Assembly: GCA_965207225.1 (NCBI GenBank)
Contig: CBDBLV010000002.1
Location: 224,001-288,000 of the forward strand
From: Dehalococcoidia bacterium
GTDB taxonomy: Bacteria > Chloroflexota > Dehalococcoidia > Plut-88900
DNA: 64,000 nucleotides
Reading direction: 5' to 3'
In this document: positions 1 to 64,000 of the stretch, one piece after another
Numbering within the stretch: the first letter of the stretch is position 1
Layout of the letters: each line of letters starts with the position of its first letter
Notes under the pieces: generated by a model
Database searches by the model: none
Told to the model about the DNA's origin: nothing
What the model saw: only the letters and a program-made list of their open reading frames with translations
Translations under genes and position numbers: made by a program

Positions 1-1
1 C

Positions 2-235
2 CCGGGCATCAAGCCCCGGGAAACCGTAGTAGCCATCTCCGCCCTCTTCATGTCCCTCTGGGGTGGCGCCTTCTTTGGCCCGATCATCTCCGGCGTTATC
101 CAGGACCTCACCTCTGACGTCCGCCTGGCCATCACTATCACCAGCGTGGCCCCACTGTTCATGACCGCCGCCGCCCTTTTGCTATCCAAAAAGTGGAACC
201 TGCCTCCCTCCGCCGATCGCCCCTCCCCCGACTAG
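2..235 (+). CDS. MFS-type transporter, C-terminal fragment (5' truncated by window)
   Basis: Frame open from position 2; hydrophobic helices with GAFFGPIISGVIQD, typical of the last MFS TM segments. Confidence 0.65.
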   Translation, partial: PGIKPRETVVAISALFMSLWGGAFFGPIISGVIQDLTSDVRLAITITSVAPLFMTAAALLLSKKWNLPPSADRPSPD

Positions 236-243
236 CCCACCTC

Positions 244-1230
244 TCACCCCACCTTTGCCATCACATCTTTGGCGAAGGACTCAACCTGCTCCATCATCTC
301 CGGTATCGAGTCACCTGCTATGTGCAGCGCATTCACGTGGTCGATGCCATTGTTCCTTACTCTGCTGATCTTCTCCCCCACCTCATCCACGGTCCCAATC
401 CAGTTCTGCTCAACGATGGAGTCCAGAGAAAAGCCTTTAGCCAGACGGAACTGTCCTTGTAGGCTGTTACGGTAGTGCTCCACGGCTTCCTCGTGGGTCG
501 CTCCTAGGCTTAGCTCGCCCTCCGCGATAACGTGGACCTCATCCAGGCTCCTGCCTTGCTCCTCCAGCAAAGGCTCAAGCTCGTCAATCGCGCTTCGCCC
601 TGCCGCTCCCGCGGTAAAAAGCCCGTTCCCCCACTTCGCAATCCGTTGCAGTGCATCCGGGTTCCGACCTGGTGCGTAAATGGGCAGAGGGTTCTGCACA
701 GGCTTTGGATATACCTCTACGTCCCTGAACTCCACGTACTTTCCGGAATAGCTGACCGTCCGCTGCGAATGGTCAAACAGGTGGTGAAGGGCCTCCATTT
801 TCTCATCCAGCATGCGGCCCCGGTGTGCCTTCCGCATCCTGGGCTGGATCATTTCGTATTCCGCCCGGTTCCCTAGCCCAATCCCGAAGGCAACCCTGCC
901 ATTGCTGAAATGGTCCAGAGTCGTGATCTGACGGGCCAGAATTACCGGGTCCCGATAGGGAATCAGTATTACCCCCGTGCCCAGCTTTATCTTCTCTGTA
1001 ACCGCGGCCAGGTACGACAGAGACACGATGAGCTCATACCAGTTGGGTGGATCGGGGTCTTGAATAGGCGAGACGCCCGGGGCGAGGGTCATGAAATCGG
1101 TTCCCCACACAGTGTGATATCCCAGCTTCTCGGCGTCCTGCACGATTTTGACGATCTCCTGCGGCCCTGCAAATGGAACTGGAACGAACACAGCCTCTCG
1201 GCTGGTCGGGATTTCCATGTCGTACTTCAT
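244..1230 (-). CDS. LLM-class flavin/F420-dependent oxidoreductase
   Basis: AEKLGYHTVW, YLAAVTEKIKLGTGV, TLDHFSNGRVAFGIGLG, PKPVQNPLPIY motifs; start moved to ATG 1230 (GGAGG SD upstream). Confidence 0.9.
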   Translation of the reverse strand: MKYDMEIPTSREAVFVPVPFAGPQEIVKIVQDAEKLGYHTVWGTDFMTLAPGVSPIQDPDPPNWYELIVSLSYLAAVTEKIKLGTGVILIPYRDPVILARQITTLDHFSNGRVAFGIGLGNRAEYEMIQPRMRKAHRGRMLDEKMEALHHLFDHSQRTVSYSGKYVEFRDVEVYPKPVQNPLPIYAPGRNPDALQRIAKWGNGLFTAGAAGRSAIDELEPLLEEQGRSLDEVHVIAEGELSLGATHEEAVEHYRNSLQGQFRLAKGFSLDSIVEQNWIGTVDEVGEKISRVRNNGIDHVNALHIAGDSIPEMMEQVESFAKDVMAKVG

Positions 1231-1285
1231 AAAGACATTCCTCCGGGATATGGTGCTTAAGTGCCTCGAACGGGGGGATGGCCCG

Positions 1286-1314
1286 ATTCTATTGACGGCA
1301 TTAGAGCCCGTCAA
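1286..1314 (-). promoter_or_regulatory. sigma70-type promoter for the LLM gene, within an ATTGACGG..CCGTCAAT inverted repeat
   Basis: TTGACG-N17-TAGAAT on minus strand; TATAAT at 1321-1326 on plus strand for the divergent gene. Confidence 0.55.
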
Positions 1315-1370
1315 TCGTACTATAATGCGTCCATTACACCGATATATTCTCATCTCCGGAGGTAGACCAA

Positions 1371-2468
1371 ATGGCACAAATGAAAGTGATTTCCGGCGAC
1401 TCCCATGTCCAGGAACCAAGAGAGATGTACACTGGACGTTTACCCGAGGAATACTTGGCCAGGCTCCCTCACTTCATAGAAGAGGACGGTGCCAAATACC
1501 GCGTAGTCGAGGGCCGAAAGCCTCGACGCTTGGACATCGCCGAGGCACGGGAGACCGAGGAAGACCAGATGCGGGAGTTCCGGGATGATAAGTCCGGCGG
1601 CCGAGACATCGAACACCGCCTCGCAGACCTTGAACTGGATGGCATCTACGGAGAGGTCGTCTACCCCAACGAGACCCTCGGCGTCCACCAGTCCCCCGAC
1701 CCCGCCTACCAGTTTGCCATCGCTCAGGCCTACAACGACTGGGCCATCGACCTCTTCCGAGACCACCTCCACCGTATCGCACCTGTCGGGGTCATTCCCA
1801 TCACGGACATCGCCGCCGCAGTTAAGGAGGTGGAGAGGGTCGGTAAGATGGGCTACAAGGCAGTGAAGATTCCCATTGCGGTCAGGGGTCGACCCTACAA
1901 CCAGCCCGAGTACGAACCCCTCTGGCAGGCCATCGACGATGCGGGTCTCGTCCTCAACCTCCATGCCTTTACCGACGCAAATGACAATTACCCCGAAGAC
2001 TGGGGCCAGGAGGAGGGTTTCGGCGGGGCGCTCAACTTCATGGTAATGAGCATGGCCGCGGGTCAGGAGCCCGCTTCAATGCTCATCAGCTCCGGCATGC
2101 TGGAGCGGCATCCGAACATCAACCTCGGCGTCATAGAATGCGGCGCCGGGTGGCTTGCTTGGCTTCTCTATGTTCTGGATGAGCAGGCAGAGAAAAAGCA
2201 CATGTGGATTTCTCCCAAGCTCGCCATGAAGCCCAGCGAGTACTTCCGGCGACAGGGTCATGTCACCTTCGGCGACGACCCCGTGGCCCTGCTCACCATC
2301 CCTGTCCTAGGCGATGATTGCTTGGTCTGGGGCAGCGACTACCCCCACGATGAAGGCACCTTCCCCAACTCCCAGGAAGTCATAGAAAGAACCTTCCAGA
2401 CCGTCAGCGAGGAATCCAAGCGCAAGATTGTCTACGACAACGCCGCCCGCATCTACGGGATTGGTTAG
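1371..2468 (+). CDS. amidohydrolase family protein (Amidohydro_2 type)
   Basis: ISGDSHVQEP, AYNDW, ECGAGW, WGSDYPH, DNAARIYG motifs; GGAGG SD. Confidence 0.9.
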   Translation: MAQMKVISGDSHVQEPREMYTGRLPEEYLARLPHFIEEDGAKYRVVEGRKPRRLDIAEARETEEDQMREFRDDKSGGRDIEHRLADLELDGIYGEVVYPNETLGVHQSPDPAYQFAIAQAYNDWAIDLFRDHLHRIAPVGVIPITDIAAAVKEVERVGKMGYKAVKIPIAVRGRPYNQPEYEPLWQAIDDAGLVLNLHAFTDANDNYPEDWGQEEGFGGALNFMVMSMAAGQEPASMLISSGMLERHPNINLGVIECGAGWLAWLLYVLDEQAEKKHMWISPKLAMKPSEYFRRQGHVTFGDDPVALLTIPVLGDDCLVWGSDYPHDEGTFPNSQEVIERTFQTVSEESKRKIVYDNAARIYGIG

Positions 2469-2557
2469 CGTGGACAGCAGCGTTTAGCGAGCGCCCGGCT
2501 TCATGTTGCCAGCAACTATAATGTAGGTAGAATCCGCAAAATGGCAGGGAGAGGAAA

Positions 2558-2908
2558 ATGAGCTTCGTGGTGCTGACTTTTCAGTTCGAGCCGGAGGACG
2601 ATGGCTGGTTTGGCAAGTGCGTGGAGTTGGGTACGGCGACCTCGGCTAAATCAATGGCGCAGTTGGAGGAGGAGCTGAGAGACCTGGTGGGCCTCCATTT
2701 GATTACCCTGCAAGAGACCGGACGGCTGGCGCAGGTGCTTGAAGGCTGGGGAGTAAAGTTGTATGCAGACATGCCTACGGAAACGTCTACAAACTTGCCG
2801 GTAAGCCCGTGGGGCAATGGCCGGGCACTGTGCCTTTTCCAGCCACAGATGTTCAGTCTGCCGGCAATGCCGAATTCATCTCCTGTCGTAGCTTCTCTTC
2901 ATGGTTGA
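2558..2908 (+). CDS. HicB-like antitoxin
   Basis: FEPEDDGWFGKCVELGTATSAKSMAQLEEELRD resembles the HicB partial RNase H fold; overlaps a HicA-like ORF. Confidence 0.65.
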   Translation: MSFVVLTFQFEPEDDGWFGKCVELGTATSAKSMAQLEEELRDLVGLHLITLQETGRLAQVLEGWGVKLYADMPTETSTNLPVSPWGNGRALCLFQPQMFSLPAMPNSSPVVASLHG

Positions 2909-3158
2909 CCTTCCTGCACTGTCATCTAGAGAACTAATGAATCTTTTGCGATATGTCGGGTGGGAAGAAGGACGAAATACCAGGCACGGCGTTGCGTTCA
3001 AGAAGCGGATTGAAGGCGAGATAAGATCAACGATTATCCCCTACAATCGTAAGTCTCTGGGGATGAAGACTCTTCAGCAGATACTGGGGAAACAGCAGAC
3101 CGGGATAGGCAGGCAGGGATTATTTGATCTTTTGGAAAGGCGTAGGCGGGGCTGCTAG
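2901..3158 (+). CDS. HicA-like toxin
   Basis: 85 aa, basic; LPALSSRELMNLL..GW..R..HG..IIP....L...TLQQIL pattern of the HicA dsRBD fold. Confidence 0.7.
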   Translation: MVDLPALSSRELMNLLRYVGWEEGRNTRHGVAFKKRIEGEIRSTIIPYNRKSLGMKTLQQILGKQQTGIGRQGLFDLLERRRRGC

Positions 3159-3230
3159 GGTAAAGAAGAGTAAGATCGACCAATCATGCTGATTTGCTAG
3201 TACCACTGCAAACAGTACGCCAAAATCAGA

Positions 3231-3650
3231 TCAATTCAGCAAGCGAGGCCCTTCAGGTTCCACCAGCACTGCCCCTCTCATACGCGAAAGTTTGCGGTCT
3301 AAGGTGTACAAAGGTCCCGTTCCCGCCCGCACCGCCGCTGACAGAATCATCAGGTCCGCGAACTCGGCCCCTCCCTCTCCGTACCGATACGCTGCCGCAG
3401 CCACTTCCTCCGAACGCTCAACCACGATGCTTTCCGACGCCGTCAGTTCCACCAGCGTCTCCGAAATTTGAGCGCGGGAGAATCGGTAGACCCGTTTCAG
3501 CACCCACGCTATCTCCACTATGGACTCCCGGCATATGAAACCCGGGTTCTCGGAGGTCAACCCCTCTACCAGCCCTCGCGCCGCCTCCGCCTGCTCCAGG
3601 TTGTCCCGCACGAGGTAGCGTACAATCACGTTTGTGTCGAGTGCGACCAT
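3231..3650 (-). CDS. vapC: VapC PIN-domain toxin
   Basis: ALDTNVIVRYL, E..WVL, FADLMI, LYTLDRKL PIN motifs. Confidence 0.9.
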   Translation of the reverse strand: MVALDTNVIVRYLVRDNLEQAEAARGLVEGLTSENPGFICRESIVEIAWVLKRVYRFSRAQISETLVELTASESIVVERSEEVAAAAYRYGEGGAEFADLMILSAAVRAGTGPLYTLDRKLSRMRGAVLVEPEGPRLLN

Positions 3651-3880
3651 CTTTCGGCGGCCTCCTCGGCTATGGCCCTGTCCATGGTCTCAAGTGTCGC
3701 GGGCGGGCCGTCGTATTGTAGTCTGCCGTATAGTTGGCCGATGGGCCTTACGGGCATAATCAGTACCCCATGGTCCAGGATGACGTAGCGCACTTTGTCT
3801 CCTGCCTTCACCGCCAGAGACTCTCTGATGGCCTTCGGCAATGTCGTTTGCCCTTTCACGGTTATGCTGGATTCGAACAT
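3626..3880 (-). CDS. AbrB/MazE/SpoVT-family antitoxin (VapB)
   Basis: SITVKGQTTLPKAIRESLAVKAGDKV swapped-hairpin motif; overlaps vapC start. Confidence 0.9.
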   Translation of the reverse strand: MFESSITVKGQTTLPKAIRESLAVKAGDKVRYVILDHGVLIMPVRPIGQLYGRLQYDGPPATLETMDRAIAEEAAERWSHSTQT

Positions 3881-4035
3881 GGCAATCTCTCTCAGGTGAT
3901 GATCCTTCTTCCGCCTTGTATTGTACACGAAAGTAATGCTAAGCATCAAATAGTAAGGTTGTGCGTCCGCGGTTGACATTTACATTATCATGTCCCTGTT
4001 CAGCAATTGGATCTCATAGCACCATCAACACTGCC

Positions 4036-4377
4036 ATGCCGATATACGAATACGGATGCAAACAGTGCGCGGGCCTGACCAGCTACTTCACCCGCAAATA
4101 CGAAATTCCGGACAGCGTGGACTGCGATAACTGCGGGAGCGGCGATACTTGGAAGCTCGTTTCCCTCAGCAACTACCGGTTCCCGACCAAGCACAAGTAC
4201 AGCGAGGACTTCGTTGAGAAGTCCATGCCCTTTCTCAAGAGCCGCAAGGAACTAAAGGGCGTCTTCGAAAAAGAAACCGGTGAGTCCGACGAGGCCAAGG
4301 CCATGAAGATGAGCGACCAGATCGGCTCCCAGATCGACCGAGTCATCCACAAACAGCTATCGGATATGAATAGATAG
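4036..4377 (+). CDS. FmdB-family zinc-ribbon protein
   Basis: MPIYEYGCKQC...CDNCGS...KLVS signature. Confidence 0.85.
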   Translation: MPIYEYGCKQCAGLTSYFTRKYEIPDSVDCDNCGSGDTWKLVSLSNYRFPTKHKYSEDFVEKSMPFLKSRKELKGVFEKETGESDEAKAMKMSDQIGSQIDRVIHKQLSDMNR

Positions 4378-4452
4378 CTGGACTACCATCCGCACCCTCG
4401 CCAAATAGCTGATGTATTGCGTCAGCGATTCTTCTAGGTGTGCAATCGAGGC

Positions 4453-5655
4453 CTAAACAACTCCCCACCCCGCCAGCTCCCCGACCTTCGCCTCGTCGTA
4501 GCCCAGGATCTCCTTCAGCACCTCAGCGGTGTGCTGTCCCAACAGCGGCGCTGCCGTAACCGTTGTCGGGGAGTCCGACATCTGGATCGGTGACCCCAAC
4601 GTCCTGAATTTCCCCAGCTTGGGATGGTCGATGTCCACAATCATCCCCCGCTCCATCAAGTGCGGGTCCGAGTGGATGTCCTGCGGATTCAGGCACGCCC
4701 CAACTATCGCTCCGGCACTGCCCAGGATGTTCATAACTTCATGCTTGGTATGCTTCGTTGTCCAGTTTTCGATCATCTCCGTTATTTCGTCGTTGTATTC
4801 CCATCGTTTCCTGGAGTCTGAGTACCGCTCATCCCCTATCAGGTCCTCTCTACCTATGGTCTTCAGGATAATCTCCCAGGCCCCGACCGGTCCCTCATCC
4901 GCGTATATGAAGGCGTAGTCGTCTGGACCACCCGGGGCGCACTTGTACACCCAGGACGGCGCCTTGCCCCGGTGATATGAGCCCCGGATATGGATGTCGG
5001 GGTCTTCGTAGTAGCGCATCATCCCAACCCTGGCGAAGTTCACCATGGCGTCCTGCATCGATACCTCGATGCTCTGCCCTCGCCCCGTCCGCTCCCTCTG
5101 GTATAGCGCCGCGGTGATTCCCAGTGCCGCGTGGTACCCCGTCCCGATATCCCCGAATGACACGCTGATTGGGAGCGGAGGCCCGTCCGGATAGCCGTTG
5201 GTGACATAGCACCCTCCCGTGGCCTGGGCCACCATATCGAAGGCCTTGAAGTGGCTGTAAGGACCGTAGGTCCCGAAACCCTTCAGCCTCATCAATATGA
5301 CTCTCGGGTTCACCGCCGAGAGCACCTCGTATCCCAGACCCAACCTTTCCAAGGTACCGGGCCCCATGTTCTCCGCCACCACGTCGGCCTGTTTCAGAAG
5401 GTCGAAGAATATTGCCTTGCCCGTATCCGACTTCAGGTTAAGCGTGATGCTTCGTTTGTTGCAGTTGAGGATGATGAAATAGTAGCTGTCTACATCATTC
5501 TTCTTGGGAGTGCTCTGGCGGCCGGGATCGCCGCGCCCGGGAGCCTCCACCTTTATAACGTCCGCCCCTAGCCATGCCAGGGCCTGGGTACAGGTAGTGC
5601 CCGCTTCATATTGCGTGAGGTCCAGGATCCGAACGTCTTTGAGTGCCTGGTCCAT
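4453..5655 (-). CDS. CaiB/BaiF family III CoA-transferase (formyl-CoA transferase-like)
   Basis: RILDLTQYEAG, LAWLGADVIKVE, NKRSITLNLK, catalytic GDIGTG, APLLGQHT. Confidence 0.92.
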   Translation of the reverse strand: MDQALKDVRILDLTQYEAGTTCTQALAWLGADVIKVEAPGRGDPGRQSTPKKNDVDSYYFIILNCNKRSITLNLKSDTGKAIFFDLLKQADVVAENMGPGTLERLGLGYEVLSAVNPRVILMRLKGFGTYGPYSHFKAFDMVAQATGGCYVTNGYPDGPPLPISVSFGDIGTGYHAALGITAALYQRERTGRGQSIEVSMQDAMVNFARVGMMRYYEDPDIHIRGSYHRGKAPSWVYKCAPGGPDDYAFIYADEGPVGAWEIILKTIGREDLIGDERYSDSRKRWEYNDEITEMIENWTTKHTKHEVMNILGSAGAIVGACLNPQDIHSDPHLMERGMIVDIDHPKLGKFRTLGSPIQMSDSPTTVTAAPLLGQHTAEVLKEILGYDEAKVGELAGWGVV

Positions 5656-5772
5656 GGATCGCCTCCCAGTTGCGCTTTTGCCTCTTTGTCTCTTTGAGCG
5701 GTATGTTATGGGCCTCGTCAGCGAGCGTCAATCGGGAACGGTTATTATTGGAGGCGTGGATGGTGTATACCC

Positions 5773-6261
5773 GTGACAACCTCTCCCGACCTGCCCCGCT
5801 GGCCGCCCCGACGCCAAAGGCGCCGTACAGACATGCTTTGGCTCAAAAAGCTGGAAGCCGACTGCATTACACCCTACCGACACATCTTCCCCGACTCACC
5901 GCCCACCCCCCTCACCGACGCCGTAGCCCAGTTCAACTCAGGCCTCTACTGGGATTGCCACGAGACCCTGGAAAACCTCTGGCGCGCCACGCCTTATCCC
6001 CTACGCCACTTCTACCAGGCCGTCATTAAGATTGCCGTTGGCTTTCACCACGCCGATAGACACAACGCCAAAGGCGCCCGTAACAAACTCTCCGAGGGCC
6101 TGCGCCTCCTTAAACCCTTCACCCCTACATTCTTCGGCCTGGACACCGACTCCCTCGCGCTGGAAGTCCAGGACTGGCTCAACGCACTCGGACAAAATAG
6201 CCGCGTCGATTGGGTTTATATTGACAAGAAGATTAAGCCTGCCTTTCACTCCACCTCCTGA
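5773..6261 (+). CDS. DUF309 domain protein
   Basis: FNSGLYWDCHETLENLW and YQAVIKIAVGFHH motifs; start uncertain. Confidence 0.85.
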   Translation: MTTSPDLPRWPPRRQRRRTDMLWLKKLEADCITPYRHIFPDSPPTPLTDAVAQFNSGLYWDCHETLENLWRATPYPLRHFYQAVIKIAVGFHHADRHNAKGARNKLSEGLRLLKPFTPTFFGLDTDSLALEVQDWLNALGQNSRVDWVYIDKKIKPAFHSTS

Positions 6262-6274
6262 CAGCGGGATATGA

Positions 6275-6305
6275 AAAGGGCCCGACGCCACGCGTCGGGC
6301 CCTTT
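6275..6305. terminator. bidirectional intrinsic terminator
   Basis: AAAGGGCCCGACGC-CAC-GCGTCGGGCCCTTT between convergent genes. Confidence 0.8.
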
Positions 6306-6323
6306 GTCAAGTCTTGGCTTGGG

Positions 6324-7133
6324 CTACAGCACCTGCCACAGCCTCCGCCCTTCCTTCCTTAGCAACCGCCCGAAGCTCGGCATCGTGTAGTGCCCCATCC
6401 CAATCACCGATCCGTCCTTCTCCACCCGCTCCAGCACCCTTTCTCTGGTCTCTTTCGCTAACGCATGGTCGTTATCGTAGATAATTTCCCAGTGCGTCTC
6501 GTTCGCCTGGGAGGCCACGTTGATGACGTCCCCCAGGATGTAGCCCCGCTGTCCGTCGGACAGGATGCTCAGGCTCATGTGGCCCGGTGTGTGCCCGGGC
6601 GTCGACACCATCTTCACCTCGCTGGTCAGCGTGGTATCCCCTTCCACCAGCTCCAGCGCCCCCAGCGATTCCAGCGGGTTAACCTGAGATTTCATGTAGG
6701 AGTTGGTCTCCAGGTCCTCGTTGAAGAACTCGTAGTCGACCCTCGGGATAAAGTATTTGGCATTCGGGAAGGTGAGCCGCGATGAGCCGTTCTCCTCCGT
6801 TATGTTCCAGCCCACGTGGTCGATGTGTAGGTGTGTGAATGCAACTATATCGATTTCATCGACCGGCACACCCTTTTCACTCAGCTCATCCATGAGTTTG
6901 CCGGGGTACTCCTTCCCCCACCCCGTGTCCACCAGGATAGTCTTGCCCTGGGACCGGATGACGAAGCTCCCGAAGTTGATGTCCAGTTTTCCATCTTCTC
7001 CGACGAGTCCCGGGTAGGCGTCCCATTCCGGTCCCGCAACGTCGGGGAAAAGGACGCTGGCCGGGGCCCGGTCCGCACCATCCGTTACTGAAAGTACTTC
7101 CGCATTGCCTACGCTGATCTTGTAGTCCGGCAT
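6324..7133 (-). CDS. MBL-fold metallo-hydrolase
   Basis: LVDTG, THLHIDHVGW (HxHxDH), TPGHTPGH, GD and H motifs. Confidence 0.92.
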   Translation of the reverse strand: MPDYKISVGNAEVLSVTDGADRAPASVLFPDVAGPEWDAYPGLVGEDGKLDINFGSFVIRSQGKTILVDTGWGKEYPGKLMDELSEKGVPVDEIDIVAFTHLHIDHVGWNITEENGSSRLTFPNAKYFIPRVDYEFFNEDLETNSYMKSQVNPLESLGALELVEGDTTLTSEVKMVSTPGHTPGHMSLSILSDGQRGYILGDVINVASQANETHWEIIYDNDHALAKETRERVLERVEKDGSVIGMGHYTMPSFGRLLRKEGRRLWQVL

Positions 7134-7236
7134 TTGTGCCTCCTGGGGGAAGTATGGGTTGATGATACCACTTTGCAGTGAGCAGGCGTGGGTATAATGT
7201 CCCCCGTTACCCGAGATTCCACCCAGGGAGCACCCC

Positions 7237-9300
7237 TTGCGTTATCGCCTCGGAATTGACGTCGGCGGCACCTTCACCGACTACGCCCTTCACGACCTTC
7301 AAACCGGCCGCTTGACCGTCGGTAAGAACCCTACTCGTCCCTCAGACATCTCCGGTGGCGTTTTCGAAGGGTTAGAGTCAGTGCTGCAAGACCGCCGGCT
7401 CTCCGAAATGCGGCAGGTAATCCATGCCACAACCGTCGCCTCCAACCTCATGGTGGAACGCAAAGGTGCGGTCACGGGCCTACTCACTACCCGAGGCTTT
7501 CGAGATGTCCTTCTCATCCAGCGCCAACTGCGGGTTAACATCTACGACCTGTTCCTGGACAAGATACAGCCCCTCCTGCTGCGCCGCTTCATCCGCGAAG
7601 TCGACGAGCGCATGACCCACTCCGGCGAAGTCTACAAGGCCCTCGATGAAGACAGCGTCGTCGAGGCCGTGAATATCCTTTTAGATTTGGGCGTCGAGAC
7701 CTTCGCCGTCTCCCTCCTCCACTCTTACGCCAACCCTAGCCATGAGCAACGCATCCGTGACATCGTCCTCGACATGGTTCCCACTGCCCTCGTGACCCTT
7801 TCCAGCGATATCTCCCCCCAGTGGCGAGAATACGAACGCACCAGTACGGCGGTCGCAAATGCTTACCTGATGCCCGCCGTGAGGGGCTACCTGGACAGAT
7901 TTCAGCATTCTCTCAACAGTGACGGATACGAAAAGCCCTTGCAGGTGATGCAGGCCAATGGTGGCACGGCGACAGTTGATGTGATAAACCGGGCCCCCGT
8001 ACGCCTTATCGAATCGGGGCCCGCGGCGGGGGCTTTGATGGCCGCAAGCATGGCCCGAGCCCTCTGCCTGGACCGCGTCATCTCCTTCGATATGGGTGGC
8101 ACTACCGCCAAAGTCTGCCTTATCGAAGAAGGCTCTCCTTCTACCACCTCGCAGATCGAAATCGACAGGATGAAAATGCAGTCCGGCAGTGGCCTGCCCA
8201 TCAGTGTCCCGGGTATTGACCTCGTGGAGATTGGCGCCGGGGGCGGCAGTATCGCCCGGGTCGAATTGGGCGCCATTGCCGTCGGCCCCGACAGTGCAGG
8301 CGCCAGCCCCGGGCCCATCTGCTATGGCGCAGGCGGCGAAGACCCCACCGTCACCGATGCCGACCTCGTCCTCGGCTACCTCAACCCCGACTTCTTCCTC
8401 GGTGGACGCATGACCCTGGACAAGCAGTCTTCCGAAGGGGGCATCTCCGAAAAGCTGGCCGGTCCTCTCGGCTTGACTCTTGAGGAAGCTTCATGGGGCA
8501 TTCACACTGTCGTCAATGCCAACATGCGGCGGGCCCTCAGGCTGGCAACCGTCGAGCGCGGCAAGGACCCCCGACGCTACACACTTGTCGGATTCGGGGG
8601 TGCGGGGCCCGTCCATGCCTGCCGACTCGCCCGGGAGCTTGGCATTGCCCGCGTCCTGCTGCCTTCAGGCGCGGGCGTCGGATCCGCCGCCGGCCTCCTC
8701 GCCGCCGACACGGTATTCGATCTCGCCCGCACCTACGACACCTCCCTCGAAGAATCCATGCTTCCTCCCGTTAACGCTTTGTTCGAAGAACTTCGCTCTG
8801 GCTGCCGAAGCCTCATGCGGGAAAACGGAATTACGGAGGATGTTGAATACATCCCCTCAGCCGATATGCACTACGAGGGCCAGGGCTTCGACATCGAAGT
8901 CCCCCTCCCCCAACTCCCGCTCAGCGAATTCGTCATACCTGAACTAAAAGACGCCTTTCACCGAAAGTACGCCGATACCTTCGGTTACGCCCAGCCCGAC
9001 CAACCCATAAGGGCCACCGGGTGGAAACTGAGGGCCTCCCACTCCCGGGGCGAATTTCAGTGGCCCGCGATAGAGCCTCACAACTCCACGCCCACACCCT
9101 CCTCCCATCGCCCGGCCTACTTCCCGGAGACCGGCGGCTTCACCGACACCCCTGTCTATTCGAGGCCCACCCTCGGAGTGGGCGCCTCTATCAAGGGTCC
9201 TGCAATAGTCGAAGAAGCCGAGTCAACCGTTGTCCTGCTGCCCAAATCTTGCGCCACTGTGGACAAGTACGGCAACATCTTGGTCGAGTTCCAACAGTAG
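7237..9300 (+). CDS. hydantoinase A / 5-oxoprolinase family ATP-dependent subunit
   Basis: GIDVGGTFTD, EYERTST, ESGPAAG, DMGGTT, IGAGGGSIA, GPDSAGASPGPICY. Confidence 0.93.
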   Translation: MRYRLGIDVGGTFTDYALHDLQTGRLTVGKNPTRPSDISGGVFEGLESVLQDRRLSEMRQVIHATTVASNLMVERKGAVTGLLTTRGFRDVLLIQRQLRVNIYDLFLDKIQPLLLRRFIREVDERMTHSGEVYKALDEDSVVEAVNILLDLGVETFAVSLLHSYANPSHEQRIRDIVLDMVPTALVTLSSDISPQWREYERTSTAVANAYLMPAVRGYLDRFQHSLNSDGYEKPLQVMQANGGTATVDVINRAPVRLIESGPAAGALMAASMARALCLDRVISFDMGGTTAKVCLIEEGSPSTTSQIEIDRMKMQSGSGLPISVPGIDLVEIGAGGGSIARVELGAIAVGPDSAGASPGPICYGAGGEDPTVTDADLVLGYLNPDFFLGGRMTLDKQSSEGGISEKLAGPLGLTLEEASWGIHTVVNANMRRALRLATVERGKDPRRYTLVGFGGAGPVHACRLARELGIARVLLPSGAGVGSAAGLLAADTVFDLARTYDTSLEESMLPPVNALFEELRSGCRSLMRENGITEDVEYIPSADMHYEGQGFDIEVPLPQLPLSEFVIPELKDAFHRKYADTFGYAQPDQPIRATGWKLRASHSRGEFQWPAIEPHNSTPTPSSHRPAYFPETGGFTDTPVYSRPTLGVGASIKGPAIVEEAESTVVLLPKSCATVDKYGNILVEFQQ

Positions 9301-9310
9301 AAAAGACGCC

Positions 9311-11044
9311 ATGAGAGATATCGATCCCGTAACTTTCAGCGTGGTCTGGAACGGCCTCATTTCCATCGCCGAGGAGATGGGCACGGCCCTGCGCCGCTCT
9401 GCCTATTCTCTTGGCGTCCGCGAGGGGCGGGACTTTTCCACCGCACTCTTCGATGCCCGGGGCAGGCTCGTGGCCCAGGGGAACTTCAGCCCCGGTCACC
9501 TTGGCTCCATGCCCTTCGTAGTCAAGAACATCCTGCGTGAGTACCCGTTAGATGAGCTTGAGGAGGGCGATTCCATCCTCCTGAATGATCCTTATCTCGG
9601 CTCGGGCCACCTCCCCGACTTCTTCCAGGTAAGCCCTATCTTCTTCAAAGGCAGCCTGCTCGGTTTTTCCGCCAACTGTGCTCACATGGTCGACGTCGGA
9701 GGCGCGGGCCCCGGGTCCCAGGCCGTCGACAGCCTGGACCTCTTCCAGGAAGGCCTGAGATTCCTGCCGACCCGCATCTACCACGCTGGTCGACCCAACC
9801 GTGAAGTGCTCCGCATGCTCGAATCCAACGTCCGCGTCCCGGACAAGGTGATGGGCGATGTCCGGGCCCAGAGAAACGCTAACCGCATCGGCGAGATGGG
9901 TGTCATTAGCCTCGCCGACACCTACGGCCCCGACACCCTTGCCGTCTGCATGGACCTAATCCTCGACCGCTCGGAGGAGTCCATGCGCAGCGCCGTCAGC
10001 GAGCTACCCGAAGGCGTATACGAAGCCGAGGACTATTTCGACGACTACGGCCCCCACACTGAGTCCCTAAAGGTTAGAGTTGCCGTGACTATCAAGGACG
10101 GCGGTTTCATCATCGACTTCTCCGGCAGCAGCCCCCAGACCCGCTCCGGCCTCAACTCCACCTTCAACTACACCCGTGCCTACTCTTATTTCACGCTGAA
10201 AGCGTTGACCGTCCAAGACCGGGTTCCGCAAAACGAAGGCTGTATCCGCCCCATCGAAGTCATCGCCCCCGAGGGCAGCCTCTTCAACCCCCGACCTCCC
10301 GCCGCCGTCGGACCCCGGGCCATTATGCAGCAGCGGATGGTGGACACCATTCTCCTTGCCATGTCCGCGGCTGCCCCCGACCGAGTCATCGCCAACAGTT
10401 CTCACTGGGCCAACCCCAACTACGGCGGAATCGATCCCAGGACTGGCAAGCCCTTTGTCTACTACGAGATGCTTATTGGGGGTGTCGGTGCCCGACCTAC
10501 CAAGGACGGCGCCGACGGCCTGTGCTCGGCGTTCAACCTCGAAAATATCCCCGTCGAGGTGGTCGAGGCTACGTACCCTGTCCTCGTAGACCGCCTCCAG
10601 TTTGTCACCGACAGTGCGGGCCCGGGCCAATTCCGTGGCGGCGCCGCCATGCGCAAGGACATCCGCCTCCTCTCCGACGAGGTCGTATTTTCCAACCTGA
10701 CCGACAGACAGATAACACAACCCCAGGGCCTGCTCGGCGGCCAGGGAGGCCCTGTTGGGAGCACGAGCCGTAACCCCGACTCCGTGGGCACGGAGCCCCT
10801 CCATTCCAAGGGATCCTACCGGCTTAGCAAGAGCGATGTGGTCAGCACAACCCTCTCGGGCTCCGGCGGCTACGGTTCCCCGGAGACCCGGGACCCGCAA
10901 GCCGTTCTTCGTGACGTCCTGGACGACTACGTCTCCATAGACGCCGCGAGGAACGTGTACAGAGTCGCCATCAACCCCGACACCATGTCCATAGACTCAT
11001 CGGAGACCAGCCTCCTCAGGAAGAACAAGGAACAGCATGACTAG
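9311..11044 (+). CDS. hydantoinase B / 5-oxoprolinase family subunit
   Basis: DPVTFSVV, NDPYLGSGHLPD, HMVDVGG, SAGPGQFRGG, GSGGYGSP; ATG 9311 preferred. Confidence 0.93.
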   Translation: MRDIDPVTFSVVWNGLISIAEEMGTALRRSAYSLGVREGRDFSTALFDARGRLVAQGNFSPGHLGSMPFVVKNILREYPLDELEEGDSILLNDPYLGSGHLPDFFQVSPIFFKGSLLGFSANCAHMVDVGGAGPGSQAVDSLDLFQEGLRFLPTRIYHAGRPNREVLRMLESNVRVPDKVMGDVRAQRNANRIGEMGVISLADTYGPDTLAVCMDLILDRSEESMRSAVSELPEGVYEAEDYFDDYGPHTESLKVRVAVTIKDGGFIIDFSGSSPQTRSGLNSTFNYTRAYSYFTLKALTVQDRVPQNEGCIRPIEVIAPEGSLFNPRPPAAVGPRAIMQQRMVDTILLAMSAAAPDRVIANSSHWANPNYGGIDPRTGKPFVYYEMLIGGVGARPTKDGADGLCSAFNLENIPVEVVEATYPVLVDRLQFVTDSAGPGQFRGGAAMRKDIRLLSDEVVFSNLTDRQITQPQGLLGGQGGPVGSTSRNPDSVGTEPLHSKGSYRLSKSDVVSTTLSGSGGYGSPETRDPQAVLRDVLDDYVSIDAARNVYRVAINPDTMSIDSSETSLLRKNKEQHD

Positions 11045-11966
11045 CAACCGAGAAACCAGGTTCGGGGTAGCCATCCCTCAAAAGTTTCCCGATGGAGTCG
11101 TAGACACCCAATACATCGCCGACCTCCTCACCACCGTGGAGTCCCTCGGCTACGACAGCGCATGGGTTGGCGAGGGTGTGTTCGGCAAGGTGCCCAACCT
11201 GGAACCAATACCCTTGCTCTCCTATGCCGCCGCCCTTACCTCCAGGATCAAGCTGGGAGTCTCCGCCCTCACCTTCCCCTTCTGGAACCCCATATTTCTC
11301 GCCAAGGCCGTGGCCAGCCTGGACCAGCTTTCCAGTGGCAGGTTCATTCTAGGGCTGACCGTCGGGGTGCATCGAGACCAGTATCCCGCCTTCGGACTCA
11401 GGCCCGAGCACCGTCTCGCCCGCTTCGTCGAAGGCCTGGCGCTTATGAAACAGCTCTGGACATCCGACAGTGTGACCTTCAAGGGAAAGTTCTGGGAGAT
11501 GGAGAATGTGTCCATCAGCCCCAGGCCCGCGCAGAAGCCCCACCCTCCGGTCTGGTTCGGGTCCCGGGCTTTGCCTGCCCTCCGCCGCTCCGTCGAATCG
11601 GGCGACGGTTGGATGGGCTCCGGCGCAACCTCCACCGCCGAGTTCCGGGAGCACATGGGCATCCTCCGCGGCTTCATGGCAGAGGAGGGCAAAACTCAGG
11701 ATGAGTTCCCGTTATCCAAACGCGTGTACGTGGCCCTTGACCCGGACAAAGCCAGGGCCCTCGCTCGACTGGAAGACATGCTCGGCTTCATCTACGGGGA
11801 CCCGAGCCTCGCTCCCAAAGTTTCCGTTTATGGTGACCGCGAGGATGTCGCCGATGGATTACGAGAGGTGATGGAAGAGGGCGTAGACCTTATCCTCCTG
11901 GCCCCTGCCACCGACCCCAAGGGCCAGGCGGAGCTATTCGCCGACCAGGTGTTGCCCAGGCTCTAG
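11037..11966 (+). CDS. LLM-class flavin/F420-dependent oxidoreductase
   Basis: LGYDSAWV, SLDQLSSGRFILG, PRPAQKPHPPVWFG; overlaps hydantoinase B stop. Confidence 0.9.
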   Translation: MTSNRETRFGVAIPQKFPDGVVDTQYIADLLTTVESLGYDSAWVGEGVFGKVPNLEPIPLLSYAAALTSRIKLGVSALTFPFWNPIFLAKAVASLDQLSSGRFILGLTVGVHRDQYPAFGLRPEHRLARFVEGLALMKQLWTSDSVTFKGKFWEMENVSISPRPAQKPHPPVWFGSRALPALRRSVESGDGWMGSGATSTAEFREHMGILRGFMAEEGKTQDEFPLSKRVYVALDPDKARALARLEDMLGFIYGDPSLAPKVSVYGDREDVADGLREVMEEGVDLILLAPATDPKGQAELFADQVLPRL

Positions 11967-12628
11967 CCTGAGTTTTCAAGCAGCGCCACTTCCGTCTGCT
12001 CTGGCATGCTGGATGCCGTCAAATGCAGACGGCGCTGGCCCTCGGGAGCAGGCACTCCCATCTCCTTCAGGAACCTTGTCAGCGCCTCGGATTCCGGTTC
12101 CTCGGGTCCCGGGTAGTCCATGGGCACAACCACCTTGGGCTCCACCAGCCGGGCCGTTTCTACGGACGCCTTCACACTCTCCACCGATCCTATGGGCACC
12201 ACCATCACCCCAACGTCGCCCAGCCGCTCCACCTGCCCCGACTCCAACGGCTTCTGCAAATCTCCCAGGTGGCACACCACTATCCCGTCCATCTCGATGG
12301 CGTATACCGTGTTCCGGCCTATCGAGACCGCCCCGTTCTCAGCCTCGCTGGTATGGTAGGCAGTACCCACCCCCGTGATCAGGACCTCCGCTATCTCGTA
12401 CTCACCCGGCCCTCGGATCGCCCTCCACCCTTGCTCCTCCTGTACACCCCCTTGCTCCTCCGCCCCGAAAAGGGACAACGGCCCCGTGGGAGGCCCGCTC
12501 CAGGTCACTGCCTTCACGTAAGGTGCGCGCGTCACCTTGCCGTGTACTTGTTCATAAGGATCGGTGATCACCCCCAGCTCCCGGGACCTTATCGAAAAAC
12601 ACCTTCTGCCAAACCAGGTTATGTCCAA
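11963..12628 (-). CDS. MBL-fold (Lactamase_B_3-like) protein with degenerate metal ligands
   Basis: ITWFG..CF.I...VITDPY, GPGEYEI, RNTVY, CHLGDL, PKVVVPMDY; HxHxDH motif absent; TTG start. Confidence 0.75.
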   Translation of the reverse strand: MDITWFGRRCFSIRSRELGVITDPYEQVHGKVTRAPYVKAVTWSGPPTGPLSLFGAEEQGGVQEEQGWRAIRGPGEYEIAEVLITGVGTAYHTSEAENGAVSIGRNTVYAIEMDGIVVCHLGDLQKPLESGQVERLGDVGVMVVPIGSVESVKASVETARLVEPKVVVPMDYPGPEEPESEALTRFLKEMGVPAPEGQRRLHLTASSMPEQTEVALLENSG

Positions 12629-12694
12629 CTCTTTGCTCTCTTTCTAGCTGAAGTATAGGAAAGGGTATAGGCACGTGCAATACTGCATCCCAAC

Positions 12695-12723
12695 TTGACA
12701 CCGACAACCCGTGTTGATAAATT
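12695..12723 (+). promoter_or_regulatory. sigma70 promoter of the hrcA operon
   Basis: TTGACA-N17-TAAATT with extended -10 TG. Confidence 0.75.
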
Positions 12724-12731
12724 CGATGTAT

Positions 12732-12758
12732 CTGGCACTCTCGATTTCGGGGTGCCAA
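12732..12758. promoter_or_regulatory. CIRCE operator (HrcA binding site)
   Basis: CTGGCACTC-N9-GGGTGCCAA versus consensus TTAGCACTC-N9-GAGTGCTAA, between the promoter and hrcA. Confidence 0.85.
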
Positions 12759-12804
12759 ACCTTTATGTAGGCGGTCGGCGCCACTCCTCTTCAAGGAGGC
12801 CTTT

Positions 12805-13824
12805 TTGTTAACTGCAAGAAGAGAATCCGTGCTAAACGCCATTGTCGAAGGGCATATCGATACGGTTACGCCCGTCGGCTCGCAGCTTATTGCAAAGAGG
12901 TGGGGAATGCGGCTGAGCCCCGCCACCGTTCGGTCGGAGATGGCCGCCCTGGAGCAGGACGGCTACATCACCAGGCCCCACACCTCTGCCGGAGGCCTCC
13001 CCACCGACCTCGGCTACAGGGCCTACGTGCGCCAGTTCCTTGCCAACCCGACCCTCGACACTGGCCAGCGGGGAGTCGTCCGTCGGCGTCTTCTTGATGT
13101 CGCCATGGACCAGGAGGGTTGGGCCCGCTCCGCCGCCGAAGCCCTCTCCCGCCTCACCGGCAGCCTTGCTGTAACCACCGCCCCCAAGGCGTCTCAAGTG
13201 CGCCTCAAGCGCATAGAGCTGGTCCCTGTCCAGGACCTGATGGTTATGACCCTCGTAGTTCTCTGGGGAACCAAGGTCCTGCGGCAGATGCTTTCGTTGG
13301 ATGAGTCCGTATCCGAGAATGAGCTGATCCGCTCCAGCAATAAGCTCAACCACCTTTTCGAGGGCGTGGTCCCGTCTGAGTTGGCCGACTCCGCCGCAGA
13401 GCTTACCCCTCTTGAAGAAGATGTGGTCCAGCTGGTCAAGGAACTCATGGAGGAAGAGGCGCAGCAGGACCTTGAGGACCCCCTTTTCGAAGGCTTGCAG
13501 CAGGTCTTTGAACAGCCCGAACTAGCCGAAGCCGAGATCCTCAGAGACATGATGGAGATCCTCGAAGAAAAAGGCAGGCTGAAGAAAATCATGCAGCAGG
13601 TCCACTCTGGGCCCGGGCTCCGGGTCGCCATCGGTGGCGAAGTCCGCGTCGCCAGGATGCGCCACTTCAGCATCATCGTCTCCGAATATGGCGTCTCCGA
13701 CCGCGTCAAAGGCGTGGTCGGCGTGTTCGGCCCCAAGCGCATGGCCTACAGGCGAAACATCCCCGCCGTCAACTATCTTGCTCACCTAATGAGCGACGCC
13801 GTGCAGCAAGGCTTCCCCGACTAG
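12805..13824 (+). CDS. hrcA: heat-inducible transcriptional repressor HrcA
   Basis: PVGS, SPATVRSEMAALE..GYI..PHTSAG..PT..GYR, GVFGPKRMAY; AAGGAGG SD with TTG start. Confidence 0.95.
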   Translation: MLTARRESVLNAIVEGHIDTVTPVGSQLIAKRWGMRLSPATVRSEMAALEQDGYITRPHTSAGGLPTDLGYRAYVRQFLANPTLDTGQRGVVRRRLLDVAMDQEGWARSAAEALSRLTGSLAVTTAPKASQVRLKRIELVPVQDLMVMTLVVLWGTKVLRQMLSLDESVSENELIRSSNKLNHLFEGVVPSELADSAAELTPLEEDVVQLVKELMEEEAQQDLEDPLFEGLQQVFEQPELAEAEILRDMMEILEEKGRLKKIMQQVHSGPGLRVAIGGEVRVARMRHFSIIVSEYGVSDRVKGVVGVFGPKRMAYRRNIPAVNYLAHLMSDAVQQGFPD

Positions 13825-13836
13825 TAAGGCTGAGAA

Positions 13837-14424
13837 ATGAGTGATTCCAACACCAGTCCCGAGGATTCTGAAAAGCCCCAGCCGGAGGGAGATCAGCAGG
13901 GGGACACGGAGGGCCGGGATTTACCGGAGGACCTGGCCTCGGCCCTCGAACAGGAAAAAGAGCGCGCCGACAAAAACCTCGCCAACTGGCAAAGGGCCCA
14001 GGCGGACCTGGCAAACTACAAGAAGCGCGTGGAGGTGGAAAAGCAGGAATTGGCCAAATTCGCCAATGCTGCCCTTGTTGGGTCGCTCGTCTCCCTCGTC
14101 GACGATTTTGAACGGGCCCGGGCCACCATCCCCGACAGCATCCTCGGCATGACCTGGGTGGAAGGCCTGTTCCTCATCGAGCGTAAACTCCTCTCTACCC
14201 TGGAGGTCTCGGGCCTCTCGGTAATCAAGGCCCTGGACGAGGACTTCGACCCTAACCTCCACGAAGCCGTGATGCACGGCGAAGGTCCCGAGGGAAAGGT
14301 TGTCGAGGAGTTCCAGAAGGGATACAAGCTCCACGAACGAGTTATCCGCCCGGCCATGGTCAAGGTCGGGCAGGGCACTACCACCGAAAACCCCGACATA
14401 TCAAATGAACAAGGAGATTCCTGA
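13837..14424 (+). CDS. grpE: nucleotide exchange factor GrpE
   Basis: RAQADLANYKKR, DDFERA, FDPNLHEAV, QKGYKLHERVIRPAMVKV. Confidence 0.96.
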   Translation: MSDSNTSPEDSEKPQPEGDQQGDTEGRDLPEDLASALEQEKERADKNLANWQRAQADLANYKKRVEVEKQELAKFANAALVGSLVSLVDDFERARATIPDSILGMTWVEGLFLIERKLLSTLEVSGLSVIKALDEDFDPNLHEAVMHGEGPEGKVVEEFQKGYKLHERVIRPAMVKVGQGTTTENPDISNEQGDS

Positions 14425-14476
14425 CTTAGCACCAAAGCCTCGGACCCCCGACAGGGATTCTAAGTAAACAAGTATC

Positions 14477-15598
14477 ATGACCACCAAGACCGACTATTAC
14501 GAACTGCTGTCGGTGCCGAGGAGCGCCTCCCAGGAAGAGATCAAGAAGGCCTTCCGCCGCCAGGCCCTCAAGTACCACCCCGACAGGAACAAGGATCCTG
14601 GCGCCGAGGCCAAGTTCAAGCAGATCAACGAGGCCTACGAGGTCCTGAGCGACCCGGACAAACGCGCCGCCTACGACAGGTTCGGACACGCCGGGACTTC
14701 CGGCGGCCCCTACGGCCGGGGCTTTGAAGGCATGGGTGGCTTCGGTGGTTTCGGCGACATCTTCGAAGCCTTCTTCGGGTCCAATGCCAGCGCCAAGACC
14801 GGGCCCCAGCGCGGGGCCGATTTACACACTGGTGCTACCATCTCCTTTGAAGATTCGGTCTTTGGCACCGAACGCAACGTTGAAGTCCAGAGGACAGAGG
14901 TATGCAAGGATTGTCGCGGCTCCCGCGCCGAGCCCGGCACCGATGTATCCACCTGCTCCACCTGCAACGGCAACGGCAGCGTGCGTCGGGTGCAGCAGAA
15001 CCTGTTTGGACAGTTCGTCAACGTCACCCCGTGCGCTCAGTGCCGCGGCGAGGGCCGTGTTGTCTCTACTCCATGTAGTCATTGTCGGGGCTCCGGCAGG
15101 ATACGGGCCAACCGCACAATCGCCGTCCAAATACCTGCCGGAGTCGAGGAAGGCACCCAGGTCAGACTCACCGGCGAGGGCGATGCCGGCGGCCGTGGCG
15201 GCTCATCAGGCAACCTCTATGTCACCGTCAAAGTGAAGAGACACGAGTACTTCAGCCGGGACGCCGACGACGTCCTCTTGGACTACTATGTCAACTTCGC
15301 CCAGGCCGCCCTCGGTGACGAGGTGGAGGTGCCGACCATCGACGGCCCCGTTATGCTCAAAGTCCCGTCGGGAATCCAGACAGGGACCGCGCTCAGGCTC
15401 AGGGGCAGGGGCGCCTACAGGCTGCGGGGTGGCGGTCGCGGGGACCAGATTGTCTACGTCAACGTACTAACCCCAGACTCCCTCAACAAGGAAGAACTGG
15501 AGCATTTCCGTCAGCTCGCCCTCACCCTGGATCAGCCGGGCGTATCCGGCCGCAACGGTAAGGGCATATTCGAGAAGATCAAGGAAGTGTTCCGATAG
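14477..15598 (+). CDS. dnaJ: chaperone DnaJ
   Basis: J domain with HPD, G/F-rich region, four CxxCxGxG-type repeats. Confidence 0.97.
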
Positions 15599-15629
15599 TC
15601 TGGTTATCGAGTTGGACTTTGCCACTTGG

Positions 15630-15661
15630 GCCCGACCCGGCAGTGCTGGATCGGGTTTTTT
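15630..15661 (+). terminator. intrinsic terminator after dnaJ
   Basis: CCCGAcCCGGC-AGT-GCTGGaTCGGG followed by T6. Confidence 0.6.
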
Positions 15662-15692
15662 CTCAGCCATTGACCCGGACTAGGGCGGTTGG

Positions 15693-16574
15693 ATGGAACT
15701 GGTAGAACTCTCAGTGGAGGTGGACTCTGAGTCCACGGAACCCGTCTGCGAGGCTTTCCGTCGCTACGGCTGCGAGAGAATCGTAGTGGAGAAATTGGAC
15801 CCCTCCGGCCCCCACCCCAGACTCCTCGTCAAAGCCTACTCCCACAACGACGAATCTCGGGAAACGCTGATTGCCAACATGGAAGTAGTCGTCCGGCTTC
15901 TGGGCCTAGTCCGAGAGGTGGGTGGCCTTCAAACTCGGGTGCTTCAGGAGGAAGACTGGGCTCTGGCCTGGCGCAGGCAATACACCATCCAGCACCTGGG
16001 GAAAAGGCTGATTGTTTGCCCCACCTGGCTTTCTTACAAACCTGAACAACACGAGGTTGTTGTTCGCCTCGACCCCGGCATGGCCTTCGGTACGGGCGTC
16101 CACCCGACCACCCGTATGTGCCTTCAGGTCCTTGATGGGCTGATCAAGCCTGGAATGCACATCGCGGACGTTGGTTGCGGCTCGGGCATCCTGTCCATCG
16201 CCGCAGTCAAGCTTGGCGCTTCCAAGGCCCTGGCCCTGGATGTGGACACCCTGGCTGTTAAGGTTGCCCGTGAGAATGTCGAAGCTAACGGTGTATCACA
16301 GTTAGTGGAAGTTGCAGAAGGCACCCTCCGGCATGACCCCTCCCACCCCGCCCCCGACTACGACCTCATCGTCGCCAATATCACCCTCAACCCCATCCTT
16401 GAGCTGGCCCCCCACATCGTGAATTCCCTGGGTTCAGGCGGTTTGGCAATCCTTAGTGGCCTCCTTCAAGAACAGGGCCCGACCGTCGATTCCGCCTTCG
16501 AGGCCTTGGGAGCCTGCCTGGAGTCCCGGACCACGATAGACGACTGGCTGACCCTGGTCTTTAGAAAGCCCTAG
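15693..16574 (+). CDS. prmA: ribosomal protein L11 methyltransferase
   Basis: EEDW..W, LDPGMAFGTGVHPTT, DVGCGSGILS, IVANI; follows dnaJ. Confidence 0.95.
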   Translation: MELVELSVEVDSESTEPVCEAFRRYGCERIVVEKLDPSGPHPRLLVKAYSHNDESRETLIANMEVVVRLLGLVREVGGLQTRVLQEEDWALAWRRQYTIQHLGKRLIVCPTWLSYKPEQHEVVVRLDPGMAFGTGVHPTTRMCLQVLDGLIKPGMHIADVGCGSGILSIAAVKLGASKALALDVDTLAVKVARENVEANGVSQLVEVAEGTLRHDPSHPAPDYDLIVANITLNPILELAPHIVNSLGSGGLAILSGLLQEQGPTVDSAFEALGACLESRTTIDDWLTLVFRKP

Positions 16575-16578
16575 CCAC

Positions 16579-17184
16579 CTACTCCTCTGGATCAAACTCC
16601 AGCTTGTTCTCAGTGCCTTCTAGCAAGCGTTTGAAGTTCTCTCGGTGTGCATAGAAGATGATCGCCGTCGGGATTAAGGCTTGAAGCAGATACGCCTTCG
16701 GCCTCTTTCCAATCAGCACCGCAAAGAAAAGGCACAGCGCTCCTACTGCCGTCCCCGACAATGACCCCAGCGATGATATCCGGAACTTAGCCATCACCGA
16801 ACCACCGGTCAACGCGGCGACAATTCCCGGCCCGGGCGCCAATGCCAGCAGCGCACCGAGGTTTGTGACTACCCCCTTCCCCCCCTTGAAACCCCGCAAA
16901 ACTGGCCAAATGTGTCCCGCCACAACAGCAATGCCCACAAGCGCGTGCACCAGACTCGAATCACTGACCTTCCTGGCTATCAATACCGGAAGCAGGCCCT
17001 TGAAAGTATCGATGAGCAGCACGGCCGTAGAAGCCGAGGGCCCCGCCACCCGGTACACATTCGCCGCACCTATATTTCCGCTCCCCCGCCTCTGGATATC
17101 GACCCCTTTCGCCTGCTTCACCACTATCTTGCCCGTCGGTATCCCGCCCATCAGGTAGCCGAACAGAATCAGTAGTATTGTCAT
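16579..17184 (-). CDS. plsY: glycerol-3-phosphate acyltransferase PlsY
   Basis: GYLMGGIP, GSGNIGAANVYR, GHIWP, FKGGKGV, HRENFKRL..GTE; ATG overlaps the der stop (ATGA). Confidence 0.93.
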   Translation of the reverse strand: MTILLILFGYLMGGIPTGKIVVKQAKGVDIQRRGSGNIGAANVYRVAGPSASTAVLLIDTFKGLLPVLIARKVSDSSLVHALVGIAVVAGHIWPVLRGFKGGKGVVTNLGALLALAPGPGIVAALTGGSVMAKFRISSLGSLSGTAVGALCLFFAVLIGKRPKAYLLQALIPTAIIFYAHRENFKRLLEGTENKLEFDPEE

Positions 17185-18493
17185 TCGCCCCGGCTTCTCC
17201 TTTGGAACCTGAGTTGTATCGGGGTACCCTCGAACCCGAACTCGTCCCGCAGCCGGTTCTCCAGAAAACGTTGATAGGAGAAATGCACTAGCGCCGGGTC
17301 GTTCACAAAAAATGTGAATGTCGGGGGGTGGGTCCCGGTCTGGGTAACGTAGAACAGTTTGAGCCGCCTCCCCCGCGCCCGTGGCAGAGGACTGTCCGTC
17401 ACCGCGCGAGTCAACATCCTGTTCAACGCTGATGTTGCAACAGTCTTCCCTCTCTCGTTGAAAATCATTAGAGCCGCAGGCATCAGTTCCGACACTCCCT
17501 GACCGTACATCGCAGAAGTGTACAGCACCGGCACGTACTCTCCAGCCCGGATCCTGTCCTGGATGTACGGCTGGGCAGTCTCCATTCCCAGCTCCAGTTC
17601 CGGGGCCAGGTCCCATTTGTTCACCACCACCGCCATCCCTTGTACGCATCCTTTGCGTACCCCCAGATGTGCATGTCCTGCGCCGTCATGAGCTCCGACG
17701 CGTCTACAACCAGCAGCACCACGTCGGCCCTGTAGATCGCCTCCATCGTCCGCAGCACGCTGTACTTCTCCACCCCCCGCCCTATCTTCCCCCGACGCCT
17801 CACCCCTGCCGTATCTATCAGCAGTATTCGCTCTCCCTCGTATTCCAGTACGGTGTCAATGGCATCTCGAGTCGTCCCCGGGACATCACTGACTATGACC
17901 CTCTCCTCACCGAACAGTGTGTTCAGCAGCATCGATTTTCCCACATTCGGCCGACCCACGATTGCCACCTTCATTACTCCGGTCTGTGGCTCGACCTCCG
18001 GCTCCTCCACGTTGGCGTCCATCCAGGCGGTGAGCCGGTCCAGACCCTTGGCATGGTATGCGCTGATTGGGGTAGGGTCTCCCATCCCCAGCCTGTAGAA
18101 GTCACCAAGGTCCGCCGCCCGACGGTTGTTGTCAATCTTGTTGACCACCAGAGACACCGGCTTTTCCGATACCCGGAGCAGGTCCGCCAGCTCCTCGTCT
18201 CCTGCCGTCAGGCCATCCTTCCCGTCAACCATGAACAGGATCGCCGACGCCTCCGCCAGTGCCACCTTGACCTGCTCCGTCACGCCGACGTGGATCTCAT
18301 CTTCCTGCCCCAGGTCCAAACCTCCGGTATCGACCAGCAGAACGCTCTTGTCACCCACCGTCACCTGCGCCGATACCCTATCCCGCGTCGTTCCCGGCAT
18401 GTCTGACACTATCGCCATCCGCCGCCCGACAAACTTGTTGAACAGCGTCGACTTCCCCACATTCGGCCGGCCTACTATGGCTACGATAGACAT
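17181..18493 (-). CDS. der: ribosome biogenesis GTPase Der/EngA, split by a 1-nt frameshift near 17637-17639
   Basis: Two GRPNVGKS/GTTRD/DTxG G-domains in 17621-18493; second NKWD and KH-like domain in 17181-17636; adding one G restores YKGMAVVVNKWD. Confidence 0.92.
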
Positions 18494-18522
18494 TTGACCA
18501 AGCGTCGGTGAAGACCGTGTCC

Positions 18523-19437
18523 CTAAGCCCGACCCAGGAGCCGCTCCAGCACCGCTTTCTGAGCATGCAGCCGGTTCTCCGCCTGGTCGAACACCACCGA
18601 TTGCGGGTGCTCCATCGCCTCGTCTGTCACTTCTTCCCCCCGGTGGGCAGGCAGCGGGTGCATGAAGATGGCGCTGCTATCCGCACGCGATATCAATTCC
18701 GCATCGACCTGGTACCCCGCAAAGTCCCGAAGCCTGCGCTCCGACTCCGCTTCCTGTCCCATGCTCGTCCAAACGTCCGTATACACCACGTCCGCCTCCG
18801 ACACCGCCTCGGCCGGCTGAGTCTGCACCCTGAAACTGGCCCCGCTCTCGCCGCTCAGCCTTTCTATCTTCCCAACCATCTCGGGGGGGAGAAGGTAGGA
18901 CTCGGGAGTCGCCATCACGAAGTTCGCCCCGACCAGCATCGCCCCCAGCGAAAGGCTCGCCGCCATGTTGTTGCCGTCTCCCACGTATGCGATCTTCAAT
19001 CCTTTCAATGCGCCTTTGTGCTCGTACATCGTCAGCAGGTCCGCCAGCACCTGGCACGGGTGCTCTCCGTCCGATAGCCCGTTTATGACCGGACATGTCG
19101 CGTACTTCGCGAGGTCCACAACAGTCTGGTGCCGATGAGTCCGCGCCACTATCCCGTCTGCATATCGACTAAGCACCCGCGCCACGTCCGAAACCGGCTC
19201 CCGGGTCCCCAACCCTATCTCCTGCGGCGAAAGGTAGACGCACTGCCCGCCCAACTGCCTCATCCCGATGTCAAAGCTAGCACGGGTCCGCAGCGATGGT
19301 AACTCGAAGACCAGGGCCAGCGCCTTCCCCTCCAGTGCCCGAGAACCATCCCCCTTCTTCATCGTCACCGCCCTCTCTATGAGGGCCATGATCTCAGCCC
19401 CCGAGAGGTCGGCCATGGAGAGCAGGTCTTTATCCAT
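18523..19437 (-). CDS. argF: ornithine carbamoyltransferase
   Basis: SLRTR, HPCQVLAD, GDGNN, DVWTSMGQE, HPLPAHRGEE, QAENR. Confidence 0.95.
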   Translation of the reverse strand: MDKDLLSMADLSGAEIMALIERAVTMKKGDGSRALEGKALALVFELPSLRTRASFDIGMRQLGGQCVYLSPQEIGLGTREPVSDVARVLSRYADGIVARTHRHQTVVDLAKYATCPVINGLSDGEHPCQVLADLLTMYEHKGALKGLKIAYVGDGNNMAASLSLGAMLVGANFVMATPESYLLPPEMVGKIERLSGESGASFRVQTQPAEAVSEADVVYTDVWTSMGQEAESERRLRDFAGYQVDAELISRADSSAIFMHPLPAHRGEEVTDEAMEHPQSVVFDQAENRLHAQKAVLERLLGRA

Positions 19438-19511
19438 GATGCTCCTTGAGGAGATGTCAGAATAGTAGGTCTTGGAGATGAGGGAATTGTGACGGCAGGC
19501 CTCTGTGCCCG

Positions 19512-19991
19512 TTACGCGTCTGCGTGGACGTGTGCCCGGTCGGCAGAGAATAGATGGGGTGCGAAGTTGGCGGGTCCTCCCAGCCGGGTCTGGCAGGCCT
19601 TGCAGACCACGTAGACCTCTATCCGGTGCCCGACTACGCTCCCTCTACCCGACATTTCCCATTGCGAAAGCCACTGCTCGATTTCCGATTCGTGGAACTC
19701 GGAGACCAGGCCGCAGGACACGCATACCAGGTGGTGGTGGTGCCCGCTCATGGTTAGCATGTAGCGAGGCGAGCCGTCAGGAAGGCTGATCTTGCACAGC
19801 AGTCCCTGTTCCACCAGCAGCTTGATCGTCCGGTATACCGTAGCCCTCCCGACACCCTCTAACTCCGCGTGCAACTCTTCCGCCGTGAAGTTGGTCTCCT
19901 TGCCGGCTATGCTTTCTATTACCTGGCGCCTCGGGTGCGTTATCCGGTAGCGTCGGCCGCCTATGGCATCAAGTAGCGTTTTGGAGTCCAT
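19512..19991 (-). CDS. Fur-family transcriptional regulator
   Basis: GRATVYRTI..L...GL, HHHHLVCVSCG, CKAC. Confidence 0.92.
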   Translation of the reverse strand: MDSKTLLDAIGGRRYRITHPRRQVIESIAGKETNFTAEELHAELEGVGRATVYRTIKLLVEQGLLCKISLPDGSPRYMLTMSGHHHHLVCVSCGLVSEFHESEIEQWLSQWEMSGRGSVVGHRIEVYVVCKACQTRLGGPANFAPHLFSADRAHVHADA

Positions 19992-20035
19992 AGCAATGTG
20001 TGGGACCTCTGTCCCATGTCTCCGTCTTTCCTAAC

Positions 20036-20341
20036 CTACCATTTTTCGTCTTCAGGATAAACGCTGTTGCACACCGCGACTTCGTAGGGCTTTGCAAACC
20101 AGTTTTCGGTAGCCTTTTCCCATCGCTGGAAGTGGGGCGTCTTGATGTGTTCATCCTCGGCGTTGGAGTCCAAATACACCTCGTAGAGATAAAACCGGGT
20201 CGGGTTGTCCGTGTCCACCAGCACTTCCCACCTCGTGCATCCCGGCTCGGTGACGGAGCCCTTGGCGTTGAGTATAGTCTCGGCGATGAATTTCTCCCGG
20301 TACTCGGGCTTGACGTCTATGGTAACCACATCGACTCGCAT
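20036..20341 (-). CDS. ABM-domain protein (putative quinol monooxygenase / LsrG-like)
   Basis: EPGC..WEV, FYLYEVY, H..TPHF..W; GGAGGAG SD before ATG 20341. Confidence 0.85.
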   Translation of the reverse strand: MRVDVVTIDVKPEYREKFIAETILNAKGSVTEPGCTRWEVLVDTDNPTRFYLYEVYLDSNAEDEHIKTPHFQRWEKATENWFAKPYEVAVCNSVYPEDEKW

Positions 20342-20424
20342 GGCTCCTCCGGAAGGTGTATGTATCTCTATTGTACACCGTAATTGATACAAAGGGGCTT
20401 GCCCTCTCCCCTGAAACATCTTTA

Positions 20425-20453
20425 TTGACGGGCAATTTCGGCCTGAGTATCAT
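20425..20453 (+). promoter_or_regulatory. sigma70 promoter of the E1/E2 operon
   Basis: TTGACG-N17-TATCAT. Confidence 0.6.
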
Positions 20454-20495
20454 GTTTCCATCGCTCCGCCCCCTGACCTGCGACGAGGTGTCATC

Positions 20496-21479
20496 ATGCC
20501 AGACGTTCACCCCATGCCCGACAAATCAACCGCTTTCTCCCTCTATGAAGGCATGGTCACCATCCGCGAATTCGAAGAACGCGCCCGCCGCGAGGGAGAC
20601 GCCGGAAAACCCGTGGGCGGTATCCACTCCTCCGTCGGCCAGGAAGCCGTTGCCGTCGGCATCTGCCGCTATCTTCGTGACGACGACTACGTTCTAGGCA
20701 ATCACAGGAGCCATCACCATTGCCTCGCCAAGGGTGTCGACATGAAGGAGATGATGGCCGAGCTCATGGGCAAGGCCACCGGCACCAATAAGGGCAAGGG
20801 CGGTACAATGCACATCGCCGACAAGAACGTCGGTATGCTAGGCGCCAACGGAGTAATCGGCTCCAACGTCCCCGTAGCCGCCGGAGCGGCCCTTAGTGCC
20901 AAGATCCGAGGCACCGACCAGGTAGCCGTCGTTTTCTTCGGCGACGGCGGCGCCAACCAGGGCGCCCTCCACGAGACCCTCAACCTCGCCGCCATCTGGA
21001 ATCTCGGCGTCATTTTCGTCTGCGAAAACAACCGCTATGCAGAGTCCACCCCCGTGGAATACTCCCTCGCCGGTGGCTCCATCGCCAACCGGGCCTCGGC
21101 TTACGGGATAGTCGGGGAGACCGTTGACGGCCAGGACGTTCTCGATGTCTCGACGGCAATGGAAAGGGCGGTCCATAGGGCCCGGGCAGGTGAAGGCCCC
21201 TCCATCATTGAGGCCAAGACCTACCGTTACTACGGCCACCACGGCGCCGACGACCCCCTGCGCTACCGCACGAGAGAAGAGGAAGAGTTTTACCGCAATC
21301 GGGACTGCATAGCCAATTTCAAGACTCGAATTATCGAAGAAGAACTGGGTACCGGCGAAGAGCTCCAGGAAATCGATGCCTCGATATTGGGGGCACTGGA
21401 CGAGGCTGTGAAGTTCGCCGACGAAAGCCCCTGGCCCGACCCCGATGAGCTCGTCGCCGACGTTTATGTCAATTACTAG
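20496..21479 (+). CDS. TPP-dependent 2-oxoacid/acetoin dehydrogenase E1 alpha subunit
   Basis: GQEA, HRSH, GKGGTMH, FFGDGGANQG..E.LN, ENNRY, TYRYYGHH. Confidence 0.93.
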   Translation: MPDVHPMPDKSTAFSLYEGMVTIREFEERARREGDAGKPVGGIHSSVGQEAVAVGICRYLRDDDYVLGNHRSHHHCLAKGVDMKEMMAELMGKATGTNKGKGGTMHIADKNVGMLGANGVIGSNVPVAAGAALSAKIRGTDQVAVVFFGDGGANQGALHETLNLAAIWNLGVIFVCENNRYAESTPVEYSLAGGSIANRASAYGIVGETVDGQDVLDVSTAMERAVHRARAGEGPSIIEAKTYRYYGHHGADDPLRYRTREEEEFYRNRDCIANFKTRIIEEELGTGEELQEIDASILGALDEAVKFADESPWPDPDELVADVYVNY

Positions 21480-21517
21480 AATCCGTCACCAGCCATCTAT
21501 GCAACCTGGGTAACGCC

Positions 21518-22588
21518 ATGACAACCACCGAATCCAAGGCAACCGAACGCAGCCGCATCAGCTTCGTCCGGTCCATCAACGAAGCCATCACCCAGGAGAT
21601 GGAGCGCGACCCCACCGTCATCGTCATGGGCGAAGACGTGGCCGGCGCTCCCGGTAAGAAGGACCAGGGCTTCGAGGATGCCTGGGGCGGTGTATTCAAG
21701 CTCACTAAAGGCCTCATAGGCAAGTTCGGCCCCCAGCGTGTCCTCGATACCCCCATCTCCGAAGCCGGGTTCATCGGCGCCGGCGTAGGCGCCGCCGCCA
21801 CCGGCCTCCGACCCATCGTTGAGCTCATGTTCGTCGGTTTTTACGGAGTCTGCGCTGACCAGATAACCAACAACGCCGCAAAAATGCACTACATGTTTGG
21901 CGGCAAAGTGACCCTTCCCTTGACCATCATCACTAACACCGGCACCGGCGCGGGCGCTGCCGCCCAGCACTCCGAGACCCTCTACTCCATCTTCACCCAC
22001 TTCCCCGGTCTCAAGTGTGTCGTCCCTTCCGACGCCTACACCGCCAAGGGCCTCATGACCGCCGCTATCCGTGACGACGACCCCGTAATCATCTTTCTCC
22101 ACAAGCTCCTTCTCGGAAGGACCCGCGCCGGCCTCCGGCCCTCCGAGGAATACGCTGTACCTGAAGAGCCCTACATCGTGCCTATAGGTAAGGCCAACGT
22201 GGCCCGGGAGGGTGAGGACCTCACCATGATCGGTATCGGCTACACCACCGGCCTCTGCCTCCAGGCCGCCGACACCCTTCAGCAGCAGGGCGTCAACGCC
22301 GAGGTCATAGACCTGCTGTCCCTCTCCCCCATGGACGAGGAGACAATCCTTGAGTCCGTCAAGAAGACCCGTAGAGCCGTTATTGTCGACGAGGACTACC
22401 CGCGTTGTAGCGTCGCATCTGACATATCAGCCCTCATCGCCGAGCAGGCCTTCGACTACCTGGACGCCCCACCCAAAAGGGTGACCCCACCCCACTCCCC
22501 CGTCCCCTACAGCATCATGCTGGAGCGCCTATTCGCCCCCACCAAAGAGAAAGTCATCGAGGCCGCATCCGAGGTCCTGGAGGCTTGA
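21518..22588 (+). CDS. 2-oxoacid/acetoin dehydrogenase E1 beta subunit
   Basis: MGEDV, RVLDTPISE, GLRPIVE.MF, AAQHS, FDYLDAPP.RV. Confidence 0.93.
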   Translation: MTTTESKATERSRISFVRSINEAITQEMERDPTVIVMGEDVAGAPGKKDQGFEDAWGGVFKLTKGLIGKFGPQRVLDTPISEAGFIGAGVGAAATGLRPIVELMFVGFYGVCADQITNNAAKMHYMFGGKVTLPLTIITNTGTGAGAAAQHSETLYSIFTHFPGLKCVVPSDAYTAKGLMTAAIRDDDPVIIFLHKLLLGRTRAGLRPSEEYAVPEEPYIVPIGKANVAREGEDLTMIGIGYTTGLCLQAADTLQQQGVNAEVIDLLSLSPMDEETILESVKKTRRAVIVDEDYPRCSVASDISALIAEQAFDYLDAPPKRVTPPHSPVPYSIMLERLFAPTKEKVIEAASEVLEA

Positions 22589-22630
22589 TGTCCGCAAAGC
22601 GCTCGGGGCGATAGTGGAACAGGACTCATA

Positions 22631-23833
22631 ATGGCAACTGCCATACGAATGCCGCAGCTTGGCATGATTATGACCGAAGGCACCCTCGCCAAGTGGCACA
22701 AGGAGCCTGGCGCCCCGGTCAAGCAAGGCGATCCCCTCGCCGAGATCACTACCGAAAAGATCTCCTACGAGCTCGAAGCCCCGGAGTCCGGCATCTTCCA
22801 CCCGGCCGTCAGCGAGGGAGATATCGTCCCCATTGAAGAGCTGATAGCCCATATCCTCCAGGAGGGTGAAGCGGTCCCCGAGACACCTGCTCCCAAACCC
22901 GTTGTCCCGTCCCAGCCCTCTCCCGTCGCCTCTGGCCCTGGGAGGACCCCCGCCCAACCCCGCGCCGATGTCCGTGCCGCCCCCAGCGCCCGTAAACTTG
23001 CCGCCCAGCTTGGAATCGATATCTCCCATGTTATCCCCGCCCGACCCGGCGGCCGCATCGTCGAGGCTGATGTCAAAGCCTATGCTGAAGCTCAGGTAAC
23101 GACACCGGCGCCGACAGCGGCAATGGCCGAGGCCCGCGGCCTTCCCCCCGGCCTCCCCGAACCATCTAAGATAGAATCCCTCTCCGGCATCAGGAAGGCC
23201 ATAGCCAACAACATGCGCCGCAGCGTGTCCAACGCCGCCCAACTCTCCTTCCACATTGAAGTTGACATGACACAGGCCACTGCCCTTAGAAAAGAGCACT
23301 CCAGGGGTGGGGACATCAGCCTCTCTGCCGCAGACATCGTCATGAAGGCCTGCGCCGATGCCCTCCTAAAGAACCCCCGGCTTAACACAATCCTCTCCGA
23401 CGGAAAGGTCCACTACTTTGACCAGGTCAACATGGGCCTCGCCGTCGCCCTCAACGATGGCCTCCTGGTACCTGTAATCAGAAACGCCCAATCCAAGTCA
23501 ATCACCGAGCTTGCCGCCGAAAGAAAAGACCTCTCGGAACGTGCCAGGAGCAGCAAGCTGAAGGCTGACGAGCTTACCGGCGGGACCTTCAGCCTCACCG
23601 TCCTCGGCACCGTCGATGGTTTCACCCCACTCCTTTATCCGGGTCAGAGCGCCATCCTGGGTGTGGGACGAATTGCAAAGAAACCCGTCGTTGTTGGAGA
23701 CGAAATTGCTGTGCGAGAGATGGCTACCCTCAGCCTGACCGTGGACCACCAGGTCGTGGACGGAGCCCCCGCCTCGGCCTTCCTCCGCCGGGTGAAACAA
23801 CTCCTCGAACATCCCGAGCAGCTTTTCGACTAG
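22631..23833 (+). CDS. dihydrolipoamide acyltransferase E2
   Basis: Lipoyl domain (EITTEK), subunit-binding ARKLAAQLGID..GGRI..DV, catalytic DHQVVDG. Confidence 0.93.
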   Translation: MATAIRMPQLGMIMTEGTLAKWHKEPGAPVKQGDPLAEITTEKISYELEAPESGIFHPAVSEGDIVPIEELIAHILQEGEAVPETPAPKPVVPSQPSPVASGPGRTPAQPRADVRAAPSARKLAAQLGIDISHVIPARPGGRIVEADVKAYAEAQVTTPAPTAAMAEARGLPPGLPEPSKIESLSGIRKAIANNMRRSVSNAAQLSFHIEVDMTQATALRKEHSRGGDISLSAADIVMKACADALLKNPRLNTILSDGKVHYFDQVNMGLAVALNDGLLVPVIRNAQSKSITELAAERKDLSERARSSKLKADELTGGTFSLTVLGTVDGFTPLLYPGQSAILGVGRIAKKPVVVGDEIAVREMATLSLTVDHQVVDGAPASAFLRRVKQLLEHPEQLFD

Positions 23834-23855
23834 ACCTTTACGTTGACGCCAACGG

Positions 23856-23887
23856 AAAAGGGGCGACACCTTGGTGTCGCCCCTTTT
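23856..23887. terminator. bidirectional intrinsic terminator
   Basis: AAAAGGGGCGACACC-TT-GGTGTCGCCCCTTTT between convergent genes. Confidence 0.85.
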
Positions 23888-23909
23888 GCTTCTCTATCTG
23901 GCGGGTAAT

Positions 23910-24716
23910 CTAGCCCCGGGGCCTCACCCAGGACTCGGACCACGCCAGGCACGCCGTCGTCGAAGGCGTACCGTCCCGCTGTGCCGGCTGCGCATCTCCA
24001 GACGCATATTCGCCGTTTATCACAACCTGCGCCCGACGCGCCGGCGTCATGATGCTGTATACCCCATGTGTCCTGCCGCCTGTACCGGGAGGCGCATGGA
24101 TCGCAAATGGCGTAATGGTATCATACCACGTCAGTGCTATGTCCTGGTCTTCGGATAGCACTCTCTCGGTAGAGAAGGACCGCACGTCTCCTTCCCTCTC
24201 GAATTCCGCCTCGATTATCCGAAGAGAGGTATCCGAAAACGGCGGATTGATCATCGATTCAATCTCTTCTTGCAGCCACCGTGCCAGCGCAACGTTGTCG
24301 GAATACGCAACAACCTCGTTGTTGGTAAGATCGGAACGCATGAAGAGCGCGTGCCCCGGGCCCGCCGGTGAGAAAAGCACACGCCAATGGCTCGCCACGG
24401 TCGTGAATTCCGCCCCCTCGGACGGCGCCAGTCGGATAAACGAATTCTCTCCCGTGACCCGTACCTCGTTCGGGTCCACCACCGATGCCGACCTCCCCCT
24501 CTGCGACTTGTCCAGTAGCTTTTCCTCTCCCTTAGTTGTCAGGTACTTCACGGGAGAAGGGATCAGGCGTCGGCCCTTCCGCTTGAAACTACCGACTATC
24601 CGGTTCTCTCCCAATAGCTTGGAAATTCTCGCTACACTGTATCCGGTCGCCTCTGCTGCCTCTTTGACGGTCATCGCACCCTTGGGCGGCACGAATCTGG
24701 ATCTCCTTCTAGCCAT
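23910..24716 (-). CDS. hypothetical protein: excisionase/MerR-like HTH fused to an uncharacterised beta-rich domain
   Basis: MTVKEAAEATGYSVARISKLL..RI.G..KGRRLIP HTH_17-like N-terminus; AAAGGA SD. Confidence 0.7.
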   Translation of the reverse strand: MARRRSRFVPPKGAMTVKEAAEATGYSVARISKLLGENRIVGSFKRKGRRLIPSPVKYLTTKGEEKLLDKSQRGRSASVVDPNEVRVTGENSFIRLAPSEGAEFTTVASHWRVLFSPAGPGHALFMRSDLTNNEVVAYSDNVALARWLQEEIESMINPPFSDTSLRIIEAEFEREGDVRSFSTERVLSEDQDIALTWYDTITPFAIHAPPGTGGRTHGVYSIMTPARRAQVVINGEYASGDAQPAQRDGTPSTTACLAWSESWVRPRG

Positions 24717-24953
24717 TTGCAGTCCTTTCTTTAGTCACGGCAGCCGCATTGGCCTGCCTTCTCAATTGAAGAGCACATCTATGACTACAATATACTATTC
24801 TAACAGGTTGCTGCGGTAGATAGAAACTTGCACGTTGTTGAGTCTGGATGTAACCGATTTTTTGCCTTCTTAAGTGAAACTCAGGGCTAAAACCGTGTAC
24901 AATGGAGATACATGAGAAGGGCGGCGGGTAGTAAATAAATCCGGAGGAGCCAA

Positions 24954-25538
24954 ATGACTATCACCACCTACGACGTAGACCAGTTTGTCCACGACATGAA
25001 GGAACTTCAGGCCAAGGGCTTGGACGACGCCCGCATACTGGACCAGGGTTCATCCTATCTCGAAAAACTGATCAGCAACCCCGACTGTATCCCCCCCGAG
25101 TTCCGAGTCCCCTCCCTCAAGGGCAGCAGCCGCCTCCACGGCTCGTATCTCCTTCACCGCTCCGATGATCTCCTCGTCTCCGCCGAGGTCTGGGGCCCCG
25201 GTGACCACGTAGACCCCCATGATCACCTCGTCTGGGGAATGATCGGCGTCCTGGACAACACCCTCAACGAGGTCCGCTTCCAATGGCACGAGGATGAGAA
25301 TCGACCCGGCTTCGGCCGCCTGGAGAAATCTCGAGACGCCGTATCCAAGCCCGGCGAGGTTAGCCTTCTCGTCCCCGGCATCGACGAAATCCACCAGATT
25401 GACAACCACGACTCCCGTCCCACCGTCGAAATTCACGTCTACGGCTTGGACCTCGGGACCATCCAGCGCAACAGGTACGACGCCGCAGCCGGCACGAAGG
25501 TCAACTTCCGGATCAAGTCCAAGTACGACAACGAGTAG
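24954..25538 (+). CDS. thiol dioxygenase (cysteine / 3-mercaptopropionate dioxygenase family)
   Basis: W.PG....HDH.VWGMIGV, EIHQI.N, IHVYG cupin motifs. Confidence 0.88.
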   Translation: MTITTYDVDQFVHDMKELQAKGLDDARILDQGSSYLEKLISNPDCIPPEFRVPSLKGSSRLHGSYLLHRSDDLLVSAEVWGPGDHVDPHDHLVWGMIGVLDNTLNEVRFQWHEDENRPGFGRLEKSRDAVSKPGEVSLLVPGIDEIHQIDNHDSRPTVEIHVYGLDLGTIQRNRYDAAAGTKVNFRIKSKYDNE

Positions 25539-25573
25539 CAGACTCCCGTTTTCGACCTCCCTGCAATTTCACC

Positions 25574-27157
25574 ATGCCAGCGAACACGTCGCCCGACCAG
25601 CTTGCCGCGCTTTTGGAGGGAGACTCCCCCTTCGCCCTGCTGGACGTCCGTGAACTGGGTGAATACAACCAGGCCCACATACCCGGCGCCTGCCCCCTCC
25701 CCCGACGCCTTATCGAATACCGCCTCCCGAGGCTCGTGCCCAATCTATCAACGAACGTCATAGTTTGTGACGACGATGGGAGACGCGCCGCACTGGCAGT
25801 TGGGACTCTGCAGAAAATGGGATATACCAACGCCTCCGTCCTTGAGGGAGGCATCAACCGTTGGACGTCTCAGGGATACGGTTCCGAGTGGGGAGTCAAC
25901 GTCCCCAGCAAGGACTACGGAGAGCGCGTCCAGGTGGAGCGCAACATCCCCGAAATTACCGCTGAAGAATTGGAAGACTGGATCTCCCGTAAAGACAAGT
26001 TCGTCCTGGTAGACTCCCGCACCCCCGAGGAACACAACAGCTTCTGCATCCCCGGAAGCCGCAGCATGCCCGGCGGCGAGCTCGCCCTCCGTGTCTGGGA
26101 CCTCATGGACTCCGAGGACACCCCTGTGGTCGTTCACTGTGCGGGCCGGACTCGAAGCATCGTCGGCACAAGCATCCTCCACCGCATGGGTATCAAGAAC
26201 GTCTTCGGCCTCCGCAACGGAACCATGGGTTGGCAGCTTGCCGGCTTTGACCTCGAGCATGGCTCCACCCGACTAACCCTGGACACCCCATCCGAGGCCG
26301 CCATCCAAAAGGCCGAGGCCCACGGCCGCAAGGTCGCTACCGAAGACGGTGTCCAATACCTCCCTCTGGAAGACTTGGCATCTTTCATCGCTGAACACAG
26401 CCAGGAAAACGTCTACCTTATCGACGTGCGCTCCATCGAGGAGTTCGAGTCCGGTCACGTCCCGGGCTTCTTGTGGTATCCCGGGGGCCAGGCCGCCCAG
26501 GAGAGCGACAACGCAGTAGGCGTAAAGGCCGGCCACATAGTCTTCTGCTGCGACGGCGTGGCCCGAGCCTCGGTCACCGCCTCCCTCTTCCGCCAGATCG
26601 GATACCCCAACGTCTACGTACTTGATGGTGGCACGACCACCTGGACCCGAGCCGGCTTCTCACTCCAAGCCGGCCTCGCCTCCCCCGACCCCGCCCTCCT
26701 CGATCAAGCCCGCTCTCGGGTCCCCTCACTTCCCGCCCCCGATGCCAGGAAACTGATGGAAGATCAGGACTGCGCCACGCTGTTCGTCGGCACCAGCGCC
26801 GAGTTTGCCCAGGCACACACCCCCGGCGCCCGATGGGCCCCCCGCGGCTCCCTCGAACTCACTATCGGAGAGATCGCCCCCTCCCTCACCACCCCCGTCC
26901 TCCTCGTCACCCCCGAAGGTCGAGAATCTCTCCTGGCCGGCCTGACCCTGCTGGATTCCGGCTATTCCAACGTCCATTCTCTGCAGGGCGGTACCCGGGC
27001 CTGGGCGGACGAGGGCCTTCCTCTGGAAACTGGACTCGCAGGCGTCATGAGTCCCCCTAACGACCTCGTCTCCACCGGCTCGGGCCGCAACTTCGCCGAC
27101 GCCATCAACTACCTGCGGTGGGAAATAGAGCTCGGGCACAAGTACGAAAAGGCCTAG
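25574..27157 (+). CDS. four-domain rhodanese-like sulfurtransferase
   Basis: DVRE..EY..HIPGA, NVPSKDYGE, HCAGRTRS, four L.GG/NG..W repeats. Confidence 0.9.
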   Translation: MPANTSPDQLAALLEGDSPFALLDVRELGEYNQAHIPGACPLPRRLIEYRLPRLVPNLSTNVIVCDDDGRRAALAVGTLQKMGYTNASVLEGGINRWTSQGYGSEWGVNVPSKDYGERVQVERNIPEITAEELEDWISRKDKFVLVDSRTPEEHNSFCIPGSRSMPGGELALRVWDLMDSEDTPVVVHCAGRTRSIVGTSILHRMGIKNVFGLRNGTMGWQLAGFDLEHGSTRLTLDTPSEAAIQKAEAHGRKVATEDGVQYLPLEDLASFIAEHSQENVYLIDVRSIEEFESGHVPGFLWYPGGQAAQESDNAVGVKAGHIVFCCDGVARASVTASLFRQIGYPNVYVLDGGTTTWTRAGFSLQAGLASPDPALLDQARSRVPSLPAPDARKLMEDQDCATLFVGTSAEFAQAHTPGARWAPRGSLELTIGEIAPSLTTPVLLVTPEGRESLLAGLTLLDSGYSNVHSLQGGTRAWADEGLPLETGLAGVMSPPNDLVSTGSGRNFADAINYLRWEIELGHKYEKA

Positions 27158-28266
27158 CTGAAGCTCAGGTGGTGGATCGTCGCCGCCTCCATCGCCTCCC
27201 AGTCCACATCCAGCCCTAGGCCCGATTTCTCCGGCCCGTAGACGTATCCATCCGGTTGCGTCCTCACCACGTCCAGCATCCCGTACTCATACGGTTCGAG
27301 AGGCATGCTCTGCTCGTAATAGGTGCAATTCTCGGTGGTCAACATTACGTGTAGGTTAGCCGTTGAATTCAGACTATAACCCCAGGACATTACCTCGCAG
27401 TTCATTCCGGCTTCCAGTGTAATGTCGACAGCTTTTCTAAGCGGAGTAACCCCCCCGAGAACCAGGGCATCCGTCCTGGCTGACCTCCAGCACCCCGCCT
27501 TCACTGCACCCTCGAAGGTCGCCAGGTCCATTATCCAATTCCCGGACGGCAGGACCGGCATCTCTACCTCCCGCGCCAGCATCCTGTACCCTTCCAGGTC
27601 GTAGTCCGGCAGAGGCGCCTCGAACCACGTGAAGTCCAGGCTTTCCAGCTCTTTTGCCACCCGCATCGCCGATTCCCGGTCGTAGTTGTTTTCCGCATCC
27701 AGCATGAACTCCACGTCCTTGCCTGGATGTTCTTGCCGGACTGCCCGTGCCAACGCTGCGTCGTCCTCCGGGATGCACCAGGTGTGGAACTTTACCGCCG
27801 TGAATCCCTGCCCCAGCAGCTCATCCACAAATGCCAGGTATGCGGCTATGTCGTCGAGCATCGGCGTACTCGCGTAAGAACGAATGCGGTCCCGCTTCGC
27901 TCCAATAAGCTTATACAACGGCGCGCCCGACACCTTCCCCGCCAGGTCCCACAACGCAATGTCTACCGCAGCCAGTGCCTGTGGCGGAATCGGGAACACC
28001 CTCGGCCAGAGTTCCTTCCGGATGCCTTCCCGGTCCAGGGGGTCCTTCCCGACCAGTATCGGCCCGAGATGCCGCAGCGTCTCCGCGGTGTACCGGTCGT
28101 AATCGAAGGAGGTCGCATTCCAGACCCCACCCATTCCCTCCACCCCATCGTCCGTATAGATTCTCACAAGCGTATTGGTGGAAAACTGGTCTGGCAAATC
28201 ATACGACCATGCAAACCTCTCCACCCGCGGCGCAACCGCCCTCACCTCAATCCTCTCAATCTTCAT
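27154..28266 (-). CDS. mandelate racemase / muconate lactonizing enzyme (enolase superfamily)
   Basis: VRIYTDDGVEG, DIALWDLAGK, GFTAVKFH, MLDAE, WFEAP, GLGLDVD. Confidence 0.9.
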   Translation of the reverse strand: MKIERIEVRAVAPRVERFAWSYDLPDQFSTNTLVRIYTDDGVEGMGGVWNATSFDYDRYTAETLRHLGPILVGKDPLDREGIRKELWPRVFPIPPQALAAVDIALWDLAGKVSGAPLYKLIGAKRDRIRSYASTPMLDDIAAYLAFVDELLGQGFTAVKFHTWCIPEDDAALARAVRQEHPGKDVEFMLDAENNYDRESAMRVAKELESLDFTWFEAPLPDYDLEGYRMLAREVEMPVLPSGNWIMDLATFEGAVKAGCWRSARTDALVLGGVTPLRKAVDITLEAGMNCEVMSWGYSLNSTANLHVMLTTENCTYYEQSMPLEPYEYGMLDVVRTQPDGYVYGPEKSGLGLDVDWEAMEAATIHHLSFS

Positions 28267-28404
28267 TTCACCACCTTCATTACTATTCTGGCAGTCTAGT
28301 TTGGCGACAAACAGTGTAAATGTCCTCCATAACTTGCGCCATTAATCGTTGCACTTTAACCTTCAATTCCATCAGCGGCATTCACCCACCGGAGGCCCGA
28401 CACC

Positions 28405-29598
28405 ATGACAGCCAACCCCGCCTACCCCATGTTCTCCCCACAGGAGATGGACCGACGCCTCGCCCGCGCCCGGGACCTCATGGGCCTGCATGACCTCGAC
28501 GCCCTCCTCATCACCGGCGAGCACAACTTCCACTACTTCGTAGGCGCCGCCCCCAGCATCGGCCCCAACGAGTCCCTCGCCCGGCCCTCCGCCTTCATCC
28601 TGCCCGCCGTCGGCGAGCCCATCATCGTCTCTCAGGGTCGCGATAACATTCAGGAAGGCACCTACATATCCGAAATCCGCGACTATTTCGACGTTCTCCG
28701 GTTCCCTTACGACCTCGTGACTGAAGCCCTACGCGACAGAGGGCTCAGTGCAGGCCGCATCGGTGCAGAATTGGGACAGGAACAGAGGATGGGCCTGCCC
28801 GTTGGCGATTATCTCGCCATCACTAACTCCCTCCCCGAGGCCCGCTTCGTCGATGCCGCCGACGTCATCATTAAGACCCGCATGGTTAAGTCCGACGAGG
28901 AAGTGGAATACATGCGGGAAGCCGCCCGAATTACCGCCCGCGCCCGAAACCGTCTCTACTCCGACTACCTCACCCCCGGTGTCACCGAGCGCCAGCTCGC
29001 CCGCCAGTTCCAGAAGCTCGTCCTCGACGAAGGCGCTGACGGTACTTCCTTCGTCCACTTCCAGTTCGACATCCAGTCCCAGCTCCCCGGCGCCAAGCAC
29101 GCTTTCCACTACGACCGACCCCTCAGGAAAGGCCTCATCCTCGGTATCGACACCGGCGCCCGGGTCGGAATGTACACCGTCGACTATCCCCGCATGGTAT
29201 CCCTCGGCCCTCCTACCGATAGACAGAAGCGTCTCTACGAAAACCTCCTGGAGGTCAACCGGCGCATGACCGTAGCCCTCAAGCCCGGAGTCACCGCCGC
29301 CGAAATCCACGCCGCCGCCGTCCAGGCCATGAAGGACCTCGGCGTGGAGACCGACAACCCCGAAAGGCTCTCGGGCGGCAGCCGCATGGGCCACGGCCAG
29401 GGCATCCAGTTCACTGAGCCCCCCAGCGTTACCCCTACAGACCACACCATCCTGGAAGTCGGCGCCGTAATCAGCACCGAGCCCGGCATCGCCGACGGGG
29501 AATTGCACCTCCTCTGGGAAGACACCCACGTCATCACCCCCACCGGCTCAGACCTGATCACCACAGAATCCGAAACCCTCCGCCAAGTCCCCTTCTAA
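28405..29598 (+). CDS. M24 Xaa-Pro peptidase / creatinase-family protein
   Basis: R.VKS.EE..MREA, DTG..Y.D..R, GHGQG..EPP, EPG, ED ligands. Confidence 0.88.
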   Translation: MTANPAYPMFSPQEMDRRLARARDLMGLHDLDALLITGEHNFHYFVGAAPSIGPNESLARPSAFILPAVGEPIIVSQGRDNIQEGTYISEIRDYFDVLRFPYDLVTEALRDRGLSAGRIGAELGQEQRMGLPVGDYLAITNSLPEARFVDAADVIIKTRMVKSDEEVEYMREAARITARARNRLYSDYLTPGVTERQLARQFQKLVLDEGADGTSFVHFQFDIQSQLPGAKHAFHYDRPLRKGLILGIDTGARVGMYTVDYPRMVSLGPPTDRQKRLYENLLEVNRRMTVALKPGVTAAEIHAAAVQAMKDLGVETDNPERLSGGSRMGHGQGIQFTEPPSVTPTDHTILEVGAVISTEPGIADGELHLLWEDTHVITPTGSDLITTESETLRQVPF

Positions 29599-30345
29599 CC
29601 TCCCATTTCCCTGTCCCCTCCATCCCACCCCCTCTCTGTCATCCCGCTTCCGACCGGGAGTTCACCCTATCCTTTTTCGTCATTCCCGACTCCGATCGGG
29701 AATCCATCCCGCGGGGCGAGGGTTCCGTTCGCCCTGAGCAAAGTCGAAGGGTCGACCGAACGGAATGGGGTGGTGCCCGGTTCCCGTAGGGGCGACCGGC
29801 GGGTCGCCCTCCCCGGTCCGGGGCCGCTCGTGCTGAGACCCTCGAAGTATGAGCGAGAGGCGGCCCACGCCTTGCCAACCCGTCTCATCCCTCCATCACC
29901 AACCACCCTTTCTCACCTTCCCATTCCGATGCCCCGCGAGGAATCTGGGGCTGGCAGGAGGCTGGCCCTCTCCCCCGAGCAGTGGGGCCGCTCACCCTGA
30001 GCGACGAGTCGAAGGGTCGAGCGGGGAGGGGTGGCCCAAGCCTCTCCAAACCATCACCTCAGTCTGCCGTCAACCCACACCCCTCACTGTCATTCCGATG
30101 CCCCGCGATGAATCTAGGACTTGCCCGCTCACGCCCTTTATCTCCTTCTCCCTTTCTCTCCCCAGTACTGAACTAGAGGGCTACGTGGGTGCGCAGCACC
30201 CACGTAGCCCTCTGTTCTTCTTCCCCCTCTCCCTTAAAGGCCCTAAGAGCCTGCCCCGAGTCCCTCGAGGGGGAGAGGGGGATCAAGGGGGTGAGGGTTC
30301 CCCCGTGGGGCCGAGGGGCATTCCATCCCCAAGAAGATCGGACAT

Positions 30346-30374
30346 TTGCCCTACCTGAACCCCCGTGCTATACT
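30346..30374 (+). promoter_or_regulatory. internal sigma70-like promoter of island A
   Basis: TTGCCC-N17-TATACT with extended -10 TG. Confidence 0.55.
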
Positions 30375-30436
30375 ACGCCCCAGGCCGCCGACCTCACTCC
30401 TCGGCGACCATCACAATGCAGGATCAAAGGAGTCCC

Positions 30437-31792
30437 ATGAGCCGCACCGGCCTACATAGGCCCCGTCTCAGCCGAGCAGCATCCCGCCGCCCGGCCCCCG
30501 GCACGCGCCTCCTCCCAGGCTCCTTTCTCTTTCCACACCCCGTCCTGCACCCCAACACTCACTACAAGCGCTGCCCAAAGGCCCAACGTCTCGGCCTTCG
30601 CAGCGATCAATCACCGCCCCGCCCCATGCAAGGAAGGTCCCCGGACAAATCACGGCACGTCCTATTCAAGGGCCGTTGCCAGGTGCGCGCCCCACTCATA
30701 GGGCGCAACGGTTTCGCCCCGTCAGGCGACGCTAAGGAGCACGGTGTAATGTTGCTCCATCGGGCCATCGCGCCCTTCTTGGATTCCACCGTCGTCACCA
30801 TCGGCAAGTTCCGGTCTACGAACGGCGGTCACGGGTCCATGCTCTCACCCCTTGGGGTGCTAGAGCGCTTCCGGTGGTCGAGGCTGCCCCAGAGCGAGAG
30901 TTTCTCGCGTCTCGTCCACATCCCCTCGGAAGTGTGGGGCTGTCGCAGGGTCGACGCTGGTGTGGACCGTCCCCAGGGGCAGACACCCCGCATCGGTACA
31001 GGCGTCGCCGACATCCTGCGCAAACCGTCCGGGACCTTCCTCCCCCTCCCCCGACTTGCCATGTCATCCCGAGGCCCCGCGAGGGATCTCAAGGGCCCGT
31101 CTCAAGACGTGGCATTCACCACCGTTCACCCCCATCCAACTTCAGGGAGTGTAAGGGGTGCAGCTTCCCGTACCCTGGAGGAATGGGCTGGCATGAGGCT
31201 GATGCCCTCCCCTCCCACCAGTACCAACCCCCGATTTGCTATGTCATCCCGAGGCCCCGCGAGGGATCTCAAGCGCCCGCCTCAAGACATGGCATTCACC
31301 GCCGTTCACCCCCATCCAACTTCAGGGAATGTAAGGGGTACAGCCTCCCGTACCCTGAAGGAATGGGCTGGGATGAGGCTGATGTCCTCACCTCCTACCA
31401 GAACCAAACTAGGGGCAAGCGCCTGTGCCAGGGCACAGGCGCTTGCCCCTGTTTTTCCTTCCCTCTCTCCCTTAAAGGCCCTGAGAGCCTGCCCCGAGTC
31501 CCTCGAGGGGGAGAGCAGGATAAAGAGGGTTAGGGTTCCCCTCTCGTTCCTTAAACAATCAAAGGCGTGCCTGAAACCGGAAAACAATCAAAAGCCCGCC
31601 CCCTCCCCTTCGTCATTCCCGACCCCGATCGGGAACCCACCCCCGGGGGCTGGGCCGCTCGTGCTGAGGCTCTCGAAGTACGAGCGGAGGGGTGGCCCAC
31701 ACCCGACCGTCACGTCTCGCTGGTCATCCTCGCCCACCCCATGCCGTCGTCTCCCCCACAGCGCCACGCGAAATCCCCCAAAACCCCTTTAG
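30437..31792 (+). CDS. putative 451-aa Pro/Arg/Ser-rich ORF reading through the repeats (function unknown, may be spurious)
   Basis: AAGGAG SD 5 nt before ATG 30437, downstream of the promoter; no recognisable domain. Confidence 0.3.
   Translation: MSRTGLHRPRLSRAASRRPAPGTRLLPGSFLFPHPVLHPNTHYKRCPKAQRLGLRSDQSPPRPMQGRSPDKSRHVLFKGRCQVRAPLIGRNGFAPSGDAKEHGVMLLHRAIAPFLDSTVVTIGKFRSTNGGHGSMLSPLGVLERFRWSRLPQSESFSRLVHIPSEVWGCRRVDAGVDRPQGQTPRIGTGVADILRKPSGTFLPLPRLAMSSRGPARDLKGPSQDVAFTTVHPHPTSGSVRGAASRTLEEWAGMRLMPSPPTSTNPRFAMSSRGPARDLKRPPQDMAFTAVHPHPTSGNVRGTASRTLKEWAGMRLMSSPPTRTKLGASACARAQALAPVFPSLSPLKALRACPESLEGESRIKRVRVPLSFLKQSKACLKPENNQKPAPSPSSFPTPIGNPPPGAGPLVLRLSKYERRGGPHPTVTSRWSSSPTPCRRLPHSATRNPPKPL
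31048..31407 (+). repeat. 180-bp imperfect tandem duplication (31048-31227 / 31228-31407)
   Basis: Gap-free near-identical copies, e.g. ATGTCATCCCGAGGCCCCGCGAGGGATCTCAAG at 31061 and 31241. Confidence 0.92.
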
Positions 31793-31841
31793 GCGTCGTT
31801 CAATCAAACCAGCCACGAATTCAATCAACGTTCAATCAAAA
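31784..31841 (+). repeat. CCCCTTTAGGCGTC + 3x TTCAATCAA phased motif
   Basis: TTCAATCAA at 31799, 31820, 31831; related copy on minus strand at 51258-51326. Confidence 0.85.
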
Positions 31842-31918
31842 CCCCACCCCCCGTCGAGGGAGAGGGTCGGAGCATCCCCCCAAGAAGCCGCCGGGTGAAG
31901 GTTCCCATTTGACCCCGT

Positions 31919-31947
31919 TTGACATCCTCACCAAACACGGCTAAGAT
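31919..31947 (+). promoter_or_regulatory. sigma70 promoter of the leader peptide / reductase transcript
   Basis: TTGACA-N17-TAAGAT. Confidence 0.8.
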
Positions 31948-31956
31948 TTTGCACCG

Positions 31957-32007
31957 ATGATTATAAAAATCCATCTCGACCACTGCTCCTGTACCTGTCG
32001 GCTATAG
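31957..32007 (+). CDS. putative Cys-rich leader peptide MIIKIHLDHCSCTCRL
   Basis: ATG 10 nt after the -10 box, no SD; three Cys codons (TGC, TGT, TGT) just before the stop; overlaps attenuator stems. Confidence 0.75.
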   Translation: MIIKIHLDHCSCTCRL

Positions 32008-32079
32008 GGCCGACGTAAAACCGCATAGGCATAACGTTGCGCCCCGACGATGATTCCCATCGACGGGGCGCCTTTTATT
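31997..32079 (+). terminator. attenuator: pause (1:2), antiterminator (2:3) and terminator (3:4) hairpins
   Basis: GTCGGC 31997/GCCGAC 32009; GGGCCGACGT 32007-32016 pairs with ACGTTGcGCCC 32034-32044; GCGCCCCGaCGATG-ATTCC-CATCGaCGGGGCGC 32039-32071 then CTTTTATT. Confidence 0.75.
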
Positions 32080-32110
32080 GCACCTAAGCACCAATGGAGA
32101 CCAACCCGAA

Positions 32111-33925
32111 ATGACCACCGTCGAAAGAGAACCCAAGATCCAGGATAAGGCGGACCTTGACTACTCCAGGGGCATAATCCCCTACCTGCCCCAGGAAGTC
32201 TCCGACTTCGAGACCGAGGTCACCCGCTTCCAGAAGGGCGGCTGGGACGACCCCCTGAAGTTCACCGCCTACCGGCTCGTCCGCGGCATCTACGGCCAGC
32301 GCCAGCCCGACGTTCACATGGTCCGCATCAAGATGCCCTCCGGCTCCCTCACCGCAGACCAGCTCGAAGCCGTAGGTGAAATCGTCGACAAGTACGTGCC
32401 CCTCAATAAGGGGCACGTCACCACCAGGGAGAACATCCAGCTGCACTTCGTAAAGCTGGAGGACACCCCGGAGGTGATGCGCATGCTCGGTGAAGTCGGC
32501 CTTTCCACCCGAGAGGCCTGCGGCAATACAGTCCGCAACGTCATCGGCTGCCCCCTCTCCGGCGTCACCCCTGACGAGCCCTTCTACGTCGGCCCGTACC
32601 TCGCAGCCTTCGCTCGCTGGTTCGTGCGGCATCCCCAGGCCCAGGCCCTCCCCCGGAAAATGAAGTGCGCCTTCGCTAGCTGCAACAACGACTGCGTGGT
32701 CACCGCCATCCACGACCTCGCCTTCAAGCCCAAGCTCAGGGTTGACGAAAACGGCGTAGAGCGCCGCGGCTTCGAGATCATCACCGGCGGCGGCACCTCC
32801 ATCATGCCCCGGCTCGCCTACACCCTATACGACTTCGTCCCCGTCGAAGATTACCTTCGCATCAGCGAGGCTATAATCCGTATCTTCAACCGCACCGACG
32901 AACTTCGGCGTAACCGCATGAAGGCGCGCATCAAGTTCTACATCGACCGCGTGGGCATCGACGCCTTTCGCGAAGAGGTGGAGGAGGAGCTAAAGCAGCC
33001 CTGGGCCCAGGAGTCCTACGACCCCACCCCCCTCATGGAACTCCCACCCGAGCTCATCGACAATCCCCCCGCCCCCGTCCCCGCCGAGACCAACGGCCAC
33101 CACGACCCCGCCTACGAACGATGGCTGTCAACCAACGTCCGGGCCCAGAAGCAGGACGGTTACAACGTGGTCACCGTCAAACTCCCCCTGGGTGACATCT
33201 CCACAGAGCAGTTTCCTATCCTCGGACGTATCGCCCGCGAATTCGCCGGGGGCCGAGTCCGCACCACCGTCGAGCAGAACCTCGTCTACCGCTGGGTGCC
33301 GACAGGCGTACTCAAGGAAGTCTGGCGACAGCTCAAGGACGCGGGTCTCGGGGAGGCGGGCGCCGGAGAGATCAGCGACGTCGTGTCCTGCCCCGGTACC
33401 GATAGCTGCAAGCTGGGCATTACCTCTTCCATGGGGCTCGGGCAGGCCGTAGGCCAGGCCCTCAAGGAGGCGGCCTATGATGACCCCCTGGTCAGGTCCC
33501 TCCACGTCAAGATAAGCGGCTGCCCCAACGGCTGCGCCCGACACCACATCGCCAACATCGGTTTCCACGGCGCCGCCACCCGGGGCGCCAATAAGAGCCA
33601 GATCCCTTCCTATGAGCTCTTCATCGGCGGCAGCTTCGGCAGCGATGAGGCCGCCCGGTTTGGCAAGCGCGTAAAGACCAAGGTCCCGGCAAAGAAGGTC
33701 CCGAGCCTCGTTCAGGACATCGTACGCTACTACCAGGCCGAGCGAGAACCCCGGGAGGTCTTCAACCGCTTCGTGGACCGCGTAGGCACCGAACCCTTCG
33801 AGACCCTCGCTGGCGCTTACAAGGAGACCGGCCCCCTCAACCGGGACACCATAGGCACCTACATGGACTGGGGCAAGACCCGCATGTTCAAGGTCGAACG
33901 CGGCGAAGGAGAGTGTGCCGTATAG
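32111..33925 (+). CDS. siroheme/[4Fe-4S] nitrite/sulfite reductase hemoprotein (probably assimilatory sulfite reductase)
   Basis: GIYGQRQ, MVRIK.P.G, HVTTRENIQ, ACGNTVRNV, LPRK.K, SCPGTDSCKLG, KISGCPNGC, GEGEC; ATG 32111 preferred over TTG 32078. Confidence 0.92.
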   Translation: MTTVEREPKIQDKADLDYSRGIIPYLPQEVSDFETEVTRFQKGGWDDPLKFTAYRLVRGIYGQRQPDVHMVRIKMPSGSLTADQLEAVGEIVDKYVPLNKGHVTTRENIQLHFVKLEDTPEVMRMLGEVGLSTREACGNTVRNVIGCPLSGVTPDEPFYVGPYLAAFARWFVRHPQAQALPRKMKCAFASCNNDCVVTAIHDLAFKPKLRVDENGVERRGFEIITGGGTSIMPRLAYTLYDFVPVEDYLRISEAIIRIFNRTDELRRNRMKARIKFYIDRVGIDAFREEVEEELKQPWAQESYDPTPLMELPPELIDNPPAPVPAETNGHHDPAYERWLSTNVRAQKQDGYNVVTVKLPLGDISTEQFPILGRIAREFAGGRVRTTVEQNLVYRWVPTGVLKEVWRQLKDAGLGEAGAGEISDVVSCPGTDSCKLGITSSMGLGQAVGQALKEAAYDDPLVRSLHVKISGCPNGCARHHIANIGFHGAATRGANKSQIPSYELFIGGSFGSDEAARFGKRVKTKVPAKKVPSLVQDIVRYYQAEREPREVFNRFVDRVGTEPFETLAGAYKETGPLNRDTIGTYMDWGKTRMFKVERGEGECAV

Positions 33926-33932
33926 AGGTCGC

Positions 33933-34301
33933 ATGGGCATAAGCCGCTCCCGCGCCCAGGACTACGCCGAGCAGATCCTCGAAAGGCCCCGCGCCGCCAT
34001 CGACTTGATCATCAGGCGCTCTAAGTCAGGTGTGACTTTGCTGCACAGGGGAAGAGCCGTTACCAAGTGCCACGCAACTGGCGTCGGCGAAATGCAGGCC
34101 GAGTTCATGGCCATCGCCCTCGGCACTGAGCTCCCAGCACTGGGGGATGCGGTTTCCGTCCAGGTTCCCGCCGGCGCTTTCTACCGCGCCATTGCCATCT
34201 CTTCCCTTGACCTCCGCAGACCCGAGGCCCGCCTCCTCCTCAAACAGCACCTCGCCACCGCCCAGATGCAGCGCACCAGCATGCGCAGCATAGAGGCCTG
34301 A
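33933..34301 (+). CDS. hypothetical protein
   Basis: GAGGT SD, host-like C-ending codons, 7 nt after the reductase stop. Confidence 0.7.
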   Translation: MGISRSRAQDYAEQILERPRAAIDLIIRRSKSGVTLLHRGRAVTKCHATGVGEMQAEFMAIALGTELPALGDAVSVQVPAGAFYRAIAISSLDLRRPEARLLLKQHLATAQMQRTSMRSIEA

Positions 34302-34314
34302 TCGGTACACGAGC

Positions 34315-34659
34315 ATGTTACTCGTAATCGAAATCGAAGAGTCCGAGAACAGCCTCTTCGCCGTCACCCGCAGCTTTCAAACCATGGAAGACCCGAGGCC
34401 CGTCTCCCGGGTGCAGACCTACGGCCCTGACGGATCAGAAGACATGTTTGAAGTGGTAGGCTGGTCCGAAGAAGGGCCCGGTACGGCCTTCGTAGCCCTC
34501 GTAGATGACTCTGGAGAGGGGTCTGCTCTCCTCGTCTACGGTCGCGAAGAAGGCATCCGCCTGCGCCCCGAGAACTCAATCCTCGACTGGTCTCTCGAAG
34601 AACCCTCCCAATGGGGCGAACCCTTCCTCCTCCTCTCTCGCGACACCCTAGCCGACTAA
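34315..34659 (+). CDS. hypothetical acidic protein
   Basis: 114 aa, E/D-rich, co-oriented 13 nt after previous ORF. Confidence 0.65.
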   Translation: MLLVIEIEESENSLFAVTRSFQTMEDPRPVSRVQTYGPDGSEDMFEVVGWSEEGPGTAFVALVDDSGEGSALLVYGREEGIRLRPENSILDWSLEEPSQWGEPFLLLSRDTLAD

Positions 34660-34684
34660 GGCCTTTGCCCATCCACGGTCCTGC

Positions 34685-35737
34685 TCACAGTAGCAGGATT
34701 ATCGTGATCCCGCTGAACATCGCCGTTATCCCCACTATCCCTGCCAGGTTCATCCGTTCCCTCAGTACCACCACCGAGAGCATCGTAGTCCAGAATATCT
34801 GCGTCGATCCCAGCACGGCGGAAATTGAGAGGCCAGCTCGCTCTATGCCTATAAGGAACAGCATGCTCGCTACCCCCAACAGCCCTGCCCCATTGGCAAT
34901 GGCCACCCCCGCCAGCCGGAACGACCAACCCGAATGGTATACCCTCCTCCTACGCACCGAATCCCGATGGGCCGCGCCCCCTGGTCCTCTCCCCCCAATC
35001 CTCAACGACCTGGCAGCCGTCCTCGCAACAAGGCTCTGCGACACCGCCATCTTGACCCTGTCCCCAAAGCGTAGCTTTGCTCCTTCCTCACTCGGGATGA
35101 GTATCTCGCTCACCCCCAGCCACGACATAATGGTCAGGAAGATGCACACCGCAGATAGCCGGAGCACGTTCAACGTCGGTGGGTCCATCTCCCGCAACGC
35201 GTAGCCCTGCACCGTAAGCCCCGACACCCAGAACGCGGACACTATCGATAGCAGGAATACGCCCTTGAATCCTAGCCACGACGCCTGGTTCTCATCCGTA
35301 TGCTTGCGCTGCCCAAAGCTCAGCAGGTACACCCCCGTGACTACTACTATCACGCCCCCAATATCGAACGCGCTGGGGGTCTCTCGTAGTATCAGGATCC
35401 CGGAGAGCAGCGAGAAGATCGACAGCAACCCAGCCATGATCGGCCAAGCCTTGCTGATGTCCACGTTCCGCAGGAAGAGCAGGTAAAGCGGCTCCCCCAG
35501 TCCGATGTTGATGAGCCCGCCGAGAATGCCCAGCACAACGTGCGTAGTAGGGATGTGTGGAATCGCAGCAATGTCCGAGGTCGTCAGCACGAACACTAGC
35601 GCTGCCAGCGCCCCTCCCCCCGCTCCCAGGGCCCCCAGTGTAAGGGGCCTGAATCTCGTCACCAGCCTCTTCTGCACAATGCCCGTAATGGAAAAGACCA
35701 GCGTGGACGCCAGTACTGCCAGTTCGCCTATTGGCAT
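34685..35737 (-). CDS. DMT/EamA-family transporter
   Basis: About 10 TM helices in two EamA repeats (ILILRETPS, VVVLRERM). Confidence 0.85.
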   Translation of the reverse strand: MPIGELAVLASTLVFSITGIVQKRLVTRFRPLTLGALGAGGGALAALVFVLTTSDIAAIPHIPTTHVVLGILGGLINIGLGEPLYLLFLRNVDISKAWPIMAGLLSIFSLLSGILILRETPSAFDIGGVIVVVTGVYLLSFGQRKHTDENQASWLGFKGVFLLSIVSAFWVSGLTVQGYALREMDPPTLNVLRLSAVCIFLTIMSWLGVSEILIPSEEGAKLRFGDRVKMAVSQSLVARTAARSLRIGGRGPGGAAHRDSVRRRRVYHSGWSFRLAGVAIANGAGLLGVASMLFLIGIERAGLSISAVLGSTQIFWTTMLSVVVLRERMNLAGIVGITAMFSGITIILLL

Positions 35738-35827
35738 GTCAGCTTCTTTTCATTGCAAGCGTTCATCCGTCAGGCGCAATATAATACTCTGCATACCACG
35801 GCTTAACACTCCAAAGGGGAGCAATAT

Positions 35828-37159
35828 ATGGTGGAAAGCATGACCGGCCTCTCCCTTACGACTAATGAAGAATGGATCGAGGCTGGGGAGCAGTGGGCCC
35901 TAAACACCTGGCACAAGTTTCCCATCGTCCCCGCCCGAGGCCTCGGCTGCTCCCTGTGGGACGTTGAAGGCAACGAGTTTCTCGACATGATGTCCGGCCA
36001 GCTGTGCGTATCCGTCGGGCATTCCCACCCCCGACTCCTTGACGCCGTCGCACGGCAGTCGGCCCTCCTAATGCAGACCGGATCGTCCTTCACGACTCCC
36101 CAGGAGGTTGAACTTTCCAGGCGCCTGACCGAGCTCACCCCCGGAGATCTGCAGAAGCCCTTCTATGGATGTACGGGCTCAGACTCTGTAGAAACCGCTA
36201 TCCGTATCGCCCGCTTCGCCACCGGCCGCCACGAGATGGTCGCCCTATCCGAAAGCTATCACGGCCTCTCCCTCGGGTCCTGGAGCGTGACCGGACGCGG
36301 CTACCGTCGAGGACATCCGGAGTACGGTCCCGCTATGCCGGGCGTCACCTTCATCCCCACCCCCAACTCCTACCGTTGCCGCATCTGCTCCAATGGGGGA
36401 TGCTCCTCTCTCGCCTGCTTCGACTATTCCGTGGAAATGATCGACCTCAATACCACAGGAGAACCCGCTGCGGTCATCATCGAGCCGGTGCTCGGCGGAC
36501 CCATCGTCGTCCCTCCCCCCGAGTACGTGCAGGCCCTCCGACGCTTCTGCACCGAGAGGGGCGCCCTCCTCATTATGGACGAGGCCCTAACTGGCCTCGG
36601 GCGTACCGGCAAATGGTTCGCCGCCGAGCACCACAATGTTATCCCCGACATTATGACCCTATCCAAGAGCCTGGGTGGAGCCGTGCCCCTCAGCGCAACC
36701 CTGGTATCGGAGTCCGCAGCCCGAAAACTCGAAGACGGCGGATATTATCAGAGCACCTCCCACAGTGGTGACCCATTCCTTTGCGGAGTCGGCCTCGCCA
36801 ATCTGGACATCATCGAGGACGAAGGGCTGGTAGAGAGGGCGGAAGTGATGGGAGGATATTTCCGTTCCGGCCTTGAGAGCCTGAAGGACCAGTACGAGAT
36901 AGTCGGGGACGTGAGGGGCGTGGGGCTGCTGCTGGGAATGGAGATCGTCACCGACAAGGCCTCCGCCACCCCCGCCCCCGACCTTATGACCCATATCACC
37001 GACTACTGCCTGGACAAGGGCCTCATACTCTTCACCACGCCCGGCACACCCATAATCCGCATTGCGCCGCCCCTGGTCATCGGAAAACCGGAAATAGACC
37101 GAGCCCTCACCGTGATAGAAGAGGTCATACGAGCCGTTTCCGAAGGTGCTGGACGCTAG
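35828..37159 (+). CDS. class III PLP aminotransferase
   Basis: LWDVEGNEFLD, VGHSHP, TGSDSVE, YHG, IIEPV, LIMDEALTGLGRTG, PDIMTLSKSLGG. Confidence 0.93.
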   Translation: MVESMTGLSLTTNEEWIEAGEQWALNTWHKFPIVPARGLGCSLWDVEGNEFLDMMSGQLCVSVGHSHPRLLDAVARQSALLMQTGSSFTTPQEVELSRRLTELTPGDLQKPFYGCTGSDSVETAIRIARFATGRHEMVALSESYHGLSLGSWSVTGRGYRRGHPEYGPAMPGVTFIPTPNSYRCRICSNGGCSSLACFDYSVEMIDLNTTGEPAAVIIEPVLGGPIVVPPPEYVQALRRFCTERGALLIMDEALTGLGRTGKWFAAEHHNVIPDIMTLSKSLGGAVPLSATLVSESAARKLEDGGYYQSTSHSGDPFLCGVGLANLDIIEDEGLVERAEVMGGYFRSGLESLKDQYEIVGDVRGVGLLLGMEIVTDKASATPAPDLMTHITDYCLDKGLILFTTPGTPIIRIAPPLVIGKPEIDRALTVIEEVIRAVSEGAGR

Positions 37160-37178
37160 ACGAAAGAGGAGAACAGCA

Positions 37179-38948
37179 ATGTCATACCCCGGAATCGAAA
37201 GCATGCGCCCGACCTACATGGGCACAACCCACATGGTCGCCGCCGGACACTACCTCGCCGCCGAGGCCGGTTATCGCATCCTGGAACAGGGCGGCAACGC
37301 CATAGACGCGGGGGTGGCCGCCGGAATCGCCATCAACGTCCTGCTGCCGGAGAGCACCAACTTCGGTGGTGTAGCGCCCATCATCATCTACCTCGCCGAA
37401 TCCGACTCAGTGGTCACCATAAGCGGCCTGGGGCGCTGGCCCCGCGCCGCCAACATTGATTACTACATGGAACACGCCGGAGGCGAGATTCCAAAGGGCA
37501 TTCTCCAGAGCGTCCTTCCCGCCGCCCCCGACGCCTGGCTCACCGCTCTGGAGCGCTACGGCACCAAGACCTTCGCCGAAGTCGTGACCCCGGCCCTGCA
37601 GTTGGCCAGGGACGGCTTCCCCATGAACCCGGTCACTTACGAAGGCCTCCTGGATGACGCCGACCCTGTCACCGGCGCCCTCGGACGCTGGCCCACCACC
37701 CGAGAGATATTTATGCCCGACGGCCGCGTGCCCCCAGTCGGCAGCCTGTTTGTGCAGTCCGACCTCGGCCGCACCTTCCGGCGCCTCGCCGATGTGGAAG
37801 CCGCCAACGCTCGCCTGGGCAGGGCCGGGGCTCTGCGCGCCGCCCGCGATTACTTCTACAAGGGCGACATTGCCCGCGAAATGGCCCGCTTCAGCGAGGA
37901 GCAAGGCGGCCTCATAAGCTATCAGGACCTCCACGACTTCACCGTCAGAATCGAGGCCCCCGTAAAGGCCCGTTTCCGTGACTACGAGATCTACACCTGC
38001 GGCCCCTGGTGCCAGGGCCCGGTGGTCGGACAGGTGCTCCAGATGCTGGAAGACGACGACCTGGAAGGCATGGGCCACAACTCGCCCGACTACCTCCACC
38101 TCTACGCCGAGGCCATGAACATGGCCTTTTCCGACCGGCACCAATACTACGGAGACCCAGACTTTATAGACGTCCCAATAGAAGGCATCCTGTCCAAAGG
38201 GTACACAAAGACCCGCCGCTCTGACGTAAACATGGCCCAGGCAGTGGGCCAAATGCCCGCACCCGGCAACCCCTGGGCCTACCAGCGACCTCCCAGAGGC
38301 GATAAGCGCGCATTCAGTCCGAGCAATGCAAAGCCCTCGTCCCTCGCCGGAGTCTCCGCAGCCGATACCAGCTACACCTGTGTGGTGGACAAGTGGGGCA
38401 ACGCCTTCTCTGCCACGCCCTCTGATCCAGTTTCGGAAACGCCGATAGTCGAGGATCTCGGCTTTGTGATGTCTGGCAGGGGTTACCAGGGGTGGCTAGA
38501 CCCTGACATGCCGTCTAGCCTCGGCCCTTGGAAGCGGCCCCGCCTGACCCCCAACCCTGCTATCGCATTTAAGAACGGCAAGCTGTTCATGCCCTTTGGC
38601 TGCCCCGGCGGCGACGCCCAGCCCCAGGGCATGATCCAGACCTTCCTGAACATCGCCATATTCGGCATGAGGCCCCAGCAAGCCATTGAGGCCCCCCGGG
38701 TAACGACCTGGAACTTCCCCAACTCCTTCTGGCCTCACACCTACCTCCCGGGACGCCTGCGCGTAGAAGGCAGAATCTCTCCCGAGACATGCGTCGACCT
38801 TCAAAGTAGGGGTCATGACGTGGAGGTCATCCCCGAACTCTCCCAGGCCTATTCGTCTTCAGTCTCGGCCATAACGGTTGACCACGAAAATGGTGTGCTG
38901 ATGGGCGGCGCCGACCCCCGCAGGGAGACCTACGTCATGGGGCGCTAG
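37179..38948 (+). CDS. gamma-glutamyltransferase family (Ntn-hydrolase)
   Basis: GGNAIDAGVA, DTSY nucleophile site, KRPRLTPNP, PGGDAQPQ, GADPRR; GAGGAG SD. Confidence 0.92.
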   Translation: MSYPGIESMRPTYMGTTHMVAAGHYLAAEAGYRILEQGGNAIDAGVAAGIAINVLLPESTNFGGVAPIIIYLAESDSVVTISGLGRWPRAANIDYYMEHAGGEIPKGILQSVLPAAPDAWLTALERYGTKTFAEVVTPALQLARDGFPMNPVTYEGLLDDADPVTGALGRWPTTREIFMPDGRVPPVGSLFVQSDLGRTFRRLADVEAANARLGRAGALRAARDYFYKGDIAREMARFSEEQGGLISYQDLHDFTVRIEAPVKARFRDYEIYTCGPWCQGPVVGQVLQMLEDDDLEGMGHNSPDYLHLYAEAMNMAFSDRHQYYGDPDFIDVPIEGILSKGYTKTRRSDVNMAQAVGQMPAPGNPWAYQRPPRGDKRAFSPSNAKPSSLAGVSAADTSYTCVVDKWGNAFSATPSDPVSETPIVEDLGFVMSGRGYQGWLDPDMPSSLGPWKRPRLTPNPAIAFKNGKLFMPFGCPGGDAQPQGMIQTFLNIAIFGMRPQQAIEAPRVTTWNFPNSFWPHTYLPGRLRVEGRISPETCVDLQSRGHDVEVIPELSQAYSSSVSAITVDHENGVLMGGADPRRETYVMGR

Positions 38949-40686
38949 GTTCCCTGTTCATCCGTCGTCTCACCGTCCACACGATTGCCAGCAGAGCTGC
39001 TGCCCCGAGCAACACCAACACCGAAACGGCGGACATCATCGGCCCGTATTCCGCACTCCTGCCGGACCAGATGTTCATCGGCAGCGTCTCGAAACCTCGG
39101 GCCTTCAGCAGCAGCGCCACGATCACTTCGTTGAAGGACACCAAGAATGCCAGGAACCCCGCTATCGCTATCGCCGGGTAAAGCTGAGGCAGCAACACCC
39201 TCCTGACAACCGTGAGTCGGTTTGCCCCCAGGCTTAGCGCCACCCTCTCCTGGATCGGGTCAATGTTCCTCATCGCTGCAGTGAGCACGATTATCACGTA
39301 TGGCAGGGCCAAGACTGTGTGGGGAAACACTATTCCAGGTATCGTGCCCAGCAGGTGGCGCAGTATCTGGCTATGGAAATAAAGGTGAAAAAGGGCTCCC
39401 GCTGTCACGACCGTCGGGACTACCAGCGGAGACATGACAAATCCGTTGAATAGCCCCCGCCCCGGCACCCGAGATCGCACCAGGAAATAGGACACGATTC
39501 CCCCCAGCACCAGCGCCAGCATGGTAACCAGCCCCCCGATTACCAGGCTGTTGAACGTGGCCTCGGGCCAGTCCAGCAACGGGTCCGCCGAGGTGAAGTA
39601 GTCTCTGTACCACTTCAAGGTGATTCCCCTTAGAGGGAATACCAGGAACGATGATGTGCTGAATGACATCATCACTATCATAGCGGTGGGAAGGAGCAGG
39701 TAAACGCATATCACCCCCACTCCCAACCCCAGAAACGTCCGCCTCCTGGAGGGTTGTCCTCTGTCTTCCCCCCCGAGCCCCGTCAATGCCTCCCCCGCTT
39801 GATACAGAGGCCTGAATCCGACCCATCTCACGAATGCCAGGTAGATGATCAACACACCTGCTAGGGTTACTATGGCCAGTGCGGAGTTGAACTGCCCTCC
39901 TCCCCTCAAGTGGGAAGCAATGCCCCGGTGCGGGACGTTGCCAAGGATATCCGGCGCCGCAAAGGAGCTGATGCTCAGCACCACTACCAGCAGCACTCCC
40001 GCCCACACCCCCGGCATGCTCATCGGTAGGTACACCCTCAGGAAGCTTCGCACTGGGCCCGCGCCCAAATTGTTGGCGACCATCATGAAGGCCCGGGGTA
40101 TTCCCCTCATGCCAGCGTAGATGCATAGGACCATGAAGGGCAGCAGGGTCTGGATCATCCCGATCTCTACGGCCGGCCCCGAGAACAGGATCGACAAAGG
40201 CTCATCGATTATCCCAAGTCCGGTCAACGCTTCGTTGATCCAGCCCCTCCTCCCCAGGACCACCCGCCAGATTGAAGTCTGCGCCACAAAATGAGTCAGG
40301 AACGGTACGATAACCGCCATCAGGGCCAGGTTTCGCCTCCAACCGTCACTCGAGGCCAGGTAGTACGCCACGGGATACCCCAGGACCAGGCACAGAGCTG
40401 TAGTCACCAGCGTCTGCTCCAGTGTGATCTCCCACCACACTTGGGTTACCGAACTAAAAAGCGCCCTTTCGTACTGATCCAGCGTGAATGGCCCCCGACC
40501 CCCAAAGCTCGCCTCCAATACGCTCACCAGCGGCACCACAAAGAAAATCGCCAGCAGCAATACTACCGGCGTAAGCAATATCAGCGTATTTCCGTCCCAC
40601 CGCACCCACCCGGCCCGAAGCAATGCTCTGCCTTCGCCGTTCCGGATCCCAATGGCGGCCCTGCGTACTGAGCCTAAAACAGCCAA
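38935..40686 (-). CDS. fused double ABC permease (PotB/PotC-like)
   Basis: Two EAA-like loops (VANNLGAGP..F..V.LP; ERVALSLGA..V.LP); GYPVAY, TLKWY, SFNEV..TLP. Confidence 0.88.
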   Translation of the reverse strand: MAVLGSVRRAAIGIRNGEGRALLRAGWVRWDGNTLILLTPVVLLLAIFFVVPLVSVLEASFGGRGPFTLDQYERALFSSVTQVWWEITLEQTLVTTALCLVLGYPVAYYLASSDGWRRNLALMAVIVPFLTHFVAQTSIWRVVLGRRGWINEALTGLGIIDEPLSILFSGPAVEIGMIQTLLPFMVLCIYAGMRGIPRAFMMVANNLGAGPVRSFLRVYLPMSMPGVWAGVLLVVVLSISSFAAPDILGNVPHRGIASHLRGGGQFNSALAIVTLAGVLIIYLAFVRWVGFRPLYQAGEALTGLGGEDRGQPSRRRTFLGLGVGVICVYLLLPTAMIVMMSFSTSSFLVFPLRGITLKWYRDYFTSADPLLDWPEATFNSLVIGGLVTMLALVLGGIVSYFLVRSRVPGRGLFNGFVMSPLVVPTVVTAGALFHLYFHSQILRHLLGTIPGIVFPHTVLALPYVIIVLTAAMRNIDPIQERVALSLGANRLTVVRRVLLPQLYPAIAIAGFLAFLVSFNEVIVALLLKARGFETLPMNIWSGRSAEYGPMMSAVSVLVLLGAAALLAIVWTVRRRMNREPSAP

Positions 40687-40780
40687 TCTCTACTCCGTTG
40701 CCTATCGACAGTTCGGCGACAACTGTATTGGTTGAGTAATGACATGGCAACTACCTAGGATTGCCAGTAAGGGACAAAGA

Positions 40781-40813
40781 AATCGGGCGCTGGGATGTCC
40801 CCAACGCCCGATT
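40781..40813 (-). terminator. probable terminator after the NEW3/ABC operon
   Basis: AATCGGGCG..TGGG-loop-CCCA..CGCCCGATT with T-rich tail on minus strand. Confidence 0.5.
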
Positions 40814-40860
40814 GCGACTTCAGTCTGATGACAAAGGGAGAGGATCGATCTTCGTCCTGG

Positions 40861-41781
40861 CTACGACCTTATCTCTTCCCGGATAAATTTTGTGTAGGAG
40901 ACGGCCAGGAAGACCACCACTGCGGATATCATGGCCACTATGTGGGGCCACACCAGCCGCAGGCTCTGCACAGCCGAAATGGGACTGCTCAGCAGGCCCG
41001 GGACCTGCTCTTGGAGAAACACTCCAAGGCTGCGAACGGTCGGGTTCAGCAGGGTGTCCGCGGCTTCCGAGAATAGGAAAGACGGTGAGACCCGTGATAT
41101 CCAGGTCTCTATGTTGAAGTGCTCGATTGCCGTTTCCTGGTCCACTATATCGCCGACAAAGAAGTCCGCAATGGCCCCTGCCACCAGTATCAGGAAGAAC
41201 GTTGATAGCAGCCACAGCCCTATCGCCACCATCGCCGAGACTACTGTGCTCCTGAAGAATATGGAGGCAGCCATCGACACCGCCAGCCACAACCCCAGGT
41301 AGGCTATCGACACTATCGCGAAGCCCACCAGCCGGATAATCTCCTCTCCGTCCGGCACTATGCCCAACGAAGCCATCGTAGCCCCGACAATCCCCAGTAT
41401 CGTCGATATCTGGATAACCGCCAGAGTTGCCAGCCCGGCCAGGAACTTCCCGTTGTACACCGAGTCCCGATGCACTGGGTTTGACAACACCCGGGCCAAC
41501 GTTCCCTGGGTCCGTTCACTGTTGATGCTGTCGAACCCAAGAATAATCCCGGCCAGCGGCCCGAAGAAGCTTATGAAGAATAGGAGAGAGGGCAATACGT
41601 CGGTGCTGGAAGAGAACACCTTCAGAAAGAGAAACTCCTCCCGACTGCTGGCCGCATCTTGCACAGTCCCGAAAATCACCGACAGCGCCCAGATTATCGC
41701 TAGTAGCACTAGCGCCAGCAGGAAGATAAACCTCCTCCTGCCGAAATGGTCGGCCATCTCTTTCCAGAAGATTGCGCCCAT
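40861..41781 (-). CDS. ABC-2 type exporter permease
   Basis: KEMADHF, LGFDSINSERTQGTL..LS.PV.R..GKF. Confidence 0.9.
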   Translation of the reverse strand: MGAIFWKEMADHFGRRRFIFLLALVLLAIIWALSVIFGTVQDAASSREEFLFLKVFSSSTDVLPSLLFFISFFGPLAGIILGFDSINSERTQGTLARVLSNPVHRDSVYNGKFLAGLATLAVIQISTILGIVGATMASLGIVPDGEEIIRLVGFAIVSIAYLGLWLAVSMAASIFFRSTVVSAMVAIGLWLLSTFFLILVAGAIADFFVGDIVDQETAIEHFNIETWISRVSPSFLFSEAADTLLNPTVRSLGVFLQEQVPGLLSSPISAVQSLRLVWPHIVAMISAVVVFLAVSYTKFIREEIRS

Positions 41782-42711
41782 CTAGCCCTCCTGGAAATAC
41801 CTCAGGTAGATCTCTTCCAGACTGCGGTCTCTGGACTGCATCTGGAGAAGCTCCACACCGTGCTCCATGACCGACGCCAGTGCCTTGGCCCTTACCTGTT
41901 CTTTCGAAGAGACAGTGATCGTGTTGCCCAGTGCAACACAACGGTCCACGGATGGCAGCCCTTTCAGGGCCTCTATCAATTCGGCCGTCGCGTCGCTGAC
42001 TTCTAACTCCAATTGATAGCCTTCTTCCTGCCTGTCCACCAGCTCCCCGACTGGCCCTTCCAGAACCATCTTCCCGTGGGACATTATCCCGACCCGGTTG
42101 CAGATTCGCTGCACCTCATGAAGTCGGTGAGAAGAGATAAAGACCGTTATGCCTTCCGACTTGCTCATCTCCTGGATGAGCTGGAGTAGCCAGTTAACGC
42201 CTGCTGGGTCCAGCCCCAGAGTCGGATCATCTAGGATGACCAGCTTCGGCTCCTTGAGTAATACGTCCGCCAAACCTAACCTCTGCCGCATGCCTCGTGA
42301 ATACTGGCCTACAGGCTGGCTCTTTGCCGCTGACAGCTCGACCTGGTCCATCAGCTCCTCAATGCGCTCGTCGCTCTCCTCACGGGGCATTTCGTTTAGC
42401 CTGGCAGTGTATTGCAGATTCTCCCGACCTGTGAGGTCGTTATAGAAGCCCACGTTCTCCGGCAGGTAGCCGATCATGCGCTTCACGGCTAGAGGATTCC
42501 GCGTCGGGTCGAACCCCGATATCCGCGCCCATCCCTCCGTCGGCTCCGTCAGCCCCAGGAGCATCAGGATAGTGGTGCTCTTACCCGACCCATTCGGCCC
42601 GAGGAAACCGAACACCTCTCCCTCTTCCAGGCGCAGATCAAGGGAGTCAACGGCTGTGAAGTTGCCGTATCTCTTGGTCAGACCCTCGGCCTCGATAATG
42701 ACTTCGCTCAT
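41782..42711 (-). CDS. ABC transporter ATP-binding protein
   Basis: GPNGSGKST, YSRGMRQR, ILDDP, SSH; ATG 42711 overlaps upstream stop. Confidence 0.95.
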   Translation of the reverse strand: MSEVIIEAEGLTKRYGNFTAVDSLDLRLEEGEVFGFLGPNGSGKSTTILMLLGLTEPTEGWARISGFDPTRNPLAVKRMIGYLPENVGFYNDLTGRENLQYTARLNEMPREESDERIEELMDQVELSAAKSQPVGQYSRGMRQRLGLADVLLKEPKLVILDDPTLGLDPAGVNWLLQLIQEMSKSEGITVFISSHRLHEVQRICNRVGIMSHGKMVLEGPVGELVDRQEEGYQLELEVSDATAELIEALKGLPSVDRCVALGNTITVSSKEQVRAKALASVMEHGVELLQMQSRDRSLEEIYLRYFQEG

Positions 42712-43937
42712 CGCCTGCCCAGCCGTACGAACATGCCTACCAGGGCAAAGATTACGGCTATCAGTATCCCGATCCCGACCCACTGCCAGACCGTTGACCT
42801 CTCCACCGTAATCCTGAGCGAGACCTGGTCTTGAATGTCGTTGTTGCGTGCGCGCAGGGTGACAAGGTAGTCGCCTGGCACGGCGTCGCTGGGCGGGGTT
42901 ATTGCCACGCCGACGTTTATGAGGTTGTTCACCGGGATAGACTCGATGTTGGCGGTCTGCCACTCGATTTCCCAGCCGGCCGGGGTGTCGGCTATCAGAC
43001 CCAGGTCCGTGATGTCCGCCGTACCCGTGTTGACCAGCTGCACCGTGGCGGCTTGCGCGCTCCCGGCTTCGGCGTTGACGTTCAGCCGACCGTCGGGGGT
43101 GGTCATGAACACATCGAAGGTCCCTGTCAAGGTCACCTGGAGCGGAATTTCCCGGACGTAGATTTCTTCTTCATCCGCCAGCCGTACCACTATCGGATAG
43201 TCTCCTGCAGGCGCCAATGCCGGCGGCGACACCCTCACCTTTATCCTCTGGTTGAGCTGGGTGACTATGCTCACGTTGGTGATCAAGCGCTCCGCCCCGA
43301 AGGCCGGCAGGAATTGCACCCGCCACCCCTGCGGGAACAGCGCCCCGAGGTTCAGGGATACATCTTCGGGAGTGTTATTCACCACGGACATTTCGAACTC
43401 GAATAGGGTGGTAGTGGGGCCGCTAAGGAATGGGTAATTCGAAGTTACCGTGACCTCGCCCGGGTCTTCCGGCGCTCCTTCTACCCTCTGGAGCCTTAGG
43501 CTCTTTTCGACTAGAACATCACCTGTTGCTGACTTTGCCAGGAGCGTCATCGTGAAGTCTGCAGCGCTCTGGTCCCGGGGGCCGCGTATCCGCAACTGCA
43601 AGTCTTCTCGTTGCTCGGGTGCCAATTCGATGCTCGTGATCAGGAACGTCCCGACCCTGGGTCTGAATCTCGCCGTCCAGCCCTCGGGCAGCCCAGACGT
43701 CTCAAGGTTCACCAGCATGGTACGGTTCGTGCCGTTGCACAGCACCGTGTCCAGGTTTGCCGTGGTAGTGGAAGCCTCAAGGAAGATGCCGGTGGCGGGG
43801 GGGTCCATGCTGACTACCCCCGGAGGACAGGGTTCCGGCTCCTCTTCATCATCCTGCGCCAGCACCATTGTTGGCAGAGCCAAAGACAGGACCAGGATGA
43901 TTAGTAAAGCAGATGTGAATAGAGCCTTATAGCGCAT
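42708..43937 (-). CDS. membrane-anchored NEW3-domain (Ig-like repeat) protein
   Basis: Signal peptide, three P.GW / N.G / PP..A..GDY repeats, C-terminal TM ending GRR; GGAGG SD. Confidence 0.85.
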   Translation of the reverse strand: MRYKALFTSALLIILVLSLALPTMVLAQDDEEEPEPCPPGVVSMDPPATGIFLEASTTTANLDTVLCNGTNRTMLVNLETSGLPEGWTARFRPRVGTFLITSIELAPEQREDLQLRIRGPRDQSAADFTMTLLAKSATGDVLVEKSLRLQRVEGAPEDPGEVTVTSNYPFLSGPTTTLFEFEMSVVNNTPEDVSLNLGALFPQGWRVQFLPAFGAERLITNVSIVTQLNQRIKVRVSPPALAPAGDYPIVVRLADEEEIYVREIPLQVTLTGTFDVFMTTPDGRLNVNAEAGSAQAATVQLVNTGTADITDLGLIADTPAGWEIEWQTANIESIPVNNLINVGVAITPPSDAVPGDYLVTLRARNNDIQDQVSLRITVERSTVWQWVGIGILIAVIFALVGMFVRLGRR

Positions 43938-44338
43938 GGTTCCTCCCTGCCGAGGCCCCACATCCCGCGATCTCCGCTCGCGCCACGGCCTCTGACATTT
44001 GTTTGGGTTGTGTAGTTGCTGGGTTTAGAGGTCGCTTGTTGGCTTATAACGTTTTGGCGTGCAATTGGTTAGGAGGTCAATCGGGTTTTGTCACAAAGAA
44101 GGTCTGCCTCGCGAAATATCTCTTTAGAATCAGCCTTCTTCATTCGCGCCAATTGAGTATAAATGCCCGTCATTGGCTGTCAAGCTGCCAGCCTGCTTGT
44201 CCTGGTAGCATGGTCCCCGACTCAGCTTTGTTCTTCCACGTCCTGTCCGGTTGCCCCCCTCGCGTTGGGGCGGAACACTGCCCCCGTGTTATACTCCCCG
44301 ACGGCCCGGACCCCAGACCCCGTAAGGAAGGACCCACG

Positions 44339-45631
44339 TTGCCAGTCGTAGCGATCGTCGGCGCCCAATGGGGCGACGAAGGTAAAGGAAAGATCGTAGA
44401 TCTCCTATCGGAGAGCGCCGACTACATAGTCAGGTACGCCGGTGGAAACAACGCCGGTCATACCGTGATGAACGCGCATGGTGAGTTCAAGCTCCACATG
44501 GTGCCTGCGGGTGTATTCAATCCCAAGGCTACCTGCGTCCTGGCCAATGGAGTAGTTATTCATCCCCCGGCTCTGCTTGAGGAGATCAAAGGGCTTGAGG
44601 ACAGCAGCGTAAACCTCCAGCCCGGCAAACGTCTTCTCATCAGCGACAAGGCCCACCTCATCATGCCCTACCACGTCCTGCAGGACGAACTGGAGGAAAA
44701 TGCCCGAGGCAGTATGGCTATTGGCACAACCAAAAAGGGCATCGGCCCCGCTTACATGGACAAAACGGGCAGGCTCGGTATCAGGGTGGGGGAACTGCTG
44801 GAACCCGGGTCATTTCGAGAACGGCTTGATTACGTGCTCAGCTACAAGAACGCACTCCTGACAAAGCTATATGGCGTCGAACCCCTCTCCGCGGATGAAG
44901 TTTTCGAGGAGTACGCCGAGCATGGCGAAAAGCTCCGTCCCTTTATTGGCCAGACCGAAATCACCGTTCGCAGGGCCGCCGAGTCCGGCGCCTTGGTAGT
45001 CATGGAAGGCGCGCAAGGCGCACTCCTTGACCCCGACTTCGGCACGTACCCCTTCGTCACGTCCTCCGCCCCGATAGCCGCTGGATCCGCCCAGGGCGCG
45101 GGCCTCAGCCCCAACATGATCGATTCCGTCATTGGGGTCTACAAGAGCTATTCCACACGGGTGGGCTCCGGCCCATTCCCTACCGAGCTCCACGACGAAG
45201 TAGGCCACCACATCCGCGAAAAGGCCGCCGAGTACGGTGCCACAACGGGTCGACCCCGCCGATGCGGCTGGTTTGACGCAGTCCTGGGCCGCTATTCTTC
45301 CATGATAAACGGCTACACGTCGGTGGCGCTGACCCGTCTGGACGTCCTGGACGAACTAGATACCCTGAAGATATGTACGGGCTACCGACTCAACGGCTCC
45401 GTCCTTTCGAATCCCCCATCCAGCGCCGCAGCCCTGAACGACTGCCAGCCCGTCTACGAGGAACTGCCCGGATGGCTCACCTCCACCCGGGAGGCCCGCA
45501 GCTTCGAGGATCTCCCTCCCCAGGCCCGACAGTACGTAGAGCGCATCCAGGAGCTCATCTGCGCCCCCATCGACCTGATCGCTGTCGGGCCCCGCCGCGA
45601 AGAATCCATCTTCCTCCGACCTCTCCCATAG
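44339..45631 (+). CDS. purA: adenylosuccinate synthetase
   Basis: GAQWGDEGKGKIVD, GGNNAGHT, IGTTKKGIGPAY, EGAQG, TTGRPRRCGW; TTG start. Confidence 0.97.
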   Translation: MPVVAIVGAQWGDEGKGKIVDLLSESADYIVRYAGGNNAGHTVMNAHGEFKLHMVPAGVFNPKATCVLANGVVIHPPALLEEIKGLEDSSVNLQPGKRLLISDKAHLIMPYHVLQDELEENARGSMAIGTTKKGIGPAYMDKTGRLGIRVGELLEPGSFRERLDYVLSYKNALLTKLYGVEPLSADEVFEEYAEHGEKLRPFIGQTEITVRRAAESGALVVMEGAQGALLDPDFGTYPFVTSSAPIAAGSAQGAGLSPNMIDSVIGVYKSYSTRVGSGPFPTELHDEVGHHIREKAAEYGATTGRPRRCGWFDAVLGRYSSMINGYTSVALTRLDVLDELDTLKICTGYRLNGSVLSNPPSSAAALNDCQPVYEELPGWLTSTREARSFEDLPPQARQYVERIQELICAPIDLIAVGPRREESIFLRPLP

Positions 45632-45650
45632 CACTGAATTCAGGACGCGA

Positions 45651-45677
45651 CGAGGGCCCGGCGGTGCCGGGTCCTCG
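45651..45677. terminator. hairpin between convergent purA and dapA
   Basis: CGAGGGCCCGGC-GGT-GCCGGGTCCTCG; weak T tract. Confidence 0.5.
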
Positions 45678-45696
45678 CGTTTGAGGCTTTGTTTGC

Positions 45697-46599
45697 TTAC
45701 ACCCTTGCAGGTATGGGCAAGTCCATGGAGTGCTTTGCAACTTCCGCCATGATCTTCGCGGCGGTGGCATCATCGGGGCCAAGAAGCGGTAACCTTGTGC
45801 CTCCCACGTCGAACCCTATCCTCCCCATAGCATACTTCAGGGGTATCGGGTTGGCCACAACGAACATGCTGTTAACCAGGGGCAGGAGCCTACGGTGAAT
45901 AGCTGCCGCTTCATTGTTGCTCCTGCTGACATAGCTGTCGATCATCTGCTTGATCTGATTGCCGACCAAGTGTGAGAGGACACTAACCACACCATAACCG
46001 CCCAGGGAAAGGATGGGCAACGTGTCCCCGTCATTCCCGCTCCAGACTTTGAAGTCAGGGCCTGCGCCCGAGATGATCTTCGAAATCTGGTCGAAATCGG
46101 CGCTCGCCTCCTTGATCCCGACAATGTTCTCAATTGCACTTAGCTTAACTACGGTGCCAGCCTGAATGTTCGTCACGGTGCGGCTGGGGACGTTGTAGAT
46201 TATGCAGGGGAGCGACGTGCTGCCGGCGATGTAAGCGAAGTGCTCGTAAAGGCCGTCCTGGGGCGGCTTGTTGTAGTAGGGCACCACAAGCAGTGCGCCG
46301 TCTACACCCAGCCTCTCCGCCTCCCCAGTCAATTCCGCCGACTCTGCGGTACAGTAGCTCCCCGAACCCGCAATCACCGAGGCCCGGTCCCCCACCTCCG
46401 CCTTCACCTCCGCCCACAGCCTTGTTTTTTCCTCCGAGGTTAGGGTCGGGGCCTCTCCTGTCGTACCGGTCACGACTAACCCATCGCTGCCCGAGTCAAC
46501 AAGCGCAGATGCCAGGCGTTTGGCAGCATCGTAGTCCACCTCCCCCCTGTCGTCGAAGGGCGTCACCATCGCCGTGAGAAGTCTTCCTATCTCCACCAT
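45697..46599 (-). CDS. dapA: 4-hydroxy-tetrahydrodipicolinate synthase
   Basis: TAMVTPF, GTTGE, PYYNKP, YNVPSRT, GIKEAS, NPIP.K. Confidence 0.96.
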   Translation of the reverse strand: MVEIGRLLTAMVTPFDDRGEVDYDAAKRLASALVDSGSDGLVVTGTTGEAPTLTSEEKTRLWAEVKAEVGDRASVIAGSGSYCTAESAELTGEAERLGVDGALLVVPYYNKPPQDGLYEHFAYIAGSTSLPCIIYNVPSRTVTNIQAGTVVKLSAIENIVGIKEASADFDQISKIISGAGPDFKVWSGNDGDTLPILSLGGYGVVSVLSHLVGNQIKQMIDSYVSRSNNEAAAIHRRLLPLVNSMFVVANPIPLKYAMGRIGFDVGGTRLPLLGPDDATAAKIMAEVAKHSMDLPIPARV

Positions 46600-46677
46600 C
46601 TTTCGCCTCCCTTCTCTTGCCTCTTACCGATGACTGTCACTAAGCCGCTGGGCCGAGCGTATTGAGTTATCGTGTGA

Positions 46678-47730
46678 CTACTGTGCGGCGGACGTGAGGA
46701 CGGGTTCGGGTCGAGACTCTCTCTGTCCCGAAATCAGCACCTCGGCAATTTGCACCGTGTTCAAGGCAGCACCCTTGCGAACGTTGTCGCCGACTACCCA
46801 CAAGGCTATTCCCCTAGGGTGGGATGCGTCCTTCCTGATTCTACCGACAAACACGTCGTCCGTTCCGGCAACCGATACAGGTAGCGGATATTCATGCGAC
46901 GCTGGGTTATCTATGACGTGGACACCCGGGGCTTGGGACAGGACTTCCCTGACTTCCTGAGCGTCCATTGGGTCGGTTAGTTCCATGTGTACGGCTTCAC
47001 TGTGGCTTACGTACACCGGTACCCGAACTGCCGTAGCGGAAATGGCCATTTCCGGCGCATGCATGATTTTGCGAGTCTCCTGGACTATCTTCCACTCCTC
47101 GTTGAAGTAACCGTTGTCCAGGTAGGTGTCGATTTCCGGTATCACGTTGAAGGCTATCGGGTGAGGCATCTTCCGGGCACTGACCTCTTCACTAGCAACT
47201 GACGCACGAGTCTGGTCTTCCAGCTCCTGTACACCTGCTCCCCCTGCCCCCGATACTGATTGGTAGGTATCCACAATCACCCGCTTGATGGGGTTCACCC
47301 GGTGAATCGGGGCAAGGGCCACGACCAGTTGTATGGTCGAACAGTTCGGGTTGGCAATGATGCCCTCGTGCTTGAACACGTCATCGGCGTTCACCTCGGG
47401 GACGACCAGTGGGACGTTCTCCTCCATACGGAAGGCCTTGCTATTGTCCACGACCACAGCCCCACATTCGGCGGCAATTGGAGAGAACTTACGGCTCACC
47501 CCCGAGCCAGCCGAAAACAGCACGATATCCACTCCGTCAAAGGAGCCTTCATCCAACCTCTCAACCACCACGTCCCGACCCTTGACTTGCATCACCTTGC
47601 CCTCGGACCGCTCCGAGGCCAGGAGCCTCACCGAGGACATGGGGAAGTCTCGCTCCTCCAAAATACTGAGGAACTGCCGACCCACCAGGCCAGTGGCCCC
47701 GGCGATTGCTATGCTAGGTTCTCGTTTCAT
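46678..47730 (-). CDS. asd: aspartate-semialdehyde dehydrogenase
   Basis: GATGLVG, IIANPNCSTIQ, TYQSVSGAG, RVPV..HSE, DNVRKGAALN. Confidence 0.97.
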   Translation of the reverse strand: MKREPSIAIAGATGLVGRQFLSILEERDFPMSSVRLLASERSEGKVMQVKGRDVVVERLDEGSFDGVDIVLFSAGSGVSRKFSPIAAECGAVVVDNSKAFRMEENVPLVVPEVNADDVFKHEGIIANPNCSTIQLVVALAPIHRVNPIKRVIVDTYQSVSGAGGAGVQELEDQTRASVASEEVSARKMPHPIAFNVIPEIDTYLDNGYFNEEWKIVQETRKIMHAPEMAISATAVRVPVYVSHSEAVHMELTDPMDAQEVREVLSQAPGVHVIDNPASHEYPLPVSVAGTDDVFVGRIRKDASHPRGIALWVVGDNVRKGAALNTVQIAEVLISGQRESRPEPVLTSAAQ

Positions 47731-47800
47731 ATCGATTTCTCAAGGCAGGCGCGATGAGCGCCTCTATCCGTAGGCTTGGAATGATAGGACTTAAGGGGAT

Positions 47801-48598
47801 TTAGTCAAGGCCCAGCAGGTTATCCAGGCCAAAGACTATCCCCACCCGCTTGGGCGCAGCCTCCAGGGCCATCAGAACGCCGGGCATGTAGCACGTCCTC
47901 CCGGAGGTGTCGTGCCTGATAGAAAGAGTCTGACCGAGACCCCCAAAGATCACTTCCTGGTGCGCCACCGAGCCCTGGGGCCTGAGGCTGTGTACGGCCA
48001 CGCCATCCACTACCGCCCCTCGTGATCCGGGCAAGTTCTCCTTTTGCGTGACCGACAGTTCAAAGGGCTTGCCCCTAGCCTTCACCATGTCCTCGGCGGT
48101 GGCGATGGCGGTGCCGGATGGGGCGTCTATCTTTGTCTCGTGGTGCCTTTCAATCACCTCTGCATAGTCGAAGTACCTGCTGGCGATCTTGGACATGTGG
48201 ATCATCAGCACAGCGCCCAGAGCGAAGTTGGGCGCTATCACCCCCCCGACGTTGTGCTGACGGCATAGCACATCAAGTTCGGACACTTGGTCCCCCGTCA
48301 ACCCGGACGTGCCGATGACTACGTGGACACCGTTCTCTATAGCAACTCGTGCAGTGGCCAGCGCGCCTTCGGCCTGGCTGAAATCAACTATCACGTCAGG
48401 CTTGACGTGTTGGAGAAGGCTCGGGAAATCCAGGGTATGGGGCACGCCTGAACCGTCGGGGAGGGTTAGTGGGGAGCCGTCAGCATCCAGGGACACGGCC
48501 CCCGCCACCCGCATATCGGGATGGTTGGATACTGCTGCGACTATCTCTTTGCCGACGCGCCCGGTTGCTCCCTGGATGGCTACGTTGAGAGTTGCCAC
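47801..48598 (-). CDS. dapB: 4-hydroxy-tetrahydrodipicolinate reductase
   Basis: GATGRVG, VIGTSG, APNFALG, ERHHETKIDAPSGTA. Confidence 0.96.
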   Translation of the reverse strand: MATLNVAIQGATGRVGKEIVAAVSNHPDMRVAGAVSLDADGSPLTLPDGSGVPHTLDFPSLLQHVKPDVIVDFSQAEGALATARVAIENGVHVVIGTSGLTGDQVSELDVLCRQHNVGGVIAPNFALGAVLMIHMSKIASRYFDYAEVIERHHETKIDAPSGTAIATAEDMVKARGKPFELSVTQKENLPGSRGAVVDGVAVHSLRPQGSVAHQEVIFGGLGQTLSIRHDTSGRTCYMPGVLMALEAAPKRVGIVFGLDNLLGLD

Positions 48599-48630
48599 GG
48601 CTGAACCTCCCTGTTCACAGGGTTGCCGTG

Positions 48631-50892
48631 CTACCGTCTCCGGCCCCGGCTCCCCGAAAACCTGCCCTGCGGCCTATCACCCCTGGGCGGCCGCCTGTCC
48701 TGGGGTCTCCTGTCCCGGCCCCCGCCCCGGAAGTCTCCATCCGACCTCCCATATCCTCCACCCGACCGCGCGTATTCTTCCCTGGGCCGAGAGCCATCAT
48801 CCCCGGGCGCTCCTTCGAGCACCGCTCTCCTTGAGAGGTTGATTCGCCCCAGGGAATCTATTTCGGTGACCATCACGGTGACTTCGTCGCCGACCTGGAC
48901 CTCGTCCTCCACGGATTCGACCCGGTATTCCGCAAGCTCGCTGATGTGGACCAGGCCGTCCTTGCCGGGCAGTATCTCCACAAAGGCGCCGAAGTTCATG
49001 ATCCGCACTACTTTGCCGGTGTAGGTCTCACCAACTTCCACCTCTTTGGTCAGGCCGCGGATCATCTCTTCGGCCCGCCGGGAGGCTTCCCGATCAGATG
49101 AACCTATTATCACCGTTCCGTCATCTTCGACGTCAACGGTTGCACCAGTGGCTTCGACAATCGACCTTATGGTCTTGCCGCCCGGGCCTATGACTATCCC
49201 AATCTTCTCTTTATCTATCTTGACGGTCGTCATACGAGGGGCGTATTCGCTCAGTTCAGGTCGGGCTTGCTGGATGGTCTTGCCCATCAGGTCGAGGATC
49301 TGGAGCCGTCCCGCCACCGCCTGCTTCAGGGCCTTCTCCATGATTTCGAAGCTCAGGCCCTTTATTTTCAGGTCCATCTGCCAGCCGGTCATTCCCTCGG
49401 TGGTACCGGCTACCTTGAAGTCCATGTCTCCCATGAAGTCTTCGATGCCGGCGATATCCGTAAGCACCGAATACCGGCCGTTCTCATCCGTAATCAGGCC
49501 CATGGCCACTCCGGCAACGGGATGAGATATCGGAACGCCCGCATCCATCAGGGATAAGCTGCTTCCGCACACGCTTGCCATAGAGGTGCTGCCGTTGGAG
49601 CTAAGCGCCTCCGACACCACTCTTATTGCGTAAGGGAAATCTTCCTCACTGGGCAGGATGGGTTCAATGGACCTCTCCGCAAGGGCCCCGTGGCCTATCT
49701 CCCTGCGACCCGGCGACCCGATCCGTCCCGTCTCCCCCACGCTGTAGGGCGGGAAGTTGTAGTGGTGCATGAACCGTTTTCTGGTCTGCGGGCTGATGTT
49801 GTCTATCTTCTGAGCGTCGCCCGAGGACGAAAGCGTGGTAACCGAGAGCACCTGTGTCTGCCCTCGACTGAAAAGTCCTGTCCCATGAGTCCTGGGAAGG
49901 ATTCCGACCTCGCACTCGATGTGGCGGAGTTCGTCCAGATTCCTGCCGTCGGGCCTGACACCCGTGTCCAGGATGTTCGCCCGGACCTGCTTCTTAACCT
50001 GGGCTCGGACTATGTCCCCCACCGCCTCGCCGGGGAAGCTGTCGGACAGTGCGGATATCGCTTCCTTCTCCAAAGCCTCAATGGCCGACTCCCTGTCCTC
50101 TCTTCTCACCACCTTGCTGGTGCTCTTCAAGCGGTCGCCGACCAGGTCCAGGACGGCCTTTTCAAGGTCCGGGTTAGGGATTGCGGAAGCGGGAAGCTTC
50201 ATCTTCGTCTTGCCCCACGCGGAGACAAGCTCTTCCTGCAACCCGATGACTATCTGGTTAGCTTCATGCCCGAACTTGACCGCATTGAAGACAAGGTCTT
50301 CGGGAAGCTGGTTGGCCCCGGCCTCGACCATCACGACAGCATCCTTAGTGCTCACGACGACCAGGTCCAGGTCGCTCTTGTCCGACTGGGCATAGGTCGG
50401 GTTCAGCACGAACTCACCGTCTACGTAGCCGACACGGGAGCCGCCCACGGGACCCTCGAAGGGAATCTCCGAGATGGAAAGCGCCGCCGACGCGCCGATG
50501 ATCGCCGGTATAGCAGGCTCATGCTCCCTGTCCGTAGAAAGGACGGTGGCGATTATCTGGACGTCGTTGCGGAAACCCTTGGGGAAGAGGGGCCGCAGCG
50601 GGCGGTCAATCAGCCGACCCGTAAGAATGGCCTCCGCGCCGGGCCTGCCCTCTCTCTTGAAGAAGCTGCCCGGGATCTTCCCGGCCGCGTAGTGACGCTC
50701 TTCCATGTCTATGGTGAGGGGGAAGAAGTCGATGCCGGGTCGGGGTTGGGCGGATACGCAGGCTGTGACCAGAACTACGGTCTCGCCATATATGACGGTA
50801 ACCGACCCGTGGGCCTGCATTGCAAGCTTCCCCGTACCGATGGTTAGGGGGATGCCGCCCAGGTCTCTTTGAAAGCTGCTAGCTGCTGCCAA
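48631..50892 (-). CDS. pnp: polyribonucleotide nucleotidyltransferase
   Basis: DFFPLT, RLIDRPLRPLFP, FMHHYNFPPYSVGE, SNGSTSMAS, GDMDFKVAG, KH and S1 domains. Confidence 0.98.
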   Translation of the reverse strand: MAAASSFQRDLGGIPLTIGTGKLAMQAHGSVTVIYGETVVLVTACVSAQPRPGIDFFPLTIDMEERHYAAGKIPGSFFKREGRPGAEAILTGRLIDRPLRPLFPKGFRNDVQIIATVLSTDREHEPAIPAIIGASAALSISEIPFEGPVGGSRVGYVDGEFVLNPTYAQSDKSDLDLVVVSTKDAVVMVEAGANQLPEDLVFNAVKFGHEANQIVIGLQEELVSAWGKTKMKLPASAIPNPDLEKAVLDLVGDRLKSTSKVVRREDRESAIEALEKEAISALSDSFPGEAVGDIVRAQVKKQVRANILDTGVRPDGRNLDELRHIECEVGILPRTHGTGLFSRGQTQVLSVTTLSSSGDAQKIDNISPQTRKRFMHHYNFPPYSVGETGRIGSPGRREIGHGALAERSIEPILPSEEDFPYAIRVVSEALSSNGSTSMASVCGSSLSLMDAGVPISHPVAGVAMGLITDENGRYSVLTDIAGIEDFMGDMDFKVAGTTEGMTGWQMDLKIKGLSFEIMEKALKQAVAGRLQILDLMGKTIQQARPELSEYAPRMTTVKIDKEKIGIVIGPGGKTIRSIVEATGATVDVEDDGTVIIGSSDREASRRAEEMIRGLTKEVEVGETYTGKVVRIMNFGAFVEILPGKDGLVHISELAEYRVESVEDEVQVGDEVTVMVTEIDSLGRINLSRRAVLEGAPGDDGSRPREEYARSGGGYGRSDGDFRGGGRDRRPQDRRPPRGDRPQGRFSGSRGRRR

Positions 50893-50921
50893 GTATGGTC
50901 CGTATCAGGCCATCCACAGCG

Positions 50922-51185
50922 CTATCGCCTCAGTCCCAGCCTGGAAATCATGGAGCGGTAGCGCCCCACGTCTTTCCGGTTCAAGTACTCGAGCAGTCGC
51001 CTGCGTTGGCCAACCAGTTTAAGGAGACCCCGCTGGCTGTGATAATCGTGCTTGTGACTTCTGAGGTGCTGGGTGATAGACCCTATCCTGTTAGTCAGGA
51101 GGGCTATCTGCACCTCCGCCGACCCAGAGTCATTGTCGTGAAGCCTGTAGGAACCGATTATTTCTTGCTTTAGCTGTGGCTCCAA
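50922..51185 (-). CDS. rpsO: 30S ribosomal protein S15
   Basis: [35 protein letters not shown]; TTG start with AGAGGT SD. Confidence 0.96.
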
Positions 51186-51257
51186 AAAATCTATACCTCT
51201 AATTTCCGTGGCGGAGTATAGCACAGAGGGGGCGCGGATGCCACAGGGTGTTGCGGA

Positions 51258-52555
51258 TTTTGATTGAACGTTGATTGAACATTGATTGAACTCGTAGCTG
51301 TTTTGATTGAATGACGCCTAAAGGGGAAAACGGAGGGGAACCCTCTCCCCCTCGATCCCCCTCTCCCTTAGGGCCATTGAGGGAGAGGGGGAGGAGTAAA
51401 CAGAGGGACGTGCGTGCGCGGGGCGCACGCACGTCCCTCTAGTTTGTACTCGGGGGGAGAGGAGAACAGCGCCGACCTCTGCCTCTAGTTCAGTACTGGG
51501 TGGAAGGGAGGGAATGACGGAGAGGAGCCTGGCTGAGTTGCGTAGTTGGGTCTGGTCGTTCAGGAGGGATGGATTCCCGACTCCTCGGGAATGACGGGTT
51601 AGACGGGCGGGGATGGGGGTGTTCGGTTGTGGGGTTTGGGTATTCATTTTGTTCTGGCTGTGGGGTTTTGGGTCGGCGATGGAAGGTCCGGGACTCGGAT
51701 GCAGGACCTCGATGGCACCTACGCCGACGCTGGTGGCATCGGCGGTTGTCCTGCCTTTCCCTTCACGCATGCCTTGGGAGACTTGCCGCTGTCGAGGGCG
51801 TCTCTGCGTGGGGACATCCGCTCTCTGCATCAGCGCTCGACCGCTGTACGGGACGGCATATCGGCTCGAGGCCGCCGTGGGCGGAAGGAGCCGCATAAGG
51901 GCGCTAAGGCCCTGCATAACGAGTCAGAGGACTCGCGGAATTCCTCGACGAGGGTAAAGTCGGCGAGGCGTATACGCCCGAGTAAGGGGCGTCGTATCGG
52001 CAAGGGCGTCGTTATAGAGAGGCCTGCTGCCGCATAGAGTCGATGGACCATCCATCGCCTGGTGGGTCAGGGAAGGGACACGAGACTTGATGGGATGAGG
52101 AGATGGCGTCCCCGACGTCTCGGGGGCGGTGCCTTGGGTCGGGTCTCGGGGGCTTCCCTGGGTTTTTGGTTCCTCCTTGTGTTACTGAATATCAGTTCGA
52201 ACTGCAAAACAGTTTAGCACGGGTGTAATAGAAGTCAAGGGCTTTCGGGCGCGGTTTTGTCGGGAATACCCCCCAACCCCCCAGGGAACCCTCTCCCTCT
52301 TTATCCCCCTCTCCCCCGTATCGGGGTACGGGGCAGGCTCTTAGGGCCTATAAGGGAGAGGGGGAGAAAAAACAGAGGCATGCACCTGCGCCTCTGCGCA
52401 GGTGCATGCCTCTAGTTTAGTACTGGAAAGAGGGGAGAAGACCATCCTCACCACCTGCTCCCCCATACCTTAGGGCCATTGAAGGAGAAGGGGAGAGAAG
52501 CGTAGAGGCATAGGCATGTGCGTTGCACCCACGTCTGCCTCTAGTTCAGCACTGG
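51258..52555. repeat. palindrome-rich intergenic island B (related to island A, opposite orientation)
   Basis: 4x TTGATTGAA (51260, 51271, 51282, 51303); CTAG-palindrome modules near 51336-51452, 52284-52426 and 52460-52555; GTCATTCCCG hairpin 51571-51595. Confidence 0.85.
52211..52238 (-). promoter_or_regulatory. internal sigma70-like promoter of island B
   Basis: TTGACT-N16-TAAACT with extended -10 TG; AAGGAGG at 52178-52172 but no start codon at SD distance. Confidence 0.5.
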
Positions 52556-52824
52556 GGGGAGGGGGGTTGTGATACGAATAGGACTACAGGAGCTCAGCAA
52601 TCGGGGGAGATGATTGAATATTTTAAGGGGTTGGGAGCCGTATGACTTCAGGGAGACCACGCATCGGAGTGATCCGAGGGCAGATCCGGCACTCCTGCGT
52701 GAATAGTCCGGTCTCCCTTGCAATCACAATCGCAATCCCCCTACAATGCCTCAATCCCACGAAGCTAACGCCCCCCTCTGCCTTTACACTCTACAAGGCG
52801 TTAAATATAATTGAATTCAGGCTT

Positions 52825-54027
52825 ATGAACGATTCTGAAGGACAGCACACCCAGCCCGAGGACACATCTTCCTACGGAATGCAGGAACTCCTGGACGAGG
52901 CTGAGAACGTCGCCACCATAAGAAGAGGCGATATAGTAAAGGGTGTAGTAGTCCAGAAGGACCGTGAAGGCCTTCTGGTCGATATAGGGGCCAAGACCGA
53001 GGGTGTAGTCCCGGCCCGAGAGATGCGCACCTTCTCTGCAGAAGAAGCCGAGGCCCTCAGCCTTGGGGACGAAGTTCTTGTCTACGTAGTCCAGACCGAC
53101 GAGAGCGAAGGCCAGATATACCTGTCGGTTGACCGGGCCCAGGGAGAGAAGGGCTGGCACGTACTCCAGGGCAACTTCGAAAACGGAGACGTAATTGAGG
53201 GTGAGGCGGTCGACTACAATAAAGGCGGCCTCCTGGTCAACGTAGAGGGAATCAGGGGTTTCGTACCCATGTCCCAGCTGGCCACCCCCGTGGCGTTCGA
53301 CCCTTCCGCCGACCCCAGCCGTAGCCCCCTCGCTGACCTCATCGGCAACCACCTCAAGTTGAAGGTAATCGAAATCAATCGGCGGCGGAACCGGCTGATC
53401 CTCTCCGAAAAGCAGGTGATGCGCCAGCAGAGGGAACAGCTGCGCCAAAGCCTGTTCGCCGAGTTAGACACGGGCCAGGTCCGAAAGGGGCGCGTCACCG
53501 GGATCCGGGAGTTCGGGGCCTTCGTTGACATTGGCGGGGTTGACGGACTGGTGCATCTATCCGAATTTTCCTGGGGCCAGGTGGAACCCCCGGAGAAGAC
53601 CCTATCAATCGGGGATGAGGTAGATGTCTACGTATTGAGAGTGGACCGGGAAAACATGAAGGTAGCTCTCAGCTTCCGGCGCCTCCACCCCGAGCCCTGG
53701 GAGTCGATTCACGAGAAGTACCACGTCGGACAGACCGTCACGGCCACAGTGACAAAGGTCACGACTTTCGGCGCGTTTGCCCGCCTGGACCCGGCCATCG
53801 AGGGCCTGGTCCACATCTCGGAACTGAGCGATGGCCCGGTCCGCCACCCCTCGGACGTGGTCTCCGAGGGGCAGGAATTAACCCTGAAGATCCTGAGAAT
53901 AGAACCCGAAAGAAGGCGTCTTGCCCTGAGCCTGAAGCAGGCCGGTTCCTACGGATTTGCCGAGCGATACAGGGATGAGTTCTACGGCGGCGCCGAATAT
54001 GGAGACGGAGACGGGGACTACCAATAG
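52825..54027 (+). CDS. rpsA: 30S ribosomal protein S1 (short, four S1 domains)
   Basis: LVDIGAKTEG, NKGGL..GFVP.SQ, FGAFVDIGGVDGLVHLSE.SW, EGLVHISEL. Confidence 0.93.
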   Translation: MNDSEGQHTQPEDTSSYGMQELLDEAENVATIRRGDIVKGVVVQKDREGLLVDIGAKTEGVVPAREMRTFSAEEAEALSLGDEVLVYVVQTDESEGQIYLSVDRAQGEKGWHVLQGNFENGDVIEGEAVDYNKGGLLVNVEGIRGFVPMSQLATPVAFDPSADPSRSPLADLIGNHLKLKVIEINRRRNRLILSEKQVMRQQREQLRQSLFAELDTGQVRKGRVTGIREFGAFVDIGGVDGLVHLSEFSWGQVEPPEKTLSIGDEVDVYVLRVDRENMKVALSFRRLHPEPWESIHEKYHVGQTVTATVTKVTTFGAFARLDPAIEGLVHISELSDGPVRHPSDVVSEGQELTLKILRIEPERRRLALSLKQAGSYGFAERYRDEFYGGAEYGDGDGDYQ

Positions 54028-54086
54028 CACAGTGGGCAACGCCCATTGACCGGACGGGCCCGTTGCCGTCCTCCTGGGAGCAGCAC

Positions 54087-56546
<2,460 letters not shown>

Positions 56547-56575
56547 CCCTCGACTCTCGGCTAAACTGAAGAGAC

Positions 56576-56608
56576 GAAGGGAAGCCCCGTCGGGGGCTTC
56601 CCTTCTTT
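56576..56608 (+). terminator. intrinsic terminator after clpC
   Basis: GAAGGGAAGCCCC-GTCG-GGGGCTTCCCTTC-TTT. Confidence 0.75.
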
Positions 56609-56645
56609 CATTGATACCGGAAACAGACAAAGATCGACTAAGCCG

Positions 56646-58028
56646 ATGCCCAAGACCCAGTCGAAGACCATCTACGTCTGCAACGAATGCGGCGCAACCA
56701 CGCCTCGCTGGGAGGGTCGATGCTCCCGCTGCGGCACGTGGAACAGCCTTACCCAGACCGTCCAGCGGGCCTCGCGGCCCGGGACTTCCGGACCAACCAG
56801 TTTCTCCCGCACCCCGGTGGAGCTTTCATCCGTTACCACGTCTACCGATCCCCGCATCCCCCTCTCCTCCCCAGAATTCTCCCGGGTCCTGGGAGGCGGC
56901 ATAGTACCCGGCTCCCTGGTCCTCCTTGGCGGGGAGCCGGGCATCGGAAAGTCCACCCTATTGCTCCAGACCGCCGCCGATCTCTCGGGCCCCGACTCCT
57001 GCGTCCTCTATGTTTCCGGCGAGGAGTCCGAGCAGCAAGTAAGGATGCGGGCTTCCAGGCTCGGGATTGGGGGTTCTAACCTCTTCGTCCATGCCGCCAA
57101 CGACTTGAACGCCGCCCTGCAGTCCATGGACGAGATCTCTCCCGCCCTTGTGATAGTCGACTCTATACAGACCGTCTTCTTCAGCGAGATCGGGAGCTCA
57201 CCGGGGAGCCTCGCCCAGGTCAGGGAGGCCACGTGGAGGCTCCTGGAATGGAGCAAGTTCTCGGGGGTACCGGTTATGGTCTCGGGCCACGTTACCAAGG
57301 AGGGGGCCATAGCCGGGCCCCGGATGCTCGAGCACATCGTCGACGTTGTGCTCTACCTGGAAGGCGACACCTACAGCCCCTACCGACTCCTCCGCGGCGA
57401 GAAAAACCGCTTCGGCTCCACCAACGAGACAGGCATCTTCGAAATGACCGAAAAGGGCCTTATTGACGTCCCGGACCCATCCCGGGCCCTTCTATCCGAA
57501 CGACGCTCCGGCGAAGTCGGCTCCATCATCGTCCCCGTCATGGAAGGCACCCGACCCATCCTCGTCGAGGTCCAGGCGCTCACCAGCATGACGCCCTTCA
57601 ACCTTCCCAGGAGGACAGCCAACGGCATAGATTTGAACCGCCTGCTCCTCATAACCGCCGTATTGAGCAAGCGGATGGGCGCCCGACTCTCCAACCAGGA
57701 CGTACTGGTTAATGTCATTGGCGGGCTTCGTATCCGGGAGCCGTCCGCCGACCTCGCCGTCGCCCTGGCCATCCTTTCCAGCCTGAAGGACAGGCCCGTG
57801 CTTGACGGACTAGTCGCGGTGGGGGAGGTGGGGTTGGGAGGGGAGGTCCGATCTGCCCGCCACCTCGCCCGCCGCCTCCAGGAAGCTGCTCACCTCGGAT
57901 TGGATACGGGTATAATACCCGTGACCACGCCCAAGGATTTCGTCAGCCCGGCCAACATGACCGTTACCAGAGTGTCCAACCTCTCAGAAGCGGTGAAGGC
58001 CGCTCTTGGACCAAAATATTCCAGGTGA
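56646..58028 (+). CDS. radA: DNA repair protein RadA/Sms
   Basis: C4 zinc finger, GEPGIGKSTL, KNRFG, Lon-like C-terminus. Confidence 0.97.
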   Translation: MPKTQSKTIYVCNECGATTPRWEGRCSRCGTWNSLTQTVQRASRPGTSGPTSFSRTPVELSSVTTSTDPRIPLSSPEFSRVLGGGIVPGSLVLLGGEPGIGKSTLLLQTAADLSGPDSCVLYVSGEESEQQVRMRASRLGIGGSNLFVHAANDLNAALQSMDEISPALVIVDSIQTVFFSEIGSSPGSLAQVREATWRLLEWSKFSGVPVMVSGHVTKEGAIAGPRMLEHIVDVVLYLEGDTYSPYRLLRGEKNRFGSTNETGIFEMTEKGLIDVPDPSRALLSERRSGEVGSIIVPVMEGTRPILVEVQALTSMTPFNLPRRTANGIDLNRLLLITAVLSKRMGARLSNQDVLVNVIGGLRIREPSADLAVALAILSSLKDRPVLDGLVAVGEVGLGGEVRSARHLARRLQEAAHLGLDTGIIPVTTPKDFVSPANMTVTRVSNLSEAVKAALGPKYSR

Positions 58029-58897
58029 TGACTATCCAACCAGACACCGCGAACAAATCGGGCCACCTCCGTGAAATACTCAAGGAGATGGGGTCGGTTG
58101 TCGTTGCCTATTCCGGCGGTGTGGACAGCGCGTTCCTCGCCGTGGAGGCCCATGCGGCCCTCGGGGACAGGGCTCTTGCCGTCACCGCCGATTCCCCCAG
58201 CATCCCACGGTCCGAGCTGAGCGCCGCTCAGTCCCTGGCCCGGCAGTTCAACTTTCGCCACCGGGTTATCGACACCTTCGAGACCCGCGACCCCCGGTAC
58301 CAGGAAAACAGCCCGCAACGCTGTTTCTTCTGCAAAGGTGAGCTCTATTCCCGGCTCCTACCGATCGCAGAGCAAGAAGGGTATGAATGGGTTGCCAACG
58401 GCACCAACGCCGACGATCTCGGTGACTTCCGGCCCGGCCTGGACGCAGCACGACGATCCAACGTCCGAAGCCCCCTCTGCGAGGCAGATCTGACCAAGAG
58501 CGAGATCCGGGAACTCTCCAGGGAGTTGGGCCTGCCCACCTGGGACAAACCGGCCATGGCCTGTCTCGCATCACGGGTACCATACGGAGACAAGGTGACC
58601 GTGGAGGTATTGCACCAGATAGAGGCCGCTGAAGATTATCTTAGGGGGCTGGGGATTCGAGACCTCAGGGTCCGCCACCATGACCGCATCGCACGGATTG
58701 AGGTTGATGAGCAGGGCATAGCCCTGTTGGCCCGGCCGGAAGTGCGCAGCGAGCTTGTCGGGCACTTTCGCTCCCTCGGTTATACCTATGTAACGCTGGA
58801 CCTGGCCGGGTTCCGCTCGGGCAGCCTCAACGAGGTCCTGCAACTCTCCCGAAAGCCGGCAAAGGCCGCCTCCTCTCCGGTCGAGAACAAGGGGTAG
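58028..58897 (+). CDS. larE: ATP-dependent sulfur transferase LarE
   Basis: PP-loop AYSGGVDS, RCFFCK, DFRPG, WDKPAMACLASR.PYG, RVRHH, GFRSGSLN. Confidence 0.93.
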   Translation: MTIQPDTANKSGHLREILKEMGSVVVAYSGGVDSAFLAVEAHAALGDRALAVTADSPSIPRSELSAAQSLARQFNFRHRVIDTFETRDPRYQENSPQRCFFCKGELYSRLLPIAEQEGYEWVANGTNADDLGDFRPGLDAARRSNVRSPLCEADLTKSEIRELSRELGLPTWDKPAMACLASRVPYGDKVTVEVLHQIEAAEDYLRGLGIRDLRVRHHDRIARIEVDEQGIALLARPEVRSELVGHFRSLGYTYVTLDLAGFRSGSLNEVLQLSRKPAKAASSPVENKG

Positions 58898-58929
58898 TCC
58901 ACTCCCTTATCCGCCCCTTCTCACCCGCC

Positions 58930-59706
58930 ATGAGCTATCTGTTTGGGGACTCCGCCACGGCCCAGTCGAGGCTCGACCTCCTTGCCCGCACCTTCGAACC
59001 CCCCACCCGGGAATTCCTTTCGACGTTCAACCCAAAAGGCACAGACCTCGCCATAGATCTCGGGTGCGGGCCCGGACACACAACCCGACTTATAGCCGAA
59101 ACCTTGCCCTTCAAAAGAGTGGTAGGCCTGGACAAGTCATCGAGTTTTATTGAAGCCGCTTCCCAATCCCGTTCCACCGATGTCTCTTTCCAACAACACG
59201 ACGTGACGTTGGTCCCCTTCCCCCTCCCACCCGCCGACCTCATCTTCTGCCGTTTCCTGGTCACCCACCTCCCCACACCCGGCCAGGCACTCGCCCGGTG
59301 GGCGTCCCAGCTCTCGAATTACGGTGCGATCCTGCTGGAAGAGGTACACTGGATTCACCCCCGGAACTCCGTGCTGGAATCATATCTATCTGCCTTGGAC
59401 CGTGTCATGGACGCCACGGGCGTAGCCCTCTACACCGGCGCCCGGCTCCCCGATCTTATTAAGAGCACTCCCCTGAAGATCACTGCCGACAATACCTGCC
59501 ACCTTGCCGTGAGCAACCGGGATGCGGCTGCAATGTTCTCCATGAACATCCGCTCCTGGGGCATGAGCCACCCGGCCCTTTCCTTGTACGGCTCCTGCTT
59601 CCTACGCTCCCTCCACCACGACCTGGAAGTAATGGCAGCCGATTCCCCAGGCGCTCTATCCGAAATAGAATGGGGCATGAGGCAGATGGTACTGGAGCCC
59701 GGATGA
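58930..59706 (+). CDS. class I SAM-dependent methyltransferase
   Basis: IDLGCGPG.TT, VGLD.S, HDV, DLIFCRF..HL. Confidence 0.88.
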   Translation: MSYLFGDSATAQSRLDLLARTFEPPTREFLSTFNPKGTDLAIDLGCGPGHTTRLIAETLPFKRVVGLDKSSSFIEAASQSRSTDVSFQQHDVTLVPFPLPPADLIFCRFLVTHLPTPGQALARWASQLSNYGAILLEEVHWIHPRNSVLESYLSALDRVMDATGVALYTGARLPDLIKSTPLKITADNTCHLAVSNRDAAAMFSMNIRSWGMSHPALSLYGSCFLRSLHHDLEVMAADSPGALSEIEWGMRQMVLEPG

Positions 59707-60896
59707 AGGCAGCCTACTTCAACTGCATAGGGGGCGTCAGCGGCGACATGGTGCTCGGCGCGCTGGTGGATGCCGGAGTCTCCATCGACTCCCTCCGAGA
59801 CGAACTCTCCAAACTATCCCTCCATTGCTACGAGATCGCCTCCTCCCCCGACACACGCGCCGCCATCTCCGGCACCCGGGTCACCGTCACCACGGGAGTC
59901 GATCCTCAGCCTCGCCGCAGCCTGACCGACATTCTTTCCCTTATAGATGGGAGCGGCCTGCCGACTCCCGTGCAAAAGAACGCCAGCGATATCTTCAACC
60001 GGCTGGCACAGGCCGAGTCTCGCGTCCACGGAGTCCCCGCTGACCAGGTCCATTTCCACGAAGTTGGCGCGGTAGATGCAATCGTGGACATAGTGGGGGC
60101 TGCTTGCGGGCTTCACCTGCTGGGTGTGGAAAGGGTCTACTGCTCCGCGATTCCCCCTGGCAGCGGAACGGTGAAGTCGGAGCATGGCAGGCTCCCAGTC
60201 CCCGCCCCCGCCACCTTAGAGCTCATGGCTCTCGCCGGCGCCCCCTTCGCCGCCGCCTCCCCCCACGCCCCTGCCACGGAGCTTTCCACACCTACGGGCG
60301 TCTCCATCATGACCACCCTTGCCGAGTTCACGCAACCGGAGCTGCGAGTCCATTCAACCGGCCACGGAATCGGACAGAAGGACATGGGAGAGTATCCCAA
60401 CGTGCTCGGCCTGTGGATCGGTGAAATCCAGTCCTCCTTCGCCGTCCGACCCCTCGTTGTCATCGAGACCAACATCGACGACATGAATCCCGAAATCTAC
60501 CCCTACCTGATGGACCGTCTCTTCGAGCTCGGGGCCCGGGACGCCTGGCTCAGGCCAATCCTGATGAAAAAGGGCCGGCCCGCTCACACGCTCAGCGTTC
60601 TCGCTAACCCGGAGGACCAACAGGCGATAGTGGACAAACTCATAGAAGAGACTTCCACCCTTGGGGTCAGGGTCTCGCAGGTCATGCGCCACGAGGCCCA
60701 GCGTCGGGTCGAAGAAGTGGAAACCAGCCTCGGGCCCGTGAGGGTGAAGCTGAAGCTCCGGGACGGCAGTCCCGTCTCCCTTGCCCCCGAATACGAAGAC
60801 TGCGCTGCGATTGCGTCCAGGTCGGGGCTTCCTCTGAGGGACGTTTACCGCGTTGTGACGGAAGAGGCTTCCCGACGCCTCATTTCGCCCTCATAA
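59703..60896 (+). CDS. larC: nickel-pincer cofactor nickel insertase LarC
   Basis: GVSGDM.LGAL, VHFHEVGAVD.IVD, HG.LPVPAPAT, ETNIDD, MKKGRP, PEYEDC. Confidence 0.95.
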   Translation: MKAAYFNCIGGVSGDMVLGALVDAGVSIDSLRDELSKLSLHCYEIASSPDTRAAISGTRVTVTTGVDPQPRRSLTDILSLIDGSGLPTPVQKNASDIFNRLAQAESRVHGVPADQVHFHEVGAVDAIVDIVGAACGLHLLGVERVYCSAIPPGSGTVKSEHGRLPVPAPATLELMALAGAPFAAASPHAPATELSTPTGVSIMTTLAEFTQPELRVHSTGHGIGQKDMGEYPNVLGLWIGEIQSSFAVRPLVVIETNIDDMNPEIYPYLMDRLFELGARDAWLRPILMKKGRPAHTLSVLANPEDQQAIVDKLIEETSTLGVRVSQVMRHEAQRRVEEVETSLGPVRVKLKLRDGSPVSLAPEYEDCAAIASRSGLPLRDVYRVVTEEASRRLISPS

Positions 60897-60991
60897 AGCA
60901 TCCCCGGTTCCTGGCGATAAACCCGTAAACCCTGACTCCCAGGAACCGCGCCCCGGGCAGCCAGAGAAGCGGTGCAACCGGCATGAGGGGA

Positions 60992-62879
60992 CCCAAATCC
61001 ACCGCCTAAAGGTAGGAATCTGATTTTCTGACCTTTCGGTTGGGCCGGTGGGGGCGTCGATTGGCTACTGACAGGGTTAGCAGTGGTTTGGCGGGGCCGA
61101 TGGTGGACGTATGAGGGTCTTGGGGTGCTGCTTTACGATGTTTTGCGTCGATTTTGAGCCGTTTGGCCTCGTAGGAGGACGCAGCGTCCCTACGACGGTT
61201 ATCCACGTCGCTTGACCGATAGGCTGTGGCGCGGACCGTCTCAGATTCAGGGAGGGCCGTGAGCCAGCGCCGCTATTCTCCGGTGTGCCCCGACCAGCAG
61301 CGGGAACGATGGATGACCTCGCGCCAGTCGGATCAGCAGCTTCCTGGCATGGTAGACCACTCGACCGGCAAGGTCGATCAGAGCGAAGCGCACCGCCTTG
61401 AGCCGCTTGGTCACCCACTCATCACCCAGCGCCAACTGCTTGACCGCCGAGTTCAGGTTGAACGCCAGCACCGTTATCGCCCACCACGCTGCGTTGGCTC
61501 CGAACTGTCCCGACGGCAGTCTCCCGCCCGCCAGGTCCTCCTTCAGCACACTATGGACCTCCTCGCCTTTCCCGCATCTCTCACGGTACCACCGCACAAC
61601 CTCGTCTCCCGGAAGCTCCCGGTTCGTCACTATCCCGCTGATCTTGTACCAGCCGTGGTTCGGCATCTGCATGACCGGAACCGACAGCTCAAACTCACTC
61701 TCCATGCCCGGTAGCGGCGGTCGCCTCAGAGGTTCTCTGACGGCTATGAAACGGTAGGCGGGACCCTCCTTGTAGCGACCTAATCGACTGGACATGAAGC
61801 CCACCTCGGCCCACTCCTGCCCCGTCTCCACCTCGAACTCCCCCATCATCCGGGGCAACTGACGCCACTCGCTCTCTTCCACCAGCGCCGCCTCATGCTT
61901 GAACTCGTCCGTGACGCGTACCCCAATCGCGAACTCGATCACTCCGAACCGTTCGTCTCTCCCCTCGGCGCAGTACTCCAGAAGATCGTTCTGGTAGCCT
62001 GCCGTGTCGGACCGCAGCATCACCCGCTCCACTCCCTCGGGTACGCACTCCAACGCGTCTCGCAACACTCGTAGCTGCTCAAATCCCGCAGGAACGTTGC
62101 CGTCTCTGAACTCCGAGTGGACGACCAGGTCCGCCTCGGCCCAGTATGTCGTTAGCGGCTGATAGGCTTTGAATCCCTTGTAGCAGTAGAGCGCCTCCTG
62201 CTTGTGAGTCTCGACCAGCGTCGCGTCCATATCCAGTGTCGCCTGCCTATGCCCGACGTGGCCCTGGACAAAGCCCACCATCTCGGCGTTGACCTTCCCA
62301 AGTCCGTCCAGCGCGTCGTTGGCCTGGGGTATGAACGCCGTATGAGGCTGCCTCGCCTCCTCCTGGGATGCGTCGTGGAACTGGCTCAGATACCGGAACA
62401 CCGCCGATGGAGACGGCACATAGCGGTGTCGGTCACGCCGCCACCGGTTGCGCACCGCCCTGCGCTCCGAAGCTCGCTGCCGGTGGGTCTCCACCCTTCC
62501 CAACATCCGGCCAAGGCCCTCGTCCGCCTCCAGCACGCGAAGGTCGTCCACCCCTTCGCCGCCCGCCAGGTTCAACAGCGTCAGTGAGGTGACCATCTGA
62601 CGGTCCGTCCAACCCTGGCCTCCCTCTCTGACCCTCACGTGGCGTCTGATCGACTCGCCAAGGCCGATTGCCTCGGCCATCTCCAGGTAGACTGCCAACC
62701 CCGATAGCGCCGTCATGCCCCCGATGCGGTTCTCTGCCCTGTACTGGAACGGTAGGACTCCATGTTGCATAATAACTGCACCTCGTTGGTGATGGTTTGG
62801 GATTGTCACTTACCATCTTAGTCAGCTTTGCAGCCGACTCCAACGAGGTATTCTCATTCAATTAGGCGGTGGATTTGGG
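60992..62879 (-). mobile_element. IS1380-family insertion sequence, 1888 bp
   Basis: Perfect 18-bp terminal IRs CCCAAATCCACCGCCTAA (60992-61009; 62862-62879); 5-bp TSD GGGGA (60987-60991; 62880-62884). Confidence 0.93.
61247..62770 (-). CDS. IS1380-family DDE transposase
   Basis: LDMDAT, Y.PL, RDGN, LRSDTAGY, Y..R...E....LK, LPS..F.AN.AW. Confidence 0.92.
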   Translation of the reverse strand: MQHGVLPFQYRAENRIGGMTALSGLAVYLEMAEAIGLGESIRRHVRVREGGQGWTDRQMVTSLTLLNLAGGEGVDDLRVLEADEGLGRMLGRVETHRQRASERRAVRNRWRRDRHRYVPSPSAVFRYLSQFHDASQEEARQPHTAFIPQANDALDGLGKVNAEMVGFVQGHVGHRQATLDMDATLVETHKQEALYCYKGFKAYQPLTTYWAEADLVVHSEFRDGNVPAGFEQLRVLRDALECVPEGVERVMLRSDTAGYQNDLLEYCAEGRDERFGVIEFAIGVRVTDEFKHEAALVEESEWRQLPRMMGEFEVETGQEWAEVGFMSSRLGRYKEGPAYRFIAVREPLRRPPLPGMESEFELSVPVMQMPNHGWYKISGIVTNRELPGDEVVRWYRERCGKGEEVHSVLKEDLAGGRLPSGQFGANAAWWAITVLAFNLNSAVKQLALGDEWVTKRLKAVRFALIDLAGRVVYHARKLLIRLARGHPSFPLLVGAHRRIAALAHGPP

Positions 62880-63155
62880 GGGGAGGCAGCAGCAACGACA
62901 ACCGCCTCACCGCAAAGAAACCACCGTGCAATCGACCCTCCTCTTCCTGCAGGTACATCGCCGCGTCAAGGTCCCGAGGTGTAAGTCCGTCGGGCAGAGC
63001 TTCCAGCTCTTGCCACGGTACCCATTGCACCCGACCCAGCCAGTCCGCCCTGGACATCCACTTCACCGCTCCCCTGCACAAAGGGCAGTTGCCGTCGTAC
63101 AGCACCGTGGCCCGAGGCCCAGTCATATTTCCTTTGCCCAAGACACCCCCCAGCC

Positions 63156-63185
63156 TTGACTTTTCGTACGGCAATTTCCTATACT
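63156..63185 (+). promoter_or_regulatory. promoter of the tRNA-tuf operon
   Basis: TTGACT-N18-TATACT. Confidence 0.6.
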
Positions 63186-63335
63186 GAATCCACGACTTTA
63201 GGGATTCTCTTATCGTACCTTCTGCGGGCCCCTCGTAGGAGGTACTTTCGAGTCTGGGACATTGTATATCGGGCGCTCTGTCCTTAAAGGAGCGCCCAGG
63301 TAAATGGAGCAGGGAGGCAAGACCCGTATCCTTCT

Positions 63336-63411
63336 GCCCGAGTGGCGCAATGGCAGCGCAGCCGATTTGTAATCGGCAGGTTGGCGGGTTCGAATCCCCT
63401 CTCGGGCTCCA
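63336..63411 (+). tRNA. tRNA-Thr(TGT)
   Basis: GCCCGAG/CTCGGGC acceptor stem, GCCGA-TTTGTAA-TCGGC anticodon arm, TTCGAAT loop, encoded CCA. Confidence 0.93.
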
Positions 63412-63479
63412 GCTAACCAACCCGGTGCTCGGAATCAATCATTCATTAATTTATCACCACACAGTTCGAAGGGACTTTT

Positions 63480-63565
63480 GGAGGGGTGGGTGAGTGGTTA
63501 AAACCGGCGGTCTGTAAAATCGCTGCCGAAAGGCTACGCAGGTTCGAATCCTGCCCCCTCCACCA
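63480..63565 (+). tRNA. tRNA-Tyr(GTA)
   Basis: GGAGGGG/CCCCTCC acceptor stem, CTGTAAA loop, long variable arm, encoded CCA. Confidence 0.95.
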
Positions 63566-63606
63566 TCAAAACAGCCTATAATATCGTGAAAGGAACAATT
63601 CAGTAG

Positions 63607-63681
63607 GCCCACATAGCTCAGTGGCAGAGCACGTTCTTGGTAAGAACGGGGTCACCGGTTCAAATCCGGTTGTGGGCTCCA
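63607..63681 (+). tRNA. tRNA-Thr(GGT)
   Basis: GCCCACA/TGTGGGC acceptor stem, TTGGTAA loop, TTCAAAT loop, encoded CCA. Confidence 0.95.
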
Positions 63682-63700
63682 TTACAGGAGAGTCGAAAGC

Positions 63701-64000
<300 letters not shown>

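Follow-up and report, generated by a model that had tools for sequence, protein, structure and literature searches.

The reductase locus

The analysed window, a stretch of 64,000 nt from the genome of a Dehalococcoidia bacterium (contig CBDBLV010000002.1, positions 224,001 to 288,000), carries near its middle a gene for a siroheme/4Fe-4S reductase preceded by a short, highly structured leader. The coordinates of all features, counted from the first letter of the window, are collected in Table 1. An upstream transcription unit ends at its own strong terminator (31410–31451), and the promoter of the leader lies between that terminator and the leader.

Table 1. Features of the leader and of the reductase region, in window coordinates
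Feature	Position	Strand	Remarks
Sigma-70-type promoter	31919..31947	+	TTGACA 31919-31924, 17-nt spacer, TAAGAT 31942-31947; read directly
Leader mini-ORF	31957..32007	+	16 codons and TAG (32005-32007); Cys at codons 10, 12 and 14; probably leaderless
Regulatory Cys codons	31984..31998	+	TGC 31984-86, TGT 31990-92, TGT 31996-98; pattern C-x-C-x-C
Hairpin 1:2	31996..32015	+	core 31997-32002 with 32009-32014, extendable to 31996-32003 with 32008-32015
Antiterminator 2:3	32007..32044	+	32007-32016 with 32034-32044; 10 pairs, one G-U, one bulged C; -13.4 kcal/mol
Predicted intrinsic terminator 3:4	32039..32079	+	stem-loop 32039-32071, then U-rich tract to 32079; -25.3 kcal/mol
Shine-Dalgarno GGAG of the reductase gene	32096..32099	+	read directly; GGAG-like motif at the same place in aligned relatives
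NirA/SirA-type siroheme/4Fe-4S reductase	32111..33925	+	604 aa; Pfam NIR_SIR 4.8e-52, NIR_SIR_ferr 3.7e-35; PDB matches
Small ORF overlapping the reductase end	33915..34301	+	about 122-128 aa; probably co-transcribed

The best NCBIfam match of the reductase is ‘NirA family protein’, below the cut-off of that model, and its sequence alone is ambiguous between a nitrite and a sulfite reductase. We read the enzyme as an assimilatory sulfite reductase, as the cysteine leader and a cysteine T-box found in a sister lineage both point to sulfite. The preference for sulfite over nitrite, already argued in an earlier note made from the letters of this DNA, is strengthened by the cysteine-specifier T-box upstream of the closest ortholog beyond the family and by the PAPS-reductase gene that comes after another ortholog with a leader. 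A search of the genome with two Pfam models found no sulfate-activation genes; the reductase may therefore process sulfite from sources other than sulfate activation. The small ORF that follows is kept after the reductase in family relatives (83, 70 and 61% identity); it has no Pfam or NCBIfam match, and its Atlas leads all lie below 0.9.

Promoter and leader mini-ORF

The promoter TTGACA-N17-TAAGAT, the 16-residue ORF with three cysteine codons and the stems 1:2, 2:3 and 3:4 described in the earlier note were all recovered by direct reading of the sequence. The candidate promoter scores 10 of 12, and a scan of 5 kb gave two such sites where 0.6 would be expected; the -35 and -10 columns are kept across an alignment of 11 sequences (A1). 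The ATG of the mini-ORF stands 9 nt past the -10 hexamer, with no Shine-Dalgarno motif in between. The same arrangement recurs in a collection of 29 leaders: a -10-like hexamer ends 6–11 nt 5' of the mini-ORF start in all 29 (only the interval 4–12 nt upstream was scanned), exact TTGACA occurs in 21, and a Shine-Dalgarno-like motif is absent upstream of the mini-ORF in 28.

RNA helices and the position of the ribosome

The TAG stop codon of the mini-ORF sits in the loop of hairpin 1:2 (-12.5 kcal/mol), which we regard as an anti-antiterminator and possible pause hairpin. The predicted terminator, located between the mini-ORF and the reductase gene, 5' of the GGAG, has 14-nt arms with one A-A mismatch, a 5-nt loop and, after the stem, CTTTTATT; the first 6 nt of its 5' arm are occupied by antiterminator 2:3 when that helix forms. 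As a whole the 164-nt leader folds with -51.8 kcal/mol (z = -4.3 against shuffles), and the energies of 1:2 and 2:3 are close, as for a switch.

Folding under an imposed ribosome footprint, which the earlier note had proposed as a check, was done on transcripts cut before the 3' arm of the terminator. With the ribosome stalled at the second or third cysteine codon, 2:3 is the minimum-energy structure; with the ribosome at the stop codon, it is lost. The idea that stalling on the cysteine codons masks segment 1 thus holds for the second and third codons and fails, in this footprint model, for the first, where stem 1:2 stays intact. Codons 12 and 14 are for this reason the likely effective sensing positions.

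The truncated transcript already has 2:3, not 1:2, in its minimum-energy fold when free of ribosomes. In the complete leader the terminator exceeds the antiterminator in stability by a wide margin (-25.3 versus -13.4 kcal/mol), and no more than 6 of the 14 nt in the terminator's 5' arm are taken up by the antiterminator. Read-through must therefore be decided by kinetics, and it could be undone by strand displacement.

Conservation within the family

The same layout was found in all 11 family genomes that bear the sulfite reductase, and in 11 of the 12 nearest orthologous loci, the exception being L011, treated below. In all 11 genomes the mini-ORF has 16 codons without any indel, an ATG and an in-frame stop. 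Its three cysteine positions carry TGY in 32 of 33 codons, with synonymous switches between TGC and TGT; the sole exception is a glycine at the third position in one genome. The residues between the cysteines vary (S/L/V/T and T/I/M), and so do the first nine codons.

The three helices are maintained in the same sequences. On A1, hairpin 1:2 is paired in 89.8% of 88 cells (slid controls 26–44%), with two of its eight pairs compensatory, and 2:3 in 97.3% of 110 cells (slid controls 38–65%), with one pair changed from U-A to C-G and five varying on one side only. The terminator 3:4 is paired in 83.1% of 154 cells and has four compensatory pairs out of 14; overall, slid controls on A1 lie at 26–65%. 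On a second alignment of 14 sequences (A5), stems 1:2 and 3:4 together reach 90.2% pairing, with changes on both sides at 13 of 20 pairs (4 of 7 in 1:2, 9 of 13 in 3:4), figures that lean towards the proposed structure because A5 was fitted to the model. None of 500 shuffles of A5 reached any of five measures, a result which, like the permutation result given below, overstates independence since the compared sequences are kin. A covariance model (R1) matched 11 of 12 family genomes, in one copy each and always before the reductase; the single family genome without a match is also without a reductase. The comparison of relatives that the earlier note had put forward as a check, looking for conserved cysteine codons and covarying stems, has thus been carried out on the 11 family genomes and on both alignments, with both features found.

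Divergent leaders beyond the family

Divergent versions of the leader precede orthologous reductases in other lineages of Dehalococcoidia/SAR202. Model R1 finds L099, L102, L101 and L047, all outside the family, at E values of at most 1.2e-3. A search with R2 over 151 genomes of the class gave one further full-length match outside the family, G131, again before a reductase; the filters of this search scored few candidates per genome, and it was therefore insensitive to divergent members.

Promoter-proximal ORFs of 8–45 codons were collected blindly to cysteine from 179 non-redundant regions upstream of reductases. Mini-ORFs were found in 27 regions, at least two cysteines were present in 25 of these 27, and cysteine was the commonest residue (18.5% of 410); the reverse-complement control gave no such ORF. 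When the promoter rule was dropped, ORFs with at least two cysteines occurred at 15 (forward) and 14 (reverse) of 80 loci, so that the strands were not separated. Relatives in family f59 have consecutive runs of three to four cysteines, one distant relative has a single cysteine, and many leaders end with proline or a proline-containing tail just before the stop.

A hairpin encloses the stop in 22 of the 26 leaders analysed, and the stop-to-terminator distance is 28–39 nt in 18 of 19 lineage representatives. For the same 19 representatives (a 20th, L014, had no terminator call), duplexes were computed between the base of the terminator and a 13-nt segment that begins with the second base of the stop codon. 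Cognate segment 2–3 duplexes had a mean of -13.2 kcal/mol versus -10.4 kcal/mol for swapped ones, and none of 20,000 permutations was as good, subject to the kinship noted above. In automated footprint folds of the 26 divergent leaders the terminator base was paired upstream in 16 with the ribosome stalled at cysteine and in 9 with the ribosome at the stop, a weak contrast from a survey in which terminator calls failed or were wrong at several loci.

A tree built from 101 reductases places the 24 rows with a leader, without exception, inside one clade of 47 rows, with the T-box locus L011 nested among them. We lean towards the view that the leader belongs to a family of leaderless cysteine-sensing attenuators, old and spread over the clade, which govern NirA/SirA-type sulfite reductases in Dehalococcoidia, including SAR202.

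Possible replacement by a T-box

In L011, the nearest ortholog outside the family, the reductase is preceded by a T-box (Rfam RF00230) that scores 118.7 bits against a gathering score of 93. The specifier loop has the sequence GAA-G-UGC-G, in which UGC stands for cysteine according to the reading rule for T-box specifier loops given in PMC4574755. Like the leader described here, this T-box precedes the orthologous gene and, as proposed for that leader, senses the charging of tRNA(Cys) and acts through a terminator/antiterminator choice; it differs in binding the uncharged tRNA directly, with no need for translation. The T-box model did not match the leader at 31919–32113 in a search of 31000–33000 at E values up to 10. 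If the above family assignment is true, the leader element has been swapped for a cysteine T-box in at least one sister lineage. This would be a case of regulatory turnover, with orthologous genes preceded at one and the same spot by two different means of sensing tRNA(Cys) charging, a leader peptide and a T-box.

Uniqueness in the genome

A strict scan of both strands of the genome (4,032,119 bp) required a -35/-10 promoter, a start codon 5–11 nt downstream and an ORF of 6–45 codons with at least three cysteines near its end. It returned a single match, the leader at 31957, and reversed-sequence controls returned none. Without the promoter requirement the genome contains 155 short ORFs with a cysteine-rich tail, three of them with a terminator within 140 nt; in the two that are not the leader the promoter and the layout are missing, and they were discarded. 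No comparable cysteine leader precedes the cysK-like gene at C3:332619. No Rfam family matched the leader in 31000–33000 at E values up to 10, nor was there any match in 20 further reductase upstream regions. A metagenome pattern scan for the cysteine-codon and hairpin core of the family gave one match, which we take as chance because promoter, terminator and reductase are absent from it.

Proposed mechanism

Computationally, the features described here exist, are conserved and covary, are single in the genome and are tied to the reductase across lineages. From them we infer the transcription start, the translation of the mini-ORF, stalling of the ribosome, a kinetic choice between helices and a response to cysteine. 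The element is probably a ribosome-mediated transcription attenuator of the trp/his type that senses cysteine on a probably leaderless mRNA, a reading to which we give a probability of about 0.8. It had been put forward in the earlier note and is supported by conservation, covariation and the footprint folds. Most likely the element lets the reductase be made only when cysteine is scarce.

Transcription would start at, or a few nucleotides before, the ATG at 31957, and a ribosome would translate the leader's 16 codons. With Cys-tRNA(Cys) in good supply, the ribosome would reach the TAG and its footprint would cover segment 2 (about 32007–32017); after its release hairpin 1:2 would reform. Either way the terminator 3:4 would be free to form, and the polymerase would stop near 32076–32079, before the reductase. 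Under a shortage of charged tRNA(Cys), the ribosome would stall with the second or third cysteine codon in the A site, covering segment 1 and freeing segment 2, which could then pair with 32034–32044 on emergence and withhold the base of the terminator. The polymerase would thereby continue into the reductase gene and on to the small ORF that overlaps its end.

Alternative explanations

A translated cysteine-sensing leader might instead act mainly on translation or mRNA stability by hiding or exposing the reductase's ribosome-binding site, and not through transcription termination. Such a mode has a precedent, as the only experimentally dissected cysteine sORF, a mycobacterial one, is reported to work at translation (10.1101/834739), and in the full-length fold CUCC at 31986–31989 of the mini-ORF pairs with the GGAG. 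This contact is long-range and of only 4 bp, however, and the ORF bases involved are not conserved, as judged by eye. Between the mini-ORF and the GGAG lies, moreover, a GC-rich hairpin with a U tract that is kept with compensatory changes. We consider control at the ribosome-binding site unlikely.

The attenuator could also be constitutive or respond to a different trigger, such as general translation stress or slow termination, with cysteine not being the specific signal. Read-through would be favoured by whatever slows the ribosome on segment 1, and proline-containing endings before a stop, which are present in many of the relatives' leaders, terminate slowly. Cysteine is, however, the one consistently enriched residue; the regulated gene supplies sulfide for cysteine, and a sister lineage has a T-box with a cysteine specifier in the same place. 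A signal other than cysteine thus appears rather improbable to us.

That a structured non-coding RNA, a riboswitch or a protein-binding leader, controls the terminator while the reading frame is incidental would fit the conserved hairpins and terminator, and translation of the leader ORF is a prediction. An incidental frame is nevertheless difficult to reconcile with the TGY-NNN-TGY-NNN-TGY periodicity, with changes confined to the wobble position at cysteine codons, and with the fixed length, start and stop in 11 of 11 genomes. The 5' half of the leader is variable and without conserved pairing, cysteine was enriched in a search blind to it, and Rfam gave no match at E values up to 10, all of which makes a purely non-coding element very improbable.

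Chance occurrence of a short ORF beside the terminator of the upstream transcription unit is already disfavoured by the comparative data and hardly credible: short ORFs are common, as the 155 cysteine-tailed ones show when no promoter is required, but the promoter rule leaves one match against none in the controls, the element is kept in the 11 family genomes and in several lineages beyond them, and the upstream unit ends at a terminator of its own, with a promoter intervening before the leader.

Comparison with known systems

To our knowledge, cysteine long stood out as the amino acid for which no leader-peptide attenuator had been described. Classical leader-peptide attenuators control amino-acid operons of E. 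coli and Salmonella (trp, his, leu, thr, ilv and pheA). The cysteine attenuator proposed here shares with them the four-segment logic, regulatory codons near the end of the ORF, a stop codon that falls between segments 1 and 2, mutually exclusive helices 1:2, 2:3 and 3:4 and an intrinsic terminator before the structural gene. Between the regulatory codons and the end of the terminator there are about 83 nt here and about 80 nt in trp. The differences are the amino acid sensed, the apparently leaderless ORF, the interleaved rather than tandem codons and the host phylum Chloroflexota; moreover, the regulated unit is a single reductase gene with a small ORF, and not a biosynthetic operon.

The polycysteine sORFs of mycobacteria (Canestrari et al. 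2020, 10.1101/834739) are similarly short and located upstream of cysteine or sulfur genes, with cysteine codons near the C-terminus at which stalling is the proposed sensor of charged tRNA(Cys); they are leaderless, as the present leader ORF probably is. As described in that report, the dissected case is translational, a long duplex hiding the ribosome-binding site, and the level of control at the other mycobacterial loci was left open by the authors. The mycobacterial tracts are of consecutive cysteines, at least two consecutive codons being the criterion used there; the leader studied here, with its C-x-C-x-C pattern, falls outside that definition. It is equipped, instead of with the duplex at the ribosome-binding site described for mycobacteria, with a conserved predicted terminator and a short antiterminator.

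Candidate cysteine leaders have also been reported in Actinobacteria (Seliverstov et al. 2005, PMC1262725), as short ORFs that precede cys or cbs genes and have cysteine runs close to the stop. According to the description given there, these leaders lack both terminators and conserved hairpins, and termination by Rho was put forward for them; the present leader has both a predicted terminator and conserved hairpins.

The earlier note knew of no terminator-based cysteine attenuator described in Chloroflexota. Our literature search found none in print for Chloroflexota or for sulfite reductase; as a design, a terminator-based cysteine uORF had already been predicted, namely uORFC-8-2, which precedes cysS in Rhodobacterales (Brewer et al. 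2021, PMC8632094), and is therefore not unprecedented. Compared by its published description, uORFC-8-2 has in common with the present leader cysteine codons in the uORF, a terminator stem with a U run and a ribosome-mediated mode of action, both elements being predicted. It is distinguished by two tandem cysteines at about positions 14–15 inside the first stem, by its target, a cysteinyl-tRNA synthetase gene, and by its occurrence in Alphaproteobacteria.

If the view of a clade-wide attenuator family is correct, Chloroflexota would have here their first case of classical leader-peptide attenuation, and one in which the decision at an intrinsic terminator is driven from a leaderless mini-ORF. 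A conserved and covarying terminator-based version for cysteine, in an uncultured and ecologically abundant group, would supply the missing classical form. The covariance model could be used to flag cysteine-regulated genes in metagenomes of Dehalococcoidia/SAR202.

Leader element upstream of the reductase gene

The element preceding the NirA/SirA-type reductase gene would be a cysteine-sensing leader-peptide attenuator, terminator-based and apparently leaderless, of a sulfite reductase in Dehalococcoidia; we give this reading, drawn from sequence comparison, a probability of about 0.8. The earlier note had interpreted it as an attenuator, and the comparative evidence, namely conserved Cys codons and covarying helices, supports this; on reading the sequence, the promoter, the Cys mini-ORF, the three stems and the reductase ATG all lie where it had placed them. 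The three mutually exclusive helices are a hairpin over the end of the mini-ORF (1:2), the antiterminator (2:3) and an intrinsic terminator (3:4).

Features of the leader and its surroundings (window coordinates); the last column gives pairing in the alignment of 11 family leaders, with slid controls in brackets
Feature	Position	Description	Family alignment
-35 hexamer	31919-31924	TTGACA, then 17-nt spacer; read from sequence	
-10 hexamer	31942-31947	TAAGAT; read from sequence	
Mini-ORF ATG	31957	9 nt past the -10 hexamer	
Mini-ORF	from 31957	16 codons, TAG stop at 32005-32007	
Cys codons 10, 12, 14	31984, 31990, 31996		
Hairpin 1:2	31996-32015	stop codon in loop	89.8% of cells paired (26-44%); both sides changed in 2 of 8 pairs
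Helix 2:3	32007-32016 with 32034-32044	10 pairs	97.3% of cells paired (38-65%); one pair U-A to C-G, five one-sided changes
Terminator hairpin 3:4	32039-32071	14-pair arm, then CTTTTATT	83.1% of cells paired (33-51%); both sides changed in 4 of 14 pairs
GGAG	32096-32099	ahead of the reductase ATG	
Reductase ATG	32111	604-aa protein; NIR_SIR and NIR_SIR_ferr domains (Pfam)	
Long open frame	30365-31792	475 aa	
Palindromic hairpin	31410-31451	perfect, 19 pairs; T runs on both strands	
CAATCAA arrays, same strand	31556-31839 and 51260-51309 (- strand)	spacing about 11 or 22 nt	
Small ORF	33915-34301	about 122-128 aa; overlaps the reductase gene end	

The promoter scores 10/12 in a scan of 5 kb that yielded two sites of this kind (expected number 0.6), and no Shine-Dalgarno motif lies between its -10 hexamer and the mini-ORF ATG. 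The 164-nt leader folds with -51.8 kcal/mol (z = -4.3) and matched no Rfam family at E up to 10. A strict scan rule (-35/-10 promoter, start codon 5-11 nt after it, 6-45 codons, at least three Cys near the end) retrieved the present leader as the single match on both strands of the 4.03-Mb genome, and nothing on reversed sequences. Without the promoter rule the genome holds 155 Cys-tailed short ORFs; a terminator lies within 140 nt of three of these, and only one of the three, again the present leader, has the full layout.

Published systems offer several relatives. According to Canestrari et al. (10.1101/834739), polycysteine leaderless sORFs of mycobacteria are cysteine-responsive; control in the dissected case is exerted on translation, by unmasking of the ribosome-binding site, and its level at the other loci is left open by the authors. 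Cys leader peptides, without terminators, are predicted in Actinobacteria by Seliverstov et al. (PMC1262725), and a Cys-codon uORF with a terminator is predicted before cysS in Rhodobacterales by Brewer et al. (PMC8632094). Nothing on the present element was found in literature searches on Cys-codon leader-peptide attenuation, Chloroflexi and sulfite reductase.

Conservation within the family

Of 61 related genomes, 49 gave a reductase match in a protein search, and for the 12 nearest orthologs 260 nt of upstream sequence were read. The same leader layout is present at 11 of these, all from the window's family (eight represent further species of the genus, two represent other genera). Common to all 11 are the promoter, an ATG-started mini-ORF of exactly 16 codons, and a TAG within the hairpin loop followed by the terminator. 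Codons 10, 12 and 14 are TGY in 32 of 33 cases, the sole exception being a Gly at the third position in one genome. The Cys codons alternate between TGC and TGT, the interleaved codons encode varying residues (S/L/V/T and T/I/M) and codons 1-9 drift, which is what a translated sensor, and not an RNA motif, should show. Compensatory changes occur in all three helices; relatives preserve both the Cys codons and the covarying stems for which the earlier note had proposed to search. A covariance model of the family gave one full-length match, always before the reductase, in 11 of 12 family genomes; the twelfth also lacks the reductase.

Leaders beyond the family

Upstream sequence was long enough at 74 reductase loci in the sample of genome contigs, and among these a Cys-tailed short ORF was found eight times on the forward strand versus once on the reverse; further lineages, by reading, have 15-17-codon versions holding only one or two Cys. 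The reductase occurs in 186 of the 401 genomes of the class sample, a tally that takes in one genome (G243) from which no upstream region was taken, and 80 additional upstream regions were analysed. Combining the promoter rule with at least two Cys gave 11 forward matches, ten of them convincing, and none on the reverse strand; at least three Cys without the promoter rule gave nine forward versus one reverse, and when the minimum was then lowered to two Cys the strands were alike (15 forward, 14 reverse). Altogether the leader is present at 22 of the 107 class-sample loci examined: 11 of 11 in family f1, all seven fetched in f59, one of four in f29, and single loci of f35, f70 and f85, with none at the 12 loci fetched in f34. 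Versions of 11 codons also occur, as do examples in SAR202-titled records.

A search blind to Cys found a promoter-proximal ORF of 8-45 codons in 27 of 179 non-redundant upstream regions, and no such ORF on the reverse complement. At least two Cys are present in 25 of the 27, and Cys is the commonest residue (18.5% of 410). The first covariance model built from family leaders also matches four divergent leaders (E <= 1.2e-3). In the resulting alignment of 14 sequences, itself fitted to the model, pairing was 90.2% in stems 1:2 and 3:4, with both sides changed in 13 of 20 pairs, and 0 of 500 shuffles reached any of the measures. A -10-like hexamer ends 6-11 nt before the start in all 29 collected leaders (the script covered 4-12 nt upstream only); together with an exact TTGACA in 21 and the absence of a Shine-Dalgarno-like motif in 28, this spacing would fit leaderless transcripts.

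Proposed switching mechanism

Folds were constrained by a ribosome reaching 12 nt past the first A-site base, on a transcript cut before the 3' arm of the terminator. These folds behave as the earlier note had proposed: with the ribosome at the second or third Cys codon helix 2:3 is the best structure, and at the stop codon 2:3 is lost. Helix 1:2 persists when the stall is at the first Cys codon. Given the energies of 1:2, 2:3 and 3:4 (-12.5, -13.4 and -25.3 kcal/mol), the modelled choice between helices must be kinetic, as it is in other attenuators. Two results speak against a simple picture: the untranslated shortened RNA already favours 2:3, and the antiterminator occupies no more than the 6 nt at the base of the terminator arm.

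In 19 lineage representatives, pairing with the terminator base was also computed for the 13 nt that follow the first stop base. Mean duplex energy was -13.2 kcal/mol with the own terminator base versus -10.4 with swapped partners, and none of 20,000 permutations matched the cognate score. Against shuffles, 12 of the 19 did better than at least 95%, and 18 have 28-39 nt between stop and terminator. The support is overstated by these figures because the sequences are kin. In a previous automated survey of leader folds the contrast was just 16 versus 9 of 26.

Many of the 29 leader peptides have Pro as the last residue or one or two residues ahead of the stop, and the stop codon is usually followed by GG. 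Translation termination is slow at Pro-ending peptides, which could keep the ribosome over segment 2.

T-box at a related locus and the substrate of the reductase

The nearest reductase ortholog outside the family (locus L011 of genome G042, 70% identity) lacks the Cys leader and is preceded by a T-box (3420-3671, - strand; 118.7 bits against an Rfam gathering score of 93). Its specifier loop reads GAA-G-UGC-G; under the layout described in PMC4574755 (conserved GA, two bases, codon, conserved purine), the predicted specifier is UGC, for Cys. A c-di-GMP-II riboswitch match (4703-4784, - strand; 55.2 bits, gathering score 53.5) precedes the T-box by about 1 kb.

A quick, midpoint-rooted FastTree phylogeny of 101 reductase rows places all 24 leader-bearing rows in a single clade of 47 (support 87); the remaining 54 rows include none. 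The sister of the T-box locus is a leader-bearing family member (support 96), and both belong to a clade of 15 rows (support 97) whose other 14 rows carry the leader. This nesting suggests that the T-box took the leader's place in the L011 lineage, although a quick tree rooted at its midpoint does not show which way the change went.

Sequence alone does not decide between nitrite and sulfite as substrate. Both of the top NCBIfam models fall short of their cut-offs: 'NirA family protein' scores 261 bits against 523, and ferredoxin-nitrite reductase 246 against 594. Among solved structures the best matches are plant nitrite reductases (188 bits) and Mycobacterium tuberculosis NirA (1zj8, 166 bits), the latter an enzyme reported to be a sulfite reductase. 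Genomic context points to sulfite, the substrate that the earlier note had favoured: the T-box of L011 has a Cys specifier, a PAPS-reductase gene follows one leader-bearing ortholog, and a TauE sulfite-exporter gene lies near another. In the window's own genome (92% complete) the ATP-sulfurylase Pfam model matched nothing and PAPS_reduct matched only a 582-aa frame, weakly (26.9 bits); the enzyme may thus act on sulfite not derived from sulfate activation.

Neighbouring features

The long open frame upstream has no Pfam or NCBIfam match. The palindromic hairpin is probably a bidirectional terminator ending the unit upstream of the leader promoter. Clusters of at least three CAATCAA copies number 36 in the genome, with similar copies upstream of the leader in relatives, and the arrays may be dispersed repeats or serve to bind a protein. 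The small ORF at the end of the reductase gene, with no Pfam or NCBIfam family and no clear Atlas relative, is kept in family relatives (identities of 83, 70 and 61%), and its regulation is probably shared with the reductase.
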